Shown piece after piece: positions 1 through 63,586 of a DNA stretch of 63,586 nt. The position numbers and the translations under genes were made by a program. This stretch comes from Rhina ancylostomus (lineage: Eukaryota): assembly GCA_030265395.1 (NCBI GenBank), contig JARFYF010000059.1:21829398-21892983 (forward strand). The letters are read 5' to 3'. A model generated the notes under the pieces. The model was not told the DNA's origin, searched no databases, and saw only the letters and a program-made list of their open reading frames with translations. Numbering within the stretch: the first letter of the stretch is position 1; each line of letters begins with the position of its first letter.

Positions 1-252
1 GGCCCCGGAGACTTATCTGTCTTGATATTATTTAATAGCCTCAACACATCCTCTCTCTTGATATCCACAACCTCGAGGACATTACCCATGCCAGCATTCT
101 CTTCTACTTCTTCTAGACCCCTCTCCTTGGTGAATACCGATGAGAAGTATTCGTTGAGAACTTCTCCCACTTCCGCTGCCTCCAGACACATTCTCCCACC
201 TTTGTCTTTAATGGGACCTACCTTTACCCTAGCCATTCTTCTACCCTTCACG
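1..252 (-). mobile_element. CR1 LINE ORF2 fragment (region just upstream of the RT domain), runs off the left edge
   Basis: Uninterrupted minus-strand reading VKGRRMARVKVGPIKDKGGRMCLEAAEVGEVLNEYFSSVFTKE...DVLRLLNNIKTDKSPG, containing the CR1 motifs LNxYFxSVFT and KSPGP. Confidence 0.9.
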
Positions 253-256
253 ATGC

Positions 257-887
257 CGGTGAAGAAGGCATATGGCATGCTTGCCTTCATAGGTCATGAC
301 ATAGAATATGGAAGTCAGAACATTATGTTGCATCTTTATTAAAAAAAACACTGCTTAGACCGCACTTCTGTGCAGTTCTGATTGCCACACTTCAGGAAGT
401 ATATGGTTGCAGAGGACATTCACCAGGATATGGGTGGTCTGGAGAACCTCAGTTATGGGTACAGATTGAATAGGCTAGGTTTGTTTTCTCTGGAGCGAAG
501 GAGACTGAAGGGTCACCTGATATGGATATAGAAATTATAAGAGGTAGAGGTAGGCTACATAGTCAGAATCCTTTTCACATGGCAGGGTTATCAAAAACAA
601 GAGGGCATAGGTTTCAGGTGAGAGGTAGGAGTTTAAAAGGGATTTGAGAGGAAAGTTTTTTTTGCACAGAGAGTGGTTGATATCTGGAACATGCTCCCAG
701 AGAAGTTGGTGAGTCACATATAATCACAGTGCTTGAGAGACATTTACAGAGGGACTTCATAGGCAAGACATAGAAGTACAGTATATGGACCTCATGCTAG
801 CAAATGGGATGAGTGTAGATGGACAAAAAGGTGTGGATACAGCGGGCTGAAAGGCCTGTTTTTATGCAGTACAACTCTATGATTCTA
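257..887 (+). mobile_element. CR1 (HER1-like) LINE 3' end, degenerate
   Basis: VKKAYGMLAFI...LHLY, then frameshifted KTLLRPH and LGLFSLERRRLKG. Tail gggctgaaaggcctgtt...ctctatgattct. Confidence 0.9.
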
Positions 888-974
888 ATATTGTAGCAGG
901 TCCCTGGAGCATGTTAATATTATAAAGGGTACTGGGAGCATATCAACATTGTAACAGGTACCAGGGAATACACC
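888..974. repeat. Degenerate 29-bp tandem repeat, 3 units
   Basis: Units start at 888, 917 and 946: atattgtagcaggtccctggagcatgtta / atattataaagggtactgggagcatatca / acattgtaacaggtaccagggaatacacc. Confidence 0.65.
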
Positions 975-2689
975 AGTATTTGCAATAGTCTGACACATAC
1001 GCTTTTGCTGTATAAACTTGGCAGAAAACTTGAATATTCTGACCCTATGAGACAGCTTGTATTTTGGATAATCAGTGTATGGCTGTGTCTAATTGCTGAG
1101 ACATGCCAGAACCATGAGTAATATCCAAATAGCTACGTTATTACTAGAAGGGTTGTGCTTCTTGTCCACTTCAACCTTAAAAGAGGCCCAATCTTAAACT
1201 TACCATTTATGCATTGATTTGTGCGTATATACATGTATATGTACAGATAAATTTTTAGACATGATTTGAGCTTGCAAAGTCACTTCTCTTTTTGGTTCTT
1301 GCTATATGTGCAAGAAAGTCCTTGCTGTGTTAAATTTTATGACACCGTGTTATCAGATGGCAGAGGGCTGGAATTTCACAGTGCAGCCTCTCACTATTCT
1401 CTTCTGTTCAGTTTTGCTTCCTGCTAGATGAAAGTCAAGCTTTGCCTTGCAAAAAAAATGCTTTATCTTGTTGGCCTCTGACCTCACATCGTTGCAACTT
1501 GTCTTGGATTTAATTTCCAGCTTCCTATATAGGTGATAGTGCTCTCCTTCCTACTGTGTATATTCTCTTCCTCCTCACCCTGTTCCATTCCAACTGTGAC
1601 AAAGCCCTTTTACTAGCTGGATCCAAAGGAAACTGGGTGGTCAGTGTAATTTGAAATCCCATTTGCCAATTACGACATCCCCCGTCCAACTCCCCAGGCT
1701 GATAATTCAACCTCCTCTTGTCCATGGAGTTCCTCCTTCATCACCTTGCTGATAGAAATCAAATGATGGGAATCATGAGAGGGGTTGCAAAAGGGGGAAA
1801 CAAAAAGTAAGGGCTTTCCAGTTTAAAAAAAGTTATCCACCTGCCTTTATCTATACTACCTGTAACAGATGCTGCACAATGTCTGAATTGAGCACAAAAA
1901 TACCTCCAATTGTATTATGCCTGCAGAAAGTTGTCCAGAACATCCAGACAATTCTAAAGCACCTAACATTCATTTCGCACTTGAGCTTCCTTCTCAGTCT
2001 TTCAGTGTGTCTGCAGGTGCCCATCTAAACTAAAGCGAAGACTAATTTTTGAAAAATAAAAATATAATGTTCAATCTTTTCACTGGTTATAATTGCATCG
2101 ACGTTTCTTTTGGTATATTTCCAAAGTAGAGGAATGTTGGTGCTTTTGTGCTGATATATTGTATCCAATCTATCATACATTTTCATTTGATAAAAGCCAG
2201 TCATGCCTTCCACATGCCAGTTAACCACATACCCTTCCATCTGCACTCCTTGCTCCCACAAAATGTAATATTTGTATTTTTTAAACAATTCCTTTCTAAA
2301 ATATATTTAGACTCAGTTTTGGCAATATTATAACAGAATCCCACATTCAAACTACCCTTTCAGTTATTTTTCTTGTCTCCCCTTTAATTTTTTATTGGAT
2401 TGTTTTAGCTTCATTAACTTATTCCCAAGTCAATGATCAGTTGAAAGAGTGAAACAATCTTTCAACATTTTACTTTTATGATCCTGGAGAGTGGTATTGC
2501 ACCATTTTGGAATGCTCAGCTCCAATAAAAAAAAGTGAACACTCAGGTTTCTCTTCATGTAGCAGTACGTTTCCTGCACTTTCCAAATTTGGAATAATTC
2601 AGTTATTTTCACTAGCATTAAGTAACACTGCTTTTATTTACATTGCCCTTCATTCATTTACTTGTCTTCAACACAGAAAATACATGGAT

Positions 2690-2900
2690 GGTGCTCGGAA
2701 TGAACACTGGCTGTCCAGAAAGGAGAAAGAAATTGGAAAATTGGGCTTCACTGACAACATGGGTTTTAAGGAGATGGAAAAAGTGATGGTAGCCCAGAGA
2801 AAGTTTTCCAGATAGCAGAACTGATGTGACAGAGAGCTCCACCAACAACAGTTGAAGAGTGGAGGAGGTAGTATAGAATCTTAGAATTGGAGGGGTGGGA
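2690..2900 (-). mobile_element. Probable L2-type LINE 3' relic
   Basis: gggttttaaggag...ttttccagatag pattern resembles the reverse complement of L2 3' regions. Highly diverged. Confidence 0.35.
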
Positions 2901-3044
2901 AATTTTATTGGGATTACAGAAGTACAGTGAATTGATTTACATACATCACAATATTGCTTATTGCTTAAAGAACTAATAATCAAATTTGCTTTGTTACTAG
3001 AATTCTTTTAGTAGAAATTACTAAGTTTTTTTACAAAGCAAAAT

Positions 3045-3252
3045 GAATGATTTATATGATGCCTTTCAAAATCTCAGGATGTCCGAAAGCACATTACAGC
3101 CAGTTAAGTATTGTTATTGTTATAAGGTGTGGAAATAGGACAAATATTATGCATGCATCGTGTTTTACAATCTGCAATGTGATTAAAGTGCAGGTAATCT
3201 GTTTTAGCAATGTTGGTTGGGAGATAAATACAGCTAAAGCATCTTGAGAACA
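3045..3252 (-). mobile_element. Deu-domain SINE (SacSINE1-like) 3' part
   Basis: gcctttcaaaatctcaggatgtccgaaagc and aatctgttttagcaatgttggttgggagataaata are reverse-complement matches to the copy at 61850-62365. Confidence 0.7.
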
Positions 3253-3328
3253 AATACAAAAGCAATATACTCCACTCACTTTCACTTCTCCTCTACCTTT
3301 GCAGGTACTTAACACTTGTAACATTTTT

Positions 3329-3424
3329 CAGTTCTGTTGAAAAAACATGGACCATTAATTTTGCTCTCTCCCCAAAAACCACTACCTGACCTCCTGTGTA
3401 TTTCCAAATTATTCTTCTTGTATT
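3329..3424 (+). repeat. Penelope pLTR-derived short repeat with decayed hammerhead core
   Basis: cagtt-ctgttga...gacc-attaatttt...cctgacctcctgtgtatttcc resembles the right arm at 25446-25521 and 48779-48890. Confidence 0.5.
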
Positions 3425-5299
3425 GTCACCTATGAGGGTTTCCCTACTTGCAATACACATTTATGCAATGGAAGCAGAATCAAAGTGATTTTAAAATAAG
3501 ATTTTTAGATTGTCAAACATTTCAGAATCTTACAAATTATGACAAATCTTAAATGACCTGCAGCTTAGCATGCAAAACTGCCTTTATATGCTTCCTTGGC
3601 TTTGCTATTTGCGTTTTTTGCATTTCCTCTTCTACAAAACAAAAGAAGTAGTTCCAACAAGAAATGTCACAAATTTCACAAATTACCCTAATTTTCCTTT
3701 AAAAATAAACAGCTAAGAAATGTCTGCAAACCATGTTTCTTATGTCTCAAGCACAATTTATTGTATGTGAGGAATATCAGACTGATTTTACTAGAATGCA
3801 AAAAATTTTTCTCCTCCTAAAATAACTATTGATGTTGAAATAAGAATAGAAGTGCAATATTACTGAGGAGTGTTTGACATATTCAGATCATTGCTTCAAG
3901 AAAGAACAATTGGCTGTAACCTGTTTTAAAATATCTGGCACAGGGACTTGGTGCCAATTGTTATGGGTTTGATTGCAGATACCAAGAAACACATTTTTTA
4001 TATGATACCTATATGAAACAAGAGCAGTTTAGCTGTTTCATAAATGAACAGAAATGGCAATTTTAGAAAGATAAAAATCTTAGTTTCCATTAAATAGCAC
4101 TGGAAATTCACTGGAAATATATCCCTTTTATTTAGAATTTTCAATTAAATATACATGTGTTGTTATTTTCCAGCAGAGATCAGTAGATAATAACTAGNNN
4201 NNNNNNNNNNNNNNNNNNNNNNNNNNNNNNNNNNNNNNNNNNNNNGAGGCCAGTTGTAGCATAACAATCTCTGTCCCAGATGAGAACAGCTGAGGACTAA
4301 CATTCCTAGAAACTTTAGCTCACGCAGAAAGAAGCATTAAAGGCCTATTCCTCTCTTCCTGAAGTCAGAACTGGCTGTGAATATTGGGAGGATCTGCGTA
4401 GGGAAGGGCTGACACTTTGAATTGGGGGATGAAGGAGCTAATGGCTGACACTATGCTTGGATATGGAGGGATCAGGAAGGACCAGCATCATGTTCGGTGG
4501 TGGGAGGGGAAGGGGGTGGTGGTTAGAACTGGGAGCAGAAGACTCATGAAGTGATTGGGGATGGGAGAGCCACCACTTTATAATGGGAAAGGAGGGTGGG
4601 TGGTGATCAGTAGTGGCAGTGCATAAGAAGGGGCAGGAATCACACAGTTAATTGGATTAAAAAGTGGGTAGGTTAGGGGTTCAGCTATATGCTAGAGGTA
4701 AGGGAGTAGTGTGGAGGCTGGCGCAATGCAGTAGCAGAGTGGGGAATAGGATGTAGGTAAATACTTGGCTTAACATGTAGGCCTCCCAATTCAACACTCT
4801 GCAAGTAAGCTCACCTCGTCCTGGCCATGTCCAATATCAGGCACTCCCAGGACAACATGATCTAAGTTCCCCTTCAATGTTCAGAAAGGGGAGCTGCACA
4901 GGGAATGATGTCATTTCTTGAGCCCCAATGCAGAAATTAGGTCATGATTGGAAGGGTGACTGATGACAGGATGTGTCCAGTTAAATTTTGTGATTGACGA
5001 GACGCAACCTGGAACTGCTCACAAACTCAGTGATGTAGTACTGAAGACAACGGTGCTTTACAATCTAATTTCTAGACAATGAACTCACTATAGATAAAGA
5101 AAAGCATTCCTTCAAAAAAAAAGTAAAATTCAAACATAACACTGCAGAAAATGTATTCAGAAAGGGCTTTAAACCAACGTCATGCTGTTAAATCCAGCTC
5201 TTTATCTTGCAATTGTTTCTGTGAATCCACCTCAAATGGACTTTATGAAAGTAACTTGTCCTGAGCTGTACAGCGTTGCAAGTAGTTGCATTGTTGCTC

Positions 5300-5722
5300 A
5301 TAGGAAGAGGCTGGACAGGCTAGGGCTTTATTCCTTGGAGGCCGACAGATGATTTATAGAGGTGTATAAAATCATGAAGGGCAGAGATAGGGTGAATGCA
5401 CTCAGACTTTTTCCCAGAGTTGGTAAATCAAGAACTAGAGGGCATAGGTTTAAGCTGAGAGGGGAAACCTTTAAGAAGAGCTTGAGGGGCGACTTTTTAC
5501 ACAAAGGGTGGTATCTATGTGGACTCAGCGGTCAGAGGAAGTGGTTGAAGCAGGTACAATAACAACTTTTAAAAGACATTTGGAAAGGTACATGGTTTGG
5601 AAAGGTTTAGAAGGTTATGGGCTGAACACTGGCAAATGGGACTAGCTTGAATGGGGCACCTTGGTCGGCATGGACCAGTTGGGCTGAAGGGCCTGTTTCT
5701 GTGCTGTATAACTCTATGACTC
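5300..5722 (+). mobile_element. CR1 (HER1-like) LINE 3' end
   Basis: ORF 5362-5562 YKIMKGRDRVNALRLFPRVGKSRTRGHRFKLRG is the CR1 ORF2 C-terminus. Tail gggctgaagggcctgtttctgtgctgtataactctatgactc. Confidence 0.92.
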
Positions 5723-7724
5723 GAGGCTTGGATCAGGTACTTCACTAGGAAAATCTGCCTATGATTCAATAGTTCCACCTTGATCTTCAGAATAACAAAT
5801 ACCCTTTGGTTATCTCTTCATGCTCTTCATAGCCCATTCTATTCTGTCAGAATGTAGCTCCAGATGGACAGTTGGAAAGCAAATCAGTCTGGTACGTGTG
5901 TGGGAGGGTTAGTTGTATACCATCACATCATCACAAGCATAATAACACTGCAATAACTTTATGATTTATTTTTTTCAAAGACTTGAATAATACCTGGACA
6001 TTGATTTCCTACATTTTATCCTTTTCATCCCATCCTACTCAATCCATATATCTGTCTACAGGTGAAGACTGCCACAGTGGATCCTCTTTCTATTTACTTG
6101 GGTGCCTAGATGCTGAAAGAAGGATGATCCTTATTAGCTGTTATTTTCTCACAAAGACAGAGGACACATTGTGCACTGGACAGTGAGTGTGGCCTTGCCT
6201 GCTGCTAAGCACCCCCTTCCTGAGACAAAACAGAGTACAGTGCTGTCAACTCTATCTCAAAGTGCTGAAAGAAGTAGTATAGCTCCAGTAATACTAGTGT
6301 GGTGATTACTGTCAAACAGACTGACAAACACTGACAGTCTTTTTGCAGGAGGAATTCAAATGGTGTCAAAATTACAACATGTAATAGAATGGATTTTGGC
6401 ATGTTGCACTCCAAAACAGCCTTGTAACTTTCAGCCTCCCATGCCCACAGAAACAGACTAAAATAAGTTAAAAGGAAAAGAAGGTAAGAAAACTAAGAGG
6501 AACTGTAAGTTTTACGCACATTTGCCAGGACTCTACAGTCTAAATCTTGTTGGTTCTATTTGCTTCTATTTCTTAAATCTGTGTTGAAATGCAAACTGTC
6601 ATATTGTCATCACTAATAATAGACAACTGTGTACAATGGCCTAATGAACTTAAATTCAGCCATTCTTGGGACACTTTTCTTATCATTTATCAACTTCTAT
6701 GCTTCAGACCAGCTGGACATTGATCAGTGAATAATTGTCCTAAGGACTGTGTTGCAGCAACAGAGTACCATAAGAAACAGAGAAGAATTTCTAGTGTGGC
6801 ATTGGAGCTGCAGGGTTAGGACTTTAAACTCTCTGCCACTGCCATGCTATTTCTAGTTCAGATGCTCAGAAGTTCAGAGGTTGTTGTGCATTGTCATAAT
6901 TACCAAGGCTCATTTCTGATTTGAATTCCAATTTGGTTAGTCATTACTGGGCTAATTGGAAAGACTAAAGTCATGCACTTTATAGACAGAGCTAAATTAT
7001 GTTTATACATCTCCTGTTGTGCTGTCAATAGGCATACCTGCCTAATTCAACTTCATAGTCATAATCCATAGGTTGAACACTTGTCTATCTATCTAATGGA
7101 TACATAAAATTAAACATTTTCAAAACTGTGAAAGTTTACCACATCTATCAAAATTCAGGATGACACTTTAATTATTTCCTTTATAAATGCATCACTTGGA
7201 TTGGTCACTTGATCACCAAGTCCTCAAAACACATACTGCTGATAACCTTCCATAGTAATTTCATTATTGCTGTATTATTGGCCATTGAATTGCCAAAGTT
7301 TTTAAGAGAACAGAAATGTCACAATGGCACAACTGGAATGCTCCATTTAGACTGATGCTTGAAAGCAGGCTGTTGTTTCAAGTTACTCTGCATCAAATTC
7401 ATGCTAAAATGCCTCCAGCAGAGAAAATAAAAGAAATAAAAANNNNNNNNNNNNNNNNNNNNNNNNNNNNNNNNNNNNNNNNNNNNNNNNNNNNNNNNNN
7501 NNNNNNNNNNNNNNNNNNNNNNNNNNNNNNNNNNNNNNNNNNATAAAAATTCTACCGTGCTTTTCCTGAAGCTGTAAAGGTACATCAGAGAATATACCCC
7601 TGTATGCGATCTACTTTGTCTGCATTGTATTTTAATCTACACTTCTCCTATGGTCCAAGACAGGCAGCAAGCAGCTGTAACCCCACAAATGACAAATAAA
7701 GGCTAATTCAGAATTTTACTATCT

Positions 7725-9302
7725 CTGGAGTGAATGAGGAATTGAAAGAAATTAGCATTAGTTAAAAAAGTAGTATTAGAGAGATGAATGGGTCTGAGAG
7801 CTGATAAATCCCCAGGACTTGGCTTTCCAAGGTTTTGAAAGGGGTGGCTATGGAAATAATGGATGCAGTGGTTGTCATCTTCCAAAGTTCCACAGATTGT
7901 AGAACGGTTCCCACAGATTGTAAGCAAACAAAGATAACTCCACTGTTTAAGAAAGGAGGAAACAGAAAGAACAGGAAACTACAGATCTATTAGCTAGACA
8001 GCAGAAGTAGGAAAAAGCTAAAATTTATTTTTAAGGAATTGGTTACAGGGCAGTCAGAAAATAACAATAGGATTGTGCACAGTCAGTATGGATTTATGAA
8101 AGGGGAACCATGTTTGACAAGTATGTTAGAGATTTTTGAGATTGTAACTAGCAGAATTAAAAAGAGAAATCAGCAACTGTGATGTACTTGCACTTTCAAA
8201 ATTAGGTGCCACACAAAAGGTTAGATAACAAAATTAAGGCACATGGAATTAGCTGTATACCGGCATGGACTGAGGATTGATTAACTGATGAACATAGACC
8301 AGTAGGAATAATTGCCTCTACCCACATCAAACGAAATTCATTTTTGGTTTGGGGTGCTGCAATGATCAAGTGCTGGGGCCCCAGCTGTTCGCAATCTATA
8401 TTAATGATTTGGGTGAGGGGATCAAGTGTGATGTATCCAGGGCTGCTGATCATACAAAGCTGGGTGTCAGTGTAAATTGTGAGGAGGATACAGAGAGGCT
8501 TCAGGGAATTTAGATAAAGATGTAGATATATGAATAGCTGAGGACACAGCAAATGAAAAATAATGTGGAAAGATGTGAGGTCATCTACTCAGAAAGAAAA
8601 AATAGAGATGCGGAATTATTTTTTAAATGGTGTGGGGCTACAATGTCATGGGACATGAATTACTGAAAGTTAATGTTCACATACAGCAAACCATTAAAAA
8701 GGAACACCACATGTTGGCTTTTAGTACAAGAAAATTTCAGTACAAGAGTTAAGGCATTTTACTGCAATTATAAATACCACTGGTAAGACCACACCTGGAA
8801 TATTATCTTTAACTAAGGTAGGGTATACTTTCAATAGATGGAATGCAATGAAGGCTAACCATACTGATTCCTAGAATGGAGTGTTAGCCCCATAAAGAGA
8901 GATTAACCAGACTGGACAATACTCTCTTGACTTTGTCAGAATGAGAAGTGGTCTTGCTGAAACCTCCAAAATTCTTAGAGGGCTTGGCAGGGTAGATCCC
9001 TGCCAAGATGAAGTTTCCCCTGATGGGGTGTCTTGAACTAAGGGGGGGGGGAGAAATGGGGTGGTGATAATATGAAAATAAGGCTTCTGCTGTTCAGGAC
9101 TGAAATAAGAATTCTTATCTCAGAGCTGTGGAGGTTCAGTCACTGAATATTTTTAAGATGACAATAGATGTTTGGATGTTAAGGGTATCATGAAATATAA
9201 AGTCAGTGCAGGAAAGCGGCACTGAAATAAAAGATCAAAAGAGTGGCAAAGCAGCCATGAAGGGGCCAAATGGCCTACTCTTGTTTTTGTTTCTTATGAT
9301 TC
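7725..9302 (+). mobile_element. CR1 LINE, 5'-truncated, RT region to 3' tail, with frameshifts and stops
   Basis: Motifs in order: ADKSPG, TPLFKKGG, NYRSISxT, QYGFMKG, GPQLFAIYINDL, ADHTKLG, LVRPHLEY. Tail gggccaaatggcct...ttcttatgattct. Confidence 0.92.
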
Positions 9303-9889
9303 TTTTTTCCCAATTTCAGAGGAACTGGAGATATATTACAAACTATAACTGGAATCAGCAATTCTGTTTCTTTTATTCATCTTTCAAATGCAGCCCATAA
9401 GGGGAAGAAAAGATCCCCCTCTGGGGATAAAATCCTGTATGAAGTGGGCTTTGTTAGTCTTTTGAAAATATGCTTCTAACTTGCCTGTGGGCAGACACTG
9501 ATTTAAACCTAAATGCGCCAATATATGTGCAGAGTGATATCTGAGGTTCTGGCAAATATAAAATGTGTTGTAACAACTCTGGTGGCTTGGCTGTCTCACT
9601 GGCTCCCTGAGTATACAATCTAATAGGAAACAAGTGCTTGGGTGGAGGTGAATGGCTGCTTTATTTTCTCAGGGGTGGATGGATCCTGGAGCCTGCATAG
9701 AGCGATTGATTGTTTTTAACTTCTGTTTTTATAAGGAGCATTAGATTTATGGGCTCTTCAAGGAAAGGCAATGATGTAACATGAGTACATCAACAGACTA
9801 TTTCTTTCTTTGGCATCCTTCCCTCCGTCACTTGAGTTCTGCATGGCACGTGGATCATGGTGCTTTATACAGACATACTCTAGCACACA

Positions 9890-10140
9890 ACAGCCTGGAT
9901 AGCATATGCACATATACTCAAATGCAGTCTCATACACACAGGAACATATGCACAGGCATAGATGCATGCATTTTTACACACACACACACGGACACAGACA
10001 CACACACAGACAAACACACATACAAACACCCACACATGTATGCATAGTCGTAAACACACATGCAAAATGTGTGTGTGTGCATGGACATATATGCACACAA
10101 ACATATTTGTTATTCATATGATATAACATATGCTGTCACA
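9890..10140. repeat. Degenerate (CA/TG)n microsatellite region
   Basis: Interrupted acacac and tgtgtg runs. These explain the HT/VC-rich ORFs here. Confidence 0.9.
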
Positions 10141-10732
10141 ACTGCATGTTTTAACTAAGGGTATTAAAATTGCCACAGGAAGTACAAATACATTTATGTG
10201 TCATTAGTAAGACTATGCACTTTGACTTTAGCACAGTTAACTATATAAGTCTAGCTTCTGTGAACATCAGTCACACCAAAAATCATGACCTACAAATAGC
10301 AAACATATTCCAGTCTCCAAAGTTCCTTCACCAAGCAGCAAATGAACTCTCACTCAAGGCTAACTTTAATTTTAAAAATTGGATTTTGTTGCCTTAAAGA
10401 AACATAGAATTACCTCAGTGACATTGTACGCTCATAGACATGACACTATTCACTGTGATAAACATCACGGGGGAGCATTAATGTCCAATAAAGAAAATGT
10501 AATTTAATAATTATTTTCAATATTATTACTTTTGTCCATACTTTGCACGAAAGTGTTGAGTCTTTTCTGTGGTGCAGTTAATTGGATGATGTTCATCCTC
10601 CAGGACTTGACCAAGTCGGCATTTTTATGTTTGAAACAAGATACTTAATAGCAATAGGCTACTCAAGCATGGAAAGTTATCAAAGTTGAATGTATCCCTC
10701 TCCTTATCTAACGTGTGCCTTTTATTCTGTAG

Positions 10733-10763
10733 GAATCACTAAATTAGTTTGTGGGATCACAAG
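10733..10763 (+). other. Candidate 31-nt micro-exon
   Basis: Branch-like ctaac at 10708-10712, pyrimidine tract, ag at 10731-10732, and donor AAG|gtgagt. Confidence 0.25.
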
Positions 10764-13599
10764 GTGAGTCAGTCTCAGGAACACTAATTTCCCCCTCTCT
10801 GCCCACAACACACAGAATTTGAGGTCAGGAGTGAATCCTTATGCTCTTCACTGACCATCAAAAGTGGCTCCACTTAGCATGTGTAATTTCCCCAATGCAA
10901 AATGGAGATTTGGATCTTGCTCCATTCATTGTGCAAGGCCTGTGCAACAGGGTTACCCATGCTGTAAAACTGTCTTATATATCGGACCACAATAAGCCAC
11001 GTCCACAAAAAGTCAGTTTGGCCAACTTGTATTGGCACCAAGAGGAATCAAGAAAAAGGAGCAGCAATTGGGAGTGTAAACAGCCCTTTTAAAAGCATGC
11101 AAAATTAAATGGCTTTGTTCCCCATTTTTAGTGCACTCGTTAAAAATTATTGGCTGAGAANNNNNNNNNNNNNNNNNNNNNNNNNNNNNNNNNNNNNNNN
11201 NNNNNNNNNNNNNNNNNNNNNNNNNNNNNNNNNNNNNNNNNNNNNNNNNNNNNNNNNNNNTTAAATGTCTTTGTTCCCCATTTTTAGTGCACTAGTTAAA
11301 AATTATTGGCTGAGAAATACTTGAAAATCAGAGCCAGAGGAAAAAACATTGGAATGTTGAAAAATTGCCTTTAACACACCACCAAGAAACATTGTGCTTG
11401 TTGTATGTTCTTTTTGTGCAAGATTTTCTTGTTCTTGAACACTCTTTCCCTGACACCAGATTTGGCTAAATTACACCAAGAGTTGTGCAAAACCTAAAAG
11501 ATGTCATCAGTGAGATTTTCAGCCACATTGGTCTGAATGACAATAGACAGTTTACTCACAGATGAACCAGCTGATTCAAATGCTGAAGCTCAAAAGTGAA
11601 TTTTATAAAAAGGTCCAATCACTCCAAACCTGCATTAACATCAGGCTGCTGCATACCCACTCTACCCACTCACAGCTTACTCTGCTCACTACTCACACTG
11701 AGGACCGACCCTTCCTTGTTTCTTGAAGCATTTTGATGTAACCAATTGTGACCTATGATTCAGACCTGGACATGCAAAGGATGTCCCTCAGGCATCAGCT
11801 CACCTACCAGAACTAAGTCACCCTCACTCTCAGCTTTCTAGATGCAGGATCATTCCAGCCCATAGCAGCTGATCTCTTCCATTCTCACAGTTTGCTGGTT
11901 ACTGCTGCACTAGATATCTAACTCCAGAAGCTTCATCTACAGTTCCTTCACCACCCAACCCCCCCCCCCCACCCGACCCTGCTGCCACTGTGGGCACAGG
12001 CCTTGGGCTGCAGAGTGGAACAGAGCCAAACAAATTACGAAGATAAGATTTACCTGCTTTATCTGCTCTAGTAGTATGTAATGTGGGGTGCTCAGTACCC
12101 TAGATTTTGGCAGGTCAACTCAGCCAGACTTTGATCATGGTTGCAATCTAATGCTCCTTTTGGAAAAAAAATTGTGTGCATATTAGCTGCTAAGCTATGA
12201 TAACTTCATGACTTCTATAATTTAAATCAACATACCTATTAGTTAACATGTGTCTTAGGTTGCTGTAATTGAGAGACCTGAGTTTTCTGCTTTAGAATTT
12301 ATTTACCAATGGCAACTGAACATGAATCTCAGCCCTTTCCAAACATGTAAAATTCAAGGAGGACAAACCATGAGGAATGTAAATACAGACACAAATGGGT
12401 ACTCAGTGCCTTTGGCCTGGATATGACTGTATTTTGGAACTTGAGGACTGGATCATTTGTATTAATTCTTCAGTCTCTCCTCGTATAGTCAACAGCTTCT
12501 AAAGAGGAAAGTAGCAAATAAACAGACATTGGCTAGTACTGCTTTCTTTTGTTATAAAGAATGTGATGGCTTTACTCCACAGTCCCATTTAAACCTACTC
12601 ATGATTATGGTTAAAAAAAACTGTGAAAGATAATTCCACAGTAGATTGCTTTAGTGAGGAGAAGCTTGTTAATTGAGTAGGATTTAGTGTGCATGTCATT
12701 CACTGCTTTATGACCCTTTTTATCTCTATCTTTATATTTCCGCTCAGTTCCTTTAAGGTTTCAATTTAGTTGTTTACACAGCCCAAGAGCTACCCTGGGA
12801 CATAAATTTGGTGTGACCATAACTGCAACAATTAAATTCCTGTTAATAAAACAGCTTGGTCTGTCTCCTCATGGGTTAAACATGTCACCGACCTTTCAGT
12901 TGATGACTACCTCACACTGGTGGAATTGCCAATCAGTCTGTGTACAGGCTCCATCCCGATGGAGACTTTCCTTTTTACCCAGAGATAACTAATTAAATCA
13001 GCTGCCACCAGGAGCTTGAGAGCTGTGGGGGTCAAGGGTCAGTCTGGACAGCCGACACAAGGAGACAACTCTCCAAACTATGTGTCTGAAGAGACCAGTG
13101 GGAGAGTAATAGGAAACAAGCGAGTTGATGATATTGTTATATAGTATGACAAACCAACATGTCTTTATTACATTGGGAGGAGGGTAGCAGTGGAGTGTAG
13201 TGAGCTGACATTATTAATTATTGGGATTTATTCCAGAATGTTCCTGAAAGGCACATCGTAGGAATCCCAACTCAGCATGGTAGATTATAACACTCTGATA
13301 AGCTTCATTTGCTTTTAAACAATATTTTATCCAGCTGTTGCCCAGGGATTTTGATTTGCTCTGCAAAGGAAATGCATGAAATGAACAAACCTGCTCAATC
13401 AGTCANNNNNNNNNNATCTAACATGGAGGAGCTCCAAGAAACTTGTACTCCTGACAGCAAAGTCCCTCAAATTTCAGCCTTGTTAATCTCCCCTTTCCCA
13501 CCACACCACAATCTTCCTCCACCACCTCTCTGTAGTTTCATTGGACAGATGGTAATCTTTGTTTAGGCTATATTCTAGGCAGTGAGAGCTGGCAGGCTA

Positions 13600-13830
13600 T
13601 TCTACTTTGAGAAGAGGATTGCATCGAAACCCATTTTCAACAGCTTGTGGTACCTAAGCATGCTCACTCTAACGGTAATTTAACAACGTTGAGAAGTGGG
13701 AACCCTGACCTGATTTATTTTTATTGCCTCTAATTGGCTCAGGGACAATTAAACTAATTGTACTGCCACCCTGACTGACAGCAATTAACTCAGTTTGAAC
13801 CATGCGTTCAACGTAAGACCTGTCTAGCCT
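13600..13830 (-). mobile_element. LF-SINE-like relic
   Basis: gggaaccctgacctgattt...aactaattgtactgccaccc...aactcag resembles the reverse complement of copies at 20780 and 26330. Confidence 0.4.
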
Positions 13831-14744
13831 GGTAGTAAGATTTATAAGGATCCACAGTAATTAAACAATGCTTCATAGACAATGAAGCAAAGCAGAGTGC
13901 TGCTTTAAACTGAGGGGGATAAAGGACAATAAAGAAATAAAATGGTAAAATGACAAAATAAGTCCCTTGATGACTCTTGAAGTAAACAGAATGGGATAAA
14001 CCTCAAAGAAATGTAAATGGCTCCAGAGTAGTGGGACTTTCCCTCTTCATTGTCAACAGAAAGGGATTAACTCCTCATCAGTGAGGGTCAATTTCACTAT
14101 GAAGCATAGGGGTGGGGTCAAGGTCAGATGGGCCCCTCATCCTGGGAAAGCCATCCATAGATTAGAGATGTGGTTGAGTATTATTGTAAAGAAAAGTGAA
14201 AGCAAACATAAGATGCAACATGACTTAACCACAAAGTGTTACTGAAGAAATCAAGAAAAAGAAATAATAAAGCCTAGGGTATAATTTCCTTCAATCAGTT
14301 TGAGAGCACACTGCAATTACGGAAGTCTGCACAAAGTTGCTCCCCTTCAGGGATGGGGGAAGGGTTCCTATGGTCATACTGGGTGGTGTAGTCAGTTCCA
14401 CCCTTCAGCTGTTCTGAGTATGATCAGCTAATGCAGTACAAACTGGTAAAGCTGCAAATTCCTGCCTCCAAATCATAAAACAGCAGCAAAAGTTTAATCT
14501 AGGTTCATTACAAGTTACTGTACAGGATCTGCAAAACCCATTTCTGTTTTATCAAAACTTGAAACAACATAAAATTTTCTCCCCCTGTTTATGTGAGCTG
14601 TGCCGGTTCTGTTTGAAGTATATTTGCTTTTCTACTGATTGTTTTATCATGCTCTGTAGAAGAACTTGTCAATTTGTCTTCTCTCCCAATCAGTGGCCTC
14701 ACTGACAATGTTAGATTTAAGGCTCTGATGTCCTCTGGGTCCTC

Positions 14745-14985
14745 ATTCAGGTGGCAATGCTTCACATATGAAACTGGACAATATTAGCCAGCTACTCATC
14801 TTTGAAGGGAATCAGGGCCAATGCTAATGTTCACACTCAGACATTGTTCATTAGAAACCAATGGTTCCCAATCAGAAATGGAAACCCTTAACTGGTTGTT
14901 TCAATCTTATTTTTAATGGTCGTTGGTGGTTGATGTAAAGTTGTAGTGGTCAATCATCTATTCTGGCTGGGGTCAGCTTACTCCA
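14745..14985 (-). mobile_element. LF-SINE-like relic
   Basis: cttcacatatgaaactggaca...gccagctactc is a reverse-complement match to the core at 26540-26585. Confidence 0.4.
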
Positions 14986-15519
14986 GAAATCGTTGCTTTC
15001 CTATGGCTGGAGACACAAATATGTTTTTAAGTCTGTGATGGTGTTTCTTGGAGAATTTTGCGATGCTAGCAACTAAATCTACTTGAGGAGTTCAGAATTT
15101 GACACACAGAAAGTAATTATTCAGTATAATGCACTTGTGACAAGTCTTTGCAAGAGCTTAGTCTTATTCCTCTATCACTTTGCTACAGACTTCACCTTTT
15201 TCTCTTTTACAAAAATAATCTACTTTCCTTTGTAAAGCATTATGAATTCTGCTTCCATTACATTTTTCTCAAGAACTTTCCTCTCTCAATTTATGAAAAG
15301 AAAGAGATATCTTTTCATTCTTCTTTCATGATTCTTTTCCTTGAAAGACAATGAACAGTGTAAATCAATTCTGCTGATTTATTTTATTGAAGTTTTGGGC
15401 ACTTGTACCGATTTCCCTCTTAACCTTCTTTGTGAAAAACATCACAACCTTTCTAGCCTGCCACACTTAATCTTCACGTCACATTTCTTTATTCACGTAT
15501 CTTTCACGTAGACATGTCA

Positions 15520-15802
15520 CGTATCTTTATTTGTCACATGTACATCAAAACACACAGTGAAATGCATCTCTTGCATAGCATTCTGGAGGCAGCCTGCAAG
15601 GGTCGCCATGTGCCTGGCGCTGGCATAGCAATGCCCACGACTTCCTAACCTGTACATCTTTGGAATGTGGGAGGAAACCGGAGCACCCAGAGGAAACCCA
15701 TGCAGGCACGGGGAGAACGTACAAACTCCTTACAGACAGTGGCCGGAATTGAACCCAGGTCGCTGGCGCTGTAAAGCATTATGCTAACCACTACACTACC
15801 GT
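15520..15802 (-). mobile_element. tRNA-derived SINE (HE1/V-SINE-like), relatively young
   Basis: Minus-strand A-box-like ggtagtgtagtggttagc and B-box gggttcaattcc. Core gggtttcctctgggtgctccggtttcctcccacattccaaag. Tail ...gatgtacatgtgacaaataaag. Confidence 0.9.
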
Positions 15803-16706
15803 TTCTGGTGATGTAAAGATTTTTCTAGGGATTTCTTAACAAAAGCTGAAAGCAATTTCTAAAAGATTCGTGAAGATCTGCATTTTGAAATTTAATGCAG
15901 AACATAAATGAAATAAATCCTTTTAATTGCAGTGTGCATCGCATTTGGGGAAAAGTCCTGAATAGCAACAATGTTTTCCCGATGAGTTACGTAAATTTGA
16001 AATCATAAGGTCATAAAGAAATTCAAATCTGTGAAAACTTTACCAAGCTTGCACCCATTTTGCATGTATTTTTTTTTGCCTGCTACACAGATTTGAAACT
16101 GGCTCAAGAAATACAGACCCAAAAGCAGATTGGTACCAGGGTCTATGGTCTATCAAGGCCCCAAAAGCAGCTGCTTTGAATGTCAGNNNNNNNNNNNNNN
16201 NNNNNNNNNNNNNNNNNNNNNNNNNNNNNNNNNNNNNNNNNNNNNNNNNNNNNNNNNNNNNNNNNNNNNNNNNNNNNNNNNNNNNNNNNNNNNNNNNNNN
16301 NNNNNNNNNNNNNNNNNNNNNNNNNNNNNNNNNNNNNNNNNNNNNNNNNNNNNNNNNNNNNNNNNNNNNNNNNNNNNNNNNNNNNNNNNNNNNNNNNNNN
16401 NNNNNNNNNNNNNNNNNNNNNNNNNNNNNNNNNNNNNNNNNNNNNNNNNNNNNNNNNNNNNNNNNNNNNNNNNNNNNNNNNNNNNNNNNNNNNNNNNNNN
16501 NNNNNNNNNNNNNNNNNNNNNNNNNNNNNNNNNNNNNNNNNNNNNNNNNNNNNNNNNNNNNNNNNNNNNNNNNNNNNNNNNNNNNNNNNNNNNNNNNNNN
16601 NNNNNNNNNNNNNNNNNNNNNNNNNNNNNNNNNNNNNNNNNNNNNNNNNNNNNNNNNNNNNNNNNNNNNNNNNNNNNNNNNNNNNNNNNNNNNNNNNNNN
16701 NNNNNA

Positions 16707-17085
16707 AAATCATCACTCCTTGCATCAAAATCTGCTTTTAATACACATATATAATTTGTTCTTAAATCATTTGTTGTCTTTAAATGCTACCTTAAGTTTT
16801 ACTTTCCCACCTTCTGAATACCCTCTGACTTAAGTCCCTCCCAAGTCAGTTCTTCTGGCTTCATCCTTTTGTGCCTTCTCTTCCCTTTATCCCAACAATG
16901 AATACATTTCAAACTATGTTTGTCCCTTTCTCAGGAACTCTCTCCTGGAGCCACACGGCTCTTTACACATTCCCCACCTCTTTGACGAGCCTTCTTAAAA
17001 CCACTCCTTGGACCAAATTCTTACTCATTTCTCTTCCTGCGCCTCAATCATGTTTTTCCAAAACCCCTTTAGGAGTGTCCTTTGT
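16707..17085 (+). mobile_element. L2-type LINE 3' relic
   Basis: Pyrimidine-rich stretch ending cttcttaaaaccactccttggaccaa (LLKTxLF-like end). Similar to 20230-20505. Confidence 0.45.
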
Positions 17086-17278
17086 TTTAGTAATAGAGTG
17101 AAATGCTTAACTTTGGGAGTAAGCAAAACTGGATAAAACACAGAAGAAATAAATACAAGAATTGAATAAAGTGCAGAGAAGCCTTCAGTGCAGCCGTGTC
17201 AATATTTAAGGTGGAAACAGGACAAAATGGCAGCTCAAGCGCAGATAGGATATACTCAGTTCATACTTGTTTGAATGA

Positions 17279-17982
17279 TTTATGCAGAGGAAGGGTACCA
17301 AGTATACATTCATTCTTTTATGGCATCCAATCTGTAACAGTTCAGCCAAAAGGTCTGAACACACCTTCGCGGAAGTTTTTGAAGAGACAAGTTTTCCAAA
17401 GTTGTTTGAGCTGAACCATTAATCATCATTTAGCTAATTTCCTATTCATGTATTGTACAATGCCACAATCCACCACAGGGTTCACTCCAGCAGAGCTGTT
17501 GATGCATTGCAGATTTCAAATGTGCTTGAGTTTGCTGCAGCCCCAACTGTAGGAGAGAGTGGGGGAACTGCAGTTGAAATGAAAGAAAAACATGATTCAC
17601 ATCCCAAGTTATTGCAAAGAGACAACGTAAAGCAGTCCTACCAACAAGANNNNNNNNNNAAGAAAAAGTGAAAGTACTAGGATGGAAAGGTACAACCCAC
17701 AGAAATGGAATATTAGTGAGACAGTAAAAGTCTGCAATATCCTGTTCCAATTGGAGGAAAAGTCAGATGTGTGCGCATTAGCCAACTGACTGCAGAGAGA
17801 GATATGCCAGAACATACTGGAGAAATATGTGATGACAATTGTTTCCAGAAGGGGATAGAGAATCTACCAGTGAAGAGGAGACACTGGTCAACAGTGAGTT
17901 GAGTCACACATTCTCTATGATGCTGAAGACCCAAATACAGCTAAAAAGGTCTGAGTGCCTGAGAAAGCCAGACTGAACCTGT
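17279..17982 (+). mobile_element. Ty3/Gypsy LTR retrotransposon integrase relic (pseudogene)
   Basis: FMQRKGTKY...WHPICNSSAKRSEHTF (cf. YHPxSNGxAERxVQTFK), LANFLFMYCTMPQSTTGFTPAELLMHCRFQMCLSLLQP (cf. YRxTPHxTTGxSPAELL), and terminal KRSECLRKPD. Confidence 0.85.
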
Positions 17983-18012
17983 AATTGCTATACATATATA
18001 AAGCACTCTTTT

Positions 18013-18308
18013 AAAGAAGGAAAGTGGTGTGCTATATTTATATGCAAATACAACATGGAACCTATAGCAGAAGAGCACAGGGTAAAGCCCTACGACCCAT
18101 GGTGTCTCTACTGACCATGATGCCTATTTAAACTAATCTCAAATGTACAAATAGCTCATGTGCTCATGTGATGTAATAATGTAATTGTATGTATGGAGCA
18201 AGCATGCATAGTAATTGTTTTTGGATTTCAATTAAGGGCTAACACATGTTCCGAAGCTCCAGATGTCTTCTAGCGTTTATCTTAAACAATACTCAATTAT
18301 TTACAACA
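18013..18308 (+). mobile_element. Polypurine tract plus putative 3' LTR of the Gypsy relic
   Basis: aaagaaggaaag at 18013, TGT at 18028, end ...tacaaca at 18308. Directly follows the integrase relic and appears to contain a short CR1-tail-like insert. Confidence 0.5.
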
Positions 18309-20069
18309 ATAACTACAGACACTCCCCCACACCCCCACCCACCACAATACACTATAGAATGGGACTTAAACTCATGGCCTTCAGAGTCATGAGTGCTCTA
18401 GACTGAGCCAAGCCTTTGACAAGGAAGGGTGGCCACCAAGTTTTCAGCGTGAAATTCTTTGCAGGCAGGGGCTAGATTAGGGATGAAGCAGGCGCTTTCA
18501 CCTAATTTTTCTGGAATATTTCTCTACCTGTTATGGCACTACAACGTTGAGCTGTACAGCTTTGGCTGCACTACATGTGAAGAAAAAAAACTTCATAACC
18601 CTGCTGTACTCCTGGAAATGGTGTTCTGACATTACTTTCCCTCCCCTATTAAGATATTACACCTCCATATGGTCCCCACCACTACCACCCCTTTACTAAC
18701 TGATCTAGATTTTATCTGTTCATGCTTAATGTATTACATGGAAGAGTATGTGCCATAGAATACAAACACAGAATTTGTACAAAGGTACAAATACCAATTC
18801 TTTGAAAAAATATTTTTCACTCTCTTCATTGTGGTTGGGTGTTGGAATATTGGCTTCCCTGACGAACAGTGAAGATAACAAAATCCTTGCTAAGATGAGT
18901 TTGGATGGTTGTGATCTGTCTCTGCAATTCTTCTCACGGTTTTTCAAGAACCTTGAGTGTCAGATTAAATGCCTTGTTATGTGGCATTACCTTGGTTAAG
19001 ATTATGTAATGAAATACTGGAGATTTCAAGCCAGTTTGAAATTCAGATTTGCACCAATCTCTTTTTTAACTTGCATGGTGAAGAAACAGGGCTGAGTCAG
19101 GAATGGAGGTGCCTGCCCTCTTACTGCACATATATCTTTAGCCTCCGCTTACAATTTCAAACTGGAGAAGAAATACAAGCAGTCTTTCCTTGTGTGGTCT
19201 CAACTCATTTAGCGGAGGCCAGAATTCCAGTTCCGGTTGAAGTAAAAGCCAGGTTTTGTTCTGTATTAGGTTGGGTCAAAGGAATGCAGAATTCTGACTC
19301 CATCCCTTGAGATATCATTGAACTGTGCTCATTCTTCAGAGGAGAACCTGTTTGCTTTATAATCCCTTTATTATTCCTGACCATCTATCTACCACCAACT
19401 TCTGCAGTTTGTTCTTATTTTCTCTCTCCTCTGCTGTAGTCAGTCATGTGCTATTACAAGGGGAAACAAGATAAGAAAGGTTTTGCTTGGTGGGGAGGAG
19501 AATGCAGCGGGGGGCCCTAGTGGCCTGGAGTGAATTAGGTCAGCTACTGTTTTACTCCAGTCTGTGATTGATAGGAAGCCTGTCCCTTGGGCTGAAAGAG
19601 AACTCTTATACTTCCTCTGTCATTTATCAGCCTGAAGGAGTCATCCTCAGTCATCTGGATGGGCTGTGTCCTTGCTGGCTGAATTGCTTCATCTTTGCTT
19701 CTATTCTGTGTATGCCAGTAAGCTGGAGGAAGGACTGCTGTCCACTGCAGAATCTTCTCCATTTTTGTTCCACTGATTTTGAAATGACGGATTCAAGATT
19801 GTCAAAGGGCAAAGTTACCTGAACAATCTTGGATAAACAATTGAGACTAGGAAAATGAGGTGCCAGTGAGAAGCGAGCAATGCATAGGATTAGCTTTGGG
19901 TAGATCTAACAATGACCACATGGGCTGAATGGCAAAACCACTATCCTATGCTCTTCAAACTATTGGATCTCTTAACTACCTCACACAACTTATTATAATA
20001 GTGTACAGTTACCATGATAATAGACAAGAGCATCATTCAGAAAAGTGAAGGGCAAGCTCCTCTGTTTTT

Positions 20070-20215
20070 AAGTAGGGGAAGGAATGTTCATCAGGGCACT
20101 GGAAGAACCCATCCTCTATCTTTGAACCTCAGCATTCTGTTGAACAGATGGATGTAGCCTCAATTTAATCTCTCATGTGAAGGACAATAGTTGGTAGTTT
20201 CTACTGGAGTCATGT
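20070..20215 (-). mobile_element. Deu-domain SINE relic
   Basis: cagggcactggaagaac...gcctcaatttaatctctcatgtgaaggaca matches the pattern at 32640-32700. Confidence 0.45.
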
Positions 20216-20229
20216 TGTTTGATGAAGAT

Positions 20230-20505
20230 CCCCAAAACTCTGCTGCTTATTTTGTAACCTGCACAAAATCCCAGTAACTCAGTTCTTTTGGATCCTTACA
20301 GCCTCAATGTTAAACCCTTACCCTCATGTCTAAGTAGCTCAAAGATTTCATACTTTCTTTCTATCATTGTCCAACACTATATTCCTTTGAGGTTTCTGCA
20401 ACTTCTCAGTTCTAGCCTCTTTTGTATCCCCAATATCCTTCCCTTCAGCACTGGCTGTTGTGCTTTGAGCTGGCTTGAGAATTCTCTTCCCAAATGTCTC
20501 CTTTA
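20230..20505 (+). mobile_element. L2-type LINE 3' relic
   Basis: caaaactctgctgct (QNSAA-like)...ctgcacaaaatccc...gaattctcttccc (NSLP), typical L2 ORF2 C-terminal motifs. Confidence 0.55.
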
Positions 20506-20779
20506 AGTGATAAGATGCAAAGACTATGTCTAAGATTCAAATTTTACTGAAAAAGCTACCTGACACAAACAATAACCTCAGCAACAAAGCTTCAAGGCCT
20601 TAAGGTCAAACTTTATCAAAATTTCATTTCAAAACCTGAACATGAACCTTATTGCGGAAATCCATAAAATGTCTGTAAATTTTGCCTGAGAATCTTGGTG
20701 AATCATTAACCTAATAAAGTAATGTGTATTATTTGTGTCCCAAGATTCAATGGGGGAATGTTATGCTTTATTGCCAATA

Positions 20780-21070
20780 AGGTCATTCAGTTCAAATACT
20801 GGCCAAGGGTTTGCAGATCTCAGCTGTGGCGGTAGTAAAGCTGTTGCAGTTAGCTTCAATGCCTCCACATCAGGAAGGGGAAAGACTAGACAAAATTCCT
20901 GCTGCTGATCTCTACATAGGACTCAGCGAGGATGTATGTGTACATCAGACAGTCAGACAAGAATGAGGTCAGACTCTGCTGTAATGCTTCTCATAATCAA
21001 ACAGCTTGCTGAGGCTTACTGAGTACAATATAAAGGTCAAGTGGATGCCTATTAAATCCTACCATGTTGT
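20780..21070 (+). mobile_element. LF-SINE-like relic
   Basis: gttcaaat B-box-like motif, gatctcagctg, aaattcctgctgctgatc, and gtcagactctgctgtaatgct...aaacagcttgctga. Confidence 0.55.
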
Positions 21071-21589
21071 AAGTTGTAAAGACAAAAAACAGATTGATAT
21101 CCATCTGAAAATCTCTTTGGTCAAATAGATAAATAATTATGGTAATAAGTGATTTTTTTTTATTATTTATAATCTATCCACTGTAAAAGGTGCATCTATG
21201 CATTAGAACATTAATCTCTCTTTATAGTAAAAAGATTAATGTACTATGTTCCTCCAACAGCTTTGTAAGTATAAAGGACATTTCGGTAACAGATCTGTAT
21301 CTTATCCTTAGAGTAGCGAGCACTTACGAGAGCAGAAAAAACTGTTTTCATCACTGAAGTGCAAATTCCTATCCCCTTCCCATGCTGCATCTCCCCACCA
21401 TAACTTTCTATCCTTTCCTTTTAAAAATACTCAGTCGTTATTGAGGGGCAGTTTTCTCAATGGGTATGAGCTGCCCTAGTATTTTGCGCAAATGAACATT
21501 CTTTGTGATTAAGCCTAGGTCAGAAGCATTGGCAATTTATAAAGGGTAACTGAAAATACTATATTGGCAAACATCACTGTTAATTTATA

Positions 21590-21750
21590 CACAGTAGATC
21601 CCACATACAGCCATTAAATTAACAAAATTATGTTTTGCTTAATTATTGTTGGTCACAGCATCAAGAGAACTGCCTTTAATGGGTCAATTATTCAAAGGTA
21701 GTGTCACAGGATGTTTTATGTCCATTTGGGCAAGCAACTGGAACCTCCAC
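21590..21750 (-). mobile_element. Deu-domain SINE relic
   Basis: acacagtagatcccaca...gagaactgcc...tagtgtcacaggatgttttatgtcca. Confidence 0.45.
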
Positions 21751-22949
21751 TTGCTGTGATTGACCAGCTCAAGAGTTAAAATGTTACCAAATAAGCCAAG
21801 CCAACTTTCAAACATGTTTCAAACAGCAGCAAAAACTCTATGGAAATTAAAACCCAAAGGGTTTCCAATGGAAATCACTTGCTATCAGAAGCGGGAAAAG
21901 CTGACTGAGTTATTTGGTCCAGGGGTATAGAAGGTGATTACAGTCTTCCCACCCTCACCTCCATCAGAACCAGGATTTGGTCATTCAGCACAGACTGGGA
22001 ATTAATCTAATGCCTCAACCTGCATCACTTTATTATCCATTGTTTAGTCAGCAATTTATCCAAAGTGCAATAGAAGTGTTCTCCAGGTTATAGGTGATGG
22101 AAGAAACAATTGTGATGAATTAAGATCCACACGACTCTCAGGCAATAGTCCTCAAACAGTTCTGTGTTGGAAAGGTGTGGAAAGTGGGGGAAGGGAAGGG
22201 AGAATTCGAAAAAAGATTGATAAGACTAAAGGACATTCTCCCCTCATCCTTGCTATCCACAATGGGTCAATTACCAAAAGGAAATTAGAGTCTAATGGCA
22301 AGAATATTGTGCTAGGGTATAAGGAAATATGATGGCTTTGGCAGCTCCTTGGGACCTGTAAGGAAATCCCAGTTTGAAAGCCTACAGATTATGCATCATT
22401 ACTTAAAACATCCTGTGTAGCTCTACTGCACATTGTAGCATACTGCATTCATCTACTGATGTATTGCAGGCTTCCTAAATCACTTTGAATTTACTTTGTA
22501 ATGATTCATAAAACCATAATTACGCTCTGACGCACATGTAGTGTAAACTGCTCATAACAAGCCGGAGGTATTTCTTTATGGGGCTAATAATGTGCTGCTG
22601 TTCAGACCTGCTCCAGGAAAAATCTGACCGCACCCACTAACTTAAAACCCTAATAAGAATATGTTGTGGATATTCTGGGTGTGTAATTCATGAATGATGG
22701 GTATGCTGGAATGCTGGGAACCATCCGGCATATGATCCATTCAGTACCTGTTCCAAGTAGTTGCTATTCAGTAGGATTGGATTTTGGGGGAATCCGGTTT
22801 CTGAATAGACTCCTACTATTCCACTCATTGACTGGCCACACTATTGGACATTACTAATTTTAGACATAAGGCTTCAAGTCTCTGTACCTTATGAGTTTTA
22901 TATTCTTACAATAATAAGAACTGACCTCTGTCGACCTGATTGGAACAGA

Positions 22950-23040
22950 TTGGCATGGTGGCACAACTACAGCTTCAGTGACCTGGGTTTAATCCTAACC
23001 TCCAATGCTGTATGTAGTTTGCACATTCTTGTCATGGTTC
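22950..23040 (+). mobile_element. tRNA-SINE 5' head fragment
   Basis: ggcatggtggcaca...gacctgggtttaatcctaacctc...gtttgcacattct, the same head as 49520-49815. Confidence 0.6.
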
Positions 23041-23289
23041 TGAGTTCTGGCCCTCAATTTGGCTTCATTAATGTCTTGTTGTCCAGCACATGGATTCCAT
23101 GCTGGNNNNNNNNNNNNNNNNNNNNNNNNNNNNNNNNNNNNNNNNNNNNNNNNNNNNNNNNNNNNNNNNNNNNNNNNNNNNNNNNNNNNNNNNNNNNNNN
23201 NNNNNNNNNNNNNNNNNNNNNNNATGGGTTGAAATGTCCTCCATCTATGTCATATGCAAACTAGGCAGAAGAAGGGAGGCAAGCAAGTA

Positions 23290-23440
23290 GCCAAAGAATC
23301 CTCAGAGTGCATCTTATTCCTGCACCATTTTATTTGTTAGAAAAAGGTGACGTTGGATGTTCCTCTGGAGAATGCAGCCAGAGCTATGTTTATGGCATAG
23401 TGGGTGGCTCAGCTGCATAAGGCGGGAGGAGAAAGAGTCC
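23290..23440 (+). mobile_element. Possible CR1 ORF1 fragment
   Basis: Reads roughly GECSQSYVYGIVGGSAA, resembling the linker before the CR1 ORF1 esterase domain (recalled). Confidence 0.35.
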
Positions 23441-24589
23441 AATGCTAAGACTCTTGTAGCTAAATAGAGCCAATTACATAGATATGATGTGTGAGTTAGC
23501 TCAGATAGATATTGAATTAGATTAAAATATTTGCCGGTGGATAAACAATAGCAAATATTTAAAGAATTATTTCATAATTCTCAATGAATGAACATTGCAT
23601 TGAAAAGTAGAAGCTCATTGAGACCCCTGCAGAAATGATTAATTGCACATTAGGCCCAAGGCATTATGCATGATAGTCAACCTTTCGTGCTTGAGTGCAG
23701 ATAGATCTTTTTTCTGCTCGACTTGCTGAAGGAACTCCAACAGGTCACAAGTTGAGGGTCGTGAGGCATGGATTTGAGAGAGATTGGTGGAATCAGAACC
23801 TTGAGGGTCAGATTATTGCATGAGGTTGGGGTAGCAATCAAGGCAATGGAAGGACTGCAATTCTGCAGTTGTGGTTGATTGTGTGTGTTTGTGTATGGGG
23901 AGGAGGAGCAGTGGGGTGGTTGAAGATGTAATCAGTCCAAGAGACAGTGTGGGGTCCAGAAAGAGACCTGCTGCAAAGGAGCAGGGTGACGATGCAGCAT
24001 GTTATGGGAGGAGTAAATTAAAATCTCATGGCTGATTTATTTGCAATAGGATCCAGGCATTGAAATCCATGGCAATGGAGCATGTGATCCAGCTTGCCTT
24101 TGAGTAGTGCAGAAACTCTGCAAAATTGACCATGCTATTTGCTGGCCATACATGCATACATAAATTTGAAGAAAGTTTTGTTCAAATATACATTTGGCAG
24201 CATTGCTCTTGTCAGGTACCTCACTACCTATGGTTGGAGAACTCAGACTGAAAATGGCAACCTGGATGGCTCTTGCAACCTTGATGGCAAGCATGGATGA
24301 TTTTTGTTTTAAATTAGAATTAGTCATGCACCAACTGATGTGCCATGTCCAGGAATTTCCACCTATGTCTTTTAAACAATTAAAAACTAGAAAATTCTGG
24401 TGTTCAATGGGATCTGGGAGTGCTGGTACACTAATTGCAGTGACTTAATATGCAGATACAACAGCAAGGACAATCAATATATGGGCCTTTATTCCAAGAG
24501 AGATGAAGACTATACGGAGTGTCACTGAAATCACATTTAAGATACAATGTGCAGTTTGGATTCATACCTATAGAAGAATGCACTTGGCT

Positions 24590-24940
24590 TATAGGGGTGT
24601 AGCATAGATTTAGTTGACCCAGGATGAGCTTTGTGGAAATGGGTCTATACTTACCAGTGTCAAGAAGAAAGATAAATGATCTTATTGAAGCATATATGAT
24701 TCCAAGAGGGCAAAAGGCTAGAAAGTCTACAACTAGGGAATGCAATCTCAAGATGTTTTTTTTTTCCCCATTTTGGACCAAGATGCATAAAATACTCTTA
24801 CTAAGAAGAATTTTAAATCTTTTGAATTCTCTAGCTCAGAATGATCAGTTGTTAAGTATATTCAAGACAAGATCGATATAGAAGGGATTTATTGGTTGTG
24901 GAGTCCGTGTTTTAAATGAGCTTGAATGAAGAGGACAAGA
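24590..24940 (+). mobile_element. Degenerate CR1 3' fragment
   Basis: MGLYLPVSRRKINDLIEAYMIPRG (cf. LGLYSLExRRxRGDLIExYKIxxG). Confidence 0.65.
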
Positions 24941-24949
24941 TCCTACTTA

Positions 24950-25665
24950 AAGAATTACAGAATGGTTACAGCATAAGCTATTCAACCTATTGTGTCTGTG
25001 CTGGCTCTGTCAGCGCAATCTAGTCAGTCCCACTACCTGTAAGTTCTTTCCTTTCAAACACATATCCAGCTCCCTTTAGAACACAACAGTTGAATATGCC
25101 TCCACTGCTATCATTGATAGTGCATTCCAGATCCTAATCAGTTTCTGCACAAAAAGGTTTCTCTTCATGTCATTTATGGTTCTCCTGCCAGTCACCTCTG
25201 TTCATGTCCCTTGGCTTCCAACAATGGGAAGTTTTTTCTCTTTCTCTTTGTATATACCCCACGTAATTTTGAATTCCATACTTGCATTCTTCTCTGTTCC
25301 AAGGAGAACAATCATTGCTTGTGCAGCCCATCTACAAAACCAATCCTGGAGCAAAAAAGCAAACTGCTGGCGGAACTCAGCAGGTCAGGCGACATCTGTG
25401 GAGGGAAATGGATAATTGATGTTTCAGGTCCAGATGAAGGGTCTTGACATGAAACATCATTTCCCTCTACAGTTGCTGTCTGACCTGCTGAGTATCTAAA
25501 GCTGTTTGTTTCTTGCTCCAGACTCCAGCATCTGCAGTCTCTTGTGTTTTCCTCAACCCTGGAATCATTTTAGTAAATCTCTTCTGCACCTCATTAATGC
25601 CTACACATCATTCCTAAAGTGTGGTGTTCACAACTGGACACAATACTGCAGTTATTGCCAAATCA
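24950..25665 (-). mobile_element. CR1 3' end, interrupted by a palindromic repeat
   Basis: CR1 tail at ~24955-25010, gcattccagatcctaa, and cacaactggacacaatactgc (minus reading YCVQLW-like). Confidence 0.75.
25346..25548. repeat. Fold-back (palindromic) Penelope pLTR-derived element with central hammerhead-like motif
   Basis: Paired arms: ctggagcaa/ttgctccag, actcagcaggtcag/ctgacctgctgagt, tgatgtttcaggtc/gacatgaaacatca. Centre cagatga-agggtcttgacat-gaaac. Confidence 0.8.
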
Positions 25666-26329
25666 GTTGTGGCAGAACCAATGGTTCATGAAGGGGATGC
25701 TTTTGGGCCTGGTTAGCCAACTTCTGCTTCTTTTTATTATGTTACACAAGGCTTGATTGTAACTTAGATATGGGAAGGAGGTGAGCACTATTTTGAGGTA
25801 TGGATTTTCAAAGAAAAGCTGGTCTTGCCTCAAAGGTTTCTGCCCTGGATAAGACACTTGGTTCTTTTGACAATCACCTGTGCAGGGTGCCCAATTNNNN
25901 NNNNNNTGGGGGGTGGGGGGGGGGAGGCAGGTTTGTAAAGAAGGTAAACTAAGTTTAGCAGGTAAGTGAAAAAGCAGTTCTTATTTCACTTAAATGATCG
26001 CATTTCTTAGAGCCTGTAAACCACATCTAGTCAAGGTTAAGTTGATAATATTGGTTGAAAATATGCATTTCATTATTTAATTACAAAAACAATATAGGGC
26101 TCAGGTGTGTTACAATTAGGATTCATAATATTAATATCTGGACTTTCCACCTAATCCTTCAATCTCCAGGTGATGCAAAATTGAAATGATTTTGCAAATT
26201 TGCATGAGTTATCATGTGTTCACATATTTTATCAAAGGTTAGGATTAACAGGACATAAGCTATCAAGCACTGGTAATAAAACGAATGGTTTGCACATTAA
26301 AATAGAGGAAGTGTTAAGTTTGTCACCGG

Positions 26330-26595
26330 GCCAAACAGTAAAGACAGGTCCTTGGTTCAATCTTTCATTTGTGCTGTTATAGCCAATCTCAAATGATGCA
26401 ATAATTGGCCTTGGTGCCTCTGAGCAAAGATCTGCCAAGGTACCTGCTTTGGATCACCAAGCGATATTCCTGCCAGAATATGCATGGATCTGAATACCAG
26501 CTGAGGATAGGATCAGACTTGACTGTAGTGCTTCCATGGTTAAATAGCTTAATGGCACTCACTGTCCTGTCTCACAGATGATGGCTAAGCAATGA
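26330..26595 (+). mobile_element. LF-SINE-like relic
   Basis: acaggtccttggttcaat...gaggataggatcagacttgactgtagtgcttccatggttaaatagc...cactcactgtc...tcacagatga. Confidence 0.6.
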
Positions 26596-27689
26596 ATGTT
26601 ACTGATGCTGCAGTATTAAAAATTGGGTGTATGTGTGTAGATTGTAGATCCCCTNNNNNNNNNNNNNNNNNNNNNNNNNNNNNNNNNNNNNNNNNNNNNN
26701 NNNNNNNNNNNNNNNNNNNNNNNNNNNNNNNNNNNNNNNNNNNNNNNNNNNNNNNNNNNNNNNNNNNNNNNNNNNNNNNNNNNNNNNNNNNNNNNNNNNN
26801 NNNNNNNNNNNNNNNNNNNNNNNNNNNNNNNNNNNNNNNNNNNNNNNNNNNNNNNNNNNNNNNNNNNNNNNNNNNNNNNNNNNNNNNNNNNNNNNNNNNN
26901 NNNNNNNNNNNNNNNNNNNNNNNNNNNNNNNNNNNNNNNNNNNNNNNNNNNNNNNNNNNNNNNNNNNNNNNNNNNNNNNNNNNNNNNNNNNNNNNNNNNN
27001 NNNNNNNNNNNNNNNNNNNNNNNNNNNNNNNNNNNNNNNNNNNNNNNNNNNNNNNNNNNNNNNNNNNNNNNNNNNNNNNNNNNNNNNNNNNNNNNNNNNN
27101 NNNNNNNNNNNNNNNNNNNNNNNNNNNNNNNNNNNNNNNNNNNNNNNNNNNNNNNNNNNNNNNNNNNNNNNNNNNNNNNNNNNNNNNNNNNNNNNNNNNN
27201 NNNNNNNNNNNNNNNNNNNNNNNNNNNNNNNTTGGCAGTTAAGTAATGTGGCAAAGGGTTTCTTCCGTTATAAAATAACAAACAGTGCATTGTTAATTAT
27301 TTTGGTGTCAATTAACTCACAATTTATAATGCTGGAGCCAACCTACAAAACTGAAGTCTATCATCCACCCCCACCTTTAAAAATGGGAATCTGTTGAGAG
27401 TCTATAAGCTGGAATTTTTGCATCTTACAATAATAAAATACAAGATAAAATTACTGCCGGTCTTTGTAAGTGGGACAGGGATGGGAAGCAAAAACTCACT
27501 AAATCAAGTCCTGTACCATGATTCCTAGTCATTGACAATGGAGATCAGATCAGATCACTGAAACCTCGTGAAAGCTGAGTTTTATGTTAAATATTTGAAT
27601 TGTGCTGCTTCACTTCACTGAAACAGCGAAATATAAAATTGGATGGACTATCCGACACTGAACACGGACACGGGGAAGTCACCACCATT

Positions 27690-29270
27690 CCACTTAACCT
27701 TGCAAAATCCTTACAAACATCAGAGGACTGATGTTAAAATTGGAGCAGCTGCCCCACAGATTATTCAAGCAACAGCCTAACATAGTCATGCTGGTAGAAT
27801 CATTCCTCATAGCCAACATGCCAGCCTACTCCACGACCACTGGGACAGACCTACCAGAAATAGTGGTACAACAATATACAGGCAGAAGGGAGTCTGGAAG
27901 ATGCAATATGACTAATTACTTCAAATTGCTCTCTGTTGTCAGTAAAGTGATGGGAGGTGATTTTGACAGTGCTACCAAGTGGCACCTACTCTCCAATATC
28001 CTGCACATCAATGTCCAGTTGGGCTTCAACTCCTGACCCCACCAAAAATGGAGCAAGGAGTTGCATTCCAGAAGAGAAATGAGAGTGATCAACTATTTAA
28101 TTAGTTTAATTAGGCATAATTAGCTTGGCACAACATTGTGGGCCGAAGGGCCTGTTCCTGTGCTGTACTGTTCTATGTTCATCCTTGGCAGCAGTTGACT
28201 GAGCATCAAGAAGCCCTGGTAAAACTGAAGTTAGTGGACATCAAATGGATAGCACTCCAAGAACAGTGTCACAACTTGCTCAAAGGAAAATAGTTGTGGT
28301 TGTTGGAAGTTAATCATCCCAGCCTTGTGATATCATTACAGGAGTTCCTCAGGGCAGTATCCTAGGCCCAACCACATTCATTTCCTTCATCAATGATCTT
28401 TCTTCCATCATTAAGTAAAAGAGAGATATTTACATGATTCATAACTCCTCAGCAGATGATGCAGTCCATGTTTGCATGCAAAAAAGACATAGATAATATT
28501 GAGGCATATGCTGATGTGACAAGTAACATTTGCACCAGAGAAGTGCCAAATAATTACCATCTCCAACAAAAAAGAGCCAATTACCTCCTCCTGTATTTCA
28601 CTGATATCACATTGCTGAGTCCTCCATCATCAATAGCCTGATGTGGGTCACCATTGACCAGAATGTTAATTGGACCAGGCACATGAATACTCTGGCTACA
28701 AGAAAGTCAGAAGCTGGGTTTCACTGATTCACCTCCTGACCCCGCAAAGCCTTTTCACCACAAGACACAAGTGAAAAGAAAGGTGAAATATTCTCCACAT
28801 GCATGGATGAATACAGCTCCAATACCACTCATGAAGCTTGACACCATCCAGAATAAATCAACATGCTTGACTGGTGCCCCATTATTCATCCTAAACATTC
28901 ATTCCCTCCACCACTGGCACACAGTAGCTTCAGTGTCGATCAACTAGAAAATGCATTATCCACGAGTCCAACAACTCTTCTCAAACCTGCAACCTCTCTC
29001 ATCAAGAAGGACAAGAACAGAGTTGTATAGAAATACCACCATGTGCAGGTTCTCCTCCAAGTTGCCCACATTCCTGACCATGAAATATTTTGCTATTCTT
29101 TCATTATCACTGTGTCTTAATCATCTTCAATATCATTGTGATATCTTCACCAGAAGGACTGCAATGATCTAAGAAGGCAACTCAATATTACCTCCCCAAG
29201 AACAATTAAGAATTGAAAATAAATGCCAGTTTTGCTTTTGGTGGCCAGATCCCAATAAATAAATAAATAA
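27690..29270 (+). mobile_element. CR1-clade LINE of a second family, internally deleted
   Basis: Endonuclease N-terminus (KLEQLPHRLFKQQPNIVMLVESF), RT pieces NY..LLSVVSKVM, VQLGF and GVPQGSILGPTTFISFINDL, and 3' (aata)n tail at ~29254-29270. Confidence 0.85.
28105..28180 (+). mobile_element. Young CR1 3'-tail insertion nested in the older LINE
   Basis: ggcacaacattgtgggccgaagggcctgttcctgtgctgtactgttctatgttc with the CpG intact. Confidence 0.75.
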
Positions 29271-31259
29271 CTGTGTAGGTAGACAGATAGATGGGAACTT
29301 CAGTGTGTGTGAGGGAGACAAGTCACAATGAGGAGTTTGCTTCTAGTGGCCCCTTAGCTGATCATTTAAATTTTCTGAGCATAGGTATTTTTCTGACGTG
29401 GAGAAGAAGCTGCCTGAAAGCTACATTTTAATAACACTTCTAGGACCATTCTGAGATGCATACTTATCACTACTGATTGGAAAATTAATTACAAACTAGT
29501 AGGTTTTGCGCATTCATGAAATTCAGGTTATGTGTTCTGATGTCAGATCAGTCTGAGATCTAAGTTGTTTCTCATTCCACAGATGCTTCTGTTTCAGATA
29601 TCCAGCATCTGCAGTATTTCATTTTAGGTTATCGTTTATTGGAACAAAGCTTCTGACTGTATGTGTGATTAACTTACTTCTTTCAGTTTTATTTGAGGAA
29701 CAGGTAGTTGAACTTCCCTTTCTATCCTGTGGCTGTTAGGAATTGGACCTGCGCTTGTGGTACTAGAATTCTGGTTGATTTGTATTTGTATTTCTATCTC
29801 ACACTGTATGTTTATTAGCAAGCAAACCTGTCCCAGGACTTAATTTACTTTGCTTTTTGATATATAGCATTGTTAGTGCTGCATTTGTGCACAGCCTCTT
29901 TTCCAGGAACCTATTTTAAAAATAGAAGCTCCTTGAACATAGCTTAAACTTGCATATTATTTGCTGCATTAATTGCAGTGTACAGTCAGTAACTGAAATT
30001 TGTTTGCTGANNNNNNNNNNNNNNNNNNNNNNNNNNNCTTATGGCACTTAATGCCCCTTCTATTTTCCAATAATATGGTATTCTGCAGAGCTCTTGTATC
30101 TATTAAAAGATAAACTACCGTTTGTCTTGGAACAATGTGATCTGTTTCAGCTGGCTTCTGTTACTAAGTCATCTTCACAAATAGCTGTGCTTCTGTGAGG
30201 CTATTCAGACACTTTTAATATTTTTCCCTAGCTTGTTTTAGCCCTATAACCTTTGTTGACCGAAATAATAGACATCCTTCTATCCATCTGCTGGAGAGAT
30301 AGCTAGCACAACAGCAGACCACATTCTTCCTCACATCCTCCAGAACTTTTTAACTCCATCTTGTATACAAATGAACACTTTCACGTGTATCTTCTCCCTG
30401 TACTACTTGCTCTACTAACTACTCTTCTTTTGCATGCCAAGTGAGTGTTCACAAGTTAACTCCTATGGAGGTCACTGACACTATATTGCATTTTGTCTCT
30501 TTACTGTATCAGTGCTCGGACATCAGAAGTTAAGAGCCCTGGCTGACTTTTTTTCCTGCCTAAGCCAGAAGGTAGGCAGATTTCAGCAGGAGCCATCTTC
30601 TGGGTTGAGAATGCTTAACTTGATACAGGCAACAGTAAAAGTTTGGGGATCTTCATTTTCTCTTTGGCTTATTGCTGCATTTGGCAGTGCAATAATGGCA
30701 ACTGGAGAAGGCTCAACATATTTCTACATTCACGGCAGCATAGTCTCTGTGGTCAGCAATTAAGGTGGAGAGATATCTTCTTAAAAGTGGTTTCAATACC
30801 AACAGAATGTTTTTACCCAGCCACACCATTTTGGTCTTTCCTCACTAGAAACATACGGGTTCACAGCTGACAAAGAGACTGCTTCGTTCTGAAGTGAGAG
30901 ACCACCATTGCTTTTCCTGTAAATTGGCACTCTGCTTTACAGTTCTATTTGGATAAGTGGCATGATTGGCATAAAAGTTAATTCCATGTTCAGAAGTAAA
31001 AACACCAGATGAATTCTCACAGATGCGCCAAAGAGCTTATGGTTACTGTGGTGTTTCAGTGGTTGAGGTGAAACTGAGTTTTAAGTCGGGACAATGAGGT
31101 TTTCTCTAGAGTTCTTTTGCTTTTGTATTTAACCACATTTTTAATCTCTTGAAATTATTTAATCTAATAACAGAACAGATAATATGTATTACAGTAACAG
31201 TGAGCAAATTACTTAAGGATCATCTTACGATTGAGTGATTCAGCTTCAGTGTGGAGCCT

Positions 31260-31540
31260 ATATTGAAATAGAGTGGGAGAGGGGGGTGAGGGAAAGAAAT
31301 TCACATTGCCTGCTGAATCAGGAATTTGGTCATTTCTGAGGTGTCATCATCAGATTGCCATTATAACCAATACCTTGGGCTAACAGCTGGGAAGATCAGT
31401 CAGGATACTTTATCCTTGTTAGTTTTCAAAGAGAAAGTTCATGTGAACGAGACCATTTGAGTGCAATAGTCCTCATCTGCAGATGAGGGCAATTAGACAT
31501 GACTATGCCCATCCATGATTGAAAAGGCTGCTAATGTATG
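31260..31540 (+). mobile_element. LF-SINE-like relic
   Basis: ccttgggcta...gggaagatcagtcaggat...ccatgattgaaaaggctgctaa. Confidence 0.4.
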
Positions 31541-31589
31541 TAACTGTAGCATAGGATGCATCAGCATTCAGAAGGAGAAAGTCAGCAGA

Positions 31590-31800
31590 ATTCTTTACTC
31601 AGAGATTGTCAGGAATGTTAACTCACCACTGCATGGAATGATTGATGCGATTGGCATTTAAAGGGAAACTTGATAACTACATTAGGGTGATAAGAAAAAA
31701 CTGTTGATGGGATGATTTGACACTGAATGAGTGAATGGCCCTGGTGGATCATAAATATTAGTAGAGCTAGGTGAACCAAATAGGCTGTTCTTAGGCTATA
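31590..31800 (+). mobile_element. Degenerate CR1 3' tail
   Basis: ctttactcagagattgtcaggaatg...gcatttaaagggaaacttgataa...gaaccaaataggctgttct. Confidence 0.6.
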
Positions 31801-32389
31801 ATTTCCAAATAATTCTTGCATTCATTATCAATATTAGATTCTTTATGAAATGTCTTTATCTGACATTTTAATTAAACTGCTTACTCACTTACTCTAGGTG
31901 TTGGTATAACTAGGGCTAATGTTATGAAATGTGGTTTGTGAAATTGTTAAGCTTGAACGTGCCCCTCCTTCCCTGCCGGGNNNNNNNNNNNNNNNNNNNN
32001 NNNNNNNNNNNNNNNNNNNNNNNNNNNNNNNNNNNNNNNNNNNNNNNNNNNNNNNNNNNNNNNNNNNNNNNNNNNGATAAAATAATTATTAATGAGTTAA
32101 AAGAACCAGCCTGATAATCAAATAATTGCTGTTAGGTTTCAACATCTCATCCAGTTTATAGTGAAATAGCTTAGAAGTAATTATTAGCAAAGAAAATGTA
32201 GGTTTAGATTTTTAAGGGACAGATCATTGATACAATCAAATCTGAGTAGCTCTGTGCTGTGTTGCCTTTGACAAAAATGGAAACAATCTGCTCCTTTCTA
32301 AGGATAAACAAGATATAAGAATGTTTATGTGTATGATGAACATTCTTATAACTTGATGTAAAATACCTAAGTAAAAAGGGAAGGAAAGA

Positions 32390-32790
32390 CATGCATATAG
32401 ATAGGTCATTTTATGCGCTGAGGATGTTCTATAATGCTTCACAATAATGCAAGCCAATTTAGAGCTTCTAAGATTTTTTTATCTTGAAGTAAGAAATAAG
32501 GCTGCCAGTATGTGCATAGTAAGGCTGCAGCAAAATATCAAGAATGATAATGTTGGACAATCTGTTTTAATGATAATGCTTACTTTTATAAATAATAACA
32601 AGATTATCACCTTTCTTGCCCTTCTTCAATAACTGCCATGAGATCTTTAATATCTGAGAGGACAAGCAGGGATTCAGTTTAACATCTCATCTAACACCTT
32701 TGAAAGTACTCAGTACTCACTGAAATGCTAGCCTGGAAATGTTGCTTAGATCCACAATTTTCTGACACAAAAGTGACATTGTTCCCAAAA
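32390..32790 (-). mobile_element. Deu-domain SINE (SacSINE1-like)
   Basis: gaggatgttctataatgcttcaca, cccttcttcaataactgccatgagatcttt, gtttaacatctcatct, cactgaaatgctagcctgga. Confidence 0.7.
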
Positions 32791-35399
32791 TAATTTCTCT
32801 ATAATTTAAATGGCACATATTTGTTACTGGTCTCCCTATCCTACCAAAAGCCTCCTGGGTAGAATCATTTATTAAATGTGGAAAACAGAAGCACCCTAAA
32901 TTCAATTCCTGTCTGTGATCTGTTCACAGAAGTATGTCAAAACTTCAAAAGTAGAGATTGAGGAAGAAAGGTCTGAGAAAATCAGTCTATCATGTTAGAC
33001 CATGTGCAGTTTACTATCATGAATAAGCTAGACAATTAACGATGAAATTTGTGAATAACTGTTTATAGTTATCGGATTATTTTCTTTGGTTTTTGTCACG
33101 ACTTGTTCTTGCAAGGAGTGCCAATGACATGAGTGGAAGGAACTCAGAAGCTCAACAACATTGTGGTTCTGAACTTATTGTAAGGGAAACTCATAAAAGT
33201 GCCTCAGTTCGTGTGTACACATTTTTGACTTCCCATGTGCAGCTAAATTTAGTAACTCTTTCAGGTTTGTAATGTAATTATTGTTTGGAAATTCATTTGC
33301 AGATCTCTTTCATTTTCATTAAAACTACTCAAAAATTTGCTTGGACACTTGCTGACATCAATCAATCCTTGGACTCTGTTGCAATTTCAACATCAAGAAT
33401 GGATGGGATGCAAAGCTCCTTTTTGGAGCATATGCAGAGGAACAGGTCACAATATTCAGTTGGTGCCATTGACCATTCACTCAACTCTGCAATCCCACCT
33501 AGAACCTAATTCCCTCACCAATCAAATATTTAGTTCTGATGCCCCAAACCTCATTCCAAAACTATGCAATGCTTGGTCTATTTCATCTGATGCCTTTGGC
33601 AGATATCCAAAAAGTTTCTAGGAGTCTTCAATCAGTTTGTTCTTTGAAAATTTGAGCCATATAGATGAGGAGGGACTTCTTAAAGGATCTAACATGATTC
33701 AGCAGGTGTGCTGATCAGGTTCCTTGCAACTTGTCCCAGGTGAGAGGGATAAATTGAGTCAGAGTTCCCGTTGATGATCATGGCGTGCTTCAAAATGTGG
33801 AAGAATGGATATCAAATCAAGACATAATTGTGTAAGAAAATTCTTTGCCAATACCCACTTGCTAATTTTTTAAAACTGAAGTATTTGGAGAAAGAAAATA
33901 TAAGGTGAATGAAGCCATTCAACTTTCCTTGTCCCTGATCATGACACAACTTCCAAAAGAGATTCTAGAATCAGAACTGATGAGAAATTCCACCTGAAAC
34001 ATTAGAAAAAAATCATTATTATGTCTCTCAGAAACATCTGAATTTAACAGATTATCTTGGAGGGTAGAATTTTGATATGTAGCAAACAGGGCCAGTACTT
34101 TGCTAGTGTTGGATGAGGATGGATTACAGGATACCAGGAATAGCTTCAGGTAATTTTCACCATTTGGCAGNNNNNNNNNNNNNNNNNNNNNNNNNNNNNN
34201 NNNNNNNNNNNNNNNNNNNNACTATATTTCTTCAGTAATATGATGCATTTTGTGTTTTTGCCCTGAGGTGGAGCTGAGTCTACACTCTCTGAGAGTCAAC
34301 CGTGAATGTACTACCAATGAAGTCAAGCTGACAGTCAGCCCATCCTTTCATTTTAAGATTACTGACAGATCTGCTGTACATTTTCAATGTCTTTTTGGTA
34401 CCATTTTCGATTTTGATTCACTTTGCACTGTTCTTTCTAATGCCTGTTCTGCTTGTTCTCCTGCTGAGTAGCTTACTGTGTGTCAATTGCAGTGACTGTA
34501 GAAGAGCCACAGCCATGAGGAGTGACTCAGTTCTGAGATGTGAGATGATGTGTGATACCTATCCACTTATACCAACACCTCATCCAATCATCTCTGCAGG
34601 ATCCACTCACAAATACCTCAGGACATTATGGCTCCACGGGGGTAGTCGTTTCAAAAGCCACATTATAAGTAAAGTGTTCAACCTATAGTTACACATTAAA
34701 CATCCATGTTGAAATCTTACATAAACCACACAAATCTGTAATAAGGTATAGAGAAATGTGGGTATATAGAAAAGATATAAGAGAAAATAGTGGGATCTAG
34801 GTATATGGCAAGTAATGCTGAGTTACAGAGGCAATAGGAATGAGAGAATCTAAAGGAAGATAAGTAGAATTATGGCTTACATTCCTAAGAGTGATAGCTA
34901 GGTTACAGAAAATAGAAGTTAATATGGGAAGAGGAGTAGGCCTTTAGCTACTCATACTTTTTCCAACATTCATGAGACCTAACTCTATTTGTAGTTCCTG
35001 AGGAGGAGGTGGTTCTGTGTTGCCCAGGCTTTCTAAGCAAGAACAAAGTGCCTTTCAAATATTCCGGAGTCACTGATTTCCACTCACTTTTACACTTCAG
35101 ATCAGTTTGGATTTTGGTTGCTAATTGTATGGCCAGTAGTAAGTGGTATGCAATAAAGTACTGAAAAACTGTGAAGCTGATCAAACTCAGAGAGAGATGG
35201 GGCCATGCCTTACCAGCATTTGTCACCCCTCCCATTATCCCTGCACTTTTTTTAGTTAACTGAGTCAAGGGAGAAATAAGAACAGTCTTTCGTCCTCTTT
35301 ACTCTTTAATAAACTTATGCCATGTCATTGCATTTTTTGGACAGAATTATAAGTATATAAATACGTCTTGTATCAGAGGCAGGGCACAGAACAACCCAG

Positions 35400-35680
35400 G
35401 AGAATAATATCAAACATTTATTTGATGCAGACCTCCAAATCCTCCATCAGAAGGGGAGACAAAGTGCTGGATGCGCATGCCACCAAACAAACCAAGAAAT
35501 GCAATTTGAGCTGCTGGGAGTTGTGTGGGGCAGGCGGGCAGGGGTGTGGGGTTGGGTGATGGTTGGGGATGGCAGTGGAGGGAAAACACTAGGTGGCAAT
35601 TCCATCACTTCTCGCATTGCAGGCCAAAGGTGCAAAAAGTACAATGGACTCAATGCAAGACTAAAAAGGCAACAGATTAG
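35400..35680 (+). pseudogene. Myb/SANT-like DNA-binding gene relic, probably from a Harbinger transposon
   Basis: Frameshifted pieces FDADLQIL, RRGDKVL, QTKK..WE and NSITSRIAGQRCKKYNGL (cf. FSDxxLxxL...W...RTxxQCRKKFNDL). Confidence 0.45.
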
Positions 35681-36309
35681 ATGCCTATCCTACACATAGG
35701 CACATTTTTATACCCTCTTAAAGCAACCTTTGCTTGAGTGATCTTCGCACTACACTGTCATTGAAGATGGCTGATTCCAAGTTAGCACCAATAACTGGAA
35801 TCCACAACCATAAGACAGCTTTCCCTGCAGATTAGTTTCATTTTCATTTTGCCTTTCTGTAATTTCTTGTCCTGTATGCTTCAAATATCATCCTCTTTTA
35901 CTTCACTGTTTTGTAGGGCAAATTAGTATACCATGTCCAACAGAGGAGCCAATGCCATTTTGCTTAAAGAACTTACCCCCTTTGAGTGCCCACTATTATC
36001 AAGGAACAACAAAGTCAACTAATTCTTGCCAGATCCAGGCTAGTGGCTAAAACTGTTATGATAGGCCGATCACATCAGGTGCAGTCAGAATCAAATGCAG
36101 GTCTTTATAGGTAAAAAATACTAAATATATATTCATGACAGATGGCTAAGCCTCATAATGCATTGTGTAAAATGTTTAGACTCCTCAAGCTCACACACTC
36201 CTGAATTTCACTCCAATAGTTGATCCTGGCAACTGCTGCATCTCATTTAACTCAAACTTACCCAGAAAGGGTGGGGTGAGGTGGGGCAGTGACAGGGATG
36301 GCATTTGGT

Positions 36310-36805
36310 TGGTGCTTTAGAAATGCACCAACCAAATGCACATGATGTACCTTTATAAGTGTTTAAGATTATGGCAGATTTGGGTGGTGTAAATAGTGAA
36401 CAGCTGTTCCATTTGNNNNNNNNNNNNNNNNNNNNNNNNNNNNNNNNNNNNNNNNNNNNNNNNNNNNNNNNNNNNNNNNNNNNNNNNNNNNNNNNNNNNN
36501 NNNNNNNNNNNNNNNTGAACAGCTGTTCCATTTGTTGACAATTCAGTGACCATGCAATACAGATTTAAAATTTTGGGCAAAAGATAAAAGGAGGATGCAG
36601 AGAATATGATCTGGAACTCACTGACTAATGAGTGGTGGAAGTAGAATTAATCAAGGGTTTCAAAAGAGAATTGGATGGGCACAAGGGAATTTTCAGGGCT
36701 ACAGGGAAAGAGGAATATGACTGATAGGATTGTTCCCCTAGGAGTCATCATAGTTACAGTGCCCTGAATGGCCTCCTTCTATGCTGTAACAATTCCATGA
36801 TATGA
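36310..36805 (+). mobile_element. CR1 3' end spanning a gap
   Basis: VFKIM...EQLFHL, atctggaactcactg, tail ctgaatggcctccttctatgctgtaacaattccatga. Confidence 0.75.
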
Positions 36806-39800
36806 AGCAGTGGATAGAGCATCAACATAAATTTTTTGCAACATACCTGCTTGTTAAATAGTCCAAAAAATATGAAAATTCATCACATTGAATCCCATCT
36901 CTCGACCCACTAATGGAAACCTTGTCATGTTAAAAACATCATTGCTTGCTGCAAAATAACAAAAAGCAACATAAAAAAAAATTCTGTTTTGTGCTCATGA
37001 TATGTGGTTATGGGATATTAGTCCCAAAAGCACCTCTGGGCCTCAGTTCAATCATTGTCTGAATCAACCATGGTTTGATCATTGTCTGGATATGAGATCT
37101 GTTAATTGGTAAGTAACTGTATTTGGAAAGTTAGTTCATTCCATGGCTGCATTATGTTTCCTAGAATGATGGTTTTCATGCTGTTCAAAAGACATGGTGA
37201 TTGAGGGGAGAAGGGGGAGGTGGCAATGGCGAGTTAGTTGGGGATAGGGAGTAGTATGGAATATGACCATCGCCATGTCTAATGTCTCAGTTTAATGTAC
37301 CATATACAATGACATTATTTCATCCTTTCAGTTCATGGCAGGAACAATACTAGATTGAATGACATCTTATCACTTTGAATGGAATAAAACCTCACAAAGA
37401 AAGTCATCATTTGAACGTGTTATACAGTGGTTACTTTGGCAGGGTTCTGAAAGTATTAGGAGGCAAAACGGCTTGGTGTGTAAAACAAGACGTGCCTTCC
37501 TTCAGTCGTTCCTTGGCCAATTTGGCTCAAATTTAGAAAAACATCAGCCAAAAAGTAATGTTGTTAGCATTTTCCTCAACTTGCAGGTGGCAATGCCAAC
37601 AACTGAACAGAACATAGAGGAGGGTTAGGTTAATATGGAGAGCACTCCCAAAAATGCTCACTGGTGCCAAACCAAATGTATCTTTGAGTTCCTAGGAAAT
37701 GAAATAAGGGACTCGTACAACAGCAAGAATGGCGTAAGTCAGAGGCAAAGCAACAAGTTACCCAAAATTAAATGATTTGGAGGCATTAGCCCAAAAAAAC
37801 TTGAGTTGTCTGTTCTTAACAGTTTGAAGTGTTTGGAAGGACACAATCAGTTGGTAGCTTTTTAAAATCCTGATGTTTTAAATAAAGCTTATTGAAATTC
37901 CTGCAAGTAGCCAAAGAGAAACAGGAGACCTTCCTGTACTGGCCAATTAGAAGATTGACTGACTTTACATTCTTGAAACATTCCTGTCATAAAACATACC
38001 TTTGTTTGGGGGAAAATATAACATTTATGGGAGACAGTTCATGAATTGTAAAATCAAATATAATCGTTAACTTTTCAATCACAGGAACATTTTTTGGGAA
38101 TAATTTTAAAATCTATTTTTTCCCTTTTACTTTTTACTCTTAGATAATATATATTTTGCTGTCTGTCTCCTGTAGCCACATTTTCCTGTTCTAGCTGGGA
38201 GGGCTTTTTGCTCTGCCAAGTTTCCTTGATATCCCTCTCCTCCCTTCCCCACACTGCATCTGTCAGCAAGACTGAGAACTGGCAAGACTCACCCTGTGAA
38301 TTGAAAGATGTCTCAGCTCCAGTGCTTTTCATTCCTAAATATTTCTAGGCTTCCATTATTTTTCTCTGAAGAGTATCATAGAAGTCATGGTACTGTAGTA
38401 GATTAGCAATTTAGAAGTTGTAGGTTCAAATCCCATCATTCCACTGGATTCAATTACTTGTGGCCCACATCAGAAAAGTGGCCATTCAACCTACCAAATA
38501 GATGCATAAACTCAACTGCTTCACTGGTAACTAAAGGCATTTGCTATGCTGACCCTACTTAACTTNNNNNNNNNNNNNNNNNNNNNNNNNNNNNNNNNNN
38601 NNNNNNNNNNNNNNNNNNNNNNNNNNNNNNNNNNNNNNNNNNNNNNNNNNNNNNNNNNNNNNNNNTCTGATTTCCATCCCACGTTGTGATTATATTTTCC
38701 ACTCCCTATTCTAAGGACACTAAAACCAATGGCAACCTTCCCAGTTTTGCCCCATGAATTTAATTGAGAGCATTGCTTGAACCTATCGCCTCCCTAATCT
38801 ATGTGGCTCAGCTCTTCACTGAGTAATCCTGCTGAAGCTGTGGAATGAGACATTTCCTCTTTCTTCAAGATTAGAAGCAAAATTTCCTGTCTTGCTGGGA
38901 AATAAGTAAAATCAAATCAGTTTTCTCCATCTGATCCTTTCAGTTTTTGTGTTTGGGAGGTGGGACGAGTGGAGATTTGAGGGTCTGAATTGCTTGCAGC
39001 ACATGCAGGGTTAACGCAGAGTAATTTATCAGATTGACCTGTTGTTGCTGTGAAATTCTGGAGAATGACTATTTCTCTCCACTCTTTGTGGGCAGTGCAG
39101 CAGATTGTGATTACAGTAATGTGGGACAGATGCCCCTCTCTCCTTGTCCAAACACATCAAACCCTTCTTTAATTGCCCAATACTTTAGCAGCACACTAGA
39201 ACTTTGGCACCGGGAACAAGCTGCCCATCATGAAAAAGAGACAGGGAGATACACTAAGAGAAGGAATCAGAAATAACTAGTTATCATCTTACTTACTGAT
39301 TGACAAAAGCCAAGAAAGAGCAGAAAAAATAAACGCTAACAGAGGCTGCAGTGTATGAACCAGTCAGCTGGGAATTCTAGTATGCGGCCTTGGTAATCTC
39401 ACCTCACAGTGGTTTATCTCTCTGTCCTGGATCATTTATCACCACTTAGGCAAAAAAACTTGGCAACAAAAATAAAACGAACAAGTCAATTTGAAATCAT
39501 CTGCAAATGAATGTCAGGTTTGCTGGTCTTATTTCTGGTTTTGATTGTACCCTGATTCTGAGCTAGTATTATTACTTTTTGAAATATTAATAATTGTGTT
39601 CTTGCAACTTTTCTCAGGAATAAAAATATAGAAATCAGAATTTTCTTTACTTAGCAAAAAAAAAGCTGATTTTGAACCTACATTCTGCATTGGATCCTGT
39701 ATGATCTGCAGAGTTAAAGATCAGCTTCAGTGATCATCAGAGGCACCTCATCATAATTAGAGTGGAAGGGTTATAAATGCATTAACCCAAAAAGATGAGC

Positions 39801-40239
39801 ACTACTGCATGGGGAACCAGTGCCAGTTTAACCAGGTCCTGTTGGTGTATGATTTTCAGACTAGCAACTCTGCCTCCAAATTCAACCCTGATTGTAGTGC
39901 TAAATGCTGTATACAGCAGCAGCTGCTACACATTCAACACTGGTTCTTAAATTGGGTTTCAATGACTTTACTTCCTGGACTTGGAAACTCAGTGAAAGAG
40001 GTGTACATCTGCAAGCCAGAGGTCCTTGGAAATTACCAAGGACAAATATGGTGCAAACATTGGCCAGAGTGATGCCTTGAATGGCCTAGAAATTCATTTG
40101 GTCTGGCATAGGGATGTTAGAACCTCAGAGTGCCTTGACCCAGCAGTGAAAGTTGCCAAAGAACTGCAACTGGAAGGTTGTGATTTTTAGGCTTTTTTCA
40201 TTCATTGCAATTCTAGTCCAACAGGGCTATTATCTTATA

Positions 40240-41520
40240 AAGACACAAGAGACTGCAGAAGCTGGAATCTGAGCTACAAACAGTCTGCTGGAGGAACTCA
40301 GTGTATTGAGCAGCATCTGTGGGAGATAAGGAATTGTTGATGTTTTGGGTCAAAACCCTGCATCAGGACTGCAAATGAAGAAGGGAGACAGCCAGTAGAA
40401 ACAGGAGAGGGGTGTAGTTACGCAGGAGCCTAGGCTGATTGGTGGATTGCGGAGGGCTGAAGGATGGGCAAGTCCATCTTGGGAGGGGAGGGAAGGGGTG
40501 GAGTTGGGAGACATAGACAGGTGGAGGGCAGAGAAAAAAAGGGGAGGCANNNNNNNNNNNNNNNNNNNNNNNNNNNNNNNNNNNNNNNNNNNNNNNNNNN
40601 NNNNNNNNNNNNNNNNNNNNNNNNNNNNNNNNNNNNNNNNNNNNNNNNNATAGACAGGGGGAGGGCAGAGAACAAAAGGGGAGGCAGATGGAGATGCGTG
40701 GGGGGAGGGGAGAGTAAAGGTGGAGACAGCTACTGGAGGGTGATAAGCGGGGACACAAAGGCTACCAGTGCTGGAATCTGATAAGTAAGGGAGTGATAAT
40801 GGGAGCCAATTGGGGGGATGAGTATGGCAGATGGAACCAGAACCAGATGGGGGAAGGGTGAGCCTGTGGGTGAACTGTGTGTAGGAGGGGGATGAAGATT
40901 GGTGATGGGGGTCTTGGCAGGGTGGGAAAGGGGACAGAAATGAGAGGACTGGAGGAGGATCAGAGGGAATGGGGAGGGGGGATACACAGGAGGGGAGGGT
41001 TACCTAAAATTGGGCAAAACAATACTCATGCCTTTGGGTTGTGGACAACTCAGGTGGAATATGAGTTTTGTTTCTCTAGTTTGCATTGTATCCCTCCCTG
41101 ACAGTGGAAAAGGCACAGGTTGGTATGGGAATGGGAAGGGGAGTTGACATGCCATGTAGCTGGGAACTCAGGATGGCCAGGTGCTCTGCAAATCTGTCAC
41201 CTGGTCTTTGCTTGGTCTTGGTGGTGTAGAGGAGGCCACATCAGGAGCACCAAATACAGTAGACAAGGTTGGAGGAAGTACATGTGAATCTTTGCCTACA
41301 CTGGAAGGGCTGTTTTAGCTCCCTGGAGGGTGGTGAGGGAGGAGATGTAAGAACATGTGTTGTGTCTCCTGAGGTTGCTGGGGAAAGTGCCAGGGATCAG
41401 GGAAGGGTGGCTGGGGAGGGCTGAGCAGAGCAGGGAGTCATGGAAGGAGTAGTCCCTGCAGAAGGTGGAAATAGATGGGGAGGAGGAAACATGGCTAGTA
41501 GTGGGATCTTGCTGCAGCTC
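40240..41520 (-). mobile_element. Penelope-like element 3' part: GIY-YIG endonuclease, pyrimidine-rich spacer and pLTR
   Basis: Minus reading QPFQCRQRFTCTSSNLVYCIWCS*CGLLYTTKTKQRPGDRFAEH (~41185-41330). Terminal repeat 40240-40370 carries cagtc-ctgatgc-agggttttgaccc-aaaacatc. Confidence 0.85.
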
Positions 41521-42589
41521 ATGGAATACTTGCCCATACCCACGGTGACATCCAAATTATATCAGGGGTCCATCTCACTAATTTGTCCCTTTGTCTTAAA
41601 GGTCAAGGTTGTACAGAATGATTGCCTACCCTTCCAGACAGCAAGGGGACCCTTTCAAGTTCCAAGTTTGGCCAGGCTATCCAGTGAACTGTCTGGCTCA
41701 TCAAACTGAATGCATAAGATGANNNNNNNNNNNNNNNNNNNNNNNNNNNNNNNNNNNNNNNNNNNNNNNNNNNNNNNNNNATAGTCTCACTTTTACTCTG
41801 AAGATAACATGCATTTACATGCAGGCCATCTTTGATACTTAGCACACATCGCTGACGGATCAATGAGGTGTATTTGGTTTTGTGTGCTATATTGTGGATC
41901 TCAAAGAATAGGGGTGTCAAGAAAACATGTCTGTCTGTTGTGGTAGTCAACTCTCAAATGAACTGAAGCTTGGCACAAACAAAGTTCTCATAGTTAACCA
42001 CATGTCTGAAAGTGATAGCAAACCTCACACCCTTAAGGTAACCGTTGGATTTAACAGCTTATTTACGTGAGCCACAAACCATTATTATATGTATGCCACT
42101 TCCCCTGAAAAAGAAATGAAGAAGAGTGCGTAAGTAGGTGAACGTGTTTACTTGAAGAACCTATAGACATGAGCATCCAGGCAAACATATTTATTCCTTT
42201 GGATTCCTTTCTAGAAATCTGCATATTTAATGGATTTGATCCTCCCCTTCTGGACTCTGATTGGTAATCTTATTCTCTCGGTCCTCTGCTCATTCTTTTC
42301 ACTGGTTACTGCCTCTGTTTGCTCTGTAGAGACCTGTCCTTTGGCTTCTATCTTCACCAGAATGGTTCAAAGCTAATTCCATTACTCTCAGTGGTAGCAT
42401 ACTGAGGAGACACCAAGTGATATTTCATCTATTATCCCTTAAAACTGATTTAGCTCCTTTACTGGACCTCAGTCCTACCTAATGTCAACAATCCTGACCA
42501 TTCTTCTTGCTGATTCTACTTCTAACTGATTGACCCCTTCAAGGAGTACTATTATTACTAATAACCTGTTGGCAGATAGACTTCACTTT

Positions 42590-43330
42590 TTTCTTCGGCA
42601 GAGAATGAAGATGATTTGCTTCCACTCCGGTTCTGTGGGTCCTGGTGTATCTGATGAGTCTAATGTGGGATCCACAGATTTTGCCAGAAGTGGAGCAGGA
42701 AGTGTTTGACATAGTTTGATAAATGGTGAACTCCTTTTGTGTGGTCCCTACACATGGACCTGAGGTACTTAGCGCCATCTTGAATCCTCTTTCTCCACTC
42801 TGAGTGATTATGGGCCAGGGATCTCCTGCAGTTGGTGGGGATGTTGTACTTTTTCAAGGAAATAACAGGAACATGCATGAACCTTTTCCTCTGTTTGGAA
42901 ATCACTTCCTGGAAAGAATGTCTGTTTTGGGAACCTGGTGTTGGGCATATAGAGATATGGGCTGTTCAATGGAATCAACTGGCCATAATCAGAATCTAAA
43001 TGAATGTTAGCGTGGGAGAGGATGATGGCATTAGTTTGATTATCCTACCAGTGGATTTGTAGGATTTGAGAGACAGCATTAGTGGTATCCCATTGGTGCG
43101 TTAAGGTGCTTGCTACAAGTATTCCAGTCTCAGAGGTTTATAGGAGGGTGGGAATCACTGGCAAACCATGAGTTTTGTGTCAGGTTGGAAGTCTTGATCT
43201 TCAAACACCCTTTTCTTCAGACAACAAAAGGATATGCTGCTGGATCAAAGGCAATAATGAATTTCAAAATTATTGACTGCCTTTCCTAAAAAGTGGCATC
43301 TGTGATGTCAAAAGTGGGCCATGTTTTGGG
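42590..43330 (-). mobile_element. RTE-clade LINE 3' fragment
   Basis: KQRKRF..ISLKKYNIPTN..LAHNHSEWRKRIQDG. Homologous to 55330-56310. Confidence 0.8.
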
Positions 43331-43339
43331 GGTGAAAGA

Positions 43340-43990
43340 TAGATACCTAGACTGTGACTTCAATGTATTGAGATTGATTCTTATTCAAACTCTGATGTTT
43401 AATGTGGCTTTGTTTTAAACCTTAGCTAACTCTGCTTTGGATCCTATTTCCCATATCGTATTCAAGGCACTCCTCTGACTTTTCCCTATTTTTTTCACTG
43501 TAAAACATACAGACATTAGCTCTCCATACTTGTTATATTCCGCCAGCTTTTGCAAACTTGTGCAAGTATCCTATTTTACTCCAATTATTTGAGCTGTTTT
43601 GATGGAAGAACAGAGGTTTGGGATTTCCCTGACACTGCTAGAAGATCCTCCTACCTTTTGCAATCATGTGACCTGCAGGTTTCTCACCTTTTGGATCCAT
43701 CTGGCTTCCTGGGTCCCCTGCCAAAAACATCCTGGGGATTACGTGGCCTGGTCTTTGTGAAGAAGACACAGTTTGCACACCTCTAAATACTGCTCCTGTA
43801 ACCCTGCAGCAGCATGCTCTCCTACTTGCACTTTGGGCTGATTCAAGCTTGGAACATACGTATATGCTCAATAGCTAACCTGGATACTAATCTGTTTCTG
43901 TGTTTGATCCAGAAATGATCCAAAGTCTTGATAAGTCTCCAGTTCACAAAGTAATCTCCAGTTGTTGCCCCTGCATCTGATGACATGGCT
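43340..43990 (+). mobile_element. Possible L2 RT relic
   Basis: Highly decayed. Only weak motif resemblance (cttcctgggtcccctg, gtgtttgatccagaaatga). Confidence 0.25.
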
Positions 43991-44428
43991 GAATTTGTCA
44001 CTTGCAAATATTTCAGATACTGCTGGTTTAAAGTGTAATATCCTAAATGAAAAGAATTAGCCTATTTGTGAAATTGTATACAGACAGTTCAGTGCACACA
44101 GGTAAAATCAAGAAGATGATGATCCAGAATGTGTAATGTAATGCATTCAAAGTCTTGATGACAAGTATGTTGAGGCAACAATTGCAGAATAAAATGTGAG
44201 AACAGATGTGTATGAGGCCTCCCTGAGGAAGTGATCCACTGGAATTATAAGTGACAGGTGGAAACTTTAGAAATGTCAGATGCAGTTTGGAGTAAAGAGT
44301 TCAATGAACAAAACAACCAACAGACTGAGCAAATTCATAACCAGTTGAACGTACAACTGTACATTAATGCAAAATTAACCAATTCTATTAGTTTGTGTTA
44401 GTAATTTACTTTGTGGGTTTACTTTTTT

Positions 44429-44620
44429 AAGGGGAAGAAGTGTGGTGTATGTGTTTGTGTAGGATATCTTTAAGAAATGATTTGTATCATGTGGTATGAC
44501 ACTTGATACAGTGTTTACAGAGACTGATGTTTTGTTATGAGTTTCTGTCTTCAATAAAAAATGTGATGTTTACAGCTCTGGCTCTGTTCGCAAACAATAC
44601 AAATAACCATAGATACTACA
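44429..44620 (+). mobile_element. Polypurine tract plus ~180-bp Gypsy-type LTR
   Basis: aaggggaagaag is immediately followed by TGT (44441). AATAAA at 44553 and end ...tactaca (44620). Shares aaacaatac near its end with the 18028-18308 LTR. Confidence 0.55.
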
Positions 44621-45994
44621 ATGATAAGTTATGTTTTCCAGTTTTGAATGTGTCTTAAATGCCAGTGTCTTCACACTGCCCACTGTTGGAAATGCAGGAT
44701 GTTAACTACATACGTGTGTGTACACACACAATATATATCTGATTCTTGGTTGTTGAACAATGAGGCTTCCATCAGGAATGATCATGTTTTGCTCGCACAA
44801 TAACTTACCGTTGTCAAGTTAAAACAGCTTCAGGCTTCATTACCCAGAAGGAAGAGGCAATTGGAGTGTTCATTGACTTACTCTTGGGTAAATTAATTTA
44901 TAAAAATCAAACCAGAATCAATGACTTTTGAGTCATCACAGTGGCTTCCCTTCCAACATTGTTTCATCCTCAAGGCCTTTACCTTAGTGGTCACTTGCTC
45001 TGATCTCAATTATGGCTATGACTCCATTCTAGTGGACCAATTGAGAGATCACCGTGAAGAGTACAAGGTTCTGCTTTTTTTTCCTTTGCCTGACTTGAAA
45101 CATAATACTCCTGTGGTTTGCTTTCAGGTACAAACATGCAAATCACAATTCTGAAAGGGAAGCTTATGACCTAGACTTTGAAAATAACTGATCCCATGCA
45201 TCCTAAGGAAATACTCTCATACTGAATGGATCAGTATTTGCCTATTATTATTCAGCACACTATAAAACCTAACAGAGAATTGACAGTTTTGTTATAACGC
45301 ATTTAATTGGTTACTACTGTACTTATGAAACTTAATTTGGCCAAGCACCTATTGAGCAATTGACTCCAAGCCTCTTTAAGTATCACAGCTGACNNNNNNN
45401 NNNNNNNNNNNNNNNNNNNNNNNNNNNNNNNNNNNNNNNNNNNNNNNNNNNNNNNNNNNNNNNNNNNNNNNNNNNNNNNNNNNNNNNNNNNNNACTGGAG
45501 TATGCTTCTAGGAAGAATCTGTTTGCTACAAGAGGACAGGCCTATCTGGACAGTGTTGCCAAAATCTGCCATCTTTATTTCCAGCATCCGTGATCAGAAA
45601 GTGCCTGATCAAATTTCAAGGGCCATGCAAAACAATCCAGAAATGGTTGTTACCATGTTGCACGTACTTCGAAAAGTCAAATTTTATTATTTAGCACTGA
45701 AATAAATCGACACAATGAAACATCTAAGCCAACTANNNNNNNNNNNNNNNNNNNNNNNNNNNNNNNTTTCATCCTAAAAACTGCTATTCAGCATGGTGAG
45801 GAATAGTCTTCCTGAACTGCTCCAATGCCTATAATGATAAAATTCAACTTCCTGTCACAGGGACGGTTGCAGCATAATGTATGAGCAGATAGATAGGAAA
45901 GGAAAATGTATTTCCAAATGGGAATGTTGTGTGACTTTGAGTCCAGTTTGTACATATTAAAATTCACAAGTGACAGCTCCCTTTGTCTTAGACT

Positions 45995-46088
45995 GAGGCA
46001 TAAAAAGCAAAAAAAACCACTAGATGCTGGAAGTTTGCAGAAAGAAACAGAGTTAACATTTCAGGTTGAAGATCTTTGATCAGGTTGT
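45995..46088 (-). repeat. Penelope pLTR-derived short repeat with decayed hammerhead core
   Basis: Minus reading ctgatca-aagatcttcaacct-gaaatgttaactctgtttc...ttccagcatct. Confidence 0.6.
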
Positions 46089-46499
46089 GGCATCTCTTTT
46101 GTGCCTGGGAGGTGGCTTCCAAAGATGTTGTCCTCCTGTGAGAAAAATGCATTCCTTGCAGCACAAGACATAAATTGGAGTGCTGCACGTAGCCTGAGTA
46201 CTGGGCACATGCTGTGCAGTGGGTTGCTTCTGCTTAATGAGATTGATCATTATCTTTGGGCTACACTCCAGGAGGCAGGTAAAGAGAACTGTTTGGTGTC
46301 TTTGAACTGAACACGCAGAGGCAGGTAGAGGGTGTTGTTCAGCATCATTGACGCTACATTTTTGAGATTAGTGTCTCTGAAACTGTAGGTAACTGTTACC
46401 AAAACCAATAAGCCTTTTAGATGGTGAAATTTCTTTGCAAAGTAAGGAATTTACTTTAACACAAAAATATGCAAACTTCAACATACTTTAACATAGCCA

Positions 46500-46780
46500 C
46501 AGTAATTAAAAAATACAATAAGGTAATTTTCTGGTAAATGGTGATCCCAGGATATCCCTGCTGGGAGAATGGGAAATGGTCAGGCTGCTGAATGTCAAAA
46601 GAAAATGGTATGGCTCCCTCTTGATGTACTGCCACTTGCTGTTGAAGGTAACTTGCCATTTATTATTTCCAGTCCAAGTGGTGGAAAGGTTTTACTGGAT
46701 TTGGGTATATACTGCCTCACTGTTTAAGGTACAAGGTGGTGGAGGGCTTCAAGTGAATTGTAGAATGGTAAGGTTTGTCT
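46500..46780 (-). mobile_element. CR1-clade LINE fragment (family of 27690-29270)
   Basis: ctggtaaatggtgatccc...aatgtcaaaagaaaatgg...gtaacttgcca is a reverse-complement match to ~28520-28660. Confidence 0.55.
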
Positions 46781-48699
46781 AATAGTATGCCTTTTCTTTA
46801 AAGTCTCCCACCTTCCTTCTCTTCCTGTCCTCCTTTTCCTTCTCTTTTTCTGCTTTCTACAGTCACTTTTCTACTCTCATTGTGGTGAAATTATGTGGTA
46901 AACAGCAGTCAATGCCAAAGTGTGAAACCTTCTCTGGAGTTCTACAGTGTGGTCCCTGAGTGAATCAGATAGTAGAATCTCCTCCTGAGCATCCTATTTA
47001 GCTCCATTTAGCTTCAAGTTGACCTGACCCTGTGATTGTAACTGCATTCTGTAAGACTAACAGGAACTCAGACTGCCACAAGGAACCAAGGACGGAAGTA
47101 ATGTCCATTGTTCCCCAAGAATCATCTGTCTGTCCAGAATGATGGCTAGAATACATTGATACTAGCAAACTACCTAAGAATGATCACACTCTGTAGTCCC
47201 CATGCATGACATTAACCATTTGTTGGAGCTAAAAAAAATGTGCTCTATGATTACATTTGGAGTCTTTATTATCTCCTTTATCTCTTGTTTGCCTGGAAAC
47301 TGGACTTTAGCATTTGAGGTGCACTAAATGGATGCTGATTATTGCACTAACTCCAAATCAGAAATTATAAAGAAACTTCAGCAAATTCAAACAGCCTTCC
47401 TCTAAGAAATCATCATTGTGATTTGCTCCCATTTAGAACAATACAATCCAACCGGTACATTTGACAGGTGGTGACTGCTTGCTTGATGGGCAGTTGCTGC
47501 TTCATTTGTGTTTATTCATAGGAGCTTTTAAAGAGATCTGCCAATTACAGCTATCGTGGAAATGAGGAAGAATGGAGAAGGAACGTGGAAAATGGGACTT
47601 ATGACACTTGGTTCCAGGGCTTGACCCACCCCATACACCCTTCCTTCCCCCTGCATCTGTGAAGCAGCCCTGATGACATCCCTTAATCACAGATAAGCCT
47701 GGGTCCTCTAGTTAATCAGCAGCATCAGGTCAGATGGAGGAGTCTGTGAATTACTCCCACTAGTTCAGAGCTTCGCTCTTTACAGGGGTCTGCTGATACC
47801 TTTTTTTGGAAAAAACTTTCAAAGGACTTTTTGAACATAAAGCCATAACTTAGGGGATGCTTTTAAATCATGCTTGGTTCACTACCTTCAGTGTGATGTA
47901 CTTTCCATTTTATTACGAGTTAATCACAAAGGTTGTAGATTGTGATCCATTGTTAAATAACTATGAGTATGTTGTTCACATTGATGACATCATCATATAC
48001 ATGGAATATGTTAGGTGAATAAAACTTGAGTTGGGGTGAATCTCACTTGGAAGTATCTGACTGTAATTTCTGATGGGCAGGACTTCTGCTGGGAACGGGT
48101 GCAAAATCTTTGAAACTTTATATGCAATTAATCAATAAAAAGCAGCTGCTAAATTAATTGATACTTTATCCATGGCCACTGAGGTGGTGGATCATCATTC
48201 TCACAATGCATTATGTGAAGGTTTAATACTGATATGTTTTAAATAGCTTAATTTTGAGATTCTCTTCCCTTTTGAATTCCCATATTGGAGGAAAAAAATG
48301 ATACCCTCTTGATTTTTTGAGTTTCCCCTTTTTATAAATATTGTTCTCATTTATTACCATAGTGTAATTATTACCAATTTTGTTTATAACGTCTGTATCT
48401 TCTTGTGATTTGAATAACTAGGCTAGGTTGCCCTCCAGTACCTCAACTGCATGGCTATTTTTCATGTGTGGCTTTATGTGTCAGCTAGCTACTTGACTGC
48501 TTGGGGAAATCATAATCTTGACCTTCCACACATTTAGTCAAATATTTGGCTACTTTCCAACAGCACCACTGGATGACACACAGTCCTGGAGCCACTAAAT
48601 ACTGAAAAAATGATTGCATTTCTGTTGATGAAATTGGAAGTAAATACACAATGATTGTGACTCCCAGTGTGAGACAGAAACAAACAGATAAAAAGTAGG

Positions 48700-48890
48700 T
48701 GAGGCAGCACCAGTTGAAAAAGCGTAACAGAATTAACATTTCAGGTCAGAGACCATTTATTGTGCCAATGAATCTGCAACCTGAAATGTTAACTCTGTTT
48801 CCCTTTCCTCAGATGCTGCCTGCATGTTTCTATCTATTTTGTTGTTTTTATTTCAGATTTCCAGCACCTTCAGCATTTTTTAGCTTTTCA
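48700..48890. repeat. Palindromic Penelope pLTR-derived repeat
   Basis: aacagaattaacatttcaggt (48726-48746) pairs with acctgaaatgttaactctgtt (48779-48799), followed by cagatgctgcctg...tttcagatttccagca. Confidence 0.7.
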
Positions 48891-49519
48891 GATAAAAAGT
48901 AGCTTTTGAGAAGCTGGTTTATTGGTGTGACATTAAAACATCCAAAGCTGAACTGTATTATTTTAAATTATATTCAACACAATATTCCTGCCACTATCAA
49001 TTCTTCATTTCCCTATCTTCCCCTTCATTGACTTTAAAATGTATGTCTTCTTTTGAAAGCATCTTGAAGCCTACAGAATCCTCCATGGCCTAATTTCTGC
49101 CCGATACCTGCTGACTCCAGCCTTTAGTCTGTCACTCCACTTTTTGCTAACAGTGTGTTCAGACATCATGGTCTTGCATTCAGCCCTTCGAATTCCATTT
49201 GCTACCTCTTTGTCACTTACAATTGCCTCCTTCTTGACATACCTTCACTCACCTTTTCACAACTTCCATTGAATGTTTCTGTCTATTCAACTTTTGGAGA
49301 TCCTCACAGGTATGGCCACTTCTGCTCCCGTGATGAAAAATGCTTTTTGACTACTATTATTGGGACTGCATTGATCCCTGTCCAATTGGCTGCAGATTAA
49401 GAGGTTGAGAAATAGCTGGGAAACTGCACAAACTGGTGCACAAAACATATTTAAACCATGAAACAGAAACTCCTACTTGATCCCCACATAAAATGACCAT
49501 ATTTTCACATTTCCTTATG

Positions 49520-49815
49520 ACATAGAAGGAGGCCTTTTCAGCCCACGAAGTGTATGCCAGCTCACAGAGCAGTCACATTTCCATCAGCTACCCCCGGATT
49601 CTACCACTCACCTACACATACTTGGGGCAACTTACAGTGGCCAAGTAAGTTACCAGCCGTCATGTCTTTGGGGTGTGGGAGGAACCAGAAGACCCAGGCA
49701 AAATCTTTGTAATTACACAGAGAACACACAAACTCCACACAGATGACATCAGAGGTCAGGATTGAACCCAAGTTGCCAGAGCTGTGAAGCAGCAGCTCTA
49801 CTAGCTGTGCCACTA
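49520..49815 (-). mobile_element. HE1-like tRNA SINE with CR1-type tail
   Basis: Minus head gtggcacagctagtagagctgctg and B-box gggttcaatcc. Core ttcctcccacaccccaaagacatg. Tail gtgggctgaaaaggcctccttct. Confidence 0.85.
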
Positions 49816-50624
49816 CCCTGTCCTGAAGTTTGCTTTTATTGAAATCATAGGACCATAGATTTTTATTGAAATTGGTCCTAATACTAACTCAAGACGCTCA
49901 GAATATGTTGACAATCATAACAAAAATATGGGAAAACATATTTTAAAATAAAAGTTTTTCTTCTGTGCAGCCCTCTCCTTGAAATCAGGCCCTTACACTT
50001 GTATGACCTCCAGTGAACAGTTCTTCAAAGATATTTTTTAAATGGCAATTCATTAAGGGTAATTGCTTATCCTACTACTGATGAAGCTGTCCAATATTCC
50101 AGCCCCCAATCCTTGGAATCATAACATGAATTCTTGAATGACCTGAAGATACTTCAGTATTCAAGGTCAATTCACTCAATACTTCAAGAACAGTGGCCTG
50201 ATCTTTCAGGACAGTACTGTCCATCCTATGATGGCCAACACAGAAGAAAGTTTCAAGCAAGAGCTAGAATTTTGCGATCCGGAGCAGGAACTGTGGCCAG
50301 TTTAATCCCTCTCTCTAGTTCAAACTTGCTGAGTCAGACTGTAGCAGTCCAAGAATTATCCATCTGAGATCACTTAAATCAACACAGACCAAAAATTATG
50401 ATCACCATTCTTTAAAAATAGTATGTCTCTCAAATCATTCATTGTTATAATATGGGGGAAAAAAGGAAGCAATGCATAGCAGTTCAGCAGTGTATGGCAA
50501 GAATATGTTTAGTACATTAAAATAAAAGAGTTTAGTCAATTATTTTGAAGTGGGAGTTCATCAGGTACCTGACCAAGTTTATCCTATGAAATCCTTAGGC
50601 TCTAGTGTCACTTGATGGAATCTT

Positions 50625-50910
50625 ATTGACTTCAATAGGATCATCTCTCATTCTGCTAATCTCCAATGAGAATGGGCCCAACCTGTTCAACATTTCTACA
50701 TGAAGAAACTCTTCAATGAGGAATCAACCTACTGTACATTCTCTGAACTACCTTAAATACAAATTCAGAGATCAAAACTCCACTATGATTGCACCAAACC
50801 CCAGCAGATGTAACAAGGCTTCCCTACTTTTATACTCCATCTATCCCCTTTATAATAAAGACCAACATTCCATTTGCCTACCTAATTATTTGCTGTACCT
50901 GCATGCAATA
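50625..50910 (-). mobile_element. CR1 fragment
   Basis: catctctcattctgctaatctcc, aggcttccctacttttatactc, accaacattccatttgcct (minus ANGMLVFI). Confidence 0.7.
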
Positions 50911-51774
50911 ATATATTAATTTAATCACACAGTACTTTAAAAAATGCCTGGGTGATTCAATGCCTCAACCAAGATGTTTAGTTGAGTTAACAAATGTCAT
51001 GGCTTGAAGGAAAGCTCATGCCTTTTGCAGTAGCTGGCCACATTTTCAAAACAGATTTTTCTGACCACTGGCCAAGCGGCCACCCAAATATTAAAGGAGA
51101 AAATACCAAGCTGAGCGATAAGCGAGGTATAAATCTGAAACAAAATGCTTGTGGTAATGATTCCAACAGCTGTTAGCTTTTAAAAGAAAAGTCTCCCCAC
51201 ATTAAATACAGTTGAATAACAGAGTCAACCCTCTAGAGAGGGATGCACTGAAAGCAGTAACACAATTGTGTTTTAAACACAAGTTGGGAAGTTGAACTAT
51301 GATTATGGGGAAACAATAGCAAAGGAGCAGGAAATGCTAGGCTGTCTGCCAACTGGCTACAACCACAGCTTCTTGCTTAGATGGTAGCTTACAGTAAGTG
51401 GTGAGATAAGTTTTTTTGACTTTTTCAGCATCCCTATATCCATTTCACTTTGGATCTCAGCTTCAAACATTGTCCTTAACTCTTTGACCGCCTCANNNNN
51501 NNNNNATTAATTTCTTGTTCATTGAATTTATAATGGAACAGGGGGTGGATTGGGACATTGTTTGAAAGGAAAAATTCCCTGTGTATGTTGCATAGAACAA
51601 AAACCTGTATATTAACAGCATGCAGGGAAAGCTCTTCTCTTTATATTGGTTGTTGGGGACACCTTTTAATTTTGTGTATTTCTTAGAATATTGCTGTATG
51701 GTGTTCACTAAACCAATTCTAGGGCCAGGATGAGCGTGGTTTGGGAGCAATTAATAAGGAAGGGGTAACATTAT

Positions 51775-52035
51775 AGAAGAGAAAAATAAGCAAAAGACAG
51801 GCCAGCAGAGGTGAAAGAAGAAGAAGTTTGGAGGAGGAAGAGAAAGAAAGTGAAAAAAAGGAGTGTGGGAATTGGAAAGGGAGGAGAAGTGAAGGAAATG
51901 GGGATAATCAGAAGGCAGATGGGGCAGGAATTAGGCATAGAAGAGAAAATTGTGTTGACAAGAGAAATGAGAAACTTGCTGAGTGAAAGTAACACCATTA
52001 AAAGTAAGAAAATAAAGATAAAATCTCTTAAATAA
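51775..52035. repeat. Purine-rich low-complexity tract
   Basis: GA-rich sequence giving the K/E/R-rich ORF 51811-52035. Confidence 0.7.
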
Positions 52036-54439
52036 GTAAGGAATAAACTGCTGCTTCAAATAACTATTGTTCTTTGTTTCCCTTTCCTGGTTCTGATATT
52101 CCATGTTAAACATATTAAATCCCAGCAAACTTCATTCTCTGCAAAATTGTATTCTCAAGTTCAGCTGAAGAAAACTGTTCTCCTGCAGCCAATGTTTCCG
52201 TGGGCCACACACCTTAAATTCATCAGCCGTGAAAATAATAGAATTATTTGTACTCGCAAAACCGTCAGAGTTCACTGCATCTGATGGGCTCTGTTGTACT
52301 TTGCCTCTGGCAATCTGATCCATCCTATTACTGGTGTGTCCTGAGTTTACAGTTGGATGAAAAGCTAGATATCAATAAAACCTGGAGCACCTGCATGTAA
52401 TCGCAATGGACGTCCGAGGTTCTCTGAATTCAACATTTACGATGCTTCAGTAGTGACAGGATTCAACAACGTGGAGTATCTGATGGATGTTTATTACATG
52501 ACAGTCAAAGGATGGCCATAAATTGGGAAAAGAGGCAGCCAAACAGCAAAGTGATTAAGATCAAACGGGTCACTACTTGAAACAAAAAGATTTTTAGGAT
52601 ATATAATCTGGTTGAGGCCTGATATCAACAGTTCTGCTTTCACTATTGATGGCTTTACCACAGAATTCTTCAGTACTCATTCAATATTTTACTAAATGTT
52701 TGTCCTCTTCACCTGTGGCTTTAACACTGTCCATTGCCAAAAAAAAAACCAGATTGGACAGGTGTAGAAACCTGATGGCCATGGCATTGACCATTTTGGG
52801 AAATAGTATATGTAGAGCTTAAAATTCTCGTACATTCAGATAGGTACATTGGATGGATGTTGATACAGGTGTGAATGATAAATTCAGGCCACCTGTTGCA
52901 AACCTCAGTTTTGCCCAAGAATGGGTTCATGGAAGGGTCATGAGGACCCAATTATGCCCGTGTTGTGCTGGATATAATTGAGGGCAATGCATCAAAGCTT
53001 GTGCATTTGCTGCGGTTGTTGGAATGGGGGAAAGGCATCAGAGCAGCCCTGTCACTGTGGTGTGTCACAGGGGAAACATTGTAAGCTGCACAGTCCCTGT
53101 TGTCAGAGGCAGATCGTATGATCGAGGCCTCAATCAAGTGCCTCAGCAGATAGCAGAGTTGGGACTTCAGAGGGCTGGGGAACTGAAAGGTCGTCACCTG
53201 GGCCTCGGGTGATCATAGGGTCAAGGAATTGGGAATTGAGACATTTGGGTCCTGAGCCTCAGTGGATTCCATTGTTGGGGCATTGGGATGGGGATTGGGG
53301 AGTGGTGGGTGATTGTGCAGTGCTTTTTGGGTCAGAAAGGGAGGGGTCCAAAGGATAAAAGCTGAGGAAAGGACAAAACTCTGAGCAGAGTTGCACTGGA
53401 AAAACCAGGTTGTCCCATGTACGCACAGTTTCTTGGTAAAGCTCAAGAATGCAAGGTTGACTTGTGTTTTTGAAGTGCAGGTAACACAGAAGAACTTGAA
53501 AATTATTGTCATTATGTCTCACCGCAGAAAAGAAACCTGATTTTCTATTCCACAACTGTAAAAAACAGCAATATGGAATTTAATTTTGAGACAGCAGTGT
53601 TTTGAGAACTAGTAATTATTTATTGCTGAGCTTTTTTGGAATAATGGCATCCTCTGGCCTTGTGCTGCCCCTTTCTCCCAATGTGCAGTGCTCACATCAC
53701 TGAGGAGAGAAGCTAACAATGAAATGCAAAGGGGAAGAGAGATGTGTGCATAACATATTATATGTCAGATTTCCTGTAAATACTTGACTGGTTTGAGCAT
53801 CTACCAGGCCAGCACTCATAAATAAACTTTATAATTGCTAAACTAAATTGCTGAACTAGATAATTCTGCTTGTAATTCAATCTTTTTCTTTCTTCTCCCA
53901 TCTGTCTCCTTTGTGGGTTACTATCTGGTCACATTTTTTGCAACCATTCATCCAGAGAAAATGATTTGACTGATCTTGATTTTCTTTTCAAATGCATTGC
54001 TATTAAAATATAGCTCAGCACATTGAAGATCTCAAATATTACATTCGTCCCTGGAACATGAGATTTGTACAGCCTTAGATCTCCTGACAGATCAACACAG
54101 CAAGCTTCTCTGAGAGACCTCTCATGTTCAGTCAGCATCTTGGATTAGCCTCAACAAAGATAAAATGACATATAGTCTTGAATTTATTTAGGAAATCCCA
54201 CACTGGCTCCAAGCTGGTTTGCGTATAGAGATTTGACATAAACTATCTGAATATATAAATGAACACTAAATAATATAAACTAACTGCTGTTTTAATCCTT
54301 AATTTCACAAGTTATCACTTTCATTAGCAAGTACTTCTGGATTAAGTACTTTGTAGAGGTTCTCAGTATGGCAAGATAGGGCACCATGTATTATGAGGCA
54401 GGATTTCAGGGCCTGAACTATTAANNNNNNNNNNGGTGT

Positions 54440-54496
54440 ATCCATGAGAAGAGAAACAGCATTAACTTTTAGGCCAAAAACCCTGCATCAGAACTC
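54440..54496 (-). repeat. Penelope pLTR-derived fragment with hammerhead-like core
   Basis: Minus reading gagtt-ctgatgc-agggtttttggcct-aaaagttaatgctgtttctc. Confidence 0.6.
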
Positions 54497-55329
54497 AAGA
54501 GTACCATCTGCATGATGAAAGTGCTTGCAAAACAGTTTTAAGTCACTCCAGTCTTCCCTTTGTATGGGATTCATACTTCTTCTTATAAGTAAAATTTATT
54601 GCATAATATAGTAGAAATCATAGGGAAAGCAGAATGACTGTGATATCAGTGGAGGGTTATTATCCCTCCACTGATATGAAACACCCATGGCTGAGCTTGC
54701 AGTGTTGTTACATATGTATAACACAAATTATATCATCTATTGGGTAGTGATTTTATTTGTGTCAGTTAAAGTGCTTTAGTTTGTAAGATGATAAACATCT
54801 CCATAGTGTATGTGGATTTCCCATGACACGCGCAGTCAGATGAATTGTTAGGCAGAGAAATTGGATAGCACCAAACATCACATACTGGAACTACAATGAG
54901 TGATTAATTAGTGCCCATTTGATAAAATTTGTGCTGTAGTTTCATTATGATGATTGTGGCAGTCTTCAGTCCAAATCCTGATGATCTCAGATGAATGAAA
55001 TTACCCTCAATGTAGTTCTTTCAAACCAGTCAATCTCTACAATACCAACATGCCTCCAAGTTGTTAAGCATCCCTTTAAATAGTGCAGACAGAGGGGTTC
55101 TTCCTCTGTTGCTCAATGGCAGGTTACCTGTGAATAGATAGTACATGGTAGTGGATGGATCTTTTAAGCCAATTTGGCCAGGGTGGTGTCAAATGGGCAT
55201 TGCTCAGTGATGGATGTCATCAACTACCTAATCTGCATAATTCTGGCATGTGCACCAGGTAGCTCATGTCAATAAAAATCTTATTCATGAGCAATCCCTT
55301 GGGATTAAGGAAGACTTACTGCTTTCAAC

Positions 55330-56310
55330 TTTTGAGAGTCTTAACAGGTTACTGAGACAAATATGGGAACCACCATCTCTTCCACAGATGGGGCAGGAGG
55401 TGGCTTATAGGCAAGGTGGTGTGTAGTTTGTGAGGTCACGTGTTCATTGTGACATGTATGTGGGACTTCTGTATGCTGCTGATGCATGGCCTTGAAGTTG
55501 TCAATGCCATCCTGAATGTAACTTTTCCACTTTGAGCAGTCATGGGCTAAAGGTTCACAGAAGTCAGTGGGAATGTTGCATTTCTTCAAGGGAGCTTTGA
55601 ACACATCCTTGAATCTTTTCTCAGTTAGCCTGGTGATCTCCTTCTATGACGGAATAGAGTGTCTATTTCAGAAAACTATTGTCAGGTATACAAATGATGT
55701 GGCCTATCCAATGAAGCTGAGTGTTACCAGGCCTTCAATGCTGGGAATGTTTTCTGAGAGGATACCAACACTGATTCACTTATTCTTTCAGTGAATTTGG
55801 AGGATTTTGTGGAAGCAGCATTGGGGGTATTTTTCCAGTGCTTTGAGATGCTTGATGTAGGTGGTCCAGGTCTCAGAAGCATATAAAAAGTCAGGAATTA
55901 CTGTTATATAGTAGAGCATAGGGTTTATGCCAAGCCTGAGCTCTTGGTCTTCAAATACCTTTTTCCTCAATTGACCAAAGTCTGTCCTGACACATTGAAG
56001 GCAACAGGGAATTATATCATCAATATCTGCCTTCGCCAAAAGATCACTCCGGAAATATAGGAAGTGGTCCTCCCTGTTCAGAGTTGCACGGTTAACCTTT
56101 TTTGTAGGAGGGCAGTGTGATGCATTGGGGTCAAGTTGGTAGAGGATCTTGATCTTGGAGCTTAGCCTCTGAGAGTGCACAAACATAAGCATCATCTGTA
56201 GATTGCAGATCAGCTACTGAGAACTAGGTGTCCTTGATACTGGAGTGTGATTGCCATTGACTGAACAATTTCCCATTAGTTATGAAGATTAGCTTCACTC
56301 CCATGGGTGC
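55330..56310 (-). mobile_element. RTE-clade LINE 3' fragment
   Basis: DHFLYFRS..KADIDD..FGQLRKKVFEDQEL..VIPDFLYASETWTTYIKHLKALEKY..KILQIH and LKKCNIPTD..LAHDCSKWK. Confidence 0.9.
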
Positions 56311-56989
56311 ACAATAAAAATAGGCATGAGTGATTCACATTCACAATTATAAGCAAATAGAACCTGAAGCACAGAGAAAAATAACACCCTGCAGCTCATT
56401 TTCATGGCCTTTATCTGTTAGCTGCTATTTGCTTTAAGCAGCTGAAAATTGTTGGAGTGTCAATTCTGGAGCATGCAAGAATAACAGATGTTGTGTTAAG
56501 AGATTCCTTCAGGACTGATGTCAAAGTAGCATTGTGCCCACATTGTGCGTATTTGTGGATTACCACTTAAGACAGAAGCAACAGAAATTCCAGAATGAGA
56601 GTCAGCTGGCCCTGCATGACTTTTTACCCATCTATTTACTGAATGGTAAATCATCATGACCTCCATGCTCTGATAACCACAACGCACACCTATTACGTGA
56701 AACATGGATTTGTAAAATCTGGCCCATCTGTAATAAAATTATGATAGGCCGTCACATTGCAGTAAAAGTTCAATGCTTCAATATTGATTTTCTTGACACT
56801 TGCCTTTGAAATTCATCCTGATGCATGGAGACATATTTTCTTTGTGAAGGTGAGTTATAGTGGGTAAAGGAATTTAGTGATATGTGATGGGATAGGTGAG
56901 AGGGATTTTCTACTATGCTAAAATTATAATTATTTGACTTCTGAATCCACAATTGTCTCTTAAATCCCTGCTTCCTTCATCTGCTTCTG

Positions 56990-57290
56990 TGAAAGCAATA
57001 TTTCCCTTGATATCTTACAGAGGAGATTCTCAGGACTGTGTTGATATTTGTCAAGGCAGGGAAGGTGGGGTGAAATTTGTGGAGTTTGTGGACATTTATA
57101 GGCCAGTTCTCTGGCAGTATGCTGATATTTTGGGGATGGGAGGGAGGGGTGGTGCAGCCCAGGTCTGCCTGATTATTTGTGGTGGAGATGATGCTGGGAA
57201 TGAGTTGGTCTTGTAGGATGTTGTGCAGCATTGTGATGATATTTATGAGTGGAAAAAGAGGATGGGGGGGTGGTCGTAAGCAGGATAAAA
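56990..57290 (-). mobile_element. Possible Penelope RT relic
   Basis: HKLHKFHPT resembles the NxFHPxI motif of Penelope RT. Otherwise very decayed. Confidence 0.3.
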
Positions 57291-57464
57291 CAACATGGAT
57301 TCTAGGATAATCTTTATTAGTTACACAGCTGAATTAATCTGACTGTCCTGCCTGAAGGAGTCTCCTATTATTATTTTTGATCTCGTCCTGCTCTTCTATT
57401 TTTTATCTTTTCCTCCTTTCCAGCATATTTTCCCCCTCTTGCCAAGCTGCTGGCAACATCAGCA

Positions 57465-57702
57465 TTGGTGCCAAATCATGAAGATCTAGCAAGCCACTAT
57501 AAATGTGGAACTCTTCTGAACTATATCTTACGACATCTCCAGACTGATTCAAATATTGAGTAAGGACACCTATTGTGAGCTCAATAATCTTTTGTGCTCC
57601 TTCATGCCTCTCATTGTAGGACAGTTCAACATGCTGTGAAAATAATACAGCCATATCAGTAGCCAGAATGTCAGAGGGTAAACCTTGTCACCTAATAGCC
57701 TA
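57465..57702 (-). pseudogene. PIF/Harbinger (HARBI1-like) DDE transposase relic
   Basis: LLGDKVYPLTFWLL, then a frameshift, then ELSYNERHEGAQKIIELTIGVLTQYLNQSGDVVRYSSEE...LHDLA (cf. LLGDxGYPLxxWLMTP...YNxxH...IExTIGxLK...LDxSG..LQYSPE...LHNLA). Confidence 0.8.
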
Positions 57703-58237
57703 CCACTCACTAGTCTGGACCTGTAGGTCAAAAATTAAATGCAGGATGCTTTTGTTAATCCATGTACATAGCATGGAATTCTGTTTCTACGTACTAATCT
57801 TGGAAATTTGGTGAGTGGGAAATTCAGCACATCTGAGGAAAGANNNNNNNNNNNNNNNNNNNNNNNNNNNNNNNNNNNNNNNNNNNNNNNNNNNNNNNNN
57901 NNNNNNNNNNNNNNNNNNNNNNNNNNNNNNNNNNNNNNNNNNNNNNNNNNNNNNNNNNNNNNNNNNNNNNNNNNNNNNNNNNNNNNNNNNNNNNNNNNNN
58001 NNNNNNNNNNNNNNNNNNNNNNNNNNNNNNNNNNNNNNNNNNNNNNNNNNNNNNNNNNNNNNNNNNNNNNNNNNNNNNNNNNNNNNNNNNNNNNNNNNNN
58101 NNNNNNNNNNNNNNNNNNNNNNNNNNNNNNNNNNNNNNNNNNNNNNNNNNNNNNNNNNNNNNNNNNNNNNNNNNNNNNNNNNNNNNNNNNNNNNNNNNNN
58201 NNNNNNNNNNNNNNNNNNNNNNNNNNNNNNNNNNNNG

Positions 58238-58940
58238 CTGGGGAAAGGGCGAACCTGGGTGAATCAGAAGGAGGAAGAATGGAGCACAGGCAGTGTGAGT
58301 ACCTGAATTTGGAAAATTCAGTGTTAATACCACTGGGTGGTAGAGTACCCAGGCAGAATATGAAGTGTTGTTCTTCTAGTTTGAGTTTAGTCTCATCCAG
58401 GCAGTGAGGAGCACGAGGACAGACAGGACATGGGAGTGGGAAGTTGAAATGGCATGCAAACAGGAGCTCAGGATGGCCATTGAGGACAAGAGCACAGGTG
58501 TTTCGCAAAACAGATGCCCAGTCTCCGCCATCTTGCTGATGTAGAGNNNNNNNNNNTAGAGGAGGCCACACCGAGAGCACCAAATGCAGTAGTCGAGATT
58601 AGAGGAAGTGCAGGTGAACCTATGCCTCACCTGGAAGGGTTGTTCAGGTCCCTGTATGGTGGTGAGAAGTATTACACCTCCTACAGCTACACAGTAAAGT
58701 GTCAGGGGATACGGATGGGTGAGTAGGTAGGGTATGAGTGAACTAGGGATCATGGAAAGATGGTCCCTGTGGAAAGCAGAAAGTGGTGGGGAGGGGAAGA
58801 TATGACTGATGGTGGGATTCTGTTTTAGCTGGCAGAAATGATGAAGGATGATGTGCTGGATGTGAAGGCTGGTAGGATGTAAGGTGAGGACCAAGAGAAC
58901 TCTGGAGGGGGAGTGACAGCAGAAGTCTGGGAACGGCAGA
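58238..58940 (-). mobile_element. Penelope-like element GIY-YIG region
   Basis: IILHHFCQL..HIFPSPPLSAFHRD..IQGPEQPFQVRHRFTCTSSNLDYCIWCSRCGLL and KLEEQHFIFCLGTLPPSGINTEF. Confidence 0.9.
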
Positions 58941-61849
58941 ANNNNNNNNNNNNNNNNNNNNNNNNNNNNNNNNNNNNNNNNNNNNNNNNNNNNNNNNNNN
59001 NNNNNNNNNNNNNNAGAAATAAGTGCGAAAATGGAATTTAAGGGACTGCTCTGAGAGCCAGCATAGTCTCTATGGGCTGAATTGTCTGTATTTTAATAAG
59101 TTATGTGAAATATCATAGGCAACATACAGATACACACATACATATGTAGACACACATCCATACAGGAACACATATCTCCCTGCTGGAGGGACTGAAATTA
59201 CCTGCAAAAGTGACACAGTGTCCAGAATTCTGTCAGTTTGGAATGTAATTATAGCAAATTAGGCAGTAGTCTGAAAAAAAAGAGGTCAAAGAATTGGCAG
59301 GGTCGAGTTGGGTCATTAACAAGCACCTTGATCTCAGCAGGCACAGGCTGCATTGTTTACCTAATGCTAGACAATGTCATCCCCATAGGATGGAATTTTA
59401 AGTGACTTTTTTAAAAATGGGGACCTTTTAGTGATACTCATTGTTTTGCACAGTCAAGAGAGGGGAGTTACTAGTTGATGCACCTAAGTGAGTGTGAGTG
59501 CCTACACCTCCATGTAAGATTCTTCTCAATTCAAATGCTGTCAGATCTCTGTGCAGCATAACTGTTTTACATGCTTCTGGAAAACTAAGTACCACTTTCT
59601 TTTCTTGAGATGTTGGTGGGTTGGAAGATTGGGAGGTAGTGTCCATGTACAATAATGGGGCTCAAATTGCATTCAATTGCATTGCATACAAATTAACTGG
59701 AATTCCTACATCTGATGCATAATCAGAGATTCTTGCTAGAAAATGCATGTGTTGATGTAGGTAAAGATATTATCAACTCTGGTAGCAGTGCTACTATTCC
59801 TCAATTTCTCTATTCCATGGCCCAATAAATTGCTAACATTCACTGCCCAAACAATATCCACTTAGATGAGATATCAGATATCTGCCGTCACACATGCAGT
59901 TGAACCACAGCAATGAAAAGAGAGGGAAGACAAGGAGAGAAAACCTTGAACAATATCTTGTCCTGTCAATCAGTTGAATGTAATAGTTTGATGCAGACTA
60001 ATCTATTTATTCCTGGTATTAGCATATGAAACAAGATGTCCTGAATGTCTTTAATTCCTGCGCAATTTTTCTCTTGCATTTTTCCATTAATGATATTGGA
60101 AAAAAAGCATACAATTTTTTAAAAAGTTCAAATGTGATGTAAAGTCTGACTGGAATCCCATTTCACTAAATGTCATTGGGAAAAAGACTCTGCCAGCCAA
60201 ATTCCACAGACTGCACTTAAGAACAATGAAAAATCAGGCAGTAAATACTCCAGCCATGGAAAGATCCAGTCCAGCATCCTAAAAAAGTACAGTTGTATGA
60301 CATTTATGTTTATAAATTACCAAGGCCCAAGGCCCATTGTGAAGGACATCACCCAGGATGATTTTGTAGGTCAAGAAACTGTGAGAAGGGGACATTCTTT
60401 GATTGTGGGAAAAGGAGAAAAATAAAGGATAATAAGGAGTATTCATTGTGCTACCTCCTACCTAATATCATTGTTAAGTAGAANNNNNNNNNNNNNNNNN
60501 NNNNNNNNNNNNNNNNNNNNNNNNNNNNNNNNNNNNNNNNNNNNNNNNNNNNNNNNNNNNNNNNNNNNNNNNNNNNNNNNNNNTAAGTAGAATTTGATGA
60601 CTGTGAAACTTGTTCTCTTTAACACTCTTTCATTCCTACAGATGTTAAAACTTAAATTTGATGACAACTAAGTACTACTTCTTCATTTATCTGATCTTCT
60701 CTGCCATATTTTATTTATTGATCTTGATGGTTAACAGCGTGCACATTATGGGTTTCACCCCCTCATTGTAACCTGAACACAATGAGGAGTGGGGAGGAAG
60801 TAAAGCATATCAGAACTTCCAATGAAAATAATTTGGATTTCAGAAATCTTCTGTCCTCAATTTCAGGAAAATTGCTGTGCTACTAAAGTAAGTTTCTTTG
60901 TAATTTTCTGTGAGCTTCTTTGTCCACTTGGCCCCAACACCTGCAGCTCAGGAGCACTGCCACTTCCCTAGCCAGTAGCAGTTCCCCTTAGTTACCATAA
61001 GTCACGGAAGGCCTATTACGTTTGAACCAATCATCTTATTCTAAGTTATTCCCAACCTCTGCATCATTTTCTCGGCCATTCCCAATCACTCACTGAAAAA
61101 TGCAGGAAAATCTGCACTGCACATCCCTATTAGATTAAAAGACAAATGTCACACAGAAAAGCAAATTGGTAAAATACCTTTTGCATTCCCATTTTATTTT
61201 TCTATTTTAACTCATTCCTCCTCAGAACAATAAAATTAGAAATCTTCATGGCTCTTAATTCCTTTGTCTGACAATCTATAGGGTCACCTTATGATTTCTC
61301 CAGTTCCTGCTCAATTCAACTTTGGAAGGAATCCCAGCCCTCAGTTGAGTTTCAACTAAATCAACTAAAGAGCGTGAAGCAGTACCCACCCAAAAGCCAG
61401 GTAAGTCAAAGTAATTGCGAAAAGAAAATATTTACATAACTCTGAAAGGGCATACTATCAGAATATTTACCTTACCTTTACTTCATGAGAACAAAGTTCT
61501 TAGGCTGTTCTAACAGAGAATGAATTCCAACCTAAAACAATACCTATGTACATAAGCATTATGGATGATGACACTGCACTCCAGAATGTGATAACTGATT
61601 AAACTGTAATTTAGATCACTTCTAATGATGCAGAATTCAAGTAAAGAGCAGAGTCATTCAGTGAGAGCAAAGTCTTGAATTGTTGCTATGCGAGTAATTG
61701 TTTGTTCAGACATCAGAACATTTAATCTTTAGATAGCTTAAGTATTGAAATCTTGCTGACTGAGCCATCATAATCAGTAAAATATTATTTTTATGTTCTT
61801 AAAAAGCCTAAAAGTTTGATTTAGCCATGGATGTGTACTTTCAATGTCC

Positions 61850-62365
61850 ACTTTGAAGTCTTGAGTATATAAAGTAAGCTGACTATCCAGCACTGAGGTG
61901 AAGTAGTGCTGCAAATTGGGAGGTGCCATCTTTCAGATGAGAGATTATTCTAAACTCTGCCTTCTGAGGTATCTGTGAAGAATCCCATAGCATAATCTGA
62001 GAACCACTGGGGAATTTTCTTGGCCAATATTCTCCCCTCAAACAGTATTATCTTAAAAATAGTCTCATCAGTGACATCCGTGAGGTGTTTCAGCTCCTGA
62101 TGACTAACTTTGACATAAAAAATGATTTACATCATTTCTACCAACCCTTAGTTGAAGTTACAGCAAACGACCTAGGAACATCTACTGAACTGTATCTGGG
62201 ATTGTCTGATCATAAGCTCAAGGCAACTTTTGGTCCTTGCTTTGCACAAATTGCTTCCCATCATCCCGATATTACAACAGTGCTATTCCTCAAAAGTAAT
62301 CATCAGCAGTAATGCACTTTGGAGCAGTCTGAAGTCATAAATGATGCTAGAAATGTATGTTCCCC
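61850..62365 (+). mobile_element. Deu-domain SINE (SacSINE1-like), near full length, with an internal insert
   Basis: gtgctgca..ggaggtgccatctttcagatgaga, ttggccaatatt, gcacaaattg..attacaacagtg..caaaagtaat..gcactttgg. Confidence 0.75.
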
Positions 62366-62794
62366 CTTTTTTAAGATATGAGACAGCGGATACTTGCTAC
62401 TGACCATATGGTTTTGACCCACTGGTGGCTTTCTGTACAAATTCTACATTCAAAGCCTGTCTTTTGAAAACAGAATTAACGAACATAAAAGTAGAAAACT
62501 CTCGAAATGTCGCATCCTTCCTCTGTGACCAATAGGAAAAGAAAGACTAATGTATCAATTCTCTTTTAGTTGCTTAAAGAACAATTGTGCATTTCAAGCT
62601 TTTGCTGCAGATTCCTAGTGGGCTAAAACTGTATATTTAAAGAATTAATTTATTTTAGTTCCAAGGGTGCAAACATGAGAAAAGGATAACTTTGAAAAGA
62701 AAGTTATTGATCAATTTACAGGGGAGTGGCTGGGCAGCATCTCATAGACTTCAAGGCAAAATAGTTCATTTAGACTGCACAGTATTTCACATAA

Positions 62795-62813
62795 ACACAC
62801 ACACACACACACA
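62795..62813. repeat. (AC)n microsatellite
   Basis: Perfect ac run. Confidence 0.9.
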
Positions 62814-63586
62814 TTGAACACATTTAGTTTGAATGTCAATCCATTATTTTGTCTGCCTTTGCTGAGGAGAAATCAGTCTGTAAGCAGGATAAGGGGATTA
62901 TTTGATTGCTACTTCCCCACACAACATGAACATTCCCATAGGAATGCCAGTCTGATGGAATTTACAGCTATGGTCAACTCTAAGATGTGGCTGGTAGGAA
63001 TTTTTAAGTTATTAAAATATCAATGTACAGAATTATGCCATTTTAACAATTTTAGTCATATCTTGTCAAACTTTAACTTTCTTGTAACATTTCATCAACA
63101 AAATACTATTTTTTTAATTAGTAGAAATCAATCATATTGTAATCTTTTTCTTATTTTTAGGACTTACTTTTTTTCAACAGCAAACTTTGTTCTCCTCCAG
63201 TGTCAACATTATCATATCTTAAGATGCAGCCATTCATTTTGACCACATGTGTTTTTCATTTCCTTAACCATATATTTTTTCCCTCTTCTGTGTCTGTATT
63301 AGCCTGCTTCAATTACTATCTCAGCACAGTTCAGGAAGACTGCCTCTGAGACAGAAATGGATCAGTAACTGTGAATCTGGTGTGCTAACAGGAGTCCTGT
63401 TACATGTTTACAGAATGGTGACTCCTTTGCTTTTCACAGGGTCTCGTAATTACCCTTCTAATACAATATATCTTCACTTGTAGATGTTATTTAGAGGTTC
63501 GGTGAGGGTGGTAGTGGTGGGGGTTGTTGGAAAATGTGCATTTACATTGCTGATGTTTTACTGAGTGATTTATTTTATTGGATTAT

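What the first reader, a model, noticed from the sequence alone, without database searches (positions are those of the whole stretch)
25346..25548. ~175-nt fold-back element built around a hammerhead-ribozyme motif, nested in a CR1
Seen: long inverted arms (25346-25430 vs 25446-25521) enclose cagatga-agggtcttgacat-gaaacatc. The arms match the end of the Penelope element at 40240-40370. Known: Penelope pLTRs carry minimal type I hammerheads (CUGANGA...GAAA, short palindromic helix III) and often occur as inverted terminal copies. Inference: this is a non-coding, SINE/retrozyme-like unit of two inverted pLTR ends that inserted on its own. The core here has CAGAUGA, so it is probably inactive.
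Basis: partly seen in the sequence, partly recalled or inferred. Interest (0 to 1): 0.7.

Follow-up and report, generated by a model that had tools for sequence, protein, structure and literature searches.

The report
Decayed back-to-back Penelope retroelement ends
This 200-base mirror-image stretch is an old, broken insertion of two back-to-back ends of a very common Penelope-type jumping gene, likely built afresh where it landed rather than copied as a self-contained ribozyme element, so it is largely ordinary.

Summary
The fold-back is real (z -10.4) and splits a CR1. It is two head-to-head 3' ends (pLTRs) of a Penelope-like element: a tailed arm (25428-25548) and an inverted tail-less arm (25346-25430), joined at GTC. 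This layout is published (PMC3846280, PMC8557442).

It is not a fixed-end SINE or retrozyme. Of 77 clean tailed copies, 39 have an inverted partner, with 33 different junctions. This exact junction occurs 48 times against 7,052 copies of the core word. Among 30 of those 48 the tail lies left (13), right (9) or nowhere (8).

CAGAUGA is a lineage-wide core, about as common as CUGAUGA (8,408). This copy is predicted dead, mainly because it lost the helix I 3' strand.

Family-wide, 5' ends pile up at an initiator-like TCAGT just before the hammerhead (9.3% per base against about 1%), with no excess at the cleavage site and an excess G that may be a copied cap. The scan already noted this class on other DNA (227 notes, six in this genome). 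Low interest.

The parts
25036..25343 (-). CR1 LINE, end of ORF2, downstream half of the split target
   Evidence: 65% over 322 columns to uninterrupted relative L354, which reads ...KRFTKMIPG...LFSLEQRR across the site; the name CR1 for this motif is recalled, no library call named it
25346..25430 (-). Inverted, tail-less pLTR arm: family positions -13 to +71 (0 = hammerhead cleavage site); may extend to 25342 (+75) with a one-base insertion
   Evidence: 85% to subfamily A consensus, alignment
25427..25430 (.). Head-to-head junction; GTC (GGTC) can be read as either arm (microhomology)
   Evidence: Sequence; same junction at 48 places genome-wide
25428..25548 (+). Direct, tailed pLTR arm: family positions -31 to about +97/+100; starts at the family's 5'-end hotspot
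   Evidence: 87% to subfamily A consensus; hotspot statistics
25428..25458 (+). Minimal type I hammerhead relic: CAGAUGA core (U4A, lineage-wide), helix II with a wobble and a mismatch, helix III palindrome broken, helix I 3' strand deleted (8 nt missing at 25458/9)
   Evidence: Alignment to family consensus and folds; descriptor from PMC4209133
25522..25548 (+). One-sided Penelope 'tail'
   Evidence: 3,159 exact copies of a 30-nt tail word, 0 for the reversed control; absent from 33 of 39 inverted partners
25549..25655 (-). CR1 LINE, upstream half of the split target
   Evidence: L354 resumes at 25549; CR1 relatives in sequencing-run contigs resume at 25549-25551
25342..25351 (.). Possible target-site duplication, ambiguous: 10 bp with one mismatch against 25553-25562, but most of it can also be read as arm sequence, in which case there is little or no duplication

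Best explanation
The stretch is one old insertion, into a CR1, of two short head-to-head copies of the ribozyme-bearing end of a Penelope-like retroelement, likely made on the spot when both cut target strands primed reverse transcription. Shown: the two arms, the one-sided tail, the variable junctions, the shared 5'-end hotspot and the presence in four related organisms. Inferred: the element's RNA begins at the A of TCAGT (-32), just before the hammerhead. The element's protein nicks both strands and starts copying inside the RNA at two sites (about +100, with tail, and about +65, without), as shown in vitro for an anole Poseidon element (PMC11167929). Each cDNA runs toward the RNA 5' end, and repair joins the two 3' ends. 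Here the tailed cDNA ran off at -31 and was joined to the other through GTC at -13. The palindrome is a by-product and the hammerhead is inherited cargo, since decayed.
For: 39 of 77 clean tail-anchored copies have an adjacent inverted arm; 33 of 39 lack the tail; 33 distinct junction pairs; 22 of 39 have a 10-18-bp TSD against 0 of 117 swapped flanks. Exact junction 48 against 7,052 core words; in 30 of the 48 the tail is left 13, right 9, neither 8; mean distance among them 0.240 against 0.237 to other copies; 19 label changes against 19.2 shuffled. The inverted arm reaches over 5 nt further 5' than the tailed arm in 20 of 39, which snap-back of one tailed cDNA cannot give. 5'-end rate 9.3% per base at -37 to -26 against 0.3-1.3% elsewhere (116 ends); 58 of 88 core-anchored copies stop there, TTTATA lies 31 nt before the A. 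14 of 20 loci of the GIY-YIG-like region have a family hammerhead end downstream at score over 100; CxCxxCxxC linker and VYC...LLY.GET motif. Layout described in PMC3846280 and PMC8557442; two-strand cleavage and two start sites in PMC11167929.
Against: This copy has no clean TSD. The tree is poorly resolved and the AU test does not reject one clade for same-junction copies (p 0.17). Deletions after insertion could move arm ends and junctions, weakening the argument against snap-back. This copy alone (inverted arm inside the tailed arm's span) fits snap-back equally well. Pfam gave only a sub-threshold GIY-YIG match (E 0.16, 1 of 8 peptides; 0 of 3), and the endonuclease is tied to a U4A-core copy by one locus across an assembly gap (L148). 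No RNA evidence for the start site.
Confidence: 0.8

Rival explanations
1. A fixed palindromic master (SINE- or retrozyme-like) was transcribed and re-inserted as a unit; this is one of its copies.
For: The same junction occurs 48 times and dominated the best hits to the whole unit. One clade is not rejected (p-AU 0.17).
Against: Tail side differs among same-junction copies (13 left, 9 right, 8 neither) and arm variants differ. No clustering. The junction is under 1% of core words. The sample was selected by that junction. No head-to-tail tandem array here.
Confidence: 0.06
2. One cDNA (or an antisense RNA, as PMC3846280 proposes) folded back on the GTC/GAC microhomology and copied itself; the endonuclease then resolved the hairpin near +65.
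For: Fits this copy exactly: the tailed arm runs to -31 and the mirror restarts at -13. Arms are closer to each other (mean 17.8% different, 33 pairs) than the sum of their distances to consensus (25.5%). Self-priming is the published proposal.
Against: In 20 of 39 copies the tail-less arm holds sequence the tailed arm lacks; five copies have both arms ending near -31 with 7-41 nt of filler; the same junction occurs with the tail on either side.
Confidence: 0.2
3. A longer, perfect head-to-head insertion lost its centre later by microhomology-mediated deletion at GTC, so the junction is a secondary scar.
For: Long palindromes are unstable (general knowledge); this copy has another 8-nt deletion in the arm; PMC3846280 reports such deletions in Penelope copies.
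Against: Unpaired copies also begin at -31 to -34, so the tailed arm's start needs no deletion. Pieces from related organisms span the same junction.
Confidence: 0.15
4. The 5'-end hotspot is a splice acceptor (polypyrimidine + CAG), as the Drosophila Penelope intron ends at helix I, and copies come from spliced RNA.
For: The sequence is YnCAG; the D. virilis intron end maps to the 5' end of helix I (PMC4209133).
Against: G(-31) is kept in 50 of 58 and A(-32) in 40 of 58 stopped copies, and no shared upstream exon is visible in the listing.
Confidence: 0.1

Closest known systems
Insertion units of endonuclease-positive Penelope-like elements with inverted 5'-truncated pLTR, one-sided 30-40-bp tail and TSD (Pen2a_Av and others, PMC3846280; PMC8557442; passages read)
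   Same: Head-to-head pLTRs, tail at one end, junction overlap, TSDs across the family.
   Different: No ORF between the repeats; both arms cut to about 85-120 nt; family TSDs 10-18 bp against 8-10 bp reported; this copy's TSD is unclear.
Neptune/Nematis-type PLE (CX2-5CxxC linker before a C-terminal GIY-YIG; PMC8557442, passages read)
   Same: Related copies carry a CxCxxCxxC linker and a VYC..C..C.LLY.GET motif upstream of the hammerhead end.
   Different: No reverse-transcriptase tree was made; Pfam support is below cut-off; clade not fixed.
Minimal type I hammerheads of metazoan PLEs (PMC4209133; abstract, results and discussion read)
   Same: Extra base after position 9, short helix I, palindromic ACGU in place of helix III in the family consensus.
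   Different: Lineage-wide U4A (subfamily A part) and CUGAUGC (subfamily B) cores; this copy has lost helix I 3' strand.
Non-LTR retrozymes (bioRxiv 10.64898/2026.07.22.740005; first part and passages read)
   Same: Non-coding, PLE-derived, type I hammerhead.
   Different: Retrozymes are head-to-tail tandem units with a complete hammerhead in each; this is a head-to-head pair with one broken core.
LINE-1 twin priming (PMC11702581, passages read)
   Same: Both target ends primed, 5' inversion, microhomology at the junction, extra G at full-length 5' ends.
   Different: In L1 the two cDNAs copy neighbouring parts of the RNA; here both copy the same part, giving a palindrome.

Membership tests
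EN+ Penelope-like element insertion | Inverted 5'-truncated copy head-to-head with a direct pLTR | tested here: met
EN+ Penelope-like element insertion | 30-40-bp tail at one end only | tested here: met
   Tail 25522-25548; 33 of 39 inverted partners end at +55 to +75, 2 of 39 have two tails
EN+ Penelope-like element insertion | Target-site duplication | tested here: inconclusive
   Family: 22 of 39 against 0 of 117. This copy: 10 bp with CR1 loss, or next to none
EN+ Penelope-like element insertion | Parent with C-terminal GIY-YIG endonuclease upstream of the pLTR | tested here: inconclusive
   Motifs present and linked in 14 of 20 loci, mostly sister subfamily B; Pfam E 0.16 only; U4A lineage linked by L148 across a gap
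EN+ Penelope-like element insertion | Telomerase-like reverse transcriptase in the parent | not tested
   No RT region was recovered or placed in a tree
Minimal PLE hammerhead (family level) | CUGANGA and GAAA core | tested here: inconclusive
   Canonical in 8,408 exact words; U4A in 7,052, the lineage of this copy
Minimal PLE hammerhead (family level) | Helix I, helix II and palindromic helix III | tested here: met
   CAGUC/GACUG, GGGU/ACCC and ACGU in column counts and consensus
Active hammerhead (this copy) | Intact helix I and helix III around the cleavage triplet | tested here: not met
   8-nt deletion removes the helix I 3' strand; ACGU reads ACAU; helix II has a mismatch
Active hammerhead (this copy) | Self-cleavage | not testable with these tools
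   Needs an RNA assay
Non-LTR retrozyme | Head-to-tail tandem units, each with a complete hammerhead | tested here: not met
   Single head-to-head pair in unique CR1 flanks
Fixed-end SINE-like palindrome | Shared ends and junction among copies, common descent | tested here: not met

The most novel reading that the evidence does not exclude
These stubs are run-off ('strong-stop'-like) cDNAs that map the element's capped RNA start to the A of TCAGT, 32 nt before the hammerhead cut, with the cap copied as an extra G; the templates were uncleaved, and a lineage with a U4A core spread as widely as the canonical one. Penelope palindromes would then be the genomic record of two-ended priming, and the ribozyme would be dispensable for spread or tolerate U4A in vivo.
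Probability: 0.45. Interest if true: 0.45.

Novelty: new member of a known kind. Interest (0 to 1): 0.22.

Why it matters
The locus itself matters little: it is one decayed copy among thousands. The family statistics bear on an open question, how Penelope elements form inverted ends and whether their hammerhead is used. They give testable positions: an RNA start at -32, priming sites near +65 and +100, no excess of ends at the cleavage site, and two abundant variant cores (U4A and CUGAUGC) that could be assayed.

Tried and rejected
Rfam: no hammerhead match in the window (E up to 5) or in 15 loci with better-kept cores (E up to 10); minimal PLE hammerheads lack helix III, so this says little.

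The first whole-unit search suggested a fixed junction; rejected as query bias once copies were sampled by arm, tail or core only.

Sequence shared downstream of the tail (a tandem ORF start): 1 pair among 90 loci, not followed.

Pfam on the window's endonuclease region: nothing in 3 frames. PDB profile search: one chance-level hit, E 1.6. The protein atlas gave no answer.

Sequencing runs: no RNA holder listed; no contig spans the whole unit and no orthologous empty site was seen.

Lunse et al. 2017 on PLE hammerhead variants is not held, so whether U4A was tested there is open. No supplements were opened; Fig. S2 of PMC11167929 may already show 5'-end coverage.

Full report
OBSERVATION. The inverted arms, the motif and the CR1 setting are as described. 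Self-alignment gives 25346-25521 at 71% over 185 gapped columns, and the RNA fold has z -10.35 with 0 of 200 shuffles as stable. The right arm continues past the mirror to about 25548, so the unit is about 203 nt. The match to 40240-40369 is 70%. An uninterrupted CR1 relative, L354, aligns up to 25343 and resumes at 25549; the CR1 name rests on a recalled ORF2 end motif. Contigs of runs from four coded organisms run from unique flank into the left arm with 0 to about 6% differences, and short pieces span the junction. The insertion is therefore real and older than their split. X1 may be the window's own species.

FAMILY. The genome is 2.2 Gb. A profile of the element end found 43 hits in 463,586 contiguous bases, 26,578 of them N. 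A 30-nt tail word occurs 3,159 times, its reversed control 0 times. From the first 90 of these, all on one contig, two subfamilies emerged (26 A, 32 B, 32 unassigned at first pass). Both have the minimal hammerhead layout of PMC4209133: helix I CAGUC, core, one extra A, helix II GGGU/ACCC, GAAAC-GUC. A reads CAGAUGA, B reads CUGAUGC. The finding is type A and the 40240 element is type B. A protein search with the 40240 element's coding remnant gave loci of which 14 of 20, including that element itself, have a family end downstream at score over 100, nearly all type B. Their alignment shows a CxCxxCxxC linker and a GIY-YIG-like motif, the Neptune/Nematis pattern in PMC8557442. Pfam support is weak: one of 8 peptides at E 0.16. 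One U4A-core copy, L148, has the same domain upstream across an assembly gap.

ANATOMY. With 0 at the cleavage site, the tailed arm covers -31 to about +100 and the inverted arm -13 to +71, sharing GTC at the junction. This is the published Penelope arrangement: inverted 5'-truncated pLTR, one-sided tail, TSD (PMC3846280; PMC8557442). The TSD here is unclear. A script found 10 bp with one mismatch, but that reading loses about 10 nt of CR1. The other reading has the CR1 continuous with 0-2 nt lost and the left arm reaching +75 with one inserted base.

IS THE PALINDROME A REPLICATING UNIT? Most likely not. Of 90 tail-anchored loci, 4 were dropped (alignment missed the tail) and 9 had N at the junction. 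Of the 77 left, 39 have an adjacent inverted arm; 33 of these end at +55 to +75 and 2 have a second tail; 22 have a TSD of 10 bp or more against 0 of 117 swapped flanks. The 39 show 33 distinct junction pairs, and the largest group (5) has both arms ending near -31 with different fillers. The finding's junction occurs 48 times against 7,052 core words. In the first 30 of the 48, which include the finding itself, the tail is on the left in 13, the right in 9 and absent in 8. On 80 columns, 21 of these 30 are no closer to each other (0.240) than to 74 of 90 other copies (0.237), and need 19 label changes against 19.2 for shuffles. The tree is weak and does not reject one clade (p-AU 0.17). A recurrent microhomology join explains these data better than a master copy.

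THE HAMMERHEAD. U4A is not this copy's decay: exact 16-mers number 7,052 with CAGAUGA and 8,408 with CUGAUGA, at similar divergence (12.9%, n=83; 11.0%, n=11). This copy has further lost the 8 nt after the cleavage triplet, including the helix I 3' strand, has ACAU for the ACGU palindrome, and has a mismatch in helix II. It is predicted dead. Whether U4A itself abolishes activity is open: PMC3088659 notes that U4C lowers activity in vitro yet supports a viroid, and a search for U4A with hammerhead terms listed 2 papers, neither on topic by title and abstract start. PMC11167929 found that hammerhead mutants do not reduce insertion in vitro.

WHERE COPIES BEGIN. Among 116 arm ends, the rate of 5' ends is 9.3% per base at -37 to -26, 0.3-1.3% in other bins and 0.9% at the cleavage site (paired arms are not independent and ends are good to about 3 nt). 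Of the first 90 core-anchored copies, 88 without N, 58 stop just upstream of the core and 30 continue; G(-31) is kept in 50 and A(-32) in 40 of the 58. In both subfamilies that A sits in TCAGTCC with TTTATA 31 nt upstream, the spacing of an initiator and TATA-like box (consensus recalled). Where the base before AGTCC is not C, my hand counts of the first 100 listed matches give G 46, A 26, T 28 and G 39, A 30, T 31. T includes decay of long copies. G against A exceeds the local 0.395 expectation (p 3e-5; p 0.004), but against an even split only the first set and the pool are significant (p 0.02 each; second set p 0.34). An extra G marks copied caps in full-length L1 insertions (PMC11702581), so this is modest support for a capped start.

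MECHANISM. PMC11167929 showed a Poseidon protein cutting and extending both target strands and starting inside the RNA at two sites that bracket the tail. Here 3' ends cluster at +95 to +100 (31 of 90) and +55 to +79 (42 of 90). The simplest model is two primings, one per strand, each running toward the RNA start, with repair joining the two cDNA ends. Snap-back of one tailed cDNA fits this copy but not the 20 of 39 copies whose tail-less arm reaches further 5', unless later deletions trimmed them. Priming, start site and cap copying are inferred; none is shown here.

NOVELTY. The architecture is in print. Searches listed no paper whose title or abstract start reports the 5'-end hotspot or cap copying for PLEs; that is a limited check, and Lunse et al. 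2017 and all supplements were unseen. The scan has 227 notes on this class in at least 33 genomes and six in this genome. Some already report double priming and the hotspot; I consulted them after reaching this reading. A look-up for the U4A core and cap found no note. Verdict: new member of a known kind, interest 0.22.

Noticed in passing
window 40240-41340 (- strand): Longer remnant of the sister subfamily B Penelope: GIY-YIG-like region, pyrimidine-rich pLTR, CUGAUGC hammerhead and tail; a second coding fragment lies at 58300-58820.
   Followed up: partly
genome-wide, subfamily B: Subfamily B has C at position 9 of the core (19 of 25 copies) and only 3 pairs in helix I; a second abundant variant hammerhead.
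   Followed up: partly
window 48702-48870 and 46020-46085: A more diverged head-to-head pair with tail, and a single arm of the same distant subfamily (97% over 30 nt).
   Followed up: no
window 54445-54500: Short diverged hammerhead-arm fragment on the - strand next to an assembly gap.
   Followed up: no
window 24600-24800 (+): A second CR1-like ORF2-end fragment facing the split CR1 in the opposite direction; name recalled from the motif.
   Followed up: no
L119, L122, L168, L217, L304: Junction fillers often repeat short pieces of the hammerhead 5' end or of the flank, as after repeated slippage at the cDNA end.
   Followed up: no
core-anchored copies, position -34: T is common just before the 5' terminus (25 of 58), often as TGAG or TG before TCC; possibly an untemplated base after the cap G, or T-rich target microhomology.
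   Followed up: no
window 36398-36528, 4169-4245 and other gaps: Inverted and direct 'repeats' flanking N runs are gap artefacts of the assembly.
   Followed up: partly
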